From Malacoraja senta (lineage: Eukaryota): a stretch of 64,000 nt of DNA. The DNA lies in the NCBI GenBank assembly GCA_038087875.1, contig CM075983.1:13454001-13518000 (forward strand), in the 5' to 3' direction. The notes below the pieces were generated by a model, which ran no database searches, was not told the DNA's origin, and worked only from the letters and a program-made list of their open reading frames with translations. Below are positions 1 through 64,000 of the stretch, one piece after another. Each line of letters opens with the position of its first letter. Position 1 is the stretch's first letter. The position numbers and the translations under genes were made by a program.

Positions 1-7
1 CACAAAG

Positions 8-56
8 ATGTCAACACTCAAATTGCAATTGTTGGTGACTCTAATCACATTTTCAG
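8..56 (+). CDS. VSIG1: VSIG1-like exon 1 (start codon, signal peptide MSTLKLQLLVTLITFSG)
   Basis: ATG at 8, hydrophobic leader, donor G|GTATGT at 56/57 (phase 1); joins exon 2 in frame (G+GA=Gly). Confidence 0.85.
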
Positions 57-1649
57 GTATGTACGCTCAATTGGTTTATTTCTGGTTTTGACCTGGATTA
101 TGGAGAGGATAAAATCGGAATACTTGCATTTGACAAGTTATATCTGTGGCTGCTTGGTTTTCTCATTATGTAGGAAGATACTTATTTTGGTAGTGAGTAT
201 CACTGTGTGGCAATGCCACATCCCTCAACGAGTGCAGTCAAATCTCTGTATCAGGCTGTATAGTTTTCGTATTTCTTAATCTTGTACGATTTACTTCTGT
301 GTCCTCAAGACAACCAGCAATAATCAATAATTAAGATGACAATCTAGAATTAAATCATCAGAAATGGCAAATGCCTACCAGTTCTTCTTCAAATTATTTT
401 ACCATTGGTGCCATGGGTCCAATTCCTCTTGATAACTTTCAAGTTACATTGATATAGTCCTGTACACAAGGACAAAGAGAGAAAATGGCCGTTCACATTA
501 ACAGAGAGAGCTCAGCTCTAGTTTTTTGTGAAGACCGCCAATTTGCTTTTCCCATTTAGTGATCATGCTGTTCCCACACCATCTCTGGGATACCTCGAAC
601 ACAATTCTGGTGTTTGGATAGCAACTTTGGAGATGATGTATAATTTGAATCAATGTCGAACATAAAGCAAACTGATGTGTGCTCCTAATACCTTTGCAAA
701 TATTACCAAATGCTTTCATTCAGCTTTGCTAATTTCTTCCATAATTAGCCTTCCCTTAAAATATTCAATGAAGGGAAAGGATTTTTTTTTAGTTTGAAAA
801 CTAATGTTAAAAGTAGACTAGCAACTAAACACATTTTAGGATTCCATTTGCAGTAGAAGGGTGTCTTATTTAAACAAAATTAATTTGCAAAATTCTTTTT
901 AAACTATTTGTGTTTTAAATTTGATGACTATTATTTTTTTCTGTTTGCTCTAAATGATTTTATTTATAATCTATATTTTTATAATTTGCTATACATTGAC
1001 AAAACAACATGAATTTTCCTCAGAAAAACAAAAGTTGTCCCGATTTACAGTGAACATACCTATTACCTTACTCTCCATTTTAAATTTAGTTTATTTTCCT
1101 CTTATTTTTTGGGAGGCTATGAACAAATTTGCTTAACGCGTAAGACTGCATTAACAGTGTCCAGAGCCATTTCCAGGCCAGATTGAGGATAGGACCATTA
1201 TGTTCTTTCATTTTGTTTAAGGAAAAGTCTGTTTTCTAGTTACTGCCCATCTCTTTCGAGGTCTGGCCAAACAGAGGTAATTACAATGTAGGGAAATCAC
1301 AGGAGTTGTTGTATGAAGAAATTAGTATAAACCTCCAACCAGAGATGGGACAGTAGAGTATTAATTGTGAAAAAATAACTGCCACTTTTTCCCCCATGAA
1401 TTAATTAGCTTGTTCCAGCTGGTATTTTAGAATTTAATACTTATTGAGAAATTGAAATGAAAGACCAATCCCCATGACTGCAGGTTTGAAGATAATGGGG
1501 AGAAATAACCAGTGATTTGATGAGATTTTATCTTTTTCTATTAACTTATCAGAATGTGGGTGCAGCTACCTAGACCAGCTTTCATTAATTGTCCTGAGAA
1601 AATGTTATTGAATCATTCTTGAATTGGGCCAATCAGTATGGTTATGGTA

Positions 1650-2420
1650 AAAAAAACACCACACAAAGTGCTGGAATAACTCAAAGGGTTAGAACATGGA
1701 TCAGTGATCGGGACCTTTCTCAGACTAATTGCGGTGGGGGGAGGAGGGTGGGTGGGGGAAGAAAGCTTGAACAGAGGAGGGGAAGGAAAAAACCTAGTGA
1801 GTCATAGGTGGATACCATTGAGAGGCACTCTTGATAAGCTGATGGTTGGACATTGGCCAGAGATGAAAAGACAAAAGGTGTGAGATAAGGATGGTAGACG
1901 TGTGAATCGTGAAGCCAGAGGAAGGAATAGAGGTGGAAGGCGAGCGGGAAGGGGAGAAAGGTGCGAGTGCATGCTGGGCCCATGAAGGAGAGGGGGGTAA
2001 TGATATTTTTGAGAAGTTTTTAGTACTACAGGCAGATTGTTAGATGACCCTTTAGTCTTCCTCATCAATTTCTTGCTACCCTGTGGAGTATGTTGATCAC
2101 TTGAAGAATGGTTTCTGTGAATGGGGGAAGCTGAGGAGAAGCCTAGGACAGATCATAAGAAACTAAACAGCATTGGATAAATGGAGTGTATAATCGGCAA
2201 CAGGGAGTCATGAAGGAAATGGTCCCTGTGAACTGCTGGAAGAGGAGGAGAGGAGAAGATGTGTCTGGTAGTGCATCTCTTAGAAGGTAATAGACATTGC
2301 AAAGAGTGACCTGTTGAATATGGTGGTTGGTGGGTGGAAGGTGAGAACCAAGGGAATTATATCCTTCCTCAGTCCTGGAGGAGAAGGTGAAAATGGATGA
2401 CATGCCCAGTCTGGGCATTG
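1650..2420 (-). mobile_element. Degraded Penelope-like element fragment
   Basis: Starts with a degenerate PLE terminal motif (cacacaaagtgctggaataactca), followed by purine-rich sequence like the other minus-strand PLE pieces in the window. Boundaries approximate. Confidence 0.45.
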
Positions 2421-2436
2421 CTTCCTTATAGCATTA

Positions 2437-3555
2437 TACAGCATGAAAACAGGCCTTTAGCCCAACTCAACCAAGATGTCTATCTGAGCTAGTCCCAAAT
2501 GTCTGCATTTGGCCCATATCCCTCTAAAACGTTTCTATCCATGTACCTGTCCAAATATCTCTTAAACATTTATCATTGTATCTGTCTCTATGCCTTCCTC
2601 TGGCGGCTGGTTCCATATATCCACCAGCCTCTTGTGTGAGCAAGTTGCCCCCTCAGATCTCTTTTAAATCTTTCCCCTCTCAATTAAATCTATGGCCTTA
2701 TTGAGTGTTATTATTATTGGAAGTGGTTTATTATTGTCACATGTACCGAGATACAGTGATACAGATTCAGTATAGTCATCATACCTGATTATAATCAAAA
2801 TGATACATGAGTACAACAGGTAGTGTCAAAAGAGAAAGGAAAGGAGTGCAGACTATAGTGTTACAGCTACAGAGGGAGTGATCCTCTACCCTGGGAATAA
2901 AAAACTATGACCACCCACCTTACTAACATCCATGTATACCACATCCACCCAACTACCTTCATCAATCTTCTTTGTCATCGCCACAAAAAAACTCAATCAA
3001 GCTAGTGAGACACAACCTGTCATGTGCAAAGCCGTGCTGGCTATCCCTAATTGGTGCATTCTCTTCCAAATGGGAGTAAATCCTATCTTGAAGAATTCTC
3101 TCCAATAGTTTCCCCACCACTGACGAGAGGATCACTGGCCTATAGTTCCCTGGATTTTCTCTACTTCCTTTCTTAAACAAAGAAACAACATTGGCCGCTC
3201 TCCAGTGCTCACGGACCTCGCCTGTGGCTAGACAAGAAACAAAGATCCTCATCAAGGCCCCTGAAAACTCCTTTCTTGCCTCCCTCAAGAATCTGGGATA
3301 GATCCTATCAGGTCCTGGGGACTTATCCACCTTAATGTTCTTCAAGAGACTCAGCACCACCTCCTTCTCAATCTCAAACTGCCCTTCATTATTTATTCTC
3401 CACACTTATCTTGCTCTCCTCCACATCCTCTCCTTGGTGAATACAAATGCAAAATACTCGTTCAGTACCTCACCTGCAACCTCCGACTCAAACCATAGAT
3501 TCCCTCCTTTATCTTTGAGTGGCCCTACCTTCTCCCTGGTCACCCTCTTATTTTA
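2437..3555 (-). mobile_element. CR1-type LINE fragments (3' end plus RT N-terminal region)
   Basis: ORF 2962..3405 (KSPGPDRIYPR, WRAANVVSLFKKGSRENPGNYRPV, SQHGF) is a typical CR1 ORF2 segment; a CR1 3' end lies at about 2437-2700. Confidence 0.85.
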
Positions 3556-3666
3556 AAAATAAAATCATCATAGTAAACATAAGCACAATTGTACATAAGT
3601 ACAAGAGCGCAACAATTATAGCGTAAAATTGTAGATTTATTCTGAGGCAATACACCAAGAGTCACC

Positions 3667-4183
3667 TGCATCTCCTCCAACCTCATCTATTGCATTCGCT
3701 GCTCTAGATGCCAGCTGATCTACATCGGTGAGACCAAGCGGAGGCTTGGCGATCGTTTCGCCGAACACCTCCGGTCGGTCCGCAATAACCAACCTGAACT
3801 CCCGGTGGCTCAGCACTTCAACTCCCCCTCCCATTCCGTATCTGACCTCTCTGTCCTGGGTCTCCTCCATGGCCACAGCGAGCAACACCGTAAATTGGAG
3901 GAAATGCACCTCATATTCCGCTTGGGCAGTCTACATCCTGGTGGCCTGAACGTTGAATTCTCCCAATTCTGCTAGCCCTGGCTGTCCCCTCCCCTTCATC
4001 AGCCATCTGGTTGTCTCCGCCCCTCCCCCAGCCCTCGGGCTCCTCCTCCTCCTTTTCCTTTTTTCCTTTCTTCTCCCCACCCCCTATCAGTCTGAAGAAG
4101 GGTTTCGGCCCGAAACGTTACCTATTTCCTTCGCTCCATAGATGCTGCTGCACCCGCTGAGTTTCTCCAGCATTTTTGTGTAC
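3667..4183 (+). mobile_element. 5'-truncated Penelope-like (Neptune-type) retroelement: GIY-YIG endonuclease C-terminus plus terminal repeat
   Basis: Stop-free frame 3664..3975 (no ATG, so absent from the ORF track): TCISSNLIYCIRCSRCQLIYIGETKRRLGDRFAEH...HFN...EE...GLNVEF, i.e. GIY-YIG with a CxxC insert. 14-bp TSD CACCAAGAGTCACC at 3653-3666 and 4184-4197. Confidence 0.9.
4089..4122 (+). ncRNA. Minimal hammerhead-ribozyme-like motif in PLE terminal repeat
   Basis: CTGAAGA (4092-4098), A, stem II GGG-TTTCGG-CCC, GAAA (4112-4115), CGTT; short palindromic stem III. Activity is not demonstrable from sequence. Confidence 0.55.
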
Positions 4184-4422
4184 CACCAAGAGTCACCATG
4201 TTTCCGGTGCCATCTTGTACCTTTCAAAATCAGGTTCTTAAAGATATTGAGTCTTATCTTGGCCTTAAAGGCCCGTTGTCCTGGTGATGGCACTGGTTAA
4301 ATGATGTAGGGTTGGCCTGGCCTGGCGATACTGTCCACGCCCCTCTTTGCTGCTCCGTAGATATGCTACTGTGTTAATTGGAATAAAACGTAAGGAACTA
4401 CACTAAACCTGTTTATCCTCAG

Positions 4423-4586
4423 GATGTGTGCGTGCGGTTCAGGTGACAGTGAAGGACGGCCAACTGAATGGGACGGAAGGAGGGAGCGTGACCTTGCTGT
4501 GCACCTACACAACTTCAGACAGTGACTCGTCTAATCTGAACGTCCAATGGTCTTTCGTGCCAAGCCACTCCAAATCACATACGCAG
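4423..4586 (+). CDS. VSIG1: VSIG1-like exon 2 (IgV domain N-half)
   Basis: Acceptor tttatcctcAG|, encodes CVRAVQVTVKDGQLNGTEGGSVTLLCTYTTS...LNVQWSF...HTQ, donor CAG|GTAAAT (phase 0). Contains the IgV B-strand Cys and C-strand Trp. Confidence 0.95.
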
Positions 4587-5902
4587 GTAAATGTGAGTAT
4601 GGGAGGTGACAATCTTGGTCTTGCTATGTGTGTAAGCAGAGTAGCGCAGGAGCTGGTGAGCTCGGCTCTCGATTCTCCTCGGTGACCCAGGCCCAGGGTC
4701 GGGCCACAATACGTGCATGTCAACACCATTGACCAAGGATGTATTTGCCACATCGTGACTATCCATGAGGATGAAAAGGAGGGGAGGGAGAGGCTTGGTA
4801 GAAAGGTCCCACTCCCACCACCACCTCAGTAATCCTGGCAAACTGATAGATAGGGAAATGCAGAAACATTCAATAACTAGTATACATCTTTACAGAACAT
4901 GAGATAGAAAACTTCCTGGGAATGGTTGTCACATGTACCTAGCTACAGTGAAATAATTTGCATACAATTCAGTGACAATCCAACTATACATTAGACACAA
5001 TCATACTAAGAGTGTAAGATAGTAGACCACACTGAAACAGTACACAAGAGTCACCACGTTTCAGGTGCCACCTTGTACCCTTCAAGTCCAAATTTCTGTA
5101 AAGGTTTTAGAGTCTTAGTTTGGCCATAGAGGCCCGTTGTCTTGGCAGAAGTAACATGTAGGAGTGGAGGATCAATGGGGGAGGATAGCAGCTCTGACAT
5201 GCTAATAAACATGTATTCATAAAATATTAGTGTTGGATTAGCCTTGTTTATGGAACAGCCACACTGATAAGGTACGGGTAGTCAGGACCACAGGTCTGAG
5301 ACCTCAGTGGTTTTAGCCACAGTTGCTACATTCCAGTATACGGACCAGTTACAGCATTTAGGAGAAAAAGCACAGAAATATTCCTTTGCACGAAGGATCT
5401 GGGAAGACTGAAATTCTCTCCATAAAATTGCTGGATCAAATTATATTAAAAAAATTAAGAGCGACTAGTTTTTGGCAGTTTGATGAAGTTTGTGGATTTA
5501 AAATAGACAGAGTGTAAACACACTTCAGCTTTTACATGATAGAATAGCAGATTTGGCTAGAGGGGTGAGTGATCTACTCCAGTTCTATGGTCCCATGTGA
5601 TGACAATTGCGTCCTACTTTTTCATGTGAATATTCCCAAACAGTAATGTTTTACATACAATATTTTGATCAGGGTTAAGTGAGAACACAGAGTGTAAACG
5701 GGTATGGATGAGAGACAATGGACCCAAGAGTGGGATATTGGGATAATGAATGATTGCAATTAGTCTGGTGGGGTTGGGAATGTCAAGAGGTGAAGAAATG
5801 TTCACTCATGAGTGATAATCATTCAAAAGGTTTAGGTTTATTATTGTCACATGAACTGAAGTACAATGAAAATGTTGTTTTGCACAGATGTGCCATTCAT
5901 AG

Positions 5903-6245
5903 ATACAATCAGTTCAAACTCTGATGGAGTGGATGTGGAGAGGATGTTTCCACTAGTGGGAGAGTCTAGGAACAGAGGTCCTAGCTTCAGAATTAAAGAA
6001 CATTCTTTGAATTTCTTTGGACAGAGGGTGGTGAATCTGTGGAATTAATTGCCACGGAAGGCTGTGGAGGCCAAGTCAATGGATATTTTTAAGGCAGAGA
6101 TCGATAGATTCTTGATTAGTACAGGTGTCAGAATGTATGGGGAAAAGGCAGGAGAATGGGGTTAAGAGGGAAAGATAGAGTAGCGGAGTAGAATTGATGG
6201 GCCAAATGGCCTAATTCTGTCCTATCACTTACCAACTTATAAAAC
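5903..6245 (+). mobile_element. CR1 LINE 3' fragment
   Basis: VDVERMFPLVGESRNRG...QRVVNLWN C-terminal CR1 motif and 3' tail. Confidence 0.8.
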
Positions 6246-6710
6246 TCAAGCACAATGCATAGGGCAATGGGAAAGATACAGAGTGCAGAATATAGTTATC
6301 ATCATCGTAGTGCATTGTAGCACATCAGTTCATTAGACTGGTGCTAGGTATGTAGGACTTGAACCACCCAATCTTCTATCCACCTCACACTTGGTAGCTG
6401 GCTTGAGAACAGAGCTGGTTGTACAGAATGGACATTGTAGAGGGAAAATTACACGGGGACTTTCCACAGTTCTACCCTCCTTCCATATAGGCTACATTTC
6501 CCAGCTTTAGCAAGCTACTTTAATATTCTATTGACTGTGTTTCCCAAAATATTTTAATAAAGGCCCAGTTTTAATATTGTGCCCCCTTATTCTACCCTTC
6601 CCTTACCTGATTAAAAAGCCTCTACATACTTACCTTGTTGAAATCTTTAAAAAAATAATTGGATTATGCTTAAATTGGAGTTTGCAACAAAAGTGTAGTT
6701 TTCATTTTAA

Positions 6711-7013
6711 GTTTAGTTTAGTTTAGAGATACAGCACGGAAACAGGCCCTTCGGCCCACCGACTCCGCACCGGCCAGCAATCCCCGCACATTAACACTAC
6801 CCTACATACACTAGGGACAGTTTTTACATTTATACCAAGCCAATTAACCTACAAACTTGTATGTCATTAGAGTGTAGGAGGAAACCGAAGATCTCTGAGA
6901 AAATTCACGCAGGTCCCAGGGAGAACGTACAGACAAGCACCCGTAGTCAGGATCGAACCATGGTCTCTGTCACTGTAAGGCAGTAGCTCTACCACTACGC
7001 CATCGTGCCGCCC
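6711..7013 (-). mobile_element. tRNA-derived elasmobranch SINE (HE1-like) with (TAAAC)n tail
   Basis: Reverse complement of the copy at 10299; (GTTTA)n tail at 6711. Confidence 0.85.
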
Positions 7014-7157
7014 CAATAGAGAAATAAACCACAGAGTCCCTTTTGCCCTCCGAGTTCCGCCCTAATCCCATTCACACTAATCCTACATTAATGACATTTT
7101 ATTAGTTAGAATTGTACCCAGGACTCTGGCATTGTGAGTGCACCTCAAAATGATGTG

Positions 7158-7271
7158 TGTCAGAAGTGGGATTTGAACCCACGCCTCCAGTTGGAGACCA
7201 GAACACCCGCTTGACTGCAGAGTGACTTTATTCCTTGAGTCTGGCGCCTTAGACCACTCGGCCATCCTGAC
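7158..7271 (-). tRNA. tRNA-Leu(CAA): tRNA-Leu(CAA) with 30-nt intron (7204..7233)
   Basis: Minus strand GTCAGGATGGCCGAGTGGTCTAAGGCGCCAGACTCAAG [intron] TTCTGGTCTCCAACTGGAGGCGTGGGTTCAAATCCCACTTCTGACA. A and B boxes intact, long variable arm, anticodon CAA at 7235-7237, TTTT Pol III terminator at 7147-7150. Confidence 0.97.
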
Positions 7272-8789
7272 ATTTATTTACACATTTTCAACCCTGGTAT
7301 CGATCTGATCAATATTTAGATAGCGTGCACTAAATCAAACGCATTGTACACAGCCTTAATGAGACCCGTGGGGTTAGATCATGGTTCTCTATAATGGAAC
7401 ATCGCATCCGCATTTTTAATTTCCAGTTTCCTGCAAAGTCAGCATCAAAGATACTAGACTTTTTGAACACACTTTGCACTTGTGGACTAGCTTTAAGATT
7501 TTATGTTGTAGGTTCAATTGGCTAAACCCCTTTACTTCCACACAGCTTTAAAGCAGAACACCGTTTACCTGTTGGTTCCAAACAGGTACAAATCATATTT
7601 CTGCACATTAATTTCATCTTCAATAGTTCTATGTAGCCAAGATAGACACGACATGTTGGAGTAACTCAGCGGGACAGACAGCATCTCTGGAGATGCCCGT
7701 CCCGCTGAGTTACTCCAGCATTTTGTGTTTATTTTCGATTTAAGGCAGCATCTGCAGTTCCTCCCTACACGTTCTATGTATCCACTTGATCAAAAAAAAG
7801 CACAGGCACTGGAAATCAGAAGTAAAAAGAGCAAATGCTGGAAATGTTCAGTTGTTCAGCAGTATCTGAAATGAAGAATTTAATTGTTACGTTGCCGGTA
7901 CATGTGTTAATTAAACTCTCTTGACACTTGAAAGAAAAACAGAGTTAAAGTTTAAGTTTTAAACAACTCCACTGGTAGCCCGTCTTCTTTGTTCCTTTCT
8001 CTCTTTGCTTCTTCGCATCTACGCCACGTCACTTTCTACATTGTCTCCTAAAATAACCTCCAATTTCAGGCAATTTCAGTTCCATAGACAAAGTCCACAG
8101 TCAGCAATGAGATAGAAGTGAGTTGGACAGTACTCCCCCTAGCCGATGGAAGGGCTATTTAGAAAACATGAAAAGAATCAAATCTGGAAGATATGTTTAT
8201 CTTAAGATCGATTATTCACACTTGAGCCATTGTTTCACTTCAAAGCATTCTGCATAGTACAGATTAGTTCAGGGAAGAATTATGCGAATTGCAGATTACA
8301 AGGTCAATTGAAAGATATTGATAAAGAAAAGTATTAGTTTCCCATGGCCGCACCCTGCCACTCCCCTTCTCTCTTACTTAACCAGCTCTTTAATCGGTTT
8401 GAAGGAAGGTGGACAGGAAGAATTAAAATGCTACAAAAACAATGCATTGATTTGGTGAAGTAAACATTTGCAGTTCCTAAAGCGTCTTTTTTCATGTATA
8501 CTATTTCATGTTAAGATGCCTTTTAGGTTAGAAACCAACTGCTGGAGGAACTCTGTCGGTCAGAGAGCATCTAGGGATGTATTGCCATGGACCCTTCTGT
8601 GAGAAGACCCAATACGTTGTTTGTCCTTTTCCCTCCACAGATGCTCTCTTCCCCTTATGTTCCTCACTCTGGCTTTGCATTTCACTCCTCTCTTCCCTCC
8701 TTATCTGACACCCTGCTGAGATCCGTCAGCAGCTTGTTGCTTGCTCAAGATTCCACCAACTGCAGTTTGAAGAAGGGTCACCTGTTCCT

Positions 8790-9003
8790 TTTCATGAACC
8801 TAGAGGTGTCAAAAGCAGATGCAAGAGATTGCATAGGAAGGAACTGCAGATGCTGGGGTCACCTGTTCCTTTTCTCCAGAGATGCTGCCTGACCGGCTGA
8901 GTTACTCCAGCATTTGGTGTGTATCTTTGGTTTAAACCAGCTTCTGCAATTCCTTCCTATGCAATCTCTTGCATCTGCTTTTGACACCTCTAGGTTCATG
9001 AAA
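8790..9003. repeat. 67-bp inverted duplication (2 mismatches) spanning a PLE 3' end and its flank
   Basis: 8790..8856 is the reverse complement of 8937..9003; an 18-bp direct repeat lies at 8775-8792 and 8856-8873. Confidence 0.9.
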
Positions 9004-9439
9004 TAAATATTTTTTTATTCTGAGAACGTATTGATAGTAGGTTAATTGGGCTTTAGTCTTTAATCAGACTTTACTGGAATTTATCTTGCACTATATGTTA
9101 CTCCCATTATTCTGTATTCGTACACTATGGATGGCTTGATTGAAATCATGTATAGTCGATCCACTGACTGGATAGCACGCAACAAAAAGCTTTTCAGTAC
9201 CTTGGTACACATGACAATAAACTAAACTAAAAACAATGCCAGTGGATCGCTAAAGCCAGAGATGCTGAAGGTTAATTATTTATTCACAGCTTGTGTTCAC
9301 TGGTCATTTACTGGATACAAAGGAGGTGCATTAAGGTGATTATAATTGGCTCCAAATTATTCAATGCATCCAGGAGGGGTCAAGAGAAAATATTACCAAG
9401 TGAGTGAGATCAGAAGTAAAAACAGCTTAATTGTTGAGT

Positions 9440-9830
9440 TAGGGTTAGCTTATTGTCACGCGTACCGAGGTACAGTGAAAAGCTTTTGTTGCGTGCCAAC
9501 CAGTCAGTGGAAAGACAATACATGATTACAATCGAGCCATCCACAGTGTACAGACACATGACAAAGGGAGTTTAGTGAATAACGTTTAGTGCAAGATAAA
9601 GTCCAGTCAAAGATAGTCCGAGAGTCTCCAATGAGGTAGATATTAGCCCAGGACTGCTCCCTAGTTGTTGGTAGGATGGTCCAGTTGCCTGATAACATTG
9701 GGGGGAAAAACTGTCCCTGAATCTAGAGGTGTGGGTTTTCACACTTCTGTGCCTATTGCTTGATAGGAGAGGGGAGAAGAGGGAGTGGCTGTGGTGTGAC
9801 TTGTCCGTGATTATGCTCGTCCTTAATTAC
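9440..9830 (-). mobile_element. Rex/Babar-type LINE 3' fragment
   Basis: Same 3' sequence as the copies at about 20400 and 49925, where the frame reads GKRYRSVKTHTSRFRDSFF. Boundaries approximate. Confidence 0.6.
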
Positions 9831-9957
9831 ATCTTCATTGATTCTAAAACAATCCATTGCTTTCAATCTCTGTAAAGTGGGAGATTCAATGGTAATGAGA
9901 GAATATAAGCCTTTCTTCAGCAAGTTATCCAACGAGCACATTTCTACCCAAATCCAG

Positions 9958-10065
9958 CAGAGCCCCTGTCCTACTGGTTATGTTATGGATGAGAGCAGCG
10001 TGATGCACTGCCCCAAGACGGTACACATATTTGATAAACGAGGATTGTGTAGCCAGCATTTAGAG
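9958..10065 (+). CDS. VSIG1: VSIG1 candidate alternative (cassette) exon, 36 aa, symmetric phase 0
   Basis: Acceptor tttctacccaaatcCAG| (NAGNAG), consensus donor GAG|GTAAGT, 108 nt with no stop: QSPCPTGYVMDESSVMHCPKTVHIFDKRGLCSQHLE. Gap-free match (14/36 identical, 3 Cys aligned) to the recalled 36-aa insert of the long human VSIG1 isoform at the same junction. Confidence 0.8.
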
Positions 10066-10298
10066 GTAAGTTCTGTCTCTCTATGACAGACAGAATACGG
10101 CACCATGCAATGTTGTAAAGCGGCATGTTCTCCCCGTTCTCCATTTTGAACCATGTGTCCGTGGCTGTACATTCTCTGTTTGTGAACGGCACATGGAAAT
10201 GATGCTTCTTAGATCAGTAAACTTATCTTTCCATTAACGAACCATTCACAAATGAATAAAGTTACCTTTAAAAAATAACATAAGCTAATGAAAATAAA

Positions 10299-10609
10299 GG
10301 GCGGCACAGCGGTAGAGTTGCTGCCTTACGGTGCTTACAGCGCCAGAGACCTGGGTTCGATCCGGACTACGGGTGGTGTCTGTACGGAGTTTGTACATTC
10401 TCCCCATGACCGTGTGGGTTTTCTCTGAGATCTTCGGTTTCCTCCCACACTCCAAAGACGTACTGGTTTGTAGGTTAATTGGCTTGGTATAAATGTAAAA
10501 TTATCTCTAGTATGTGTACGATAGTATTAATGTGTGTTGCTGTTCAGTGGGGACTCGGTGGGTGAAGGGCCTGTTTCCGCATTGTATCTCTAAACTAAAC
10601 TAAACTAAA
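10299..10609 (+). mobile_element. tRNA-derived elasmobranch SINE (HE1-like), near full length
   Basis: B box GGTTCGATCC at 10354-10363, CR1-like 3' end (gaagggcctgtttcc...tgtatctc), (TAAAC)n tail. Confidence 0.9.
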
Positions 10610-10897
10610 GTACCAATTCAAACTTCACTTGATCTATGTCATCCAGATAATCATTCCTTTATATTATTTGTAATATTTTTAACCTAAAAAAAAAAATCAC
10701 TCTCATTTGTGTTAGTTACGTTTATCAAGTTAAATGTTCTTTGGGTGCAGGAAAGAGCAGAAAGGATTATCTGAGACTGAAGTACAGAGAAATAGATATT
10801 AATGCTTCAAATTGCACTTTTAGAAATAAGAAATGTTAGCCAGTCCAACACAGCCAAGAATCCATTCTGCAGCTTACTAGATAAATCAGGCTTTTAA

Positions 10898-11113
10898 GGG
10901 CCTGTCCCACTTTCACGACCTAATTCATGACCTCTGCCGAGTTTGCCCTTGACTCATACTTGCAGCATGGTCGTCACGAGGTCGTAGGTAGGTCGTAGGT
11001 AGGTTGTGATGCTAGTCGTGGCATCAAGTAGGTCGGGGCGTTTTTCTAGCCTGATGAAAAATGTCCATGAGTAAAAAAGGTTGTGAATTAGGTCGTGAAA
11101 GTGGGACAGGCCC
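10898..11113. mobile_element. 216-bp MITE with perfect 30-bp TIRs, flanked by TTAA
   Basis: TIR GGGCCTGTCCCACTTTCACGACCTAATTCA at 10898-10927 and 11084-11113; TTAA at 10894-10897 and 11114-11117. Confidence 0.9.
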
Positions 11114-11904
11114 TTAAGTCAACCAGAAAAAAATAACTGTGTACCAAATGCAGGCGGGTGGCTGTAAGGTAGCAACTCTATGGCTGCGCCACTGTGCTGA
11201 TTAAGTTTAAATTGATTAATTTCTTAATAGATGGTAGATGAGGAATGAGTGTGACATTACTATTTCTCGCATAAGCAGCCTTGTAAGTTGAAGATATGTC
11301 AGTTAAGGCTTAATTAGAGCAATTTTTATTTCATAAGCTTGTGGCTTCCAGGAATTGATAGAGAGAATCAAGCCATTAGTCAACCCGTTAGTCATCAAAG
11401 TGCCAGCCAAGACCTGCCATTATTAAAAGGGCTAGCTGATAAGCAAGCCAGCTCTTTCAAAAGCATATAGCGGGCTTGGCCAACCCCTAAACCCATAGCT
11501 TTTCAGATCCCTCTAAAAGCACACCTCATAATAGTTAATCTTTTACCCCTCATAGCAATGATCAAATCTCTATGCACTTACTTATGTAGAGTGGTCTCTT
11601 TTTCTCCTTCTGAGAGAGTCGTCATACAAAGTGCTTTGCACGAAAAGAATATTCAAACAATAGTATCTTTTCACAGGACAAAACAAACAGTGCCCTTATT
11701 TAATTTGGTTCAAACAAAAAAATTCTACACAGCACAGCTGTATCCAACAACCCTTTTATCAAACACTCCTGATGACATTTACAAATGATGAATGCATTGG
11801 GGTGTGTTATGTGCAATTAACACACAATGCTACAGTAAATTCATAACTTTCACAACCTACTCACCAGATTCCTGTTTCTTCAACTGTTGAAGAATAAACA
11901 GATG

Positions 11905-12301
11905 TCTCAGCACCAGAGACCCAAGTTCGATCCTGACATCGAGTGCTGTCTGTGTGGAGTTTGCACCGTTCTCCCTGTGACCGCGTAGGCTTCTTCCCAG
12001 TGCTCCACTTTCCTTTCACATCCCCAAAATGTGCAGGTTTGTACATTGCCCCTAGTGCGTAAATGTACATTGCCCCTAGTGTGTAAATGTACATTGCCCC
12101 TAGTGCGTAAATGTACATTGCCCCTAGTGTGTAAATGTACATTGCCCCTAGTGCGCAAATGTACATTGCCCTTGGTGCGTAAAGAGTGGATGATAAAATG
12201 GGATAGCATAGAATACGCACGGGTTTTCAATGGTTGGCATGGACTCGATGGGCCGAAGGGCCTATTTCCATGCTGCATCTAAACTGAACTAAGCTAAATT
12301 A
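11905..12301 (+). mobile_element. HE1-like SINE with internal tandem expansion
   Basis: SINE head (caccagagacccaagttcgatcc) and tail, with an internal 24-bp array. Confidence 0.8.
12040..12183 (+). repeat. Minisatellite, 6 x 24 bp (TGTACATTGCCCCTAGTGYGTAAA)
   Basis: Units start at 12040, 12064, 12088, 12112, 12136 and 12160, with no spacers. Confidence 0.95.
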
Positions 12302-12512
12302 AGAACAGCTTAAGGGTTGCAGTCTTCATGAAATAAATTTGCAAATCTCTTTACTTGGTATAAAGGTGCTAATTTCTTCAAATTCACACGTTTGACTAAT
12401 TTGCCATGGTAATGGGGTAGATACCAACTGCACTGTATGTTTCTGACCAAAGGAGCACTCTTTAATTTTACCACAAACTATGCACATTGGTTATTTTTTA
12501 TCAGAAGCTGCT

Positions 12513-12809
12513 TAGTTTAGAGCTACAGTACAGAAACAGGCCCTTCGGCACACTGAGTCTGTGCCAAACAGCGATCCCCGTACACTAACACTCTCCTACA
12601 CATTAGCGACAATTTACAATTTTTACTGAAGCCAATTAACCTAGAAACCTGCACGTCTTTGGATTGTGGGAGGAAACTGGAGCACCCGGAGAAAACCACG
12701 CGGTCACGAGGAAAACGTGCAAACTCCATACAGACGGCATCAGTAGTCAGGATCAAACCCGGGTCTCTGGCGCTGTAAGGCAGCAATTCTACCGCTGCGC
12801 CACCGTGCC
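12513..12809 (-). mobile_element. HE1-like SINE
   Basis: Reverse-complement match to the 10299 copy. Confidence 0.85.
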
Positions 12810-13328
12810 GTCTCTCTGAATGTTTCTTTCTTCTGAATGGATCTTAGTCTCAAAAACTGCACTGACATCTGTTGATTCTCTCTAAGGACAAGAATGAATC
12901 TACAGTATTGATGTCCAGTTCTCATTGTTGTAGGCTTCAAGTGTTTAATTGTCATATGAATCGGCAATGGAACAATATGATTCTTACATGCGGAAGCTGA
13001 ACAGGCCCAACAACACACAAATAAATATGTAATAATCAATTATACCATAATAACAGTTACTTGAGGTAACTATAAAGTGCAAAACCAAAGTCCGTAGACA
13101 ACCAAAGAGAAAGTTCATAGAAGATCATAGTTCTGTGATAGTGGTCAGTGTTGTGCAATGTTCAAGAGCCTGATGGTTGCCGGGAAGAAGCTCTTCTTGA
13201 ACGTGGTCACGCTTTTCAGGCTCCTGTACCTTCTTCCCAAGGGTAGTAGTGAGATGACAGTGCGGGCAGGGTGATGTGGATCTTTGATGATCTTGGCTGC
13301 TTTTTTGAGGAAGCTCCTCCTATAGATT

Positions 13329-13625
13329 ATAAGGTCATGTCATGTGATGGGAGCGGAATTAGGCCATTCGGCCCATCAATTCTACTCCGCCATTTAATCG
13401 TGGCTGATCTATCTCTCCCTCCTCACCCCATTCTCCTGCCTTCTCCCCATAACCCATCACAGCCGTACTAATCAAGAATCTATCTATCTCTGCCTTAAAA
13501 ATATCCATTGGCCTCCACAGCCATCTGTGGCAAAGAATTCCACAAGAGTCATCACCTTCTGGCTAAAGAAATTCCTCCTCACATCCTTCCTAAAGGAACG
13601 TCCTTTAATTCTGAGGCTATGACTG
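13329..13625 (-). mobile_element. CR1 LINE 3' fragment
   Basis: Reverse complement of the CR1 3' end (aggccattcggcccatc...gaattccacaa). Confidence 0.75.
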
Positions 13626-13843
13626 GTCCTAGACTCTCCCAGCCTTCGATGGTGGGGAGGTCAGTACCTGTGATGGATCAGGCAGTGTCTACCACTCTCT
13701 GTAGCCTCCTCCATTCCTGGGCGTTTGAGTTACCAAACCAGGCCACGATGCAACCAGTCAGTTTGCTCTCTCCCGTACACATGCTCATATACTGTTATAT
13801 AAGGCTGACTCGGTGTCTTATGGCTGCATGTTTTTATTTACAG

Positions 13844-14042
13844 ATCTACTTCTATGGGGGCAACATGACGTTTATAAATCCAGCCTTCAAAGGCAGATTA
13901 TTGGCAGGACATAAACCAGGAAATGCATCAATTACCATTGAAAAGTTGCGACCTACCGACTCTGGGAATTATATCTGTGAAGTTGAGAATCCACCGGACT
14001 TCACAGGCAATAACATCGGATCAGCAACACTCACAGTTTTAG
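13844..14042 (+). CDS. VSIG1: VSIG1-like exon 3 (IgV domain C-half)
   Basis: Acceptor tttttatttacAG|, IYFYGG...FKGRL...GNASITIEKLRPTDSGNYICEVENPPDFTG...LTVL (DxGxYxC motif; NPPDF as in VSIG1), donor G|GTAGTG (phase 1). Confidence 0.95.
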
Positions 14043-14249
14043 GTAGTGTATCACTTACCTCCACTGCTATAAACCTTTTTCTCCCCATGTGTAATTTTGT
14101 GTACTTCACGCTGATTTGGAACACATTTCACAGGGTTCATCCAACATTTGAACCCTTGCACAGAGCTCGAGTGTAACGTGTATATAAGTCACTCTATCAA
14201 AAAACAATACTCAACTCTAATCTCAGAATACCCAGTATCCACCCGAAAT

Positions 14250-14560
14250 CTTGTTGGCCGGTGGGACCGATAACCTGCCCGAAGGCTCGGTGGACAGTGT
14301 GACCAGGAGGGAGCTGGAGACATCAGGCGCTAGGAGTGGGCTGGTACGAGGGTGAACCAGGGTAATGCCTCCAGCGCCTTCACGGTCAGCTGCAGGAGGC
14401 GCGCCCGGGACACAAAGATGGATGGGTGAGGAGAGGGACGTCGGTTCGTGGGAACTGCTCCAGTACATCAAGCGGGCGGGCGGATCGGACTTTGGACTTT
14501 GAATAATGGCGCCAAAAATGGTGGCGCCTGCAGGTGTAATATATGCAACAGGATTCCACT
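14250..14560. repeat. Unclassified GC-rich interspersed repeat fragment
   Basis: Abrupt GC/CpG-rich block in an AT-rich intron, ending ggactttgaataatggcgccaaaaatgg; family not identified. Confidence 0.35.
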
Positions 14561-16419
14561 GTGCAGTTGCATATGTGAGAAATAAAGCTCCTTTGAACCA
14601 TAAAGAACCTCACGTGGCAGCCCTCCTATTGTCGTTCTGCACAACGTTGCTAAGCATCATTAATTTGTGCCTATTTTGTGCTGTGGGTCTGGAATTGGGT
14701 TGAGGATCTCCCAATTCATTTCACACAGGGGCCTTCAGACAGAGAAGACCTTCATCACTTGGGTCTTGATTCCAATGATATGCAGACTCCAAGCATATCT
14801 CTGAGGTAAAATTCAAAGGCTAACACACTGCATTGCAGAATTACAGACTTCATTCTTATAAGTTTAGTCCCTCTTTTAAGACCATGTTTATAGGCTGTCG
14901 TTCAGATGGGCTCTGCATGTGTCGAAGCATGAAAGTGGAGTCTGAAGAATGGTCATGACCCAAAACGTCACCCATTCCTTCTCTCCAGAGATGTTGCCTG
15001 TCCCGCTGAGTTACTCCAGCATTTTGTATCTACCTTCGATTTAAACCAGCATCTGCAGTTCTTTCCTACAAGTGAAAGTGGACAGTGCTGTAGTTTAAGG
15101 TGGTACAAAGCAAAGAGTCAGACAACACGTGACTCTGGGAAAAGGTCGTGTGATCCAGTGATGATTAGTCTGAAAATCCTTGCAGTTTCACGCTTGTTGA
15201 AGCTGATGCAATGTCTCAACCAAATTTATCTAGTTTAATATTGATCAGAGGTTATACAGGCACCTTGTGTTTCACACGGGGGTTATGTGCTTGAAAAGCA
15301 GCGTGTAAATAAAAAATGTGTAAATTAAGCATATATGCGACCATGTTTAGTTTAGTTTAGAGATACAGCGTGGAAACAGGCCCTTTGGCCCACCGAGTCT
15401 GCGGCGACTAGCAATCCCTGCACACTAGCACTATCCTACACACTAGGGACAATCTACAATTCTTACTGAAGACAATTAACCTACAAACCTGTACATTTGA
15501 GGAGTAAATTTGAGCGTGCTATTCCAAAAATACCAGCACATAAATGAAGCTTTGGTATTAAAGGAGCAAGAGCTAAAACACATGATTCTAGCACGTAAAA
15601 TGCAAGGTGCCTGTACTTAGCATCTATTAGCTCAATTACCCAATTATTTTTTATCAACTGAGTCTTTAGAGGGAAATTTGAAGTCAATCTGTTAATTTAG
15701 TGCAGTATGTGGAATCCAAAAAGACCAATGTAGTTTCCACAATGAGGAAAATATTTAACCTGCAATTTTGTGAAAGTCGAGGTCACAACGATAAACAAAA
15801 ACTAGCTGTGATATTCCTCTTCATCTTGGCCTGACTCTCATATACTGTTTGCCTCAAATGTAACATATTTGCAACATTTTCTCTCCTTGGCACTTTGGAG
15901 TTAAGTGTTCCCCAAGTTTGTTGAAGTCAATGTTTCTAAGTCTTAGTGAGCTCTTATTTATTGTAGAGTTTTTGTAGTTACAGTATTTACTTGTTTTAAC
16001 TTTGGCGTCATTCCAATGCATGCATGTTTAGCACAAGAAACCAAATGGCGTTTTGTCATTGAACAAATATTGTACTACCAGTAAAAATTTTGTTTGCGAG
16101 TAATATGGGTGAGGTTCCAGTAGAAGCATTATGTAGAAAGCTTGCAATTCCCTCAGTCAATATGGCTGAAGTCTGTAATGCACCAATCAGTATCCTTAAG
16201 AAAGAACTTTAAAAATTATTTTGATATCAATTATATTATTACAGCATTATATAATGTTGACTATGTTATTTCCTTGTCGCCAACTGTTGACCTTCATCAA
16301 AATATCGCTGTCATTACTTTTTTTTGAAGATTGATTCAATAGCATTAAGAAAAGTAAGGTTGACTGCCAGTGTAAAAAGACCCAAACAAACAAAACTAGT
16401 CATGGCATGAATTTTAGAA

Positions 16420-16670
16420 ACAAGGAACTGCAGATGCTGGTTAATACACAAAAAGACACACAAAGTGTTGGAACAACTCAGCAGGTCAGGCAGCATCTCT
16501 GGAGAACATGGATAGGTGACGTTTTGGGTTGAGACCATGCTTCAGAGTTTGAAGTAGGGTTTTGACCCAAAATGTCACCCATTCCTTCTCTCCAGAGATG
16601 CTGCCTGTCCCGCTGAGTTACTCCAGCATTTTGTGTCTATGCTGCCTAACTTGCTGAGTTACTCCAACAC
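16420..16670. mobile_element. Inverted pair of PLE terminal-repeat fragments (older subfamily)
   Basis: Left arm gaactgcagatgctgg...aactcagcagg...ggtgacgttttgggt, right arm its reverse complement; degenerate hammerhead cores. Confidence 0.75.
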
Positions 16671-17487
16671 TTTGAGTCCCTTGTGGCATAAATATTACTT
16701 TGTAAATTATATACGAAAGCAAGCTCGCGATTATTTCAGTGCCATTTTTCCTGATTTTTTAGAACACTTTCAAGGCATTGAACCTTTGAGCTTGCACAAA
16801 TCAAGCCACTTGAATCATCGATGACCTTGCTGGATCTGTAAGCATTCCCAGATGTCTACTATATTCAAGCCGAAATGAATGACCACACCTGAACAAATAT
16901 TGAAACTTATTGTACAACTTGTTGGCTCTGTGTATGTACAGAGGCTGATTGTCAGAGGCATTCTAAGTAGTTCCAGTCAGTTCATGTATTTCATGCGGCA
17001 GTAGTCCAACCCAAACCTATCTTTTACTTCAAATGAACCGGGGGGGAAAAATTGAGATAAAACAAGCTTTAAGTTTATGAGAAATGGAAGCAAGGAGAGA
17101 TTAAATGGCATGCATAGGGGTGATAATACAAAGTGAAAATGGTTCAAGAACAAATATAGAAACTGTTATGAAATGATAATTGAAAAAACGAAGGCCTCAA
17201 CCTTTATAATGTGTATCTCCACATAGTGGGACTTCAGCTAATTGGGACTTCAGTCTGTGGTTTATAGGTTCCACAAAAAAAGAATAATGTGTTTTTAATG
17301 TTGTCCAATGCTGTTTTACCAGTTCCACAGTTCACAACAATATATCCCTCTTTTCCCCTTATCATGTATCTGTACACTGTCGATGGCTCGATTGTAATCA
17401 TGTATTGTCTTTCCGCTGAGTGGATAGCAGGCAACACAAGCTTTTCACTGTACCGCGGTATACATGACAATAAACTAAACTCAAACT

Positions 17488-18350
17488 CTTGAGAATGCAG
17501 GGTGACTTGGAAAGATTGGATGAGTGGGCAGATGCATGGCAGATGCAGTTTAATGTGGATAAATGTGAGGTTATCCACTTTGGTAGCAAAAACAGGAAGG
17601 CAGATTATTATCTAAATGGTGTCAAATTGGGAAAAGGGGAAGTATAACGGGATCTGGGGGGTCCTTGTTCATCAGTCTATGAAAGTAAGCATGCAGGTAC
17701 AGCAGGCAGTGAAGAAAGCGAATGGCATGTTGGCCTTCATAACAAGAGGAGTTGAGTATAGGAGCAAAGAGGTCCTTCTGCAGTTGTACAGGGCCCCAGT
17801 GAGACCACACCTGGAGTATTGTGTGCAGTTTTGGTCCCCTAATTTGAGGAAGAACATTCATGCTATTGAGGGAGTGCAGCATAGGTTCATGAGGTTAATT
17901 CCTGGGATGGCGGGACTGTCATATGCTGAGAGAATGGAACGGCTGGGCTTGTATACTCTGGAATTTAGAAGGATGAGAGGGGATCTTATTGAAACATATA
18001 AGATTATTAAGGGTTTGGACACGCTAGAGGCAGAAAACATGTTCCCAATGTTGGGGGAGTCCAGAACCAGGGGTCAAAGTTTAAGAATAAATGGCAAGCC
18101 ATTTAGAATGGAGATGAGGAAACACTTTTTCACAGAGAGTTGTGAGGCTGTGGAATTCTCTGCCTCAGATGGAGGCCGGTTCTCTAGATACTTTAAGAGA
18201 GAGCTAGATAGGGCTCTTAAAGATAGCTGAGTCAGGGGATATGGGGAGAAGGCAGGAACGGGGTACTGATTGGGGATGATCAGTCATGATCACATTGAAT
18301 GGCGGTGCTGGCTCGAAGGGCCGAATGGCCTATCCTGCACCTATTGTGTA
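17488..18350 (+). mobile_element. CR1 LINE 3' portion (RT C-terminus plus 3' UTR)
   Basis: ORF 17616..18230: VRPHLEYCVQFWSP, RRMRGDLIETYKI. Confidence 0.9.
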
Positions 18351-18874
18351 TTATATTGGATTGTATCACATGTTTCCTAACCAACAATTGCCTTACCAGG
18401 GAACCCCCCTGCCTGAGGTCATCTGTTTCCGGCCCTGATTTGTCCTGGTCTTTTCTCGTCTCTCCAGTTCTTTCATAGGCTCCTTTCATGCAAAGAAATT
18501 GAACCAAAGAAAACAAGATTTGGCGGGAACAAAATCACACATGGGAATAAATTTGAGCAATATGATATAATCTGTAGCTTTTCTTCCATTATTTTGCAAA
18601 ACAGAGATTTTATGTAGAAGTATGAGAGAAATGTAATCTATTCTGCATTTTCCTTGATCTGCATTCCCTTTGATGTCCCGTTTTCACACCTTACACTTCC
18701 TTATCTTTGTGTCTCCCTCGCCCCAGACTCTCAGTCTGAAGAAGGGCCTCGAACCAAAAAGTCACCCATTCCTTCAATCCAGAGCAGAGATGCTGCCTGT
18801 CCCGCTGAGTTACTCCCGCATTTTGTGTCTATCTTCAGAGATTTTAATAAAGTAATTTAATTTTTTTATTGCAG

Positions 18875-19030
18875 TTCCACCCTCCAAGCCAAACTGTGGC
18901 ATTGTCGCACACCCGGCGAAGGCCAGGTCAGCAATCCTTACCTGCCATTGCGATAAAGGCGTCCCAAGTCCCAGGTATCGCTGGGTGAAATTGGTAGACC
19001 AGGTTCAACAAAACATTTCTGGTCATCTTG
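18875..19030 (+). CDS. VSIG1: VSIG1-like exon 4 (IgC2 domain N-half)
   Basis: Acceptor tttttattgcAG|, VPPSKPNCGIVAHPAKARSAILTCHCDKGVPSPRYRWVKL..., donor G|GTAAGA; 156 nt, phase 1/1. Confidence 0.95.
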
Positions 19031-19156
19031 GTAAGAAAGAAAAGAGACAAAAGTCAAGACTGTTTTATTCTCCTATGTTCTAGACAGAACAATTCAATTA
19101 TTACTTACAGCAGCATAATAGAACGTGTAAACATAGTACACTGTAAACAATACTCT

Positions 19157-19530
19157 ATTCCATGGAGCGCAGGGGGATGACGGGTGATCTTATAGAGGTG
19201 TACAAAATCATGAGAGGAATAGATCGGGTCGAGGCACAGATTCTCTTGCCCAGAGTTGGGGAATCGAGGACCAAAGGCATAGGTTCAAGGTGAAGAGGAA
19301 AAGATTTAATATGAATCTGAGGGGTAACTTTTTCACACAAAGGGTGGTGGGTGTATGGAACAAGCTGCCAGAGGAGGTAGTTGAGGCTGTGACTATCCCA
19401 TCATTTAAGAAACAGTTAGACAGGTACATGGATAGGACAGGTTTGGTGGGATATGGACCAAGCGCAGGCAGGTGGGACTAGTGTAGCTGGGACATTGTTG
19501 GCCGGTGCCTGTTTCCACACTGTATCACTC
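19157..19530 (+). mobile_element. CR1 LINE 3' fragment
   Basis: NFFTQRVVGVWNKLPEEVVEA motif plus 3' tail. Confidence 0.85.
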
Positions 19531-19584
19531 TATGGCTCTAATATAATAAACAAAAAAACATTCAATGGAAAAAGTATGTATATA

Positions 19585-19918
19585 NNNNNNNNNNNNNNNN
19601 NNNNNNNNNNNNNNNNNNNNNNNNNNNNNNNNNNNNNNNNNNNNNNNNNNNNNNNNNNNNNNNNNNNNNNNNNNNNNNNNNNNNNNNNNNNNNNNNNNNN
19701 NNNNNNNNNNNNNNNNNNNNNNNNNNNNNNNNNNNNNNNNNNNNNNNNNNNNNNNNNNNNNNNNNNNNNNNNNNNNNNNNNNNNNNNNNNNNNNNNNNNN
19801 NNNNNNNNNNNNNNNNNNNNNNNNNNNNNNNNNNNNNNNNNNNNNNNNNNNNNNNNNNNNNNNNNNNNNNNNNNNNNNNNNNNNNNNNNNNNNNNNNNNN
19901 NNNNNNNNNNNNNNNNNN
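19585..19918. other. Assembly gap (334 N) in VSIG1 intron 4
   Basis: N run flanked by TA/CA microsatellite-like sequence. Exons 4 and 5 join in frame into a complete C2 domain, so no coding exon needs to be hidden here. Confidence 0.99.
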
Positions 19919-20185
19919 CACGCATACACACTCACATACACATAAACACACATACACATAAAAGTACACAAATAATAATGCAAAAGGATAAAACCAATGC
20001 CAATATGTAGTTCAAAGCTGATTTGGAGGTTGTAATGTTTAATAGCCCAACAGAAAGCAAATTCTTATCTCTAAGTTGCATCTTATACCTTTCAACTTTT
20101 CCCATCTATTCTTTGTCTCATGATTCTTCCTAACCAGCGAGTGAACAGTTTCTACTGTAGGAATCTATTTTGTTTAATATTTCAG

Positions 20186-20305
20186 ATCCAAGGACCGGAA
20201 TGTTGACCATTTCAAATATTTCTGATAATGAAAATGGTATTTACCAGTGCATCGCATTCAATATACTGGGAGATGAAACATGCACTGTCGACTTGACAAA
20301 ACTTT
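20186..20305 (+). CDS. VSIG1: VSIG1-like exon 5 (IgC2 domain C-half)
   Basis: Acceptor tttaatatttcAG|, DPRTGMLTISNISDNENGIYQCIAFNILGDETCTVDLTKL, donor T|GTAAGT; 120 nt. Confidence 0.95.
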
Positions 20306-20399
20306 GTAAGTATCCCTTGATAGCTTGTTAAGTTTGGGATAAAGAAAAACAAAACATGCTGGAAACACTCAATAATCAGGCAGCATCTGTGTAAAGAGA

Positions 20400-20705
20400 A
20401 ACAAAGATAGTCCGAAGGTCTCCAATTAGGTAGATATTGGCTCAGGACTGCTCACTAGTTGTTGGTAGGATGGTTCAGTTGCCTGAAAACAGCTAGGAAG
20501 AAACTGTCCCTAAATCTGGAGGTGTGTGTTTTCACACTTCTATACCTCTTGCCCGATGGACGAGGGGAGTAGAGGAAGTGGCCAGTGTGCGACTTGACCT
20601 TGATTATGCTGTTGGCCTTGCCAAGGCAGTGTGAGGTGTAGATGGAGTCAATGGAAAGGAGGTTGGTTTGTGTGATGGTCTGGGCTACGTCCACAATTCT
20701 CTGCT
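20400..20705 (-). mobile_element. Rex/Babar-type LINE 3' fragment
   Basis: ORF 20455..20694 ends ...PSGKRYRSVKTHTSRFRDSFF, matching the C-terminus of the longer element at 43108. Confidence 0.7.
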
Positions 20706-21592
20706 ATTTCCTGAGAGCTCAACTGCTGGGCATCCTTACGATGCAAATCACTTTGTAGGATTGTAGACAGAATGAAGACAGAGCTAGAACTGCTGAGAGT
20801 TTTTGAGCTGGGGAGTGTATAGTGAAGAGAGTAAGAACGTTAAATGGAAGAGAGTATAATGCTGGTCAGAAGTGACTTCGGGATGGGAGTATTGGAGCCA
20901 GGAGAGTGAATGTTCAAAAGCTTATGGGAAACCCTTGCCTTATTCAAAATCTAAATGTCATGTTACACTTTCCTTGAACATTGATCAAATATAAAATTCC
21001 AATATAAAAATTCAACATGTTCAGAGTGACCATAATTTTACTTGCCCAACTTTAAACCTGCAACATCTGGATTTTCTCTTTCAGGCTTTCATGCACTAAC
21101 CTTTATCCTCTAGTGCATTTGAAGAAAGGTTCATAAGTTATAGGAGTATAATTAGGCCATTTGACCCATCAACTCTACTCCGCCATTCAATCATGGCTGA
21201 TTTATCTTTCCCTTTCAACCCCATTCTCTTGCTTTCTCACCATAACCCCCGACACCCGTATTAATCAAGATTGGTATACCCCGCAGTATACACATGATAC
21301 AAATCTCATGTTATATTTCTTCTCATAAGATTGTAATTTTCTATATTTTATAAAACTGTTTATTGTTTGCATTAGTATTTTGCATAGATGGTACTAGTGA
21401 TAACTACTAATTCACTAAATAAACACAGTTTTATGCTTCACATTGTGGATAAGCTTATTTTGGGATAAAATCAAATTTGAGGTATTTTGGGATAAAATCA
21501 ACTAGTACAACTAGTTCACCACCAGCTCGGTGACTCCAGCAACGGCCTACAATAATGGAATAAGAATAAAAGAACAGTGCACATCTATGTTT

Positions 21593-21812
21593 TAGAAAGG
21601 AACTGCAGATGCTGGTATATACCAAAGATAGACATAAATTGCTGGAGTAACTCAGTGGGTCAGGCAGCATCTCTGGATGGGTGATATTACGGGTAAGGAC
21701 CCTTTTTCAGATTCTGAGTCTGAAGAAAGGTCCCGTCCTGAAACATCACCCATTCTTTCTCTTCAGAGATGCTATCTGACCCGGTGAGTTACTCCAGCAC
21801 TTTGTGCCGATC
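21593..21812. mobile_element. Fold-back PLE terminal-repeat element (older subfamily)
   Basis: Inverted arms around back-to-back degenerate hammerhead cores at about 21685-21752. Confidence 0.7.
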
Positions 21813-22080
21813 TTGTGCATATCTACTGTTATTTTAATGGAATTACTCTGCCTGATAGTAGCGTTTAGATATTTTGAATTTGAACTGGTGGGTTTGAGCT
21901 GAAATTACATAATATGGTTATGCTGGAGTTTTGTAAATTTACAATTTGTGTCTTGCTTTCTTGTTCGTTGAATCTGTGAAATTGAACTCCCAATATTGCA
22001 GTGGAATCCCAGAAAACATCATGTTAAGGGTAACATGTTTTTAGAACAGTTGTATCTCTAAAAAATAAATCTCTAAAAAA

Positions 22081-22390
22081 GGGAGGCATGGTGGCTCAGT
22101 GGTAGAGTTGCTGCCGTACAGCACCAGAGACATGGGTTCAATCCTGACTACTGGTGCTGTGTGTATGGAGTTTGTACATTCTCCCCGTGACCTGCGAGGG
22201 TTTTCTCAAGAGTGCTCCGCTTTTGTCCCACACTCAAAAGACGTGCAGGTTTGTAGGCTAACTGGCTTGGTAAAATTATGAATTGTCTCTAGTGTGTGTA
22301 GGATAGTGTTCGTGCGTGTGGATCGCTGGTCGGCACGGACTTGGTGGACCGAAGGGCCTGTTTCCACTCTATCTCGAAACTAAACTTAAA
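22081..22390 (+). mobile_element. HE1-like SINE
   Basis: A/B-box head (gtggctcagtgg; gggttcaatcc) and TAAAC tail. Confidence 0.85.
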
Positions 22391-22476
22391 AAACTTACAT
22401 TAAGCAATTCCTTCTATCAAAAGATACGTTGAATGAATCAAACAGTTAACTCATTGATCTTTCCTTTCTGCTTCAG

Positions 22477-22615
22477 CTTCTGAGAGTGATGCCATCATCG
22501 GAGGTATTATTGGGGCGGTTCTGATAGCATCAATCATTGGAGTTATCATCTGGATGGTTACAAAGAAAGCAAAGAAAAATGCAAAGAAAAATGCGCAAAA
22601 AGATACTGAACTTCA
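22477..22615 (+). CDS. VSIG1: VSIG1-like exon 6 (transmembrane helix plus basic stop-transfer)
   Basis: Acceptor ctttctgcttcAG|, SSESDAIIGGIIGAVLIASIIGVIIWMVTKKAKKNAKKNAQKDTEL, donor CA|GTGAGT (phase 2). Confidence 0.95.
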
Positions 22616-23057
22616 GTGAGTGTGACGTTTTCCATGTTGTTCCAAATGCTTTATATTTAGTCCTTGAGAAAATGCTTGGGTTTTGTCTATGTTATGTTGT
22701 CTGTTTTTATCAGCACAAGGGAAAAGAATCATGAGTTGGCATTTTCCATGAAATGCCTGGTCTAACCATCACCTGAGCTTTTGATTTTCTGGCAATAACC
22801 CTACAAATAATCACCATCTGTCGTCAATTAGTTGATCTTACCCTGGCAACTGCTAGGTGCAAAAAACTGCCTTAAGTTGCAATAATGGGCAAGGGAAACT
22901 ATTAAGAGCACTGAATGCAGTCAAAGGCATGGGAGCAGATAACATCCCAGCCACAGTACTGAATACTTGCTCTCCAAAATCGGCTGTGCCTCCAACCAAG
23001 TTGTTCTACTAAAGGTACATCACTGACATCTACTTGTGTAGGAAGGAATTGCAGATG

Positions 23058-23232
23058 TGTTAAAGAAGGAACTGCAGATGCTGGAAAATCGAAGGTACAC
23101 AAAAATGCTGGAGAAACTCAGCGGGTGCAGCAGCATCTATGGAGCGAAGGAAACAGGCAACGTTTCGGGCCGAAACCCTGCTCCATAGATGCTGCTGCAC
23201 CCGCTGAGTTTCTCCAGCATTTTTGTGTACCT
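23058..23232. mobile_element. Young fold-back PLE insertion nested in an older PLE fragment
   Basis: 15-bp TSD AAGGAATTGCAGATG at 23043-23057 and 23233-23247; inverted arm carries a 36-nt extension (23058-23093). Confidence 0.9.
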
Positions 23233-23365
23233 AAGGAATTGCAGATGCTTGTTTAAACCAAAGATGACACAAATAGCTGGAGTAACTCAGCGGGACAGCA
23301 TCTCTGGAGAGAAGGAGACATCTGGGAGACATTGACTTGACAATGTGGGAAATTGCCCAGATATT

Positions 23366-23800
23366 AGTTTAGTTCAGAGATCCAGCGCGGAAACAGGCCC
23401 TTCGATCCATCAAGTCCATGCCGACCAATGATCCCTGCACATTAGTACTATCCTACATTAGGGCAATTTTTACATTTATGCCAAGCCAATTTACCTACAA
23501 ACCTTTGAGAAGGAACTGCAGATGCTGGAACATCGAAGGTAGACATAAATGCTGGAGAAACTCAGCGGGTGAGGCAGCATCTATGGAGCAAAGGAAATAG
23601 GCAACGTTTCGGGCCGAAACCCTTCTTCAGACATATCTGTTGGTCTTTGGAGTGTGGGAGGAAACCAAAGTTCTCAGAAAAAACCCACGCAGGTCACGGG
23701 AAGAAGTACAAACCCCATACAGACAAGCACCCGTAGTCAGGATCAAACTCGGGTATCTGGCGCTGTGAGTACTGTAAGGCAGAAATTCTACCGCTGCGCA
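23366..23800 (-). mobile_element. HE1-like SINE interrupted by a PLE fragment (about 23503..23632)
   Basis: SINE tail and head on either side of a gaaggaactgcagatg...cccttcttcagac insert. Confidence 0.75.
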
Positions 23801-24061
23801 CCATGCTTCCCAATATGTCCTACAAATGGCAGAACAATCCCAACTACTGTCTGAATGTTGTGTAGGATCAGGGGGTATGCACGTAGATGTGAACAGCTTC
23901 ATTTTCTGAGGAGTTGAACAATATTCAATCATCAGTAAAAGTCTCCACTTCTAAACTTATGATGGAAGGAAACCACTGTTTGAGGCTGAGCCATATTGCT
24001 TGCATCTTTCATGTCACATTTAGTGAATATCGCCACTAATCCTTATTTCTCTTCTTCCAAG

Positions 24062-24299
24062 GGCCAAACAAGAATCCAAGAACACTCTTGCCACCTATGT
24101 GGCTGTCCCCACTGATGCTGCAGCTGCGGAAAGTACAAACCATGTTGAGTCACCAGATGTGGGCCAAAACAGCACGGACACCCCTGAGCTCCACCAACCT
24201 CCGCACGAACATCTGCCCTTGAGTGAACATGCTGATCCATCGGGCAGCGGGCAAGCAGAACGCAAGGAGAGTGAGGGAGATGGTCCACAGGAGACTTAG
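24062..24299 (+). CDS. VSIG1: VSIG1-like exon 7 (acidic cytoplasmic tail, stop)
   Basis: Acceptor tttctcttcttccaAG|, CA+G=Gln then AKQESKNTLATYVAVPTD...GDGPQET*, TAG ending at 24299. Spliced CDS is 1065 nt (354 aa). Confidence 0.9.
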
Positions 24300-27200
24300 T
24301 TAGCCAGCAGGGTCAGAATCAGAAGCTATCATTTTATACCAAAAAAAAGAGATTATGAAGGGTCTCTAAGTAAAACATCAAAATAATTTATATTGCAAGC
24401 GCAATATTATGAGTGAATCTGTACACATAATAGAATTTCCTTTCATATGAATTGCCAATTGCATCCCAGCCAAAGCCATTCTCGTTATTATCATGGTTTA
24501 AAACTGCTTCAAGATATATTTTACTTGAGTGCAAAGCAATGAATAATTTGTTGTCTTAAATTTCCCACCTCATTGATGAAAATACATAATTTTGGCACAG
24601 TAGACTTGATGGGCCGAATGGCCTAATTATGCTCCTAGAACTTATGAATCGTTTTGCATTTGACAAGTTTATTGGGTCAAGGATGAGGATGCCTCGCTGG
24701 ATCTTGGGATTCTTCAACTAAGGACGGGGAAAATAATCCTTCTTTCAGTCGCTACCCAGAGATCAGTCCTTGTACTGGAATCTTGAACAATAAACAAACT
24801 GTTGGAAGAACTCAATAGGTTAGGCAGCATCTGTAAAAGGAAATTCATCAGTTTGATGAAGGGTCAGGACACAAAACCTTATCTGTCCATTTCTTTCCAC
24901 AAATGCTGCCTGAACTGTTAAATTCCTCCAGCAGTTTGCTTGTTGATCAATACTTTTACATTGAGAAATACAAGGAGCTGCAGATGTTGGTTTACAATAA
25001 AAGACAAAAAGTGCTGGAGTAACTCGCTGGGTCAGGCAACGTCTCCGGAGAACATGGATAGATGACATTTTGGGTCGGGTGTGAAGTAGATTTAAATATA
25101 TCTGTAAGCAGCTTTACACATGATAACAAGTATGGTTTTGAGCCTAGACACATGCAATTGACATTTTAAATGAAGGCAATTTGATTATTTGCACAGCTAC
25201 ATTGGTTGAGATTATGGACTAAATGCTGGGCAATGGGATTATAATGGAATCCCATTATAGCATGGATGTGTTGGGCTGAATGGACTCTTGCCATGCTGTA
25301 GGATTTTATGATTCCATGATTCTATGAACAAGATCAGTGTTGGTCCTAAAGCCCTGAAGATCGGTAGGAAATTGACATTCACGAATACATAACAAAACAC
25401 TGCTAATGTTGCAAAACTGAAATAAAAATGCTGGAAATGTTCAGTAGATTTGTCTGCCTATGTGGAGAGAGAAACAGAGTTAACTATTGAAAGATTATCA
25501 TCCTAAAATGTTAAATGTGTTTCTCTGTAGTTGCTGCTTCACCCATTGAGTATACCCAGCATTTTCTATTTTTAATTCAGATTTCCAACAGGTGCAGTAT
25601 TTTGTTGTTGGATTAACATTTTAGATCAAAGGCCTTTCAACAAGATGAAAGTTCACTGAATGGTTAACTTTGTTTCTTTCCATAGATGATGCTTGGCATT
25701 CGGATTATTTGCAGCATGTTCTGCTTTTAAGCTGACATTTACCTACACAAGATATATATAGAGGAAGGGTGGTCACTTTGGGGTAAAATTGTAGAACCGC
25801 CATCGATCACAGAACAGTTCCTCAGCAAATGTCTTGTGGAAATAGTTTTTAAAAATACAAACATCGTTTTTTTCCGGCATGAAGCTCCGTTGAGCTATTC
25901 ATTCTTTATCAAGATCCTTATCTTCAGCGCAGACAAATAATTTACGTCTCATCGGTCTGGTTTGGACCCAAGTCCCAAGGATTCAATGGGAATGTCCTTA
26001 ATGGTCATTATTGTGACTTTGTAAATGTCACTGTTTAACCAATGCGTGATTGCTAAATAGTTTCTTTTGTTTTATGTTTGTATGAAGTAAATACCATTGA
26101 AAAATTGGTTGTTGAACAACCCGTGGTTTAGGGAGCAGACGTTATGTAGTTATGCACACTCACCCAGCCACGTTTTTTACATCATTATTAATTAATGGCA
26201 GCAATGAGCTGGAGTTTCAAGATATGTGCCCCGTGTCCCCATTGGAAATACAGAAACTACCCACTATTCTCTTAACAGAAATCCTGCTTATATAACAGCA
26301 GGAAGTTGCTCCTAATATGGATTTAATTCACTTTTCAGATAACGAATCTCTTTTGAAAATAAATTAGAAGGAATGAGCAAAGTATGTAAAAAGGGAAAGA
26401 TACAGAGATTGCTTTAGAATAGATCTTTAGAATTACCAAGTGTCAATGGCTCGATTGTAATCATATATGGTCTTTCTAATCTGGATAGCACACAACAAAA
26501 GCTTTTCACTGTACCTTAGGGTCTGGAATCAAAATTTGGAGGGTGGAGCTGAGAGCGATCCACATTTCATTTTTAACTGATTAGTTTTCAATTTACATTC
26601 ATCTACCTGCAGCAAGTTCCAAGTGCCAGATGTAAAAGATATTTTAACGTTTTGCAATTGCCTGCCGCTGCATGAATGTCTCATGTAGCTGACAGAAGCC
26701 ATGTGTCCAGGCAGGTGTGGCACCTTAATGGGCATTAAGTTCATAAATTATAGGAGCAGAATTAGGCCATTCGGCCCATCAGGACTATTCTGCCATTCAA
26801 TCATGGCTGATCTATCTTTCCTTCTCAACCCCATTCTCCTGCTTTCTCCCCATAGTCCCTGACACACCTACTAATCAAGAATCTATCAAGCTTTGCCTTA
26901 AGACTATCCATTGATGTGGCCTGTATAGCCTTCTGTGACAATGAATTCCACAGATTTGTCACAGATTATTTTGCAGGTCAGGTTCATTATGTCAGAGATA
27001 CTTGAGCTGGAAACAGATTTACATTCTTCAAGATCAATGCAGAAATATCGGATTGCATTTCACATTTGCTTTCTTGATTAAGTTCTATTCCAAAGTGCAC
27101 ATAAACATTTTGTAATAAGTGATAGAAAATCTAAGCCTGAAAAAAAAGGCTAAATGTACCTTCTAAATGTCTTCAATATTTTAAGTTTCACCATTTAATA

Positions 27201-28614
27201 TCGCTGCAACTATTTGGTCTTCTCTTTTCTTTAAGAAGATTAATAATTTCTTTTTTGTACACGCTTATTTTTTCTACCCATCTCTTCTTATATCTTTGCA
27301 ATACAGTTAATTGGTGTAAAAGATAATGACACCTGAAATATTAGATGTTGACTGATGATTGTCAGAATTTCCAATTTCTAAATAAGCAGGTGGCTTTCTT
27401 AATATGTTTTCTAATGAATTGCCTTTGTATGGATTTGCCTGTCAAAAGTTAAGCATTTGTTTTAAAATCATGTATATTTGATTAAATCATTGCTTCTATT
27501 GCCACTAAGACCGTAAAGAGTTAATCAACTGTGTATTTTTACAATTCTGTAAAAAAAAAAGTCTGAAGTCAATAATGTCTGCACAAAAATAGGATTGCAT
27601 TAATATAAACTTCTTAAATAAAACTTTTGGTGTCATTCTACTTTCATCTCTAACATGAGGGCAAATCAATACCAGAATTTATGCTGGCCAATAACTAGCA
27701 CCGTCTTCTATGAGGATGATGCGATGCAATGATGGATTTTCTTTGGAACGTAATGTTCCTTGGTTATTCTGGAGGAGAATATTATCTGTCGTTAAGCAGC
27801 AAGTCATAGCTGGGTAGTGAAATGTGCTTATGATGGATTGACTTGGGGGATAACCTTTGTGGATCAATGAGTAATAAAGTTTCACAAAGCCCTCTGAAAT
27901 AATGTAACGTGCGTTAACATTGCCGAAACATACAAGTTCATAAGTTATAGGTGCAGAATTAGGCCATTCGGCCCATAGAGTCTGGGGGAGGCTAAGGACG
28001 GAAAGGTCAGTATGGGAATGGGAAGGGGAGTTAGTGTTTGGCAACCGGGAGATCACTAGGCCAAAGCAGACCAAGCAAGGGTGTTCAGCGAAAAGATCTC
28101 CCAGTCAGCGCGTGGTCTCGCAGATATATAGGACTCCACACTATTATATCCCTCTTTCACATGGTAACACACAGTTCAATCATGTTGAGTTAATCTACAA
28201 TTAAAACAGCCTGCAAAGCATCCAGTTTATTCAATCTTACAGAGCCCAACTCACCTACTGAAACACTACTATGAGATATGATTTATTATTTATTTATTTA
28301 TCCTCCTTGTCTTAGTCTCCCTCTTCATTATTTTGCACGCAAGTTCTGATAACATTGTTGGTCTTGAAACCTCGGACAGTGAAACTCCAGAGGTTGACTC
28401 GTACAGCCACTGGGCGCTGCAGCAGATCTTTTCATGTTGTTTTGCGATGTCACGCGACGTGCATCACATCAATTGCGATGTCATGCACTGGTCATCCCAT
28501 GCATTATGTTGTCATCTGATCCCACCTGAATCATGTTATGTCCAATGAAACCCATCTGTTAATATGTTACTGCAGCCCTTCACTCAAAGACTAATTTCAT
28601 AAGAATGGAACAAT

Positions 28615-29436
28615 ATGAGAATCTTAACTAAATTATTCCTACACTCCAAGGCGTACTCAAATGCAATCAGCAGTCCAGGGAAATTCCAATGCTTGCAATA
28701 CTTGAAGACACTGAGGAATTTTCAGAATGATGGATTTTACACGGTTTACTTGGGTAAAACGCATATTTCTGAGAACCTGATAACAGGCGATGTGAACTCC
28801 AGCGTGGTCAAAACCAAATCACCTCTTGAAGAACTGACATTAATCCACGCTGGGGGAGTAAGAGGCTGGGTCCCGTGGCAATACAGAGTCTTCTTCCAGT
28901 CACAGCAACTATGGACGTCTCCAAAGCCTGTAGATGCTAATGAGCGGATCTTTGAAGAATTCTGTCAGGTGCTCAGGGAAACCTACGGAAAATGCACAGT
29001 GGTGATGAGATCCAAATATTGGGTTCCTGCAACTAAGTCACAGGTTCAAAGTTCCTCTGAAGACCAGTCAGTGATCCCTCTGTGGAACCCAGAGGCCAAG
29101 CTCAATTCCCCTTCGCAATCTCCAGACATCCAAATGACAAAGGTTTTTTGTCCCAGGATTGCGAGACACCATGGCCACGAGTTCTTGTACCTTCCTCCCC
29201 CTTATCCTCATCTCAGTCCTTTAGAATCAGCATGGTCTTCGGTTAAATGGGCTTTAATCAACAATAGGAAACATTTCACTGTTGCGGCCTTTCCAAAAAT
29301 AGATGACTACAAGCGCATCCACTTGAAGGCTTTGATTGAAAACGCGATTGAGGGAGTAACGCCTTCCAAATGGGAAACGTCCTTTAACCGAGTCAAGAAG
29401 TGGGAGAATCGCTATCTCTACAACCAAGCGCAGTAA
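28615..29436 (+). CDS. C21orf140: C21orf140/FAM243-like protein, 273 aa, single coding exon; transposase-derived fold
   Basis: Uninterrupted ORF in unique sequence with blocks matching recalled human C21orf140 (QCLQYLKTLR, DGF.TVY.G.T.I.E.L.TG, GWVPW.YRVF, EFC.V.R..YGKC, GHE.L.LP.P...L.PL.SAWSS.KW..INNR, SKW...WEN.YL). Confidence 0.85.
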   Translation: MRILTKLFLHSKAYSNAISSPGKFQCLQYLKTLRNFQNDGFYTVYLGKTHISENLITGDVNSSVVKTKSPLEELTLIHAGGVRGWVPWQYRVFFQSQQLWTSPKPVDANERIFEEFCQVLRETYGKCTVVMRSKYWVPATKSQVQSSSEDQSVIPLWNPEAKLNSPSQSPDIQMTKVFCPRIARHHGHEFLYLPPPYPHLSPLESAWSSVKWALINNRKHFTVAAFPKIDDYKRIHLKALIENAIEGVTPSKWETSFNRVKKWENRYLYNQAQ

Positions 29437-29460
29437 GGGGCCTCTCCTCTGATAATTGCA

Positions 29461-29466
29461 AATAAA
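29461..29466 (+). promoter_or_regulatory. Candidate polyadenylation signal of the C21orf140-like gene
   Basis: AATAAA beginning 25 nt after the last base of the stop codon. Confidence 0.5.
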
Positions 29467-30016
29467 ATATCAATGCCACATTTTTGAGGTATCATTTTTA
29501 AACTTCAGAAAAGATTTTAGGAAAGGCAATTTTCGATGTTTCCAATTCAGAGGTGTTATTGCAAGGTGATCTTATTTAGGGGATGGAATCCATGTCATGA
29601 TTCTAGTTTGGAAGTTTGCTATGGGAACGGAGCTGAGATCTATGGGATTGGAGTTCCAGAGTCCCGGCTGCAGGGAGCAAATTCAACATGCTGATCGGCG
29701 TGGAAAACCCCATCAGATTAGGTTTGGCTGCCTCACCTAACCTAGGCACCACATTTTCGGGGGGAGACTACGGTGAGGGGTATTTTAAATATGCTCTCAG
29801 TATAAAGCAGGTGCCGCACCATTGGTTGTCAGAATATTGGTGGTGAACCTGTATTTAACTGAAGGATTTACTTTTTGTTGAAAGCACACAACATCTTTAT
29901 AACTTATTAATTTACTACTTTTTTCTTAATCCTAGCCATTCTCTATTTGGTTCTCAAAATACCTTCAATCCTTCTTTAAAACCTAACATTACTTTCAATG
30001 CTTGACCACACAACTG

Positions 30017-30342
30017 TTTGAGCTGCTACCTCACAGCACCAGAGGCTCAAGTTCGACCCTCACCTTGGGTGCTGTCTGTGTGGAGTTTGCACGTTCTTCC
30101 TGTGATCGCGTGGGCTTCCTTTGGGTAGCTGCGGTTTCCTCCCGTATGCCAAAGACCTGTATGTCTTTAGGTTAATTGGCCTCTGTAAAAATCGCCTCTA
30201 ATGTACAGGAGGTGGAAGCGAACGTGGGATAACATAGAACTAGTGTCAACGGGTGATCAATGTTCGGAGTGGACTCAGCGGGCAGAAGGGCCTGTTTCCA
30301 TGCTGTATCTCTAACATTAAAATTAAAACTAAAACTAAATTG
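30017..30342 (+). mobile_element. HE1-like SINE (diverged)
   Basis: Head aagttcgaccc, body and 3' gaagggcctgtttccatgctgtatctc. Confidence 0.75.
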
Positions 30343-31719
30343 GCACACAATGTTTATCTTGGATCATGTCTAAATTTCCAACATTTTTTTTTCAGTCACC
30401 ATCCCCTTCTTTTCTACTTTCATCCAGTCTGCAAATTTGAGACAATATGCAATCTCTGGATTAAATAGTAACAGACTCAAGGCTCACATCATAGTGTCTT
30501 GTTTACAATCTAAACTGACGTCTTTTGTTATTCCTTCAGACTAAAAATGTAACCAAATTTCTTGAATTGAGTTTCAGTGCTGGAGACATATGAAGGTTAG
30601 AAAGAGATTTTTTAAATGCTTTGTTGTGATCCATAATATAGACGATATATCTGTTTCTCCCAATGAGTAGGTACTTGTTTCTTGATCAGAAAATGTTCAC
30701 TTTGGAACAACAATAGCAGTTTGATCAATTATTGAATTCACAGTTAAAAAATTGAATTCCAAAGTGAAATTAGTTTCATTACCAGAACTCTTATTCCACA
30801 GATGTGATGGTATAGGTCATACTGTCCTCCCTACGTGATTGTTTAACAGTAGAACGTAGATTGACAGCCAGCCAAACTCGATTCAATAATCAGACGCGAG
30901 TCTGGAAGTTAGCATCTCTGCTCTTAAGTTTAATGATTTTCCAGTGCTGTCATTCTTAATATTGAAAAACGACTGAAACTAAATAAAGGAGAAGAAAGAT
31001 ACATAAATTACTCTCCTTTGCAGAAATATACATTTAAATAGAAATTAAACATATAGGGCGAATATATAATAATATACAATCCTATTAACAATCAAAGCAC
31101 TTAAGAGTTCATAAGTAGAATTGGGTCATTCAGCTCAAAGTCTACTCCGCCATTCAATCATGGTCTACCTATCTTTCCTTCTCAACCCCATTCTCTTACC
31201 TGCTCCCCATAACCTTTGACACCCTTTCCAATCAATAACTTGTCAATCTCCGCTTTAAAAGTTCCCATTGACTTAGCCCACAGCCTTCTGTGGCAATGAA
31301 TTCCACAGATTCACCTACCTCTGACTAAAGAAATTCCTCCTTATCTCCTTTCTAAAGGTACGTCCATTTATTCGGAGGCTGTGCCCTCTGGTTGGTGTCT
31401 GGAGTGGGATACTATTACTATTCACATGCTATTTTAATCTTATGTGTCTCAAAAATATGGGGGACACATGTTGAATATGCTATTATCTTTCTTGCAAACA
31501 ATTTAAGACTACCAAAATTAATCATTTAAATGTTTATTCACTTCTATCACTGTTTCATTGCTTCTTGGTTAAATCCTGATGCGCACTTTGCCACCTTTTC
31601 AATGGTAATTCTAGACCAAAAAAACAGAAGTTAAATTGTCGCCCAGACACTTCTCCCTCCTCAGAGACACTGATGATCTGAACAGAAAAGGCATCAACAT
31701 TAAGAATATAACTATCAAT

Positions 31720-32230
31720 ATCAATGTCGTATCTCTGTCCGCACTGCGGCCTAACATCGTGGAGTTGGCGGCCTCATGTCTGGGACTTCTAAAGCCCCAA
31801 AATCGTGGAGCCTGCGGGACTTTAACATCTCGGAGCGGGCGATCCGTTTGCCAGGCCTTTGGTTCTCCAACCTGCGGGAGCTGCGGACTTTAACATCACA
31901 GCTCACAGTCCCTGGTTAGCGACCGACTTCTGGAACTTCACACACCAAGCCGCAGGAGTTTTCGACCGCCCCGATGCGGGAGCTTAGACCGCCCCGACGC
32001 GGGAGTTCGATCACCCGCTGCGGATGGTTCAACTCCCCTGACCGCGGGAGGAAAGGAAGAAAGAAGATAAGACTTTATTGCCTTCCATCACTGTGGGGAG
32101 TGTGGAGGAGCCGCTGTGGTGGATGTTTATGTCAATTTTTATGTAGCTGTGTGTCTTGTTGCTTTTGTGGTATGACTGTATGGCAAACCAAATTCCGTGT
32201 ATGTTGCAAAACATGCTTGGCTAATAAATT
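31720..32230. repeat. Unclassified GC-rich interspersed repeat
   Basis: CpG-rich block with internal short repeats (gaccgccccga(t/c)gcgggag twice), ending in AATAAA; family not identified. Confidence 0.4.
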
Positions 32231-32398
32231 ATGATTATGAGTGTTTTATTATCATATGTTCCACACAGAACAATGAAATTCTTACTTGCAACAGCACAAC
32301 ATAGTGTGTAAACATAGTACTCTGTAAACAATTCACAATATAATAAGCAAAAGAAAAGCTCAGTATATGTTGCATGCATGTTGGTTAAAATTTGTGTA

Positions 32399-32429
<31 letters not shown>

Positions 32430-34471
32430 GTGTATATATGTATGTAGAGAGAGAGCTAATGGATAAAAATACAAGAATCCCCTGAAGTGCAAAAACAAGC
32501 AAAGAAGGAGAAAAGATTCATGACATTCTGGAAGATATTGTATAAATACCATGCCTACAAGGACAGATGAGAAGCTTTACACCATCAATGAACTTCTATA
32601 GATTGGTTTTGGCTGCATTGCGGACTTCAGTTTTTTGGTTTTGCACTGGTGTTAGGGTTATTAATTTATTGAATTTTAAAATTATTATATGTTATGTGTA
32701 CATTGGGTTTGCTGGCCTGTTAAGCTGCTGCGAGTAAGAATTTTGTTGTTTCATTTTCGATGAATATGACAATTAAACACTCATGATTCTTGACTCACAC
32801 CATGAGATTAAGCAACGGCACACTCTGTCTGATCTATCAGCAACTGCACATCTAGTTGGCTCAGGAAAAGATAGAATCGCTGCCCTACCTTCATCAATCA
32901 CCGTTGTCACCTCCTCAAAAAATCCAATCTAGTTTGTAAGTCATGGCATGCCCTACACAAAATCCATGATAACTATCTCAAATTAGCCATTCTCTTCCAA
33001 ATGCATGTAAATCTCATCCACAAAAATCTATTCAAATATCTTCCCTACACTGATGGATGTGAGGCTCATCGGTCTATAATTTCCTGGCTTATCCCTGTTT
33101 CCTTCATAAATAAAGGAACAGCATGTGGTCCTAAATCAAGGACCAACAATCTCCTCTCTTGCCTCTCCACAGAGAACATATAAATAATATAGAACAGAGG
33201 AGCACAGGAGCAAGCCTTTGGCTGCATATGATTCATATCCCTCCATTCCTTACATATCCATGTTCCTACCTAAAAACCTCTTAAATGCCACTATCATGTC
33301 TGCCTCCACCACCACCACTGGCAGAACATTCAGGCACCCACCAGTCTTGAGTAAAATGTGTGCCGCACACATCTTTAAACTTTGCCCTTCTCACATTAAA
33401 GTGATGCTCTCTAGTCTTTGACATTTCTACTCTGGGGGAAAAGGTGCTGACTATCTACCCTATCTCTGCCTATCATAACTTTACATACTTCTCTCACTTC
33501 CCTCTTCAGCCTCCGATGTTGCAGAGAAAGCAATAACCCTGGGATAGATCCCAACAGGTGCTGGGGACTCATCACCTTAATACTTTCCAAAGTACAAGTA
33601 CAAGACAGTATTGAAGCTATGCGTCAGACATATAGGGCAATGATGAGGCCACATCTGAATGAATGCTTCATTGCCACATGTGACAAGTCACAGTGAAATT
33701 CTTTGCTTGTATACATTACCCAAGGTATGCAATAGTCGCCACATAAAGAGCACACAAAGTATCCTGCTCCAGGTCCACCTTTGTTCTTCCACCCCACCCA
33801 CTCTGTTCTCCCCCCATCCCCCTCCCTCATGGCAGACCACCCACGCCGGATCCACCATTGTTCTTCCCCTGGCAGCAGCGTCCTCACTCCCACGTGGTCC
33901 ATACTCTTCCGTCGGTCGGCACTGGATTACCTCTCAAACAATATTTCTAGAATAGATCATCATATTATCATCAACCTGTCATTATGGGGTGTTTGTTGTC
34001 TACAAAATGGTTTGGTGTTTGGATACGATTTTGAGAAAACTTCAAAACTATCTCTAAGGCTTAAATAATGACGTGAAAGTGAAATGAATGGTATCCTGTG
34101 AACAAACGACTTTCCTATTTATTTGTGTAAAAGAATTCCAATGTGAGCACTTTTACAACTAAATGAAAAAGTTGCTGCAAAAGGGGTAACTCGAATCAGT
34201 GAATCACAAAATTGTTAGTTCACAGAAAGACATCAATCATTTTGTTCAATCTATGCTGACGCATAACAGAACAATCCCTCAGCTCTGTTCCCCATGGCTT
34301 CTCTCAATCCTGCAATTTATTTTCCCTCCGCCTATTTAATTATTTCCTGGATTGCCGGCTCTCACATGCCAATAGTTTAAAACTCACCAAGGAATAGAGT
34401 GGTTGCTTGAAAGATACAGCATGGAAACAAGCCTTAAGGCCCACTGAGTCCACACTGACCATCGATCACCC

Positions 34472-34911
34472 TGGCATCGATGAACCATCTCGAAGACGTG
34501 ATCGGGCAGCTGCAGTAGAACGCTTCAATGTGGAAACAGAACCCCGCCACCCTTTGCACAATCACCAACATGCCAAGAAACGCCTGAAGAGTCGGAACAG
34601 CTTCATGGAACTAGAGCCAACCGTACCAGGCACCAAAGCCAAACAACAGTGGCACCAGGACACCACCTGCCTTATACTACCTGGAAAGCCCTAAACCACT
34701 TCCGAACTGGAGTGGGACGTTGCGTACTCAACCTGAAGAAGTGGGGCTTCCCGGACTCCGACAAGTGCAACTGTGGAGAGGTACAGACAATGACCCACCT
34801 ACTGACTTGCGGCGGGGAGGCATGCACTGCGGACAATCTCCGCAGAGGCACAGATGTGGCACTGGCTGTGGCAAAGCGATGGCAGAACGTCGTCTGACAC
34901 ACAAGCGGAAA
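34472..34911 (+). mobile_element. 3' fragment of a Vingi/Ingi-like non-LTR retrotransposon inserted in a SINE
   Basis: Frames give RLKSRNSF and PPGHHLPYTTWKALNHFRTGVGRC...KWG...CNCGEVQTMTHLLTC (CCHC knuckle). 11-bp TSD ATCGATCACCC at 34461-34471 and 34912-34922. Confidence 0.7.
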
Positions 34912-35130
34912 ATCGATCACCCGTGCACAGGAGTTCTATGTGCTCCCACTTTTGTATCCCTCCCTACTCACTAGGGGCAATTTACAGAGGCCAATTGACC
35001 TACAAACCTACGTCTTTGGGATGTGGGAGGAAACTGGATCATGTGAAGAAAACCCACGTGATCAAAGAGAGAACTTGCGAACTCCACACAGTTAGCACCC
35101 ATGATCAGGATCGATCTTTGGTCTCTCTAC

Positions 35131-36130
35131 CAAAGATCCTATAGCGAGCAAGATAGTCCACTCGACGAAAAAGACGTAGTAGGGTCAGGGGTAATCTTCG
35201 GCCCCATTTCCGTAACCGGCTTCTGTCTCCGCACTCGTATCCAAAGATCCGAGTCTGGCCCGGATCAGCACGGCTGGGACACCAGGGTGAAGTTGCGGGG
35301 AGATTTACAATGTTTTTTTTTTAATGTTGTCCCTTGTCTAGTCCGAAATAAAGTTTATCATTAGATATAAAAATCTGGAGAAATATATATGTGTGTGTTA
35401 TATGATTATATACATCTATATCACATTCATATATGTGTGTATGTGTGTTCTTTCCTACACAATCTAATCAGTTGTATGCTCGCTAAATAAAACCATCCTT
35501 AAGTTATACATCATTTGTAAATCTTGCTCAAAACAAATGTTATTTTGCTAAACACTTCATTTAGATAACCCCACCATTACGGACAGATCTCATTCCACTC
35601 TCTGGCTATTGGGAAGACCAGACCCATTTTATTGTTGAAAAGCAATTCCATAGACACAAAAAAAACATCAAGGAACATTCCAAGAGTAGAGCAACTGGAA
35701 TCCTCATATTGCTATTATTTTACCAAATACCGCAGTTGTGAACAGTGTGATTAGATGAATTACAGAGTGCAAGTTTAATACAAAAATCAACTCAAACACA
35801 GCACATGAGCCATTTCAAAAGAAATTTACAAATACCCATTAAAAAAGAAAATGAACAGAATCATAATTTATAAACATATTCATCTTTAACAAAAATCAAC
35901 AGAATTATGAATGAACAGAATTATGAATTATGAATCTAACCCTATATCACACACACACACACAAACTGTTCCCCTGCGACGCTGATTACACTGCGAGAGG
36001 GATAACCAAAGTCGGGTCGGGATTACTGAAATGGCCGAATAAATGGCCCACTTTCCGCTCCATTGCGTACTACATGTCAGCCCATTGGATTTAGCAGGAG
36101 TGGACTATCTTGCTCGCTATACGATCTTTG
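35131..36130. mobile_element. Non-autonomous hAT-type DNA transposon, 1000 bp
   Basis: 33-bp TIR CAAAGATC(C/G)TATAGCGAGCAAGATAGTCCACTC with 1 mismatch; 8-bp TSD CTCTCTAC at 35123-35130 and 36131-36138; no transposase ORF. Confidence 0.88.
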
Positions 36131-36711
36131 CTCTCTACCAGCTGCTCCACTGGGCTGCTCTAACTATTGCTGCTTAACTATAGGGGGAGATGCAGCTTTA
36201 CAAAAAATTCTGGAAGTATCAGGCCAGCTCCTACACTGTTTCATCAAACACTCCACCTCCTTGTTCAACATGGGAATCAATTAAACTTCTAATGAGTTTA
36301 GCTGGTGGCAAGTTGCAGGGATGAATCATCAACTGTTATGCTAAAGAGGGAGTAACCAACAATGAACTGAGCTATCAACAGGTTGCAACAATAAGATAAT
36401 ATTTTTCAATTGATGGCATTGTATATCAATGGGTGTTTTCTGATTTATCTTTGATAAACTACGCATTGTTTTTTTTTAGTGTTGCCTCCTGCTGCAAGCC
36501 TCTCTTACATCCTTAAAATAACAATTAAGCCATTAAATCTGTAATTATCCCACCACAGTGATGACATAATACGAGAATTTTGACAATAGCAGTCTTGGAG
36601 TTAAGGAATTTCTTTTTATGCAAATCGACATTAAAAAAAAAATCTTCTATTGGAGATAATAGTTAAAATTGCATTTCATCTGGTACGATAATAACTACAG
36701 AACCTAAGCCA

Positions 36712-37003
36712 GCTCAGTGGAGCAGCTGTAGAATTGCTGTTTTATAGCGCCAGAGACTCAAGTTTGATCCTGACTATGGGTGTGGTCTGTACGGAGTTTG
36801 TACATTCTCCCTGTGACCACGAGGGTTTTCTCCGGGTGCACCAGTCTCCTCCCTCATTCCAAAGACGTGCAGGTTTGTAGGTTAATTGGTTTCTGTAAAG
36901 TTTCCCTAGTGTGTAGGATAGAACTAGTGTACGGGATGATTGCTGGTTGGCACGGACTCGGTGGGCCGAAGGGCCTGCTTCCGTGCTGTATCTCAAAACT
37001 AAA
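36712..37003 (+). mobile_element. HE1-like SINE
   Basis: Same head, body and tail as the 10299 copy. Confidence 0.85.
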
Positions 37004-37255
37004 GAACTGTTCATCCAGCAGCTGTTTAGTTGAGTGTCGTAAGTAATATCTCTGGGCCGGAACCCAGACTTGACCCAAGCAGACCGGAACCTGACCCGTT
37101 TCAACTGGAAACATCACCCATTTCTTTTCTACTGAGATGCAGCCTGACCCGCTGAGTTATACCAGCACTTTGTGTCTATCTTTGGTGTAAATCAGCATCT
37201 GTAGTTCCTTCCTACACCAAAAGAGATAGAACAGGGTGAGATAGATATATCCAAG

Positions 37256-38770
37256 GACATTGCGGAAAACTAGATTGGAAACTGCGGGAGCCCTGGTTGA
37301 AATTTACGAGTCGTCCTCAAATACAGGAGAGGTGCCGGAAGACTGGAGGGTGGCAAATGTGCCTTTTTTCAAGAAGGACTGCAGGGAAAATGCTGGGAAC
37401 TATAAGCTGGTGAGCTTAACATCTGTAGTTGGTAAGTTACTGGAGAGTATTCTGAGGGATAGGTTATACAGGCATTTGAATGGGCAAGGGCTGATTAGGG
37501 ATAGTCAGCATGGTTTTGTACGTGGGAGGTCGTGTCTCACAAATCTGATTGATTTTTTTGAAGACGTGACCAAAAAGGTTGATAAGTGCAGAGCTGTAGA
37601 TGTTGTGTACATGGACTTCAGTAAGGCGTTCGACAAGATTCCGCATTATAGGCTGCACTAGAAGGCTAGATCGCATGGGATCCAAGGAGAGATAGCTGAA
37701 TGGATAGCGAATTGGCTCCATGGAAGGAAGCAGAGGGTGATGGTGGAAGGTTGCTTCTCGGACTGGAGGCCTGTGACTAGTGGTGTGCATCAGGGTTTGG
37801 TGCTGGGCCCATTACTGTTTGTCATCTACGTCAATGATTTGGATGAGAACATACAGGGTAAGATTAGCAAGTTTGCTGGTGATACCAAAGTTAGTGGTTT
37901 TGCAGATAGTGAAGATGGTTGTGAACGATTGCAGCAGGATCTGGATCGATTGGCCAGGTGGTCGGAGGAATGGTTGATGGAATTCAATACACAAAAGTGT
38001 GAGGTGTTGCATTTTGGGACGTTGAACAAGGGCAGGACCTACACAGTGAATGGTAGGCCTCTGGGTAGTGTTGTAGAGCAGAGCGATCTAGGAGTACAGG
38101 TGCATGGTTCCTTGGAGGTTGAGTCGCAGGTAGATAAGGTGGTCAAAAAGACTTTTGGCACTTTGGCCTTCATCAGTCAGAGTATTGAGTATAGAAGTTG
38201 GGAGCCAATTGTTGCAGTTGTATAAGAGGTTGCTGAGACCGCATTTCGAATATTGTGTTCAGTTCTGGGCACCGTGTTAAGGGAAAGATATTGTCAAGCT
38301 TGAACGGGTTCAGAAAAGATTTACAAGGATGTTGCCAGGACTAGAGGGTGTGAGCTATAGGGAGAATTTGAGTAGGCTGGGTCTCTATTCCATGGAGCGC
38401 AGGAAGATGACAGATGATCTTATAGAGGTATGCAAAATCATGAGGAATAGATCCAGTAGATGCACAGAGTCTTTTACCCAGAGTAGGGGAATCGAGGACC
38501 AGAGGACATAGGTTCAAGGTGAAAGGGAAAAGATTTAATAGGAATCCGAGGGGTAACTTTTTCACACAAAGGGTGGTGGGTGTATGGAACAAGCTGCCAG
38601 AGGAGGTAGTTGAGGCTGGGACTATCCCATCATTTAGGAAACAGTTAGACAGGTACTTGGATAGGACAGGTTTGGAGGGATATGGACCAAGCGCAGGCAA
38701 GTGGGACTAGTGTGGGCGAGTTGGGCCAAAGGGCCTGTTTCCACACTGTATCACTCTATGACTCTATGAC
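37256..38770 (+). mobile_element. CR1 LINE, 1.5-kb 3' portion with decayed RT
   Basis: ORFs 37260..37661 and 37737..38225 (DFSKAFDKIPH, GVHQGLVLGPLLF, KFAGDT), with stops and frameshifts; (CTATGA)n tail. Confidence 0.92.
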
Positions 38771-39597
38771 TCTATAACAGGAAAAGTTGCTCAGGAGACC
38801 GTGTACTCGGGTCACCTTGGAATACCAGTTTTCTGTAATTGGTAATTTCAATGGGCTCAAATTTCAAAACATGTTCTGCCATTCACAGTTAGTATACAAG
38901 GAACTTGCTTGGCTTAACAGTAGTATTCTGTCAGTTGCAAAGTAGAAAACCTTGCTGCGGTTCCCATTTCTATGGTCTTGTTCTGTGCCTGCACCTCCAA
39001 CTTTATACCCTGAGTAAACCTGCTTCACATTTTTAAGTGCAATTCCACATTGCTAGCTGTTCTGCAAGCTCTCTTGAATGCTAAGCCCGGAGTGGTGAAT
39101 AGTTTTGCATAACTTCTCTCATTTATCCGTCTGCACCATAACCACCTGATATTTAACAGACTGGAAATTCCACCTTTTGGCAAAACCTGACCTGAGCATT
39201 TATTCATTAATTGCTCCCTTTGGTCCTCGGTTAAACATGCTAAACTTGTAAATTGTTAATACCTCTGAAGACACTGGATTAAAATGTTCTATTGACACTT
39301 TTACAATATCTTGGTTAAAAGCTTTGAGTGTAGATTGCAGCACTCAAACTGTGTCTCATTTGTCTCTGGCCTAACAAAGAGCAGCAGTAATATTGCCCTC
39401 CTCTGTTTTGTATGTTGGCCTCATTGCTTTATTCTATGTCCTCCCCTGAGTCCTTGACAATATTGTTTACTTTCAGGAACATTTCCACACGGTTCACATC
39501 CAGGAAACAAGGCTGAGGCTGCTCATACTTCTCAAGCTCACTGACACAGTCTGCCAAGTCCACTCCCTGCCATCTACACTGCTCCAATCCTACCCTC

Positions 39598-39852
39598 TAG
39601 TTTAGTTTAGAGAAACAGTGCGGAACCAGGCCCTTCGGCCCATCGAGTCCACACCGCCCAGCGATCACCGCACATTAACACTATCCTACACTGGATATAA
39701 ATTTTGACATTTATACCAAGCCAAATAACTTACATCTTTGGAGGGAGAAAACCCTGGCAGGTCACGGGGAGAACGTAAAACTCCGTACAGACAGCACCCG
39801 TAGTCGGGATCGAGCCTGGAAGGCCGCAACTTTACCGTTGTGCTGCCGTGCC
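39598..39852 (-). mobile_element. HE1-like SINE (internally deleted)
   Basis: (GTTTA)n tail at 39598 and reverse-complement body. Confidence 0.75.
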
Positions 39853-40359
39853 TCTAGTAACTTCACACTTGATTCCACCTTTCAGCTTCATCAAGCAGTT
39901 ATGTTCCCAGACAGAATCTGTATGCTGCTTGTATTCTGATGCTTATTGAGATGTACAAATTAGGATTCCAATTATCTGAAAAATTAACCTTGCTTTTCTC
40001 TTTACCGATGCTGCTTGATCTGCTGAATACTTCCAGCAGCTTGTTTTTATTTCAGATTCTCATTACGTGTAGATTATTCATTTTTCCATTTTAACTTATA
40101 ACTAGCGCCCTTGCAAAGCCTCTACTGACACTAGGGTGGTGAATCTTGGGGTTAATTTCATTCCAACGTGTCACTTCCTAGACAGGTGCCCTGAAAGGAA
40201 ACCTTAGTATTTCCATACATAAATGCACTTCTATTGAAATTCATTGGATTTTTTTTGGTGTGATCTAAAATTCCATGGGATAGGCTTCCCACTTCAGTCT
40301 TCCCAACTGCCACATTTGTTCACACAGTATTACATGTGCAATATGGGCCAGGGACAACT

Positions 40360-41345
40360 CTGAAGAAGGGTTCCAACCCAAACGTCACCTATTCATATTA
40401 TCCAGAGATACTGCCTGACCCGCTGAATTACTCCAGCACTTTGTGTTCTTTTGTGTAAACCAGCATCTGCAGTTGCTTATTTCTACAATTAAGGCAGTAC
40501 TTTGTATGATCTTCAGCAGAACAACTTATTTGTTGGGCAAACACAAAGTGCTGGAGTAATGCAGCAGGACAGGCAGCATCTGTGGAGGGAATGGACAGGC
40601 GACATTTCAGGTCGGGACCCTTCTTCAGACTGAAAGTAGGGGGTGGGGGGGAAAGAGCTGGAGATGAGAAAAGACCAGGACAAATCAGGGCCAGCCGCAA
40701 ACGGCCATAGGCAGGGCGATGCCTGGTTGGTCCATTGTTGGCCAGGGAAGGTGAGATATCAAGAGAAACAATGTGGAGAACTGTGCAACTGGTAAAACGA
40801 CTAGGGTGGAGGAACGGGGCAAGGAGGGAGGGAAGGTGAGGGGTATGTGTGTGTGTGTGTGTGGGGGGGGGGGGGTGTAAGATGAAGTTACTTAAAATTA
40901 GAGAATTCAATGTTCATACACTGGGTTCACACCTTGCTGAGCCAACTTTGGCACCAGGTTCCACTTTGCCTGAAATCATTTGTGGCCGACCCTGATTTAT
41001 CTTCGTCTTCTCTCACCTCCGGCTATTCACCTCCTCCCCCTCCCCATTCTTTCAGTCTGAAGAAGGTTACCAACCCAAAAACATCACCCATCCTTTTTCT
41101 CCAGAGATGCTGCCTGGCCCGCTGAGTTACTCCGGCAATTTGTGCCCATCTTTGGTACAAACCAGCATCTGCAGATCTTTGTGTAGGAAGGAACTGCAGC
41201 TGCAGGTTTACAACGAAGATAGACATAAAATGTTGGAGTAACTCAGCGGGACCGTCAGTATCTGTTGGTATAAGGAATTCCTTCAATCCAGAGATGTTGC
41301 CTGTCCCGCTGAGTTACTCCAGCATTTTGTGTCTATCGTCCGCAG
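40360..41345. mobile_element. Cluster of PLE terminal fragments in alternating orientations
   Basis: Multiple gctgagttactccagc / gctggagtaactcagc blocks with hammerhead-like cores at about 40360, 40600-40632 (minus) and 41057. Confidence 0.7.
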
Positions 41346-41974
41346 TTCTTTGTTTCTACATATACTTCTGGAAACATTACCAATTTAATTATCTCTCAGT
41401 TAGATCTTGCGGTGAATTTAAGAATTCCTCTCTGTCGCCAAGATCCATGTCAGGTTTTGCTGCTGCTGCTGCTAGCTGATCATTGAGCTGGGTGTGAACG
41501 ATCCTGTTTCAGGGAGGGTTTGAGGTGTAGCTGGACGTCTATCCAGCTTGCAGACAAGTTGTTTTGTGCGGTGACTTCCTCCTGCCACCTGACTCAAGGT
41601 ATCGCAGACGGTAAAAAACCAAAAGTTCCTTAACTTTCGTGGTTCCTGTTCTTTTGATGAATGTTTAACTTTTTGTGAATCCGTGTTTGGAAAGTTTTGC
41701 CTTTCGCGAAAGGGCAAGTTGATGAATGTTCTCCCGTTTCCAAAAGGGAAAGAATGTGGAGACTGAGCGCGAATTGCTTTAGTTCACGAACTTGACTGGA
41801 CTCGCCCTATCTGGTTACCTTCACTTCTTCAAAAAGTTGTCAGTCTGACCACAGTAATTAGTTTATTGACCCCTTGCAAAGTATCAGCCTCTCCCCATCC
41901 CCGCTCTTTTCACCGAAGCTTGTGGATTTCTTTGGAAATGTCATTGTTTGTGTTTGAAATATCTTAGCTTTATA

Positions 41975-42710
41975 GACTCGTACAGTGTGGAAACAGGCCC
42001 CTCAGCCCAACTTGCCCACGCCGACCAACATGCCCCATCTACACCAGTCCCACCTGCCCGCGCTTGGCCCATAACCCTTTAAACTTAAACCTGCCCTGTC
42101 CATGTACATGTCCGAATCTCTCTTAAACGTTGTGAAAGTCCCTGCCTCAACTACCTCCTCGACAGCTCCTTCCATACAAGCACCACCCTTCGTGTAAAGA
42201 AAAGTTGCCCCTCGGGTTGCTATTAAATGTTTTCCCCCTCACCTTAAACCCATGTCCTCTTCTTCTCGATTCCCCTACACTGGGCAAAAGACTGTGTATT
42301 TTAACCACCAGCGGTAGAGTTGCTGCCTTAGTTACAGCGCTGAAGCGCCAGAGACCCACCCGGCTTCCACCTGACTACCGGTGTTGTCTGTACAGACCCT
42401 GTACCTTCTCCCCCTGACCGCGTGGGTTTTCTCCGAGATCTTCGGTTTCCTCCCTTGATATAAATGTAAATTGACCCCAGTGTGTGTTAGTGTGCGGGGA
42501 TCCGCTGGTCAGCGGGCCGAAGGGCCAGTTTCCGCCCTGTATCTCTAAACTAAACTAAACACCAGCCCAGCTGACCAATAGACCTGATCTGTTCCTCTCA
42601 TGATTTTGCACACCTCTATAAGATCACCCCTCATCCTGCGCTCGCAAGGAATAAAATCCTAGCCTGTGCAACCTTTCCCTCTAGCTCAGGCCCTCAACGT
42701 CCTCGTAAAG
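41975..42710 (-). mobile_element. CR1 3' fragment interrupted by a + strand HE1-like SINE (about 42305..42560)
   Basis: CR1 3' sequence resumes after the SINE's TAAAC tail. Confidence 0.75.
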
Positions 42711-43107
42711 TGTGGGGAGTGGGGAAATGAGCTCAATCTTTCCTTCTCCTTCAGTCAGTTAGAAGGACGTCAGCACCTCTTCCCAACTTTATTTTAGCAT
42801 TTAGGAATATGGCCAGCGGCTGTGACCTTCAGGTGACACGGTCTCTCTAGCTTTTATTTGACGGTGAGAGGTTCAGACGGTGAGACCCTCCGTGTGAAAA
42901 GGTGTTTCCCGATTCCACGTCTGAATGACCCAGTTCTAATGTTACCATTATGCCCAATTGTTTGGATTCACACCGCCAGAGGCGATTTACTCTCTGAGCC
43001 TACTTCCTGAATAATTGTAATTACCTTGAATAGATCTCCATTTGACTGTCTAATCTCAAGGGAATAGAAACTCAATTTACATACACTTTAACTGTGCTAA
43101 CCCTGAC

Positions 43108-44090
43108 AAATTCAAATCAATTCAATTCAATCTTTAATTGTCATTGTGCAGTGTACAGTACAGAGACAACGAAATGCAGTTAGCATCTCACCCAGAAAAG
43201 CGAACTTAGGAATAATGAGCAGTAAAATATATATATGTACAGTAGTGCAATTTTTCTGGGGGAAATAGTGTCCGGGGGAGGGGTGACTGGCAATCACCGA
43301 GGTGCAGATTTCAGTAGTGTAACAACCGCAGGGAAGCAGCTGTTCCTGAACCTGCTGGTTCAGCAACGGAGAGACCTGTAGCGCCTCCCGGATGGGAGGA
43401 GGGTAAACAGTCTGTGGTTGGGGTGAGAGCAGTCCTTGACGATGCTGCGCGTCCTTCGCAGACATCGCTTGCTTTGGACAGACTCAATGAAGGGGAGTGA
43501 GGAACCGGTGATGCGTTGGGCGGTTTTCATCACCCTCTGCAGTGCTTTCCGGTCAGAGACAGAGCAGTTGCCATACCATACTGTGATACAGTTGGTAAGG
43601 ATGCTCTCGATGGTGCAGCGGTAGAAGTTCACCAGAATCTGAGGAGACAGATGGACCTTCTTTAGTCTCCCCAGGAAGAAGAGAAGCTGGTGAGCCTTCT
43701 TGACCAGTGTTGATGTATTGTGGGTCCAAGAGAGGTCATCAGAGATGTTGACCCCCAGAAACCTGAAGCTGGAAACACGTTCCACCTCCGTCCCGTTAAT
43801 ATGGATGGGAGTGTGCGTGCAGCCCCTAGACCTCCTGTAGTCCACAATGAGCTCCTTGGTCATCTTGGAGTTAAGGGCCAGGTTGTTGTCAGTGCACCAT
43901 GCTGCTAGGAGCTGAACCTCCTCCCTATAGGCCAACTCATCGTTGTCGCTGATGAGGCCAATCACCGTTGTATCATCTGCATACTTGATGATGGTGTTAG
44001 AACCATGTACAGGTGTGCAGTCGGTGAAGGTGAAGAGGGAGTAGAGGAGGGGGCTCAGTACACAGGCCGTTGCTACTTCCAAGACCATTA
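43108..44090 (-). mobile_element. Rex/Babar-type LINE, 5'-truncated RT fragment
   Basis: ORF 43360..44088: CVLSPLLYSLF, KYADDTTVIGLI, FYRCTIESILT, LPSGRRYRSLRC; (ATTGA)n tail. Confidence 0.88.
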
Positions 44091-44173
44091 TATCTCCCTC
44101 AGCGGTTTCAGACCCAAACTGGCCGAGTGAAGTGATGCGGCAACAAGACGGTGGAGGGGGCAGACTTTAGGCA

Positions 44174-44205
44174 GGGCGGGGCACCAACAGTGGGAGGTAT
44201 ATAAA
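44174..44205 (+). promoter_or_regulatory. Candidate Pol II core promoter (GC box plus TATA box)
   Basis: GGGCGGGG at 44174-44181 and TATATAAA at 44198-44205, in a locally GC-rich patch. Confidence 0.4.
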
Positions 44206-46381
44206 CGCAGGCACACAGCTAGCAGACTCTCATGAGCAAAGACCATAGAAGCTCATGAGGAAGAAAGTTGGGGATTTCAATGTCAGAACTCCCTGCACGC
44301 CAAAGCAAACAAGAGGCTGACATAAAAATAACAAAGAAGATTGATGGCAAATGTCAGGCATAGAATGCAGGACGCATTAGGATAGATTCAAAATGTATTT
44401 TAAAAAAAAGATTGTAGTGAGATTAACAGGTCAGTACAACATTTGGAAAGAGATCCTGTTACAGTATAGTGTAAGGACAAGGTTCTTACACCCTGCCTTA
44501 GCAGCTCAGAATGCCTTTTGGATTTTCTTTGGACTAAATTATGATTGAGGGGTTAAAATTGTCAGAAAGCAGAGGCAGAAGTGTGTCAGAAGGGCTCCTG
44601 ACTACAGAATGTGTGCTAAAATACTTTGAAAGCATCAGCGTGGAGAGATAAGAGTTAAATGTATATTTCCAGTATCAGAGGAAGATGCAAATAGAAAGAA
44701 TTCTGGAATTGCACATTGCTGATCCTTTGGAAAGTGGCAAGGGTAACGGGTTGAGTTTAGTTGAATTTACTTTATTGCCACGTGTACCAAGGTACAATGA
44801 AAAGCTAGGGTGATGGTTGAGTGGGCACTTTTGTTATTTGGCTTCTTACGCACTGTATTTAATACAAAAATGGATCTTTTTATAAAGTGGGTGCTTTGCT
44901 CAATTCTGGACAATTCATCCTGATTTTGTTTTGAAATTTCTTTGCTTCACTGCAGCTTCTTGATTCTCAATATTAAGACAATTATTTCAATTTGACCTGA
45001 GTAATTTTTCGTATCAAACATATGGTATTGTCACCCTTTTCCCCAGCAATCGCATAATCCACTTTTCACAAGGAGAAAAGGAGTATTTGGTAAACATAAA
45101 AATCTATATGTATATTTAGGCATTCTACTTTTCTGACAACATACTAACTGCAGCTATACAAAAAAAAGACACAACTGCTGGAGTAACTCAGCAGGTCAGG
45201 CAGCATCTCTGGGGAACATGGATAGATAATGTTTGGGGTCACATGTGTGTATATGCGCATGTGTGTGTGTATCTGCACACATATGTACATGTTATATGGG
45301 TGCATATATATAATATATGTATGTGTATGTATGCCTATGTGTGTGTTTGTATATATACACTACAGTTTTCCAATAGAAATGGTGTTCCTCCCTGGGTATC
45401 AATTCCAGGTGATATGTGAGTTTATTGTAGGCATTTGGAGAGGTAGATGTTTTTTCGTTCATTTTAAAAAGAGACTAAAGCTATCTTTTCTTCCCTCTTT
45501 CTGAAATTCACCACTCTAATGGTGTATGAGAGGATTGATCAGCATTAATGTCACCTTCTGTCCATTTGTTCCATTTGAACTCAGTGGAACTGAACGTCCA
45601 GAAATAAGTCATCAGTACAAAATACTCCCACTTATGTTTAATGTCTGTGATTAATTCCCACACCACTTCCATTATTGCTGGGGTTTTTACGATTAGTTAA
45701 CGTGCTCACAGATAAATTAAAGTTATTTTCTTAATGTTGAGATAGTGGGAGCTGTAAAGCTGGTTTGGTTATTGGATTCTGGCAGCCTCCCCTCTGATGT
45801 CTCATCCAAACAAATGCTAGGTAAATTGGAAGTATTGGCAATTGACTTGCAGAAGAGGTGTCTCTGAGCTGAGGGGATAAGGAGAGGAGGTGAACTATCA
45901 ATTGTTGAGCGCAATAAAACTCTCATCTGTTATATCACATTCTGACTTATTTCTGGACAGCAGTGTGGGAAACATTGCTAATTCCTTTTTTTGAAATCCT
46001 CTGTATTCCTAAGACATTGATCAATTGCACAATCACAAAGAAATGATTGAAACTTTCCTAGCCTGTTTGGCCTGAAGTCACACACATGACATTGTATTTA
46101 ACTATTGAACCATGCATTTGTTATTTGTATCTTCTCATTTCCATTATGCCCTCATGTCTTCATACATTACGTCTTCATGCAGTAACTCAGTGACAAACAC
46201 TATCATTCTTCCTCTGCCCTCGATTTAGGCATCATCATAAATCTCTGTTGTCTGTATTTGTTGTATTCTACCTCATTTTGAACTTGTTATGGTTGATAGT
46301 GGAAGAGGAGAGTAAATTTTTATTGGTGTCGCTTTCCAAAATTAAAATGTTGTTAAATATTCTTTATGTATTTCGGTGCTG

Positions 46382-49350
46382 TCAGTTCACTCGTTGTCGT
46401 GGCTATCCCTCGAGGTCGAGGATGATGGTCTACGTTCTGTTGATTTTACGTTCTGTTGTTTTTATGGACTCTCAGGTGGCTTATGAGTCCAATCCTGGCT
46501 TTAAAAGTTCTTTGACATTCAGGACAGGTAATTCCAGATGGCAGATCGGGCTTTGGTTGTTGCTGCCTCTCTTTATGTTTTCTTCTCTTTTGTTCTAATT
46601 CTGCGCATCTCTTGGCTTCGAAGGTCGCTGTTCCTTCTTGGATGATGGTTCGCCAGAGTTTCCTGTCTTTGGCATTGGTTTCCCAATTGTCAATGTCGAT
46701 TGCACATTTCTTCATGCTGGCTTTTAAGGTGTCTTTGAATCTCTTCTTTTGTCCGCCTCTTTTCCGTTTGCCTTCTTTAAGCTGGGAGTATAAGGTTTGC
46801 TTTGGTAGACAAAGTGTTTAAGAAGGAACTGCAGATGCTGGAAATTCCCAGGTACACAAAAATGCTGGAGAAACTCAGCGGGTGCAGCAGCATAACGTTC
46901 AAGTCAAGTCAAGTCACATTTATTTATATAGCACATTTAAAAAACAACTCCCGTTGGCCAAAGTGCTTTACATTTGTTATAAGAATAGCATAAACTAAAC
47001 AAACTACATACATATATACATGTAGCCCTCACTCAGAGGACGTCAGGAAAGGCTTGGGAGTATAGATAAGTTTTTAGTCTTGACTTAAAAGAGTCGATGG
47101 AGGGGGCAGTTCTGATGGGAAGGGGGATGCTGTTCCACAGTCTAGGAGCTGCAACCGCAAAGGCGCGGTCGCCCCTGAGCTTATGCCTAGACCGTGGGAT
47201 ATTCAGCAACCCCAAGTCGGCCGATCTGAGGGGCCTGGAGGTGGAGTGGTGGGTGAGAAGACTTTTTATGTAGGTGGGGGCAAGCCCATTGAGGGCTTTG
47301 TAGACATGGAGGAGGATCTTGAAGTTGCGTTGCCTATTTCCTTCGCTCCATAGATGCTGCTGCATCCGCTGAGTTTCTCCAGCATTTTTGTGTACCTTTG
47401 CTTTGGTAGACGCTCGTCTTCCATCCGAACATGACCGACCCATCTTAGTTGGTTCTTGATGACGAAGGCTTCGATGCTAGATGTGTTTGCTTCATTCAGC
47501 ACGCTGACGTTGGTTCTTCTGTCTTCCCAACTGATATTTAAGCTGCTTCGAAGACATCGTTGATGGAACTTTTCAAGTGTTTTCAGATGGCGTTGGTATG
47601 GTGTCCAGGTTTCTGATGCATACAGGAGCGTTGGAATCACCACTGCCTTGTACACTAACATTTTGGTGTCTGTTCGGATGTGACGATTTTGAAAGACTCT
47701 CGTTCGAAGATGTCCAAAAGCTGTTCCAGCACACTTAAGACGATGTTGGATCTCGTCATCAAGGTCGACATTGGAGGAGAGGTGACTTCCAAGGTACGGA
47801 AAGTGATCCACATTTTCCAGGGTTGTTTCACCAAGTTGGATTGACGGTTCTTTCCAATTTGTCTCAGTTGGTGACGATTGGTAGATAACCTGAGTCTTCT
47901 TGGAGTTGATGGTAAGTCCAAGTTTCGTGTATGCACTGTTGAAGGCAGTCAGGATCTGTTGCAGATGATTTTTTGAGAGAGCTGCAACACAGTTGTCGTC
48001 TGCGTATTGGAACTCCATGAGGGAGCTCATAGATGTCTTAGTTTAGGACTTGAGACGGGCAAGATTGAAAAGTCTGCCATCTGTTCTGTAAATGATTTCG
48101 ATTCCTGGGGGTAGGTGGATAGGATGTCTCATAAGAGTTCCCTTGATACCGAGTCGAAGGCCTTAGTGAGGTCGATGAATGCCATGTACCAAAGGTTGAG
48201 GTTGTTCACAACATTTTTCTTGTAGTTGACGCATTGTGAATATCATGTCGGCTGTTCCACGTGATGGTCTAAAACCAGCTTGTGTCTCTGGAAGGATCTT
48301 CTCGGCTAAAGGCTTGAGTCGGTTGTTCATGATGTGGGCGAGGACTTTGCCTGCTGTTGCTAACAGGGAAATTCCACGATAGTTTCCTCAGTCAGATCGA
48401 TCGCCTTTCCTTTTGTAGATGGTAACGATTGCTGAGTCTCTAAAGTCTCCTGGTACGTCTTCATTTATCCAGATCTTGATGAGAAGTTGATGCAATTGGT
48501 AATGGAGCAGGTTACCTCCAAGATTGTAGACCTCGGCTGGTATTCCATCGAGTACAGCTGCCTTGTTGTATTTGAAGGTTTTGATGGCTTCCTTGACTTC
48601 TTCAAGTGATTGTATTCTGCTTAGGAAGTCGTCAACAGGCTGCTTTGGAATCTTGTTGATCACGTTCCTGACAAATGAGGCGGTTTGATTTAGAAGATCT
48701 TCAAAATGCTCCCTCCATCTAGAATTGATGTCAGCATTGCTCTTCAGGATGGTTGATCCATCTTTGTTTTTGGGAGGGGCTTGACCGTGAGTGGATGGAC
48801 CAAAAATGGCTTTGGTGGCGTTGAAAAAGCCTTGAGTGTTGTTGGCGTCTGCTTGTTGTTGGAGCTTTTTCCCTCCACCATTGGCTTTTCAGGATTCGGG
48901 TGCTCTGCTGGACTGCAGCCTTGCATTCCTGATAGCACTTCCTTTTTGTAGCTGACTGTTGGTCATTTTGTAAGGTGATGAAAGCTTTTCGCTTTTCATC
49001 GATGAGTTGTTGGAATTGTTTGTCATTATTGTCGAACCAATCCTGATGATTTTTTGACGAACCCAATTGTTTCCTTGCAGGAGGCGATGATAGCGTTCTT
49101 CAATAGATTCCAGTGTTCTTCGACAGACTGTGGAATATGTTGAGGCAGTTGTTCTGGAAGTTTCTGTTGAAACTTCTGAACATGGTTGATGTCTTGAAGT
49201 ATGTCAACATTGAATATCTTGGTGTTCTGGTTTTGATGTTTCCTTTTTGGGCCGAATCTTGTTTTCAGTACATCTTGTTGGTCACGGGATCGTACGATGA
49301 TGTAGTCGATGAGGTGCCAGTGTTTGGAACGTGGATGCTGCCAGGAGACA
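46382..49350 (-). mobile_element. RTE (BovB-like) LINE, about 2.4 kb excluding a nested insert, frameshifted and internally deleted
   Basis: APE C-terminus (HPRSKHWHLIDYIIVR), RT (FQYADD, FPYLGS, VYKAVVIPTLLYASETW) and C-terminal C2H2 (CPECQRTFKARIGLISHLRVH). The segment between the DLTKAFD motif and the GIEIIYRTDG motif is missing. Confidence 0.9.
46811..47396. mobile_element. Composite insert: inverted PLE arms enclosing an L2 3' fragment (46900..47325)
   Basis: 15-bp TSD TTTGCTTTGGTAGAC at 46796-46810 and 47397-47411. L2 frame FKILLHVYKALNGLAP...RAFAVAAPRLWNSIP with (ACTTG)n tail. Confidence 0.85.
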
Positions 49351-51112
49351 CTGTACAATTAATCAAGAAGAATTGGATTAACATGAGTTACCTAATCATT
49401 GATGTGCCCGTCTTGTAGGATTTTGGTGTCTTTTTAAAAAGCTGGAACCTATTTATTTTTTCATGCAACAGTGCTATAAATTTCTGCATCTAAAAAGATG
49501 AAGTTATTTTGTAGGATTCATGTGACATTGATTTACAGGAACATGGGTTTTGGTTGTATGCTGTAAAGATAATAATAGACCTTAAATTTGTTCCAACACT
49601 TTTTGCTATGTTTATTTTCTGTTCTCTCTCCTTTTTAACAGCAGTCCTACATGTGCAGACTTGCACAGGAGCAGTTTCCAACACTTTTCCAAAATGCCTC
49701 TCCTCAATTCTGAGATCATGCAATGACTTATTGCAGCTTTCTACCAACAACCAATGCTTACCAACAACTAGAGAGCAATCCTGAGCTGCTATGTACTACA
49801 TTGGAGACCATTGCACCATTTATAATCAGACTTTATCATTGTTCCTTTTATCATGCTCTAAACATTATTCCTTTTATAATGTACATTGTGGATGGTTCAA
49901 TTGTAATCCTGTATAATATTTATTTTTAGTTTAGTTTAATGTCACGTGTACTGAGGTACAGTGAAAAGCTTTTGTTGTGTGCTAACTATTCAGCAGTAAG
50001 ACAATACATGATTCCAATTGAGTCATCCACAGTGTAGGAATTAAAAGGGGCACGATAAAGGGATTAACTTGAATAACATTTAGTGCAAGATAAAGTCTAA
50101 TTGAAGATAGTCCAAGGGTCTCCTATGAGTGTAGATGGTAGGTCAGGACTGTTCTCTAGTTGTTGGTAGCATGGTTCAGCTAGAAAGAAACTGTCCCTGA
50201 TTCTGGAGATGCGCGTTTACACACTTCTGTACCTCTTGCCTGATGGGAGAGGGGACTGGTGACTGGTTAGCATGCACCAAAAAGCTTTTCACTGTGCCTC
50301 GGTACACATGACAAAAAACTAAACTAAACTTTTGAGCTGAGCTTTAATTTTATCTGTGCCCAGTAATTATGCAGCCTTTTTCCAGTAGTGAGTTGGTCAG
50401 GTGCAGAGGAGTTAGAATTGTGTTTTTTTTTCAGATTTCTGTTTGTACTCTTTCCTTGTCCCCAATAATGTGGATCACTTGGGATATTTCCAGCATCTGT
50501 AATTTGGGCAATTCAGTACTGGTCATCGGCAAATGCCATTTGGACAGATTCATTGCCAGACATCGAACTGTGCCTATTTTTGATGCACTAAAACAATATT
50601 GCATCTAGCATTGGCACCAAATCTGAATTGAGGACCAAAACCTCCAAATTTAAGGACAGTTTCTCCCCAGCTGTCATCAGGCAACTATCAACAACTAGAG
50701 AGTGGTCCTGAGCTACCATCTACCTCATTGGAGACCCTCGAACTATCTTTAATTGAACTTGACTGGACTTTATCTTGCACTAAACATTATTCCCTTTATC
50801 CTATATCTGTACACTGTGGACGGCTCAATTGTAATCATAGAGTCATAGAGTCATACAGTGTTGAAACAGCCCCTTTGGCCCAACTTGCCCACACCGGCCA
50901 ACATGTCCCAACTATACTAGACCCACCTGCCTGCGTTTGACCCATATCCCTCCAAACCTGTCCTATCCATGTACCTAACTGTTATTAAATGTTGGGATAG
51001 TCTCTGCCTCAACGACCTCCTCTGACAGCTTGTTCCACACACCCACCACCCTTTGTGTGAAAAGGATGTAATCATGCATAGTCTTTCTGCCGACTGGATA
51101 GCAAGCAACAAA

Positions 51113-51645
51113 AAGTCAAGTCAAGTCATCAAGTTTATTCGTCACATACGCATACGAGATGTGCAGTGAAATGAAAAGTGGCAATGCTTGCGAATTGTGC
51201 AAAAAAACCCTACAAAACAGAATGGAACAAAATCAGTAATTACATATTTGTGGGAGGAAAAAACAGCAATTTTAAAAAGACACCACACAACAGTAAATTG
51301 GTACAGTAAGTTAGTCCCTGGTAAGATAGGAGTTTACAGTCCTAATGGTCTCTGGGAAGAAACTCCTTCTCATCCTCTCTGTTTTCACAGCATGGCAACG
51401 GAGGCGTTTGCCTGACCGTAGCAGCTGGAACAATCTGTTGCTGGGGTGGAAGGGGTCCCCCATGATTTTGCTGGCCCTGGATTTGCACCTTCTGATGTAT
51501 AGTTCCTGCAGGGGGACGAGTGTAGTTCCCATAGTGTGTTCGGCCAAACGCACTACTCTCTGCAGAGCCTTCTTGTCCTGGGCAGAGCAGTTCCCAAACC
51601 AAATTGTGATGTTTCCGGACAAGATGCTTTCCACAGCCGCTGAGT
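51113..51645 (-). mobile_element. Rex/Babar-type LINE 3' fragment
   Basis: ORF 51311..51634: ESILSGNITIWFGNCSAQDKKALQRVV...LRSGKRLR; (GACTT)n tail. Confidence 0.85.
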
Positions 51646-52792
51646 AGAAAAAGCTTTCTACTACACTCTTTCATTAGGTAGGTGTCACTGGAGTCGCAAC
51701 AGATGTATTGCTGCACATCTCAGGATGTGTCTCTGAGTCACTAGGTTTGGTAATATCACGCATTTCATTTTAACATACTTGAGTAAGTCCATGACTGCTG
51801 CCGGAAGGGAACGGCATTTTTCCAATGTTTGACTCACAGCAGCGGTGTACATAATTGTGAAATAATTTAACTGATGTCGCAGCCTCCATGTAAGCCGACG
51901 ATGTCACATTCAGATTTCCATTGATTGTAATTTTCCCATTTCAAGATCCTGTAGTTGGCTTTTGATGTTCAAACACAATAGGGTGAGAGTTTTGCCTTTC
52001 TGTTTCATGGCACCTTTTTAGCAAATGCGACCCTTATAGTAGGAGTCAATTCAATGTGATGTAGAGGTCCTTATGTTTGTACCACAGTGTATGATATAAC
52101 TCGGGGGTATCAGGGAAACATATCTGTTTATTACAGAAATTACAGGTACTGAATGAAGCATAATTAAATTAAGGCATAAGGACCTAACCAACTTTGGAGG
52201 AATTTGGACACACTGATAAAAATTTCACAATTCTAAATGAAGAAATCTCTGATATCAGTCCTAAAGTTGCATGTTTTAATCAAGACTTTCATTGTGATCT
52301 CTTATTTTGTGTAGAACTACGACTGAGCTTTGATATTAAACCTCACACAGTAGAAATGAAAAGCTGCAAATGCTGGTTAAAAACACAAAAGGACACAAAG
52401 TGCTGGGGTAACTCAGTGGGTCAGGCAACATCTCTGGAGAACATGGATGGGTGACGTTTCGGGTCGACCCCCTTCTTCAGTTCCACTCAGACTCTTCTTT
52501 CGTCCTATTCATTTCACTTGCATTCGTCTCCTTAATTTGGTGCCGCTGGTTGTGATGCTGATGAGGTTACTATCCATTCCATGAAGCAGTGGTCTCGCAC
52601 TGGATATATGGAAAAGGAGGGCTGAGATTTTCTTTAATTACCCCTGATTACAGGATTGCAATTTTTAGACACTGTCAAATATTCTGTCAAAACTCAAACC
52701 AGTAGCTTTAATTGGAGAAATGTAATTGATAAGATCAAATCAAGTTGAGTTTCTTGTCATCTGCACAAGTACGATGAGGTACAGATACAGAT

Positions 52793-53140
52793 ACGGCAGA
52801 TGGCGCAATGGGCTAAGTGTTCGGCTGGCAACCGGAAGGTAGCCGGTTCGAATCCCGCTTGGAGTGCATACTGTCATTGTGTCCTTGGGCAAGACACTTC
52901 ACCCACCTTTGCCTGCGTGTGAATGTGTGTGAATGCGTGTGAGTGATTGGTGGTGGTCGGAGGGGCCGTAGGTGCAGATTAGCAGCCACGCTTCCGTCAG
53001 TCTTCCCCAGGGCAGCTGTGGCTACAGAAGTAGCTCACCATCACCGAGTGTGACTGAGGAGTGAATGAATAATGCGATGTAAAGCGCCTTGGGTATTAGA
53101 AAGGCGCTATATAAATCCAATCCATCATTATTATTATTAT
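52793..53140 (+). mobile_element. Second tRNA-derived SINE family (L2-type 3' end), copy 1
   Basis: A box TGGCGCAATGG, B box GGTTCGAATCC, gtgtccttgggcaagacact core, 3' gtaaagcgccttg...aggcgctatataaat, (ATT)n tail. Confidence 0.88.
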
Positions 53141-53439
53141 ACCTGTAGCCGCATCCTGGGCACATATTCCGCAATGGCCGTACAAGAAATCCTATCAATA
53201 TTGTGCTTATGTGGAAACTTGCAATGCAATGATATCTTTTATTTAAATTAAACATTACCCATGATGATTCTTCAGCAAGGATGGAGATATTTTCAGTGAA
53301 TATCAAACTCTGAATGGACGACATTGGTGAAATATGAAGAGAGGGCAAAAAACTGTTAAAAGTGGCGAATTAGTTGGCTGACACCTTGCAGTATAAAAGT
53401 TATACAAGGATAGTTAGAAGCGATAAGAGGTTTGTTCGG

Positions 53440-53780
53440 TAGAGCTAAATGCAGGAAAAATGTTCACAATGTGGGGCGAGTCCAGAACCAGGGGCCACAG
53501 TCTTAGAATAAAGGGGAGGTCATTTAAGACTGAGGTGAGAAAAAACTTTTTCACCCAGAGAGTTGTGAATTTATGGAATTCCCTGCCACAGAGGGCAGTG
53601 GAGGCCAAGTCACTGGATGGATTTAAGAGAGAGTTAGATAGAGCTCTAAGGGCTAGTGGAGTCAAGGGATATGGGGAGAAGGCAGGCACGGGTTATTGAT
53701 AGGGGACGATCAGCCATGATCACAATGAATGGCTCGAAGGGCCGAATGGCCTCCTCCTGCACCTATTTTCTATCTATCTA
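53440..53780 (+). mobile_element. CR1 LINE 3' fragment
   Basis: MFTMWGESRTRGHSLRIKG...FFTQRVVNLWNSLP. Confidence 0.85.
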
Positions 53781-54799
53781 TCTGCAAACAAGCTGTGGTG
53801 GATGGGACGATTTGGGTAGTTGAAAGGAATACGTTGTACACTGATGCCTAAAGTAGAACTGGCATGAGAGAATATATTAAGAACTGGACTTGCTGGCCTT
53901 GGCAAAGTAAGTCAGGTCCAGTTAAGCCCTATTGAAGCCGGTCTTGTGATCACTGTGAAGGCATATTTGGATATGATTTACCTATACCTTTGATGATCGC
54001 TGCATGGGTAAACCTACCATGCAGAATTAGGAAGAAACTTGTTCTGGAAGTGTTCGATAAATAGTCACTAAATATTTAAATATTATTTTATAGTGTTGCA
54101 TAATACAAAATCATTGTGTTATGCAACAGAATTTCTCTGCTCTCTTTCCCTGAGACCAGTGCGGTTGTTGGATTGTAAATGTGATTTAATTGTTCAGTTT
54201 TAGCCAGGTGGTTTGTAACATCTTGCCAAGATTAGGTTGGGTGGAATCAGCAGTGAGCTCAAGAGGTTTGCAGATTAATATGTTGTGTTGTTTTATTTGC
54301 AACTTGTCAATATCTAAATTCAGAACTGAGTTGAAAGTCGATGGACCCTAAAACCACGGTGGTAATTTTCCACTTCTGCGATCGAAACATTGTACACATT
54401 TGGGAAATTGGCTCAGTCAATTAGTTTATCTAAAGTACAATATTTGTTTATGCAAACTCTCCCAAGAATGAATCATGATAAAATCAAGTAACAATGTTCT
54501 TCAGCATTACTCCACACACCTTAATTTGCAAAGGTCCAGAAATTCAGTGCAGTTTTACCTCATGTGGTGTTGCATCTCAAATTGAGCAAAATTTTAATTA
54601 TTGAAATAATGATTTCACGTATGTTTTTTTTGGGAGTGCACAGAACTGCTAGTTTCACAGATCAGGTGATTCAACTGGACTCCAAACAACACGGAGTCAA
54701 CTTTTGATAACATTTCAGATGGAACGGTTAACTTTCTTTGATATTAGACTTTCTTTATTTTCTTCTGAGGACTGAAAAAGTTTCCCAGTCACCCATAAT

Positions 54800-55015
54800 T
54801 AGACACAAAGTGCTGGAGTAACTCAGCAGGTCATCGGAATCTCTGGAGGACAGGGATGGGTGATGTTTCGGGTTGGGACTCTTCTTCAGACTCTGAAGAA
54901 GGGTCCCGACCCAAAACGTCACTTATCCATGTTCTCCAGGGATGCTGCCTGACCCGCTGAGTTACTCCAGCACTTTGTGTCTTTTTTTGTAAACCAGCAT
55001 CTGCAGTTCCTTGTT
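54800..55015. mobile_element. Fold-back PLE terminal-repeat element (older subfamily)
   Basis: Inverted arms centred on cttcttcagactctgaagaagg, giving back-to-back hammerhead-like cores at about 54861-54923. Confidence 0.75.
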
Positions 55016-55230
55016 TCCACCCAAAAAATACTGTTGCCAAGGCTACCTCCATCGAGTACACAACTACCCCAAATATTGATGAACAGAAAGACGTCCACGA
55101 CCATGTTTGATGTGCCAGGTGACAAAGTAAATCTGGTCTGGAGGTTTCCTCCATCACTGTGGTGTGAAATAACTTAAGATGAAGGTGCGTGGTTGAAATA
55201 TACGCCGATTAACATCTCCCATTGTCTTAC

Positions 55231-55450
55231 TGTTTAAGAAGGAACTGCAGATGCTGGAAAGTCGAAGGTACACAAAAATGCTGGAGAAACTCAGCGGGTG
55301 CAGCAGCATCTATGGAGCAAAGGAAATAGGCAACGTTTTGGGCCGAAACCCTTCATCAGTCTGAAGAAGGGTTTTGGCCCGAAACGTTGCCTATTTCCTT
55401 CACTCCATAAATGCTGCTGCACCCGTTGAGTTTCTCCAGCATTTTTGTGT
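55231..55450. mobile_element. Young near-perfect palindromic PLE insertion with hammerhead-like motifs on both strands
   Basis: 90-bp arms 55270-55359 and 55361-55450 (7 mismatches, 1-nt centre); TSD CCCATTGTCTTAC at 55218-55230 and 55451-55463. Confidence 0.9.
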
Positions 55451-55889
55451 CCCATTGTCTTACGATTGGCTGATTCATCGGAGAACGGGCCATGGTTATG
55501 TCAGTAGACAGCACAGTTTGTTTACAAAGCTGTCCTTTTAATTTCAAACTGATTGCTGCTTATAATGTACATTAAACCAAATATTGTGAAGACTGGTTCT
55601 TGTTTGAATTAATGCCTGCTTTATCCACATGATTTGTAACCCTTGAGCAGTCCCTAACAATGTCAAACCAAACTATGAGTGTTTGTGTTGATCTATTGAT
55701 AGCAAAACAGCAGCTAATGTAGGTGTGGGACTTCTAGCGAACAAGGCTCGTGAAATTAACGATACGACAGATATGTTAAATCAAGTATCAATCTTCACTG
55801 TGGAGAATTATTTCACATAATGGGGAGAAGCTTCTAAGAATTACATGGGATAACATATTTGAGAAACTCGCAGGGCTAATGAATAGCTC

Positions 55890-56310
55890 GGACTTGTCAG
55901 TGGATTGTCACCTTGTCGTGGTGGAGAAGCTTGTGTGGACCTGAGATCCTGAGAGTGATGCCGTCTGGAGCTATGCTCCTGGTAGGGCCACCCATGCGAT
56001 AAGGTCGAGGGGGAAGTCTCTGACAAAGAGCAATCCAACCAAGACCTCAACGGTGGAACAGGCGGAGGATGATGGCTGACCTTAGTGGAGCGTCACAACG
56101 GCTGGGAAGGCAGATGAAGGCTGCAGCAGAAAAGTGGTCTCCGGTCGTCTTGGAATCCATGCCACTGGATCTTGACCCAGATCTGTCAAGGACCGTGGGG
56201 TGGCTGTCTGTGCACCAGTCACCCCATGTTAAACAAAGTCACGCACAGGCGACCTCCATATAGGGAATAACACCCTGGAGACACCCATGACCAGCCATGA
56301 CCAAAGGGGG
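55890..56310 (+). mobile_element. RTE-type LINE 5' UTR-like fragment
   Basis: Starts tcaccttgtcgtggtggagaagcttgtgtg...ctatgctcctggtaggg, which I recognise as an RTE 5' end; no ORF. Confidence 0.5.
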
Positions 56311-56365
56311 CCTAAGAGAAGCGTAGATGGCCTACACTTAAGGGATTTAAAGGAAGTGGCTATAT

Positions 56366-56800
56366 ATGCTGAGAGAATGGAGCTTGTACACTCTGGAGTT
56401 TAGAAGGATGAGAGGGCATCTTATTGAAACATATAAGATTGTTAAGGGTTTGGACACGCTAGAGGCAGGAAACATGTTCCCGATGTTGGAGTCCAGAACC
56501 AGGGGCCACAGTTTAAGAATAAGGGGTAAGCCATTTAGAACGGAGACGAGGAAACACTTTTTCTCACAGAGAGTTGTGATTCTGTGGAATTCTCTGCCTC
56601 AGAGGGCGGTGGAGGCAGGTTCTCTGGATACTTTCAAGAGAGAGCTAGATAGGGCTCTTGAAGATAACAGAGTCAGGGGATATGGGGAGAAGGCAGGAAC
56701 GGGGTACTGATTAGGGATGATCAACCATGGTCACATTGAATGGTGGTGCTGGCTCGAAGGGCTGAATGGCCTACTCCTGCACCTATTGTCTATTGTCTAT
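56366..56800 (+). mobile_element. CR1 LINE 3' fragment
   Basis: LYTLEFRRMRGHLIETYKI...FFSQRVVILWNSLP; (CTATTGT)n tail. Confidence 0.88.
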
Positions 56801-57171
56801 TGTGATTGTGGACCCATTTGGTTGAAGTTTTCAAAGTTGTTAAATTCCAGGAGGGTACCACTACATTGGAAAACAATCAACATCTTGGTTACCTGGTTAA
56901 AACTGCATGAAGAGAGAAGGCGGAGAACTGTAGGACAGTTGGTGTAACACTCTATTGTTGGCAAGGCGCTAGTTAATAATCAAAGAAGAAATAACCAATG
57001 ATTTAGGATAGTTGAATATAATCAAACCTTCTTTAGTTTATTATTGTTGCCTATACTGAGTTACAGTGGGAAAGCTTTTTTGTTGCCTGCTATCCCAACC
57101 TATACAGTAATCCCTCATTATAATGTGTCATGGGGGGGGGGGGGTAGAGGGTGGGGGGAATGGTGTCCCTT

Positions 57172-57515
57172 ATTGCGCCATCTGTCGTCCCTTTAGCGCA
57201 ATGGGCTAAGTGTTCGGCTGGCAACCGGAAGGTAGCCGGTTCGAATCCCGCTTGGAGTGCATACTGTCGTTGTGTCCTTGGGCAAGACACTTCACCCACC
57301 TTTGCCTGCGTGTGAATGTGTGTGAGTGATTGGTGGTGGTCGGAGGGGCCGTAGGTGCAGATTAGCAGCCACGCTTCCGTCAGTCTGCCCCAGGGCAGCT
57401 GTGGCTACAGAAGTAGCTCACCACCACCGAGTGTGACTGAGGAGTGAATGAATAATGCGATGTAAAGCGCCTTGAGTATTAGAAAGGCGCTATATAAATC
57501 CCATCCATTATTATT
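57172..57515 (+). mobile_element. Second SINE family, copy 2, with inverted 5' end
   Basis: About 6 substitutions and one 10-bp indel relative to copy 1; 57172-57191 is the reverse complement of the SINE 5' end. Confidence 0.88.
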
Positions 57516-58439
57516 GCCAATTGCCTGTTATAACCGAGTAATTGTCTCTAGTGTGTAGGATAGTGCTAATGTACGGGGATCGCTGGTCAGCGCGGACTCG
57601 GTAGGCCGAAGAGCCTGTTTCCATGCTGTGTCTCGAAACTAAACTAAATTAAGGAAGGATTTTGAGGCTGCAACTCCTCCAAGCTTTTTTTATAAAAGAT
57701 TTAGATGGTGCATGAGGAAAAATATTTCATGCAATATTCCATTGGGAATTTACAGGAGGACTGTTGTATGATTCTCTATTTCCTGTCTGCACTTTGTATA
57801 TAAATATTGGTGCATGTCATCAAAAGTAGCTAAGTTCCTCTGAAATGTGTGCCTTGAATGTGATATTGGCTTTAATTCAATCTGTTTCAGACAATTAAAC
57901 GGAACAGAGCGTGCACATTTAGGTCTCGTGTTCCAATGATCTCATCACCTGTTGCTGAATGCACAAGTATAGCACATGTACAGACCAGTATGGCAAACAA
58001 ACAGGCCCTTCAGCCCACAATGTCTGTGCTGAACATGATGTCAAGTTAAACTAATCTCATCTGCCTGCCCATTGTCCATACTCCCTGTGCCTATCTGAAA
58101 GTCTAAAAAATGTCACTCTCATATCCAAACCCTTGCTTCTCCTCTCCCTCCTCCGACAGTCTTACTGTCTCTGACCACATTTTATCTTTCCTTGCTTTGT
58201 TACCTTCTTCCAGCTAACAATGACCTATTCTACATTTTCCTTGATCTCCATTCCCTTTGTCCTATTTTTACACCTTACACTTCCTTATCTATGTATCTCC
58301 CTCTCCCCTGACAAAAGTCTGAAGAAGGGTCTCGACCCGAAACATTACCCATTCCTTCTCTCCAGAGATGCTGCCTGTCCCGCTGAGTACTCCAGAATTT
58401 TGTGTCTATCTTCACTCTCACATCTGTCTCCTCCACCAC

Positions 58440-59355
58440 CCTTGGCAGTGTATACCAGGCACCATCACATTCTCCTTTAAACTTTGCCCCTTTCACTTTA
58501 AAACTAAGCCCTCCACTCTTTGACATTTCCACACTGGGGAGAAGGAAAAGTTCTAACTGTCTTCCCTATCTATGCCTCTCATAGTTCTATATGCTTCTAA
58601 CAAGTCTCTTCTCAGCCTCCGATACTCCAGGGAAAATGTTCAAGTTCTGTTCAACCTCTCCTTGTAGCTAATCCTCCTAATCCAGACAGCCTTCTGGTAA
58701 ACCTCCTCTGCACTCACTTCAAAGCCTCAATGCCTTTATGTAATGGGGTGAGCATAACTGTTAGTAATTATCCAAATGTCGCATAACTAAAGTTATATAA
58801 AGCTGCATCATGACCTCCTGGCTCTTATACTCATTACCTCGACCAATTAAGGCAAGCATACCATACATCTTCTTTACCACTATGGACTTTGAACCTAAGA
58901 TCCCCCTGTATATTAATTCTGTTAAAAATCTTGCTATTAATCATATACTTTCCCCTCGCATTTGACCTCCCAAAGTGCCAAACCTTGCACTTGCTCGGAT
59001 TAAACTCCGTCTGCCATTTCTCCGCTCATTTTTGTGGCTGATCTATATCCCACCGCATAGTTTGACATTCTTTCTCACAGTCCGCAAATCTACAAATCTT
59101 AGTGTCATCTGCAAACTTACTAACCAAACCGTCTACATTTATGTCCAAGTCATTTATCTATATCACAAACAATAGAGATCCCAGCACAGATCTCTGCATA
59201 ACTCCACTGGTTACAGACCTCCAGCCTGAACAACACCCTCCACCACAGCCCTCTTGTCTTCTGTCAGTAAGCCACTTCTGAATCCATACAACAAAGTCAC
59301 GGTGAATCCCACGCATCTTACTCTTCTAGATCAGTCAACTGTGGGGAACTTTATC
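58440..59355 (-). mobile_element. Older degraded CR1-type LINE fragment
   Basis: Reverse-complement RT remnants (aaggcatttgataaagttcc = KAFDKVP; atttgcagatgacact = FADDT). Confidence 0.7.
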
Positions 59356-59524
59356 AAATGCCTTACTGAAACACCAAGCAGAACAATGTGCAGAAGTCAT
59401 CTTCTGAGGAGAAAAAGTAACTTAATGTAAGTGAAAAATATGTCACGATTTAATTCTGCAAGTATAATCAATTCCAGTCTCCTCTGCGGTGTTTTGATAC
59501 GGGTAAATCAACTTTTCATTTGAA

Positions 59525-59785
59525 GATAGACGCAAAGTGCTGGAGTAACTCGGCAGGTCAGGCAGCATCTCTGTGGAAAAAGGATGGATGACGTTTCAGG
59601 TCGGGACCCTTCTTCATTCACCCTTCCACTGGTCTGAAGAAGAGTCCCTACCAGAAATGTCACCGGTCTGAAGAAGGGTCCCGACCCGAAATGTCACCCA
59701 TCCTTTTTCTCAAGAGATGCTGCTTGACCCTCTGAGTTACTCCAGCACTTTGTGTCCACCTTTGGTTTAAACCAGCACCAGCAGT
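59525..59785. mobile_element. Fold-back PLE element with a tandem duplicated hammerhead-like core
   Basis: Minus core at about 59586-59616; two + cores in 34-bp tandem units 59631-59664 and 59665-59698. Confidence 0.75.
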
Positions 59786-59899
59786 TACTTACACTCAATT
59801 TTTCTTTTTCAATTTTTCAACCTCGCCCAACACCTTGACAGCTAGTCAACTGTCAAGGTAAAGCCACTGAACAGCACCTTTAAATTGTTCCAGACCAGT

Positions 59900-61400
59900 T
59901 AGTCTAACATCGGTAGTGGGGAACTGCTAGAGTCAGTTATTAAAGATGGGATAGCAGCACATTTGGAAAGTGGTGAAATCATTGGACAAAGTCAGCATGG
60001 ATTGAAGAAAGGTAAATCATGTCTGACGAATCTTATAGAATTTTTCGAGGATGTAACTAGTAGAGTGGATAAGGGAGAACCAGTGGATGTGTTATATCTG
60101 GACTTTCAGAAGGCTTTCGACAAGGTCCCACATAAGAGATTAGTATACAAACTTAAAGCACACGGTATTGGGGGTTCAGTATTGATGTGGATAGAGAACT
60201 GGCTGGCAGACAGGAAGCAAAGAGTAGGAGTAAACGGGTCCTTTTCAGAATGGCAGGCAGTGACTAGTGGGGTACCGCAAGGCTCAGTGCAGGGACCCCA
60301 GCTATTTACAATATATATTAATGATTTGGACGAGGGAATTGAATGCAACATCTCCAAGTTTGCGGATGACACTAAGCTGGGGGGCAGTGTTAGCTGTGAG
60401 GAGGATGCTAGGAGGCTGCAAGGTGACTTGGATAGGCTGGGTGAGTGGGCAAATGCATGGCATATGCAGTATAATGTGGATAAATGTGAGGTTATCCACT
60501 TTGGTGGCAAAAACAGGAAAGTAGACTATTATCAGAATGGTGGCCGATTAGGAAAAGGGGAGATGCAACGAGACCTGGGTGTCATGGTACACCAGTCATT
60601 GAAAGTAGGCAGGTACACAAAAATGCTGGAGAAACTCAGCGGGTGCAGCAGCATCTATGGAGCGAATGAGATAGGCAAGGTTTCAGGCCGAAACCCTTCT
60701 TCAGAAAGTAGGCATGCAGGTGCAGCAGGCAGTGAAGAAAGCGAATGGTATGTTAGCATTCATAGCAAAAGGATTTGAGTATAGGAGCAGGGAGGTTCTA
60801 CTGCAGTTGTACAGGGTCTTGGTGAGACCACACCTGGAGTATTGCGTACAGTTTTGGTCTCCAAATCTGAGGAAAGACATTCTTGCCATAGAGGGAGTAC
60901 AGAGAAGGTTCACCAGACTGATTCCTGGGATGTCAGGACTTTCATATGAAGAAAGACTGGATAGACTCGGCTTGTATTCGCTGGAATTTAGAAGATTGAG
61001 GGGGGATCTTATAGAAACGTACAAAATTCTTAAGGGGTTGGACAGGCTAGATGCAGGAAGATTGTTCTCGATGTTGGGGAAGTCCAGAACAAGGGGGTCA
61101 CAGTTTAAGGATAAGGGGGAAATCTTTTAGGACCGAGATGAGAAAAACATTTTTCACACAGAGAGTGGTGAATCTCTGGAATTCTCTGCCACAAAAGGTA
61201 GTTGAGGCCAGTTCATTGGCTATATTTAAGAAGGAGTTAGATGTGGCCCTTGTGGCTAAAGGGATCAGGGGGTATGGAGAGAAGGCAGGTACAGGATACT
61301 GAGTTGGATGATCAGCCATGATCATATTGAATGGCGGTGCAGGCTCGAAGGGCCGAATGGCCTACTCCTGCACCTGTTTTCTATGTTTCTATGTTCCTAT
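59900..61400 (+). mobile_element. Young CR1 LINE (1.5 kb) with a long open RT frame, split by a PLE insert
   Basis: ORFs 59963..60778 and 60714..61130 (DFQKAFDKVPH, GVPQGSVQGP, KFADD). Removing 60612-60714 restores HQSLKVGMQVQQAVKK. Confidence 0.93.
60612..60703 (-). mobile_element. 92-bp PLE terminal unit (hammerhead-like core to 3' end) with TSD
   Basis: 11-bp TSD GAAAGTAGGCA at 60601-60611 and 60704-60714. Confidence 0.9.
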
Positions 61401-61680
61401 GTTAGGGATCGATTGGTCTGTCTGAATGTCTGTTTTAGTTCTATTTTAGAGATGATAATTTGTAACTTGTAAGTATTTATTTCTGTTTTTATTAATTGCA
61501 CTGACGACAAAACTGATGAGAAACAATTTTTTGTTTCTTCTGTGTATGCAAGTACTCGGTGAAATGACAATAAAGTGAATATTGAATACTGAATACTGAA
61601 TTTTTCTTTTAGCTGGGGCACTTTAAAGGAGACGCTGGGTGCTGAAGTGGTGCAAATAGACTCTGTCTAAAGGGGCAGAT

Positions 61681-61959
61681 TCACACCGTGACTGTTTAAA
61701 GAGGTGGCTTCACACTGTGACTGTTTAAGGAGGTGGCTTCACACTGTGACTGTTTAAGGAGGTGGCTTCACACTGTGACTGTGTAAAGGGGGCATTTTCA
61801 CACTGTGACTATGTAATGGAGCAACTTCACACTGTGACTATGTAAACGGACATCTTCACACTCTGATTGTATCAAGCCGCCAACATCACACTGTGACTAT
61901 TTAAAGGGGCATCTTTACACTGTGACTGTGTAAAGAGGCGGCTTCACACTGTGACTATA
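61681..61959. repeat. Minisatellite, 10 units of 29-30 bp with conserved core TCACACTGTGACT
   Basis: Cores start at 61681, 61710, 61739, 61768, 61798, 61827, 61856, 61886, 61915 and 61944; the inter-core sequences are related to each other. Confidence 0.92.
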
Positions 61960-62061
61960 GATTTGCACTTCTCTTGGATTCCGATTCTGAATGAAATCAA
62001 CATCCTGGGGGGGGGGGACAGATTTGCCTTTGGTTCCTTCGACCAAATACATGTAGGATCC

Positions 62062-62190
62062 TGTTCAAGAAGGAACTGCAGATGCTGGAAAATCGAAGGT
62101 AGACAAAAGTGCTGGAGAAACTCAGCGGGTGCGGCAGCATCTATGGAGCGACAGAAATAGGCAACGTTTCGGCCAAAACCCTTCTTCAGA
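62062..62190 (-). mobile_element. PLE terminal fragment with 36-nt extension
   Basis: tgttcaagaaggaactgcagatgctgg...cccttcttcagac, same subfamily as the 23058 and 55231 copies. Confidence 0.8.
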
Positions 62191-63127
62191 CACAGGATCA
62201 TTACCAGTTGCATTGGCCTCCCACATCTGGTTCCACTGTGGGACTAAATCAGCAACATCAGCCAGCTGTTAGTGCTCTTTGAAGCAATTTTTTAATGAGG
62301 TCTCCTCCCTGAGTTAAAATGGCCATAACGTTACAAGCCACAATATCAGAAAATAAGAAGGCAATTCAATCTCCAAGTGTTGCTGGTATAGTTGTGTATT
62401 TTGGACTTGACAGCCTGTTCTGGGAAAGTGTTAGGAAGGAAGGGTGTACACAGCCACATTGCCGGAACATATTCAGAGTGATTACATTTCTGAATTTAAG
62501 ATGCCTTCATCTGTACACCCTTGGGATTGGCATCTGTGCCTGTGCTTGTAATCTGAAATTACTGCTTGTGATTTACACAGTAAAGGAGAGGGGGGGGGAT
62601 ATTTTCATATTATTTTTCAATTTGAATTGTTGCAGAGTGTGGTGTCACATTGGCTGCTGAATGCGACATTTTAGGAAGGAGATGAGGAGAAATTTCTTGT
62701 CAGAGGGTGGTGAATCTGTGGAATTCTTTGCCACAGAAGGCTGTGGAGGCCAAGTCAGTGGATATTTTTATGGCAGAGATGGATAGATTATCGTTTAGTA
62801 CAGGTGCCAGAGGTTAAGGGGAGAAGGCAGGAGAATGGGAGGGATAATTAGGAGAGAGAGATAGATCAGCCACGATTGAATGGTGGAGTAGACTTGATGG
62901 GCCAAATGGCCCAATTCTACTCCTATCACTTATGACCTTATTATAACATTATGTGGAAGTTTTCCCAACACTTTAAGTGCTGCTTGCTTTCTGATAGAGT
63001 ATTAAAGTGGAAGTTTATATCAGGTTTACAAGTACCAGGTATGGATCCAAAAGTAAATTAAGGTCCCTGCTGGACTTCAGTCAGCTTGCTTCAGTTTTTT
63101 CCAAAATCTCCTTTGTTAGAAATATCG

Positions 63128-63595
63128 AGTCATACAGCATGGAAACAGGCCCTTCGACCCAACTTGCCCACGCTGACCAACATGCCCCATCTACACTAGT
63201 CCCACCTGCCTGCGTTTGGCCCACATCCCTCTAAACCCATCCTATCCATGTACCTGTCCAAATGCTTCTTAAATATTGCGATAGGATAGTACCTGCCTCA
63301 ACTACCTCCTCCAGCAGCTCGTTCCATACACCCACCATCCTTGTGTCAAAAAAGTTATCCCTCAGGTTCCTATTAAATCTCTCCACCCCTCATTTTAAAC
63401 CTTTGTCCGCTGGTTCTCGATTTCCCTATTCTGGGCAAAAAAAATGTGCGTTTACCCGATCTATTCCTCTCATGATTTTGCACCCCTCGATAAAATCATC
63501 CCACATTCTCCTGCGCTCCAAGGAATAACCTCACCCTGTAGCTCAGACCCTTGAGTCCTGGCTACATCCTCGTAAATCTTCTCTGCACCCTTCCC
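63128..63595 (-). mobile_element. CR1 LINE 3' fragment
   Basis: Reverse complement of the 38330-38770 CR1 3' region. Confidence 0.85.
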
Positions 63596-64000
63596 AGCTT
63601 GATAAATATGTAAAAAGAGAGCGGGAAGAGGGAAGCAATGTTTCAATGATATTGTTTCAATTTTCAACCCTCCCTCATCTCTTGTTGTCAAGGTGGGATA
63701 GATTTTAATCATTGGACAATCAATCCTGTGTTAAGAAAACAACACACAAGGCTGCAAGAGGAACTCTATTGAAGAGAGAACAGGGGGGGGGGGGGTTGCT
63801 TCAACCAAGTAAGTTAGTTCACAGCTTTAGTACTTCATTGACATCTGGTCACCACTTTACAGGATGCAGGTGAGATTTAGGTGAGATGGCAGGTATCACA
63901 TCCATTTGACATCATTTTTCACACAAATGTTGTGTGCTGAAGGGCCTGTTCCTGTGTTATACTGTTCTACTTTCTATGTTCTGATGCAGCATTTCGACCT

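Follow-up and report, generated by a model that had tools for sequence, protein, structure and literature searches.

A probable alternative exon in intron 2 of the skate VSIG1 gene, with counterparts from sharks to birds

The window, i.e. the whole 64,000-nucleotide stretch of skate DNA that was analysed, carries the VSIG1 gene on its forward strand. The gene model was obtained by mapping the closest annotated protein, the VSIG1-like protein of Rhinoraja longicauda (P0015), onto the window by tblastn, and the seven exons located in this way match the full Rhinoraja protein at 86-94% identity:

8-56, forward strand: VSIG1 exon 1, with the start codon and the signal peptide, ending in phase 1
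4423-4586, forward strand: VSIG1 exon 2, encoding strands A-C in the first half of the IgV domain, ending in phase 0
13844-14042, forward strand: VSIG1 exon 3, encoding strands C'-G in the second half of the IgV domain, starting in phase 0
18875-19030, forward strand: VSIG1 exon 4, encoding the first half of the C2-type Ig domain
20186-20305, forward strand: VSIG1 exon 5, encoding the second half of the C2-type Ig domain
22477-22615, forward strand: VSIG1 exon 6, encoding the transmembrane segment and the beginning of the tail
24062-24299, forward strand: VSIG1 exon 7, coding part, cytoplasmic tail with the stop codon TAG at 24297-24299

Exon 1 corresponds to residues 1-17 of the Rhinoraja protein (94% identity by tblastn) and ends at a CAG/gtatgt donor, the slash marking here and below the exon boundary. 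Exon 2 shows 87% amino acid identity with its Rhinoraja counterpart and ends with a complete codon (...ACG CAG/gtaaat), and exon 3, at 94% identity, likewise begins with a complete codon (ttatttacag/ATC TAC). In the orthologue test VSIG1 or VSIG1-like is the name of all homologues in one set (36/36) and of the best 120 of 285 in another, and the ray orthologue of VSIG1 gives Pfam matches to V-set, Ig_3 and I-set. A separate observation concerns positions 7231-7274 of the window, which are part of an intron-containing tRNA-Leu-like gene resembling human DNA.

The subject of this analysis is a short segment of intron 2, together with its immediate surroundings:

9858-9957, forward strand: conserved flank in the intron upstream of the cassette, with a polypyrimidine tract and a likely branch site in its final ~40 nt
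9955-9960, forward strand: CAG/CAG tandem (NAGNAG) acceptor that would permit a 36-aa or a 35-aa insert
9958-10065, forward strand: probable alternative cassette exon '2b', 108 nt, 36 codons, phase 0-0, with three invariant cysteines
10066-10080, forward strand: cassette donor gtaagttctgtctc, conserved in elasmobranchs and retained as gtaag in archosaurs

The initial annotation had described a stop-free segment of 108 nt lying within a phase 0 intron 2, in frame with exons 2 and 3, and both parts of this description hold: positions 9958-10065 translate on the forward strand without a stop into the 36-aa peptide it had given, and the seven-exon mapping agrees with the location and the frame. 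The GAG/gtaagt donor it had reported is present at the 3' end. On the acceptor side a pyrimidine-rich tract ends in ...aaatccag/, the sequence preceding the exon being ...tttctacccaaatccag/. The first codon of the cassette is itself CAG, and this creates a CAGCAG tandem acceptor that is found in 4 of 4 elasmobranch genomes and not in archosaurs. It had been proposed that such an acceptor would also allow a form of 35 residues, and an annotated protein bears this out: the shark models keep the first glutamine and have 36 residues; the insert of Narcine bancroftii X1 has 35 and lacks exactly that first glutamine. Judged from the sequences, the Narcine insert would be the product expected from the second AG of CAGCAG. 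The opening of 36 codons is unremarkable by itself, because the cassette is situated inside an open reading frame of 82 codons (9838-10086); it is the conservation described below that lifts it above chance.

A phmmer search with the 36-aa peptide against 1.84 billion representative proteins gave two bamboo-shark VSIG1 matches, each at the equivalent place in the protein and at 67-73% identity over the matched stretch (Chiloscyllium, E-values 5.8e-8 for the 73% match and 5.4e-7). Four bacterial HYR/LRR-type repeat proteins (P0003-P0006) were also returned; they were judged to be chance matches, in which only summed short repeats match, and they trace to a short repeated 'CP..V..D..G.C' motif. 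When the full-length shark VSIG1 protein was used as the query, 36 proteins could be aligned, and here an insert is found exactly where exon 2 meets exon 3: in four sharks (two species of Chiloscyllium, Hemiscyllium and Heterodontus), in isoform X1 of the electric ray Narcine, in the lizard Lacerta, in two parrots and in six proteins from turtles; mammalian VSIG1 was absent from the results of this query. Further carriers include additional turtles and a wide range of birds, among them rhea, tinamou and passerines. A search restricted to the turtle insert gave matches confined to turtles and a rhea, birds dominate the best 120 of 285 matches of the profile search, and an Atlas search returned generic V-set clusters alone, below the 0.9 score level. 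Mammals, amphibians and bony fishes are absent from the matches listed. Altogether the three-cysteine insert occurs in 83 of the 196 VSIG1 proteins collected, every one of the insert-bearing proteins being an NCBI gene model (XP_/KAM) and none coming from a transcript assembly.

Among the proteins without the insert, the short isoforms Narcine X2, Chelonia X4 and Caretta X7 lack precisely the insert residues. Isoform pairs with and without the insert are annotated in Narcine (X1/X2), Chelonia (X1/X4) and Numida (X1/X2), and both forms are present among the gene models of Caretta, Meleagris and Struthio as well. The insert encoded in the window is identical at 31 of 35 positions to that of Narcine and at 17 of 31 to that of turtle. 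The inserts share the core pattern C-x5-MDE-x-SV-x2-C-x-K-x-V-x3-D-x-RG-x-CS, and across the 28 distinct inserts of 36 residues C4, C18, K20, V22, D26, R28, G29 and C31 are invariant while M10, E12, V15, S32 and W33 are nearly so. The window insert is one of the 28 in this consensus and has the three cysteines at positions 4, 18 and 31 together with the core.

The long human isoform of VSIG1 (RefSeq/UniProt) presumably carries an insert of 36 aa at the same junction. The initial annotation had given a putative sequence for this human peptide and counted 14 identities among 36 positions with the peptide of the window, a count that is correct for these two sequences. The putative human peptide is identical at 19 of 36 positions to the real turtle and alligator inserts, and it is very probably genuine. 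Fragments of it had no match in the full-text literature searched.

The picture obtained from proteins extends to genomes in which the exon is not annotated. Uninterrupted 36-codon copies are present in intron 2 of the skate Rhinoraja (33/36 identical to the window) and of the sevengill shark Heptranchias (28/36), although the annotated protein of both species is without the insert, and the Alligator genome has an intact copy, 32/36 identical to the turtle insert, that the gene model omits. Six genomes were then available for comparison: the window skate, Rhinoraja, Heptranchias, Chiloscyllium punctatum, Alligator and Numida (guineafowl). The cassette lies between exons 2 and 3 in the window and in the other five, AG and GTAAG stand at the 5' and 3' codon boundaries in all six, and of the six reading frames checked, frame +1 alone is stop-free throughout. 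A tblastn search of the full 64-kb window with the turtle insert gave a sole match, at 9961-10053 (E 5.7e-8). The initial annotation had asked for stops, frameshifts and lost splice sites to be sought in related elasmobranchs, and none is seen in Rhinoraja, Heptranchias or Chiloscyllium punctatum. Its broader claim, that an alternative exon has been kept since the split of cartilaginous and bony vertebrates, agrees with the junction insert shared by sharks, electric ray, turtles, lizards and birds, and with the exon being intact, splice sites included, in the genomes of skate, sevengill shark, bamboo shark, alligator and guineafowl. Its word 'hidden' applies in part: the exon is indeed omitted from the nearest skate model (Rhinoraja), but it is already annotated in other species.

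The substitution pattern of the cassette is different at shallow and at deep divergence. Among elasmobranchs, synonymous divergence in the cassette is 3-8 times below that of exons 2 and 3, and nonsynonymous divergence is no higher than in these two exons:

Skate vs sevengill shark, dS: cassette 0.11, exon 2 0.61, exon 3 0.36
Skate vs sevengill shark, dN: cassette 0.12, exon 2 0.28, exon 3 0.16
Skate vs bamboo shark, dS: cassette 0.15, exon 2 1.22, exon 3 0.61
Skate vs bamboo shark, dN: cassette 0.23, exon 2 0.32, exon 3 0.24

Codons 18-32 (45 nt) are the same in skate and sevengill shark at every site, all four-fold degenerate sites included. The dN/dS values of the cassette among elasmobranchs (0.7-2.7) are high because dS is so low, and within this group there is no third-position bias (differences by codon position 5/3/4 and 7/7/6); taken together, these two features argue that the elasmobranch signal reflects constraint at the nucleotide level. 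At this shallow depth we thus appear to be looking at nucleotide constraint rather than at classic purifying selection on the protein. Between elasmobranchs and archosaurs the synonymous sites of the cassette are saturated and dN/dS is 0.24-0.47, and the value for Alligator against guineafowl is 0.40. The ratios at deep divergence point to constraint on the protein, similar to that in exons 2 and 3.

The constraint does not stop at the exon boundaries. Comparing the skate with the sharks, we see an island of conservation from about 9858 to 10080 in an otherwise unalignable intron, and within elasmobranchs the last ~40 nt of the upstream flank show hardly any change. The 40 nt that precede the acceptor can even be aligned without gaps between elasmobranchs and archosaurs, where 26-30 of 40 positions are identical; in 5,000 shuffles the average was 11 of 40 and the highest value 24, and the control segments -80..-41 and +7..+46 gave 10-12 of 40. 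In the DNA of a related skate (run X5) there is one change, a synonymous one, over 9900-10080 and there are 13 changes in the next 150 nt. The same intron contains a second conserved block, at 11452-11826, which is clearly non-coding. We considered RNA structure as a cause of the synonymous constraint and rejected it: no stable fold was found (z-score +1.03 against shuffles) and no covarying one either (consensus fold -12.5 kcal/mol with a covariation term of -0.08). Reduced synonymous rates and conserved flanks are an established signature of regulated alternative exons, and the low dS and conserved flanking intron seen here look like the marks of such a cassette.

As to the position of the insert in the protein, we rely on an AlphaFold2 model of the Narcine X1 ectodomain, computed with an alignment of 43 sequences; the Narcine insert matches that of the window at 31 of 35 positions. 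Both Ig domains are modelled with confidence (pLDDT 82-92 in most ten-residue blocks, lower in a few that contain loops). Strand C spans residues 63-70, the insert 79-113 and strand C' 112-118, which agrees with the placement between the C and C' strands of the IgV domain that had been suggested from the sequence; the insert is thus predicted to be an excursion of the C-C' loop. Its own pLDDT is 51-56 with only a tentative hairpin, and a model of such low confidence does not support a defined fold. In a V domain the C-C' loop and the CDR-like loops are at opposite ends, and the C-C' loop borders the GFCC' sheet, the dimerisation surface of CAR and JAM-type proteins. No Pfam family was found for the insert, whose only effect is to break the V-set match in two, and a known domain within it was rejected: the sole candidate, EGF_Tme5, had an E-value of 0.022 and 15 bits against a cutoff of 22. 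No VSIG1 structure was found in the PDB copy searched.

Transcript data were examined over positions 9900-14100. The polyA RNA run X10 has zero depth on the cassette and also on exon 3, and so the gene was silent in that sample. In RNA run X1 a contig of 1,087 nt covers exactly 13841-14042, i.e. exon 3, at a depth of about 5 and then leaves the genome; no contig of this run falls on the cassette, at a power that is very low, and contigs drop rare variants. Skipping of the cassette was probably the main form in the X1 sample. Runs X4 and X5 are genomic DNA and are uninformative for inclusion. The sole real transcript that could be compared, a chicken cDNA contig (L003), has the short, skipping form.

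We consider it probable (about 0.85) that positions 9958-10065 of the forward strand are a real, conserved, coding alternative exon of VSIG1. At the level of sequence the window exon possesses everything that characterizes the annotated cassette of the VSIG1 long isoform. Position, length, frame, the three cysteines and part of the upstream intron have all persisted since the split between cartilaginous and bony vertebrates, and noise is therefore a very unlikely explanation. The cassette would be the skate copy of an ancient optional exon of VSIG1, a protein with two Ig domains that belongs to the CTX/CAR/JAM group. Its splicing between exons 2 and 3 would add 36 residues to the C-C' loop without changing the frame, and use of the second AG of CAGCAG would give an insert of 35 residues. 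The low dS and the conservation of ~40-100 nt of upstream intron suggest that inclusion would be regulated by bound splicing factors, probably in a tissue- or stage-specific manner, the long form being perhaps a minority form in skates. The insert itself may protrude next to the GFCC' sheet, where the V domain faces the membrane, as a small excursion stabilised by disulfide bonding, and it might alter the pairing of VSIG1 with itself or with a partner. An adhesion-switch mechanism acting through the insert is, in our view, rather doubtful, and both this idea and that of an interchain disulfide are speculation.

Some of the above observations could also be read in a different way. One may suppose that the island is mainly an internal promoter with an alternative first exon, cassette use between exons 2 and 3 being secondary. 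In mouse, the testis-specific transcript Vsig1C starts at exon 1b within intron 2, a non-coding first exon of 61 bp that is spliced to exon 3 (Oidovsambuu et al. 2011, PMC3186807). The conserved methionine of the cassette is the very first residue in three models (Gopherus X2, Dermochelys X5, Phalacrocorax X2), and in Caretta X3 a different 5' exon is joined to the cassette; the turtle and cormorant models starting at this methionine suggest a transcript type like Vsig1C, and the island may also serve transcripts with alternative 5' ends. The ~100 nt of conserved upstream sequence in elasmobranchs and the constrained synonymous sites would fit a promoter as well. However, the acceptor AG, the pyrimidine tract and the nine codons before the methionine, Cys4 among them, are kept from sharks to birds, and since a first exon needs neither an acceptor nor these codons, promoter use cannot explain their conservation. 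Dozens of models, moreover, join exon 2 to the cassette in frame, and the 36 codons are open in six genomes. We regard it as quite improbable that the island is mainly a promoter, and note that use as a first exon and use as a cassette are not exclusive.

It could also be argued that a conserved non-coding element, for instance an enhancer or a splicing silencer or enhancer for the flanking exons, happens to be open by chance, and that its annotation as an exon has spread between species by protein homology. The nucleotide-level constraint in elasmobranchs with its even distribution over codon positions, the non-coding block further along the intron, the purely computational origin of the insert-bearing proteins and the absence of skate contigs on the cassette would all be in line with this. 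Against it, exactly 36 codons are free of stops and frameshifts in lineages that have been apart since the origin of jawed vertebrates, each of the other five frames is interrupted by stops in one or more of the six genomes, and the splice signals fall precisely on the codon boundaries in each of them. The deep-divergence dN/dS, measured where synonymous sites are saturated, points to a protein, and the cysteines and the D-x-RG-x-C core are invariant despite synonymous differences in many codons. NCBI lists paired X1/X2 isoforms, and its pipeline normally derives such pairs from RNA evidence. A non-coding element is on these grounds very improbable. Hardly credible, finally, is the notion that the exon is constitutive in skates and that short models such as that of Rhinoraja are annotation errors: the insert is indeed found in the sole collected model of Chiloscyllium, Hemiscyllium, Heterodontus and many birds, but the X1 contig lies on exon 3 with none on the cassette, the chicken cDNA contig has the short form, annotation gives long and short models for Narcine, turtles and several birds, and a low dS together with conserved flanks, as seen here, is characteristic of alternative rather than constitutive exons.

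An alternative exon of VSIG1 with regulated inclusion thus remains our preferred reading, and a bolder version of it can be formulated, which we find unlikely. Here the cassette would be a splicing module as old as the jawed vertebrates and put to dual use, on the one hand as a disulfide-stabilised mini-loop with an odd number of cysteines, placed at the base of the V domain, that switches adhesion, on the other as a first coding exon. The insert would switch VSIG1 between two states, one of ordinary homophilic adhesion and one in which the protein is dimerised covalently or has different partners, the conserved methionine would start transcripts from an alternative promoter of the testis type, and the ultraconserved 40-nt upstream element would be the site of an equally ancient splicing regulator.

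If we are right, the cassette means that the V domain of VSIG1 comes in two forms, the second of them regulated. VSIG1 is in use as a gastric-cancer marker. It is reported to be an adhesion protein of stomach and testis, and normal glandular gastric epithelium needs it in mouse (PMC3186807). The literature on VSIG1 that we searched treats a single protein form: the variants described there are 3'-UTR and exon-1b variants only, and neither the insert nor its deep conservation is mentioned. Matches in PMC6143958 were rejected, as they concern VSIG10L. The cassette is already present in the public annotation of other species and is not described in the literature searched; its conservation opens an unstudied form of the protein to testing. 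There is also a practical use for annotation, since the exon is missing from the skate, sevengill shark and alligator models (at least) though intact in the genomes. While an intronic element common to sharks and birds is striking, deeply conserved alternative exons form a well-known class.

It is worthwhile to set the skate cassette beside the systems to which it is most closely related. The nearest are the inserts of the long isoforms in other species (Narcine X1, Chiloscyllium plagiosum, Heterodontus francisci, Chelonia mydas X1 and Numida meleagris X1), which occur in the same gene and at the same junction and share with the window cassette the 36 aa (35 in Narcine), the three cysteines, the core and the AG/GTAAG boundaries; the skate lineage differs from these species in that the exon is absent from its nearest model, that of Rhinoraja. 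Mouse exon 1b resembles the cassette inasmuch as both are extra exons in intron 2, but exon 1b is not an in-frame cassette. At the level of the protein, the members of the CTX/CAR/JAM group such as CXADR and JAM-A have, like VSIG1, an ectodomain of a V-set and a C2-type Ig domain followed by a single transmembrane segment, and the V domain is again encoded by two half-exons. Among solved structures, CAR (E 2e-15) and JAM-A (E 6.5e-13) come nearest to ray VSIG1, and in all the solved relatives found the C-C' loop is free of an insert with cysteines, unlike that of long VSIG1. In its genomic features the cassette is similar to deeply conserved regulated cassette exons, with which it shares a length divisible by three, kept splice sites, a conserved flank and low dS. 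The best-known examples of this class are found mostly in neuronal genes or in genes of RNA-binding proteins, whereas the VSIG1 cassette lies inside an Ig V domain and belongs to a gene reported from stomach and testis.

Besides the 108-nt cassette exon of VSIG1 (9958-10065, + strand), intron 2 holds a second conserved block, collinear with the cassette, as well as a tRNA gene and several repeats.

7158-7271, - strand: intron-containing tRNA gene (Rfam tRNA, 52.9 bits, E 2.6e-9)
7640-7820 and 8798-8996: hairpin-forming stretches with weak, sub-threshold matches to miRNA-precursor models
10182-10604, 10887-11309, 11874-12296, 12438-12860 and 13143-13847: interspersed repeats of very high copy number, lying between the cassette and exon 3 and seen as read pile-ups
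11452-11826, + strand: second conserved block, recognised by its identity to other elasmobranchs
12040-12183: minisatellite, 24-nt unit in six copies (93% matches)

The conserved block is 94% identical to that of the related skate Rhinoraja, 77% identical to that of the sevengill shark Heptranchias (across 373 nt) and 71% identical to that of Chiloscyllium (across 250 nt); it was looked for in alligator and guineafowl and found in neither. It is single-copy according to read depth, all three forward frames contain stops, and no RNA contigs lie on it. It is possibly an elasmobranch-specific enhancer or other regulatory element.

The interspersed repeats of 10182-13847 gave pile-ups of 1e5-1e7 reads in the DNA runs, and their reads are abundant in the RNA runs too. 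Two of the copies (about 10377-10499 and 12697-12809) are inversely oriented, which produces joints between "opposite strands" in the read data. The miRNA-precursor models matched by the two hairpin-forming stretches are an assortment from plants and animals, and in appearance these stretches are closer to MITE-type palindromic repeats than to miRNA genes. The tRNA gene, which ARAGORN in bacterial mode did not detect, is Leu(CAA)-like, an identity assigned by eye; part of it (7231-7274) resembles human DNA.

As for the cassette itself, its core is matched by bacterial repeat proteins of HYR-like and LRR-like type (P0003-P0006), with which it shares the recurring motif CP..V..D..G.C. The motif is short and the E values (1.5e-5 to 1e-3) were reached only by summing stretches; we consider this a chance resemblance.

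The Hemiscyllium protein model (P0007) has 12 residues more, placed ahead of the insert. They correspond to the conserved intronic flank upstream of the cassette when this is translated starting from an AG situated 36 nt further upstream. The corresponding stretch was located in the bamboo shark, Chiloscyllium punctatum:

L005 (VSIG1 locus of this shark), 20915-20950: flank stretch matching the added residues of P0007

This AG is in frame in the bamboo and epaulette sharks, but the skate flank has one base more, so the upstream acceptor would be out of frame in the skate. Either this lineage has a longer form of its own, or the extension is an artefact of the model.

In birds, chicken VSIG1 (P0088, P0101) is the molecule deposited under the name "ChT1 thymocyte antigen", and VSIG1 may therefore have a thymocyte role there, outside the scope of the stomach and testis literature.

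Finally, some annotated isoforms, namely those of tortoise (P0182), leatherback (P0049), cormorant (P0173) and loggerhead (P0047), either start at the conserved Met of the cassette or have another 5' exon joined to the cassette. In this respect they resemble the mouse testis transcript, whose first exon, 1b, is located in intron 2 (PMC3186807).

What the first reader, a model, noticed from the sequence alone, without database searches (positions are those of the whole stretch)
28615..29436. C21orf140-like gene is a catalytically disarmed, domesticated IS630/Tc1/mariner transposase
Seen in sequence: an intact 273-aa single-exon ORF with a polyA signal and no flanking TIRs. Its motifs track the DDE_3 transposase core in order: VYLGKT (for VYLDET), LIHAGGVRGWV (for VLHAG...GFV), VVMRS (for IVMDN), GHEFLYLPPPYPHLSPLESAWSSVK (for GHEVLRLPPY..LNPIE..W..VK). 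Two of the three catalytic acids are replaced (G47 and R132); only E204 remains, and there is no room for an N-terminal HTH DNA-binding domain. Established: C21orf140/FAM243A is an uncharacterised human gene, as far as I recall. Inference: this is an ancient exapted RNase H-fold pseudo-enzyme under purifying selection, possibly a nucleic-acid-binding factor or a dominant-negative or decoy regulator of Tc1-type transposons.
Basis: partly seen in the sequence, partly recalled or inferred. Interest (0 to 1): 0.8.

Follow-up and report, generated by a model that had tools for sequence, protein, structure and literature searches.

The report
Disarmed Sailor-type transposase turned host gene
This skate gene, the counterpart of the uncharacterised human gene C21orf140/FAM243A, is the leftover cutting domain of an ancient "Sailor"-type jumping gene that lost its DNA-recognition part and its catalytic residues but has been kept by selection in jawed vertebrates.

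Summary
Window 28615-29436 (+) is an intact 273-aa single-exon ORF with G47, R132 and E204 at the three DDE positions.

- **Homology.** It is the orthologue of vertebrate C21orf140/FAM243 (Pfam PF27940). It is homologous over its whole length to DDE transposase catalytic domains (hhalign 99.7%, E 1e-26). The predicted fold matches SETMAR, Mos1 and Sleeping Beauty cores (Z 12-13).
- **Refinement.** Every transposase relative found in an exhaustive search has a D-D spacing to E of 82-91 residues and the motifs of the Sailor (DD82E) superfamily. One relative is a complete 2.3-kb element with 31-nt TIRs and TATA flanks. Sailor was reported absent from vertebrates.
- **Loss of parts.** No sampled orthologue from shark to deer keeps the full triad. 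The HTH region, TIRs and other genomic copies are absent.
- **Selection.** The core is under purifying selection (omega 0.31, p 2e-19). The remnant of the D-E insert evolves neutrally (omega 1.1).
- **Second copy.** An identical copy 58.5 kb upstream lies in a duplication that ends at an assembly gap, so it is probably an artefact.

The DDE link is not new: a 2024 paper lists C21ORF140 as a putative DDE endonuclease, and Pfam has a C21orf140-like family. The Sailor origin, the loss of the triad across jawed vertebrates and the selection pattern appeared in none of the papers my searches found. Function and expression remain untested.

The parts
28615..29436 (+). Single-exon CDS of the skate C21orf140/FAM243 orthologue (273 aa). 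It corresponds to the whole DDE catalytic domain of a Sailor-like transposase plus the preceding linker helices.
28753..28755 (+). Codon 47 (ggt, Gly) at the position of the first catalytic Asp (motif VYLGKT against VYLDET in the transposases).
29008..29010 (+). Codon 132 (aga, Arg) at the position of the second catalytic Asp (VVMRS against IMDNA).
29224..29226 (+). Codon 204 (gaa, Glu), the retained third triad residue (LSPLES against LNPIE).
29020..29139 (+). Residues 136-175: a degenerate, predicted-disordered remnant of the long D-to-E insert typical of Sailor transposases. It varies in length between species and evolves neutrally (omega 1.1).
29461..29466 (+). AATAAA polyadenylation-signal consensus 25 nt after the stop codon.
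   Evidence: sequence only; no RNA evidence
28172..28614 (+). Upstream non-coding block that still aligns with the sawfish orthologous locus (78.5% over 28172-29606). It is a candidate promoter or 5'UTR.
   Evidence: conservation only
29437..29606 (+). Downstream block conserved with sawfish, numbfish and sevengill shark. It is a candidate 3'UTR.

Best explanation
The ORF is the skate orthologue of C21orf140/FAM243. This host gene arose once, before the split of cartilaginous and bony vertebrates, by capture of the catalytic (RNase H-like, DDE) domain of a Sailor-type (DD82E) IS630-Tc1-mariner transposase.

Shown here:
- The capture kept the linker helices, the five-strand core and the C-terminal helices.
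- It lost the N-terminal paired HTH DNA-binding region and the transposon ends.
- The carboxylate triad is broken in every lineage sampled (G/R/E in this skate).
- The long helical insert between the second D and E has decayed into a disordered, neutrally evolving linker.
- The strands and helices that lined the former active site stay under purifying selection.

Inferred, not shown:
- The protein cannot perform metal-dependent DNA cleavage or strand transfer.
- It works as a small, basic (pI about 9) non-catalytic binding module. The old active-site cleft would hold a nucleic-acid or protein ligand.
- The conserved Arg/Lys at the second-Asp position would sit where the metal ion used to be and could contact a phosphate directly.
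For: **Homology**
- Exhaustive phmmer finds 425-570-aa proteins that pass the Pfam DDE_3 threshold and align to residues 27-271.
- A FAM243 profile against a transposase profile gives hhalign probability 99.7%, E 1.2e-26 over 216 columns.
- The query alone gives DDE_3 at E 2.6e-5.
- A mixed profile hits the Sleeping Beauty catalytic domain at E 3.3e-7.

**Fold**
- The AF2 model has pTM 0.75 with RNase H-like strand order.
- All top PDB hits are SETMAR, Mos1 and Sleeping Beauty catalytic domains: Foldseek E 5e-5 and Z 12.3-13.4 over 178-198 residues. Retroviral integrases follow at Z about 9.
- In Swiss-Prot models, human, mouse and cow C21orf140 match at TM 0.69-0.71, followed by SETMAR, Tc1, Mos1 and Tc3.

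**Sailor origin**
- All relatives with both residues intact have D-E spacers of 82-91 residues and the motifs VYLDET / IMDNA / LNPIE. These match the published Sailor definition (PMC8533490).
- The relative in locus L020 is a 2343-bp element with 31-nt TIRs and TATA at both ends.

**Loss of triad and HTH:**

**Behaves as a host gene**
- The only matches in the 1.94-Gb genome are this locus and one near-identical duplicate.
- Flanks are colinear with the Rhinoraja and Pristis loci, and the same Ig-domain neighbour lies upstream.
- FAM243 forms one clade at 100/100 support with a species-like topology.

**Selection**
- omega is 0.40 overall, 0.31 in the core (2dlnL 80.9, p 2e-19) and 1.10 in the loop (p 0.7).
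- Pairwise dN/dS is 0.15-0.43.

**Charge:** pI is 8.6-9.5 in 11 orthologues.
Against: - No expression evidence could be obtained. The runs that hold the locus look like genome assemblies, and no RNA run was listed.
- The query alone stays below the Pfam DDE_3 gathering score (24.5 against 28.6 bits).
- The D-E-equivalent spacing (72 here, 54-74 in the family) is below the published Sailor range of 78-111, so a partial deletion has to be assumed.
- The attachment point of FAM243 inside the transposase tree is unresolved, and no classical Tc1/mariner outgroup was included.
- Catalytic inactivity and ligand binding are inferences from residues, not assays.
- The homodimer prediction gave no verdict.
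Confidence: 0.75

Rival explanations
1. It is a plain transposon fossil: a decaying Tc1/mariner-like copy whose ORF is open by chance and evolves neutrally.
For: It has sequence and fold similarity to transposases. The window is full of other repeat fragments.
Against: - It is effectively single-copy in 1.94 Gb.
- It has no TIRs.
- The locus is orthologous and colinear in other rays.
- The ORF is intact from sharks to mammals.
- Core omega is 0.31, and neutrality is rejected at p 2e-19.
Confidence: 0.02
2. It is still an active nuclease or recombinase that uses substitute acidic residues (for example E53, or E/D204 plus others) in place of the classical triad.
For: - E53 is invariant and E/D204 is kept in most lineages.
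- The strands that line the active site are highly conserved.
- PMC11377751 lists the human protein as a putative nuclease.
Against: - No orthologue keeps more than two of the three positions.
- The third position is N, T or Y in several teleosts.
- The second position is usually a basic residue, which is incompatible with metal binding.
- There is no DNA-recognition domain.
Confidence: 0.07
3. It is a dominant-negative or decoy regulator that poisons cognate transposases by heterodimerising with them.
For: Truncated transposases can inhibit transposition in other systems (general knowledge, not tested here). Catalytic domains of this family can dimerise.
Against: - The genome contains no Sailor-like transposase to regulate. 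The Sailor survey found none in vertebrates.
- It is hard to see how such a role would keep a gene under selection for several hundred million years (age from general knowledge) without its target.
- The self-association prediction gave no support (no verdict).
Confidence: 0.06

Closest known systems
Human C21orf140 / FAM243A (UniProt B9A014; Pfam PF27940 'C21orf140-like')
   Same: It is the orthologue: 37% identity and TM 0.70 over residues 16-268. Length and single-exon layout are the same. All chondrichthyan orthologues carry PF27940.
   Different: The skate protein is about 20 residues longer in the variable loop. It keeps Glu rather than Asp at the third triad position (the mammal checked directly was fallow deer). 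Its chromosomal neighbour is an Ig-domain (VSIG1-like) gene.
Sailor (DD82E) transposases of the IS630-Tc1-mariner group (PMC8533490)
   Same: They are the nearest sequence relatives. The motifs around all three triad positions are shared, as are the long D-E spacing and the C-terminal helices.
   Different: FAM243 has no HTH domain, no TIRs or TATA duplication, a broken triad, and a spacer shortened to 54-74 residues. It is single-copy, vertically inherited and found in vertebrates, where Sailor elements were reported absent.
SETMAR (Metnase) transposase domain and other domesticated ITm transposases (JRK, POGK, CENP-B-type)
   Same: It is a host gene built from an ITm transposase catalytic domain. 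SETMAR is the best structural match, at Z 13.4.
   Different: Those proteins keep a DNA-binding domain and are usually fused to other domains (general knowledge, not tested here). FAM243 is the bare catalytic core with two or more triad residues lost. Its source superfamily is also different (Sailor, not mariner or pogo).

Membership tests
C21orf140/FAM243 (Pfam PF27940) | Sequence membership and orthology to the vertebrate gene | tested here: met
   Named orthologues are 64-95% identical and all carry precomputed PF27940. The fold matches human, mouse and cow C21orf140 at TM 0.69-0.71 and 34-39% identity. FAM243 forms one clade at 100/100. PF27940 itself is not in the local Pfam copy, so it was not scored directly.
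DDE_3 / IS630-Tc1-mariner transposase catalytic domain | Pfam DDE_3 (PF13358) gathering score | tested here: not met
   24.5 bits against a cut-off of 28.6, E 2.6e-5, covering only residues 185-221. Profile-profile homology to DDE_3-positive transposases is nevertheless 99.7%, E 1.2e-26.
DDE_3 / IS630-Tc1-mariner transposase catalytic domain | RNase H-like fold of Tc1/mariner catalytic domains | tested here: met
   Z is 12.3-13.4 with rmsd 3.3-4.3 A over 178-198 residues to SETMAR, Mos1 and Sleeping Beauty. Foldseek E is 5e-5 to 7e-4.
DDE_3 / IS630-Tc1-mariner transposase catalytic domain | Intact D-D-E/D catalytic triad | tested here: not met
   The triad is G47/R132/E204 in the skate. None of the orthologues examined is intact.
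DDE_3 / IS630-Tc1-mariner transposase catalytic domain | N-terminal paired HTH DNA-binding domain | tested here: not met
   Only 46 residues precede the first triad position, against 171-267 in relatives. There is no remnant in the window.
DDE_3 / IS630-Tc1-mariner transposase catalytic domain | Terminal inverted repeats, target-site duplication and multiple copies | tested here: not met
   No TIRs. There are two near-identical loci only, and one is probably an assembly artefact.
Sailor (DD82E) superfamily | Second D to E spacing of 78-111 residues | tested here: inconclusive
   The equivalent spacing is 72 in the skate and 54-74 in the family. That is below the Sailor range but far above the 34-41 of Tc1/mariner. 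All relatives with both residues intact have 82-91. The range is taken from PMC8533490.
Sailor (DD82E) superfamily | Signature motifs I/VVYLDET, VIIMDNA and HCELNPIEL | tested here: met
   The skate has TVYLGKT, TVVMRSK and YPHLSPLES in the same columns. The relatives have VYLDET, IMDNA and LNPIEL. The match is to the degenerate forms, with the catalytic residues replaced.
Sailor (DD82E) superfamily | Nearest autonomous relatives are Sailor elements (TATA duplication, TIRs) | tested here: met
   L020 is 2343 bp with 31-nt TIRs at 2-32 and 2313-2343, TATA just outside both, and a 425-aa DD84E transposase. A rooted phylogeny with reference families was not done.
Domesticated (exapted) transposase gene | Single orthologous locus, vertical inheritance, purifying selection | tested here: met
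Domesticated (exapted) transposase gene | Expression and a host function | not testable with these tools
   No RNA run was listed for this species. The runs that were laid are genome-like contigs.

The most novel reading that the evidence does not exclude
FAM243/C21orf140 is the only surviving vertebrate descendant of the Sailor (DD82E) transposon superfamily. It was captured once in the ancestor of jawed vertebrates. It has been kept ever since as a metal-free pseudo-nuclease whose former active site, with Arg/Lys in the metal position, binds a nucleic-acid phosphate or end.
Probability: 0.3. Interest if true: 0.6.

Novelty: new member of a known kind. Interest (0 to 1): 0.5.

Why it matters
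C21orf140/FAM243A is a conserved human chromosome-21 gene with no known function. This work shows that it is a stripped, catalytically broken Sailor-type transposase core held under selection from sharks to mammals. That gives a concrete structural hypothesis: a non-catalytic RNase H-like binding module. It also points to clear experiments, namely nucleic-acid binding, mutation of the basic residue at the second-Asp position, and knock-outs.

The result adds a new source superfamily, one thought absent from vertebrates, to the list of transposons that gave rise to vertebrate genes. The basic DDE link was already in a 2024 paper and in Pfam, so the advance is a refinement rather than a discovery.

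Tried and rejected
- **Expression.** Two run searches and one read-laying run gave no RNA evidence. The holders are genome-like contigs that cover intergenic DNA evenly, so nothing can be said about expression.
- **Homodimer.** The prediction scored 0.00 and gave no verdict. It is not evidence either way.
- **PDB by sequence.** The single sequence against PDB sequences gave only chance-level hits, E 0.8-1.
- **TIRs around the metagenomic transposase P0026.** None were convincing on the 4.6-kb contig L007.
- **Remnants of the transposase N-terminal domain in the window.** None were found.
- **KCNE-family neighbours.** I recall these as neighbours of the human gene. The Pfam ISK_Channel search found matches only on other contigs, C8 and C968.
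- **Missing DNA.** No DNA could be fetched for Mobula, Mustelus, Chiloscyllium or Heterodontus because the files were too large. The codon analysis therefore rests on six sequences.

Full report
**1. The observation**

Window 28615-29436 (+) is an uninterrupted 273-codon ORF, ATG to TAA. The open frame extends only four codons upstream of the ATG. AATAAA lies at 29461-29466. Codons 47, 132 and 204 read ggt (G), aga (R) and gaa (E). Only short, imperfect inverted repeats of the kind expected by chance flank the ORF.

**2. Identity of the gene**

A word-indexed search of 5.8 billion proteins returned eleven chondrichthyan proteins at 64-95% identity. The ten that carry a source name are called 'C21orf140 homolog' or 'FAM243-like'. 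A sturgeon protein matched at 39%. All twelve carry the precomputed Pfam family PF27940. A contig annotation and the ESM Atlas name that family 'C21orf140-like'.

Cluster look-ups added skink, herring, coelacanth, parrots, eel, sterlet, owl and fallow deer. The predicted structure matches the AlphaFold models of mouse, cow and human C21orf140 at TM 0.69-0.71 and 34-39% identity.

In a maximum-likelihood tree the 15 FAM243 sequences form one clade (100/100). Cartilaginous fishes separate from bony vertebrates, and ray-finned fishes group together within the latter. This is what vertical descent from one ancestral gene predicts.

**3. Homology to DDE transposases**

- The protein alone hits Pfam DDE_3 below threshold (24.5 against 28.6 bits, E 2.6e-5, residues 185-221).
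- An exhaustive phmmer scan of 1.84 billion representatives found 42 proteins. They include 425-570-aa proteins that align to residues 27-271 of the query. The full-length ones tested pass the DDE_3 threshold, and one also has an HTH_33 hit.
- A FAM243-only profile against a transposase-only profile gives hhalign probability 99.7%, E 1.2e-26 over 216 columns. It runs from the linker before the first D to the C-terminal helices.
- A mixed profile hits the Sleeping Beauty catalytic domain in the PDB at E 3.3e-7.

**4. Fold**

The AlphaFold2 model (52-sequence alignment, mean pLDDT 76, pTM 0.75) has the RNase H-like order: strand 42-52, strand 73-81, strand 91-94, helix 107-124, strand 127-132, a disordered stretch 136-174, helix 178-185, strand 189-193, helix 202-221 and C-terminal helices.

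The 18 best Foldseek PDB matches are all SETMAR/Metnase, Mos1 or Sleeping Beauty catalytic domains (E 5e-5 to 6e-3). Retroviral integrases follow. Realignment gives Z 12.3-13.4 over 178-198 residues for those transposases, against about 9 for integrases.

**5. Which transposases**

[quoted passage not shown] The local motifs are VYLDET, IMDNA and LNPIE(L).

The paper that defined the Sailor superfamily gives exactly these features:
- a DD78-111E signature, most often 82 or 83;
- consensus motifs I/VVYLDET, VIIMDNA and HCELNPIEL, against VLWSDES, IFQQDNA/D and SPDLNPIEN in Tc1/mariner;
- TATA target-site duplications.

It also reports Sailor as common in arthropods and absent from vertebrates (PMC8533490).

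One relative (P0032, DD84E, 425 aa) sits on a 2343-bp contig. The ends of that contig are 31-nt inverted repeats (2-32 and 2313-2343), each preceded by TATA. It is therefore a complete Sailor-like element. Named relatives come from a mirid bug and a bee. The nearest non-chordate Atlas cluster is mainly arthropod and carries both DDE_3 and PF27940.

The equivalent spacing in FAM243 is 72 in this skate and 54-74 in the family. That is much too long for Tc1/mariner and fits a shortened Sailor insert. The source is therefore best described as Sailor-type. A rooted tree with reference families was not built, and the attachment point inside the transposases is unresolved.

**6. What was lost**

Triad positions by lineage:

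| Lineage | First D | Second D | E |
|---|---|---|---|
| This skate | G | R | E |
| Catshark | G | K | E |
| Sterlet | G | K | D |
| Eel | G | N | T |
| Herring | G | D | N |
| Catfish | G | N | N |
| Coelacanth | D | R | D |
| Skink, budgerigar, quail | G | R | D |
| Fallow deer | G | K | D |

No orthologue examined has all three residues. Full-length relatives have 171-267 residues before the first D, and FAM243 has 34-51. Searching the window with the N-terminal parts of eleven transposases gave nothing (best E 0.087).

The region between the second position and E is predicted to be disordered. It varies in length and sequence between species.

**7. Host-gene behaviour**

- Searching the whole 1.94-Gb assembly with the skate protein, and with two Sailor-like transposases, returned only this locus and one other with an identical protein.
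- The flanks are colinear with the orthologous loci of Rhinoraja (84-92% identity) and Pristis.
- An Ig/V-set gene lies upstream on the same strand in Rhinoraja and Mobula, as it does here.
- On six chondrichthyan coding sequences, pairwise dN/dS is 0.15-0.43.
- A codon model gives omega 0.40 overall (2dlnL 71.1 against omega = 1). The structured core (residues 26-135 and 176-270) gives 0.31 (2dlnL 80.9, p 2e-19). Residues 136-175 give 1.10 (p 0.7).

Selection thus acts on the fold, and especially on the strands around the former active site. These hold most of the invariant residues: HAG, GWVPW, YGKC, GH, P194, L200, P202, W207, K211.

**8. The second copy**

The other locus lies 58.5 kb upstream (C7:13424068). 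It sits in a block of at least 58 kb that is 96-99.8% identical, mostly above 98%, to the sequence that follows. The first copy ends at a 200-N gap (13442356-13442555). The matching sequence resumes within 1.5 kb after that gap; the 1.5 kb itself could not be compared because its counterpart lies outside the fetched region. This is the usual picture of two haplotype contig ends placed in tandem. I therefore treat the gene as single-copy. A very recent true duplication is not excluded.

**9. Mechanism (inference)**

Without carboxylates at two of three positions, two-metal catalysis is not expected. Without an HTH, there is no sequence-specific end recognition.

All orthologues are basic, with pI 8.6-9.5. 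The second-Asp position is Arg or Lys in cartilaginous fishes (Ser in manta ray), sturgeon, coelacanth, sauropsids and deer.

The most economical reading is a non-catalytic binding module that still uses the old cleft. The basic side chain would take the place of the metal. This has not been tested.

The decoy-regulator idea is weakened by the absence of any cognate transposase in the genome. The neutral-fossil reading is excluded by section 7.

**10. What was already known**

The literature library holds 15 papers that name the gene. Only one says anything about its nature. PMC11377751 lists C21ORF140 (FAM243A) among eight putative human nucleases as a 'DDE superfamily endonuclease', without further analysis. 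Pfam now has PF27940 'C21orf140-like', and automatic cluster names link it to DDE_3.

In none of the papers found did I see the Sailor origin, the loss of the triad across jawed vertebrates, the decay of the insert or the selection pattern. The Sailor paper mentions no domesticated derivative.

**11. Limits**

- There is no expression evidence.
- The homodimer prediction gave no verdict.
- Only six sequences went into the codon analysis.
- No outgroup was used in the tree.

Noticed in passing
G000:C7:13384001-13442355 versus C7:13444028-13500913 (window 1-46913); gap at C7:13442356-13442555: A tandem block of at least 58 kb is repeated at mostly 98-99.8% identity. The first copy ends at a 200-N assembly gap. 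It duplicates this gene and the VSIG1-like neighbour. It is probably a false haplotype duplication rather than a real one.
   Followed up: partly
window 13508-14176 and upstream; L008:1-5731: An Ig/V-set (VSIG1-like) gene lies upstream on the same strand here, and also in Rhinoraja and Mobula. KCNE-family matches, which I recall as neighbours of the human gene, are on other contigs (C8:44830315-44839192 and C968). The neighbourhood therefore differs from the human chromosome-21 one.
   Followed up: partly
L012:2965-3786 (Heptranchias); P0008 (Heterodontus): The deposited gene models for two sharks omit about 17 residues of the variable loop, as if a 51-nt intron were present. In Heptranchias the genomic ORF is continuous and gives a 273-aa protein. 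The Heterodontus DNA could not be fetched, so that one was not checked.
   Followed up: partly
window 28756-28758 (codon 48): This skate has Lys at residue 48, whereas all eleven other chondrichthyan orthologues, including a 95%-identical skate, have Glu (VYLGET). Among the bony fishes examined, catfish also has Lys and sturgeon has Gly.
   Followed up: no
L020:1-2343: This is a complete Sailor-like transposon assembled from a public run. It has 31-nt TIRs at 2-32 and 2313-2343, TATA outside both, and an intact 425-aa DD84E transposase at 518-1795.
   Followed up: yes
P0024 (Nesidiocoris tenuis), P0030, P0049: Some full-length invertebrate relatives with an N-terminal domain also lack triad residues. 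P0024 is G/S/E, P0030 is G/D/E and P0049 is Y/E/E. They are either decaying copies or independent co-options.
   Followed up: no
window 19585-19918: A run of N (an assembly gap or masked stretch) lies inside the duplicated block. It was left as it is.
   Followed up: no
window 2962-3405, 17616-18230, 37260-38225, 43360-44088, 47266-48030, 59963-61130: There are many reverse-transcriptase/LINE-like ORF fragments on both strands around the gene. In the laid runs, summed contig depth is extremely high at 26667-27000, 27836-28169, 30007-30340 and 31176-31500, which marks high-copy repeats.
   Followed up: no
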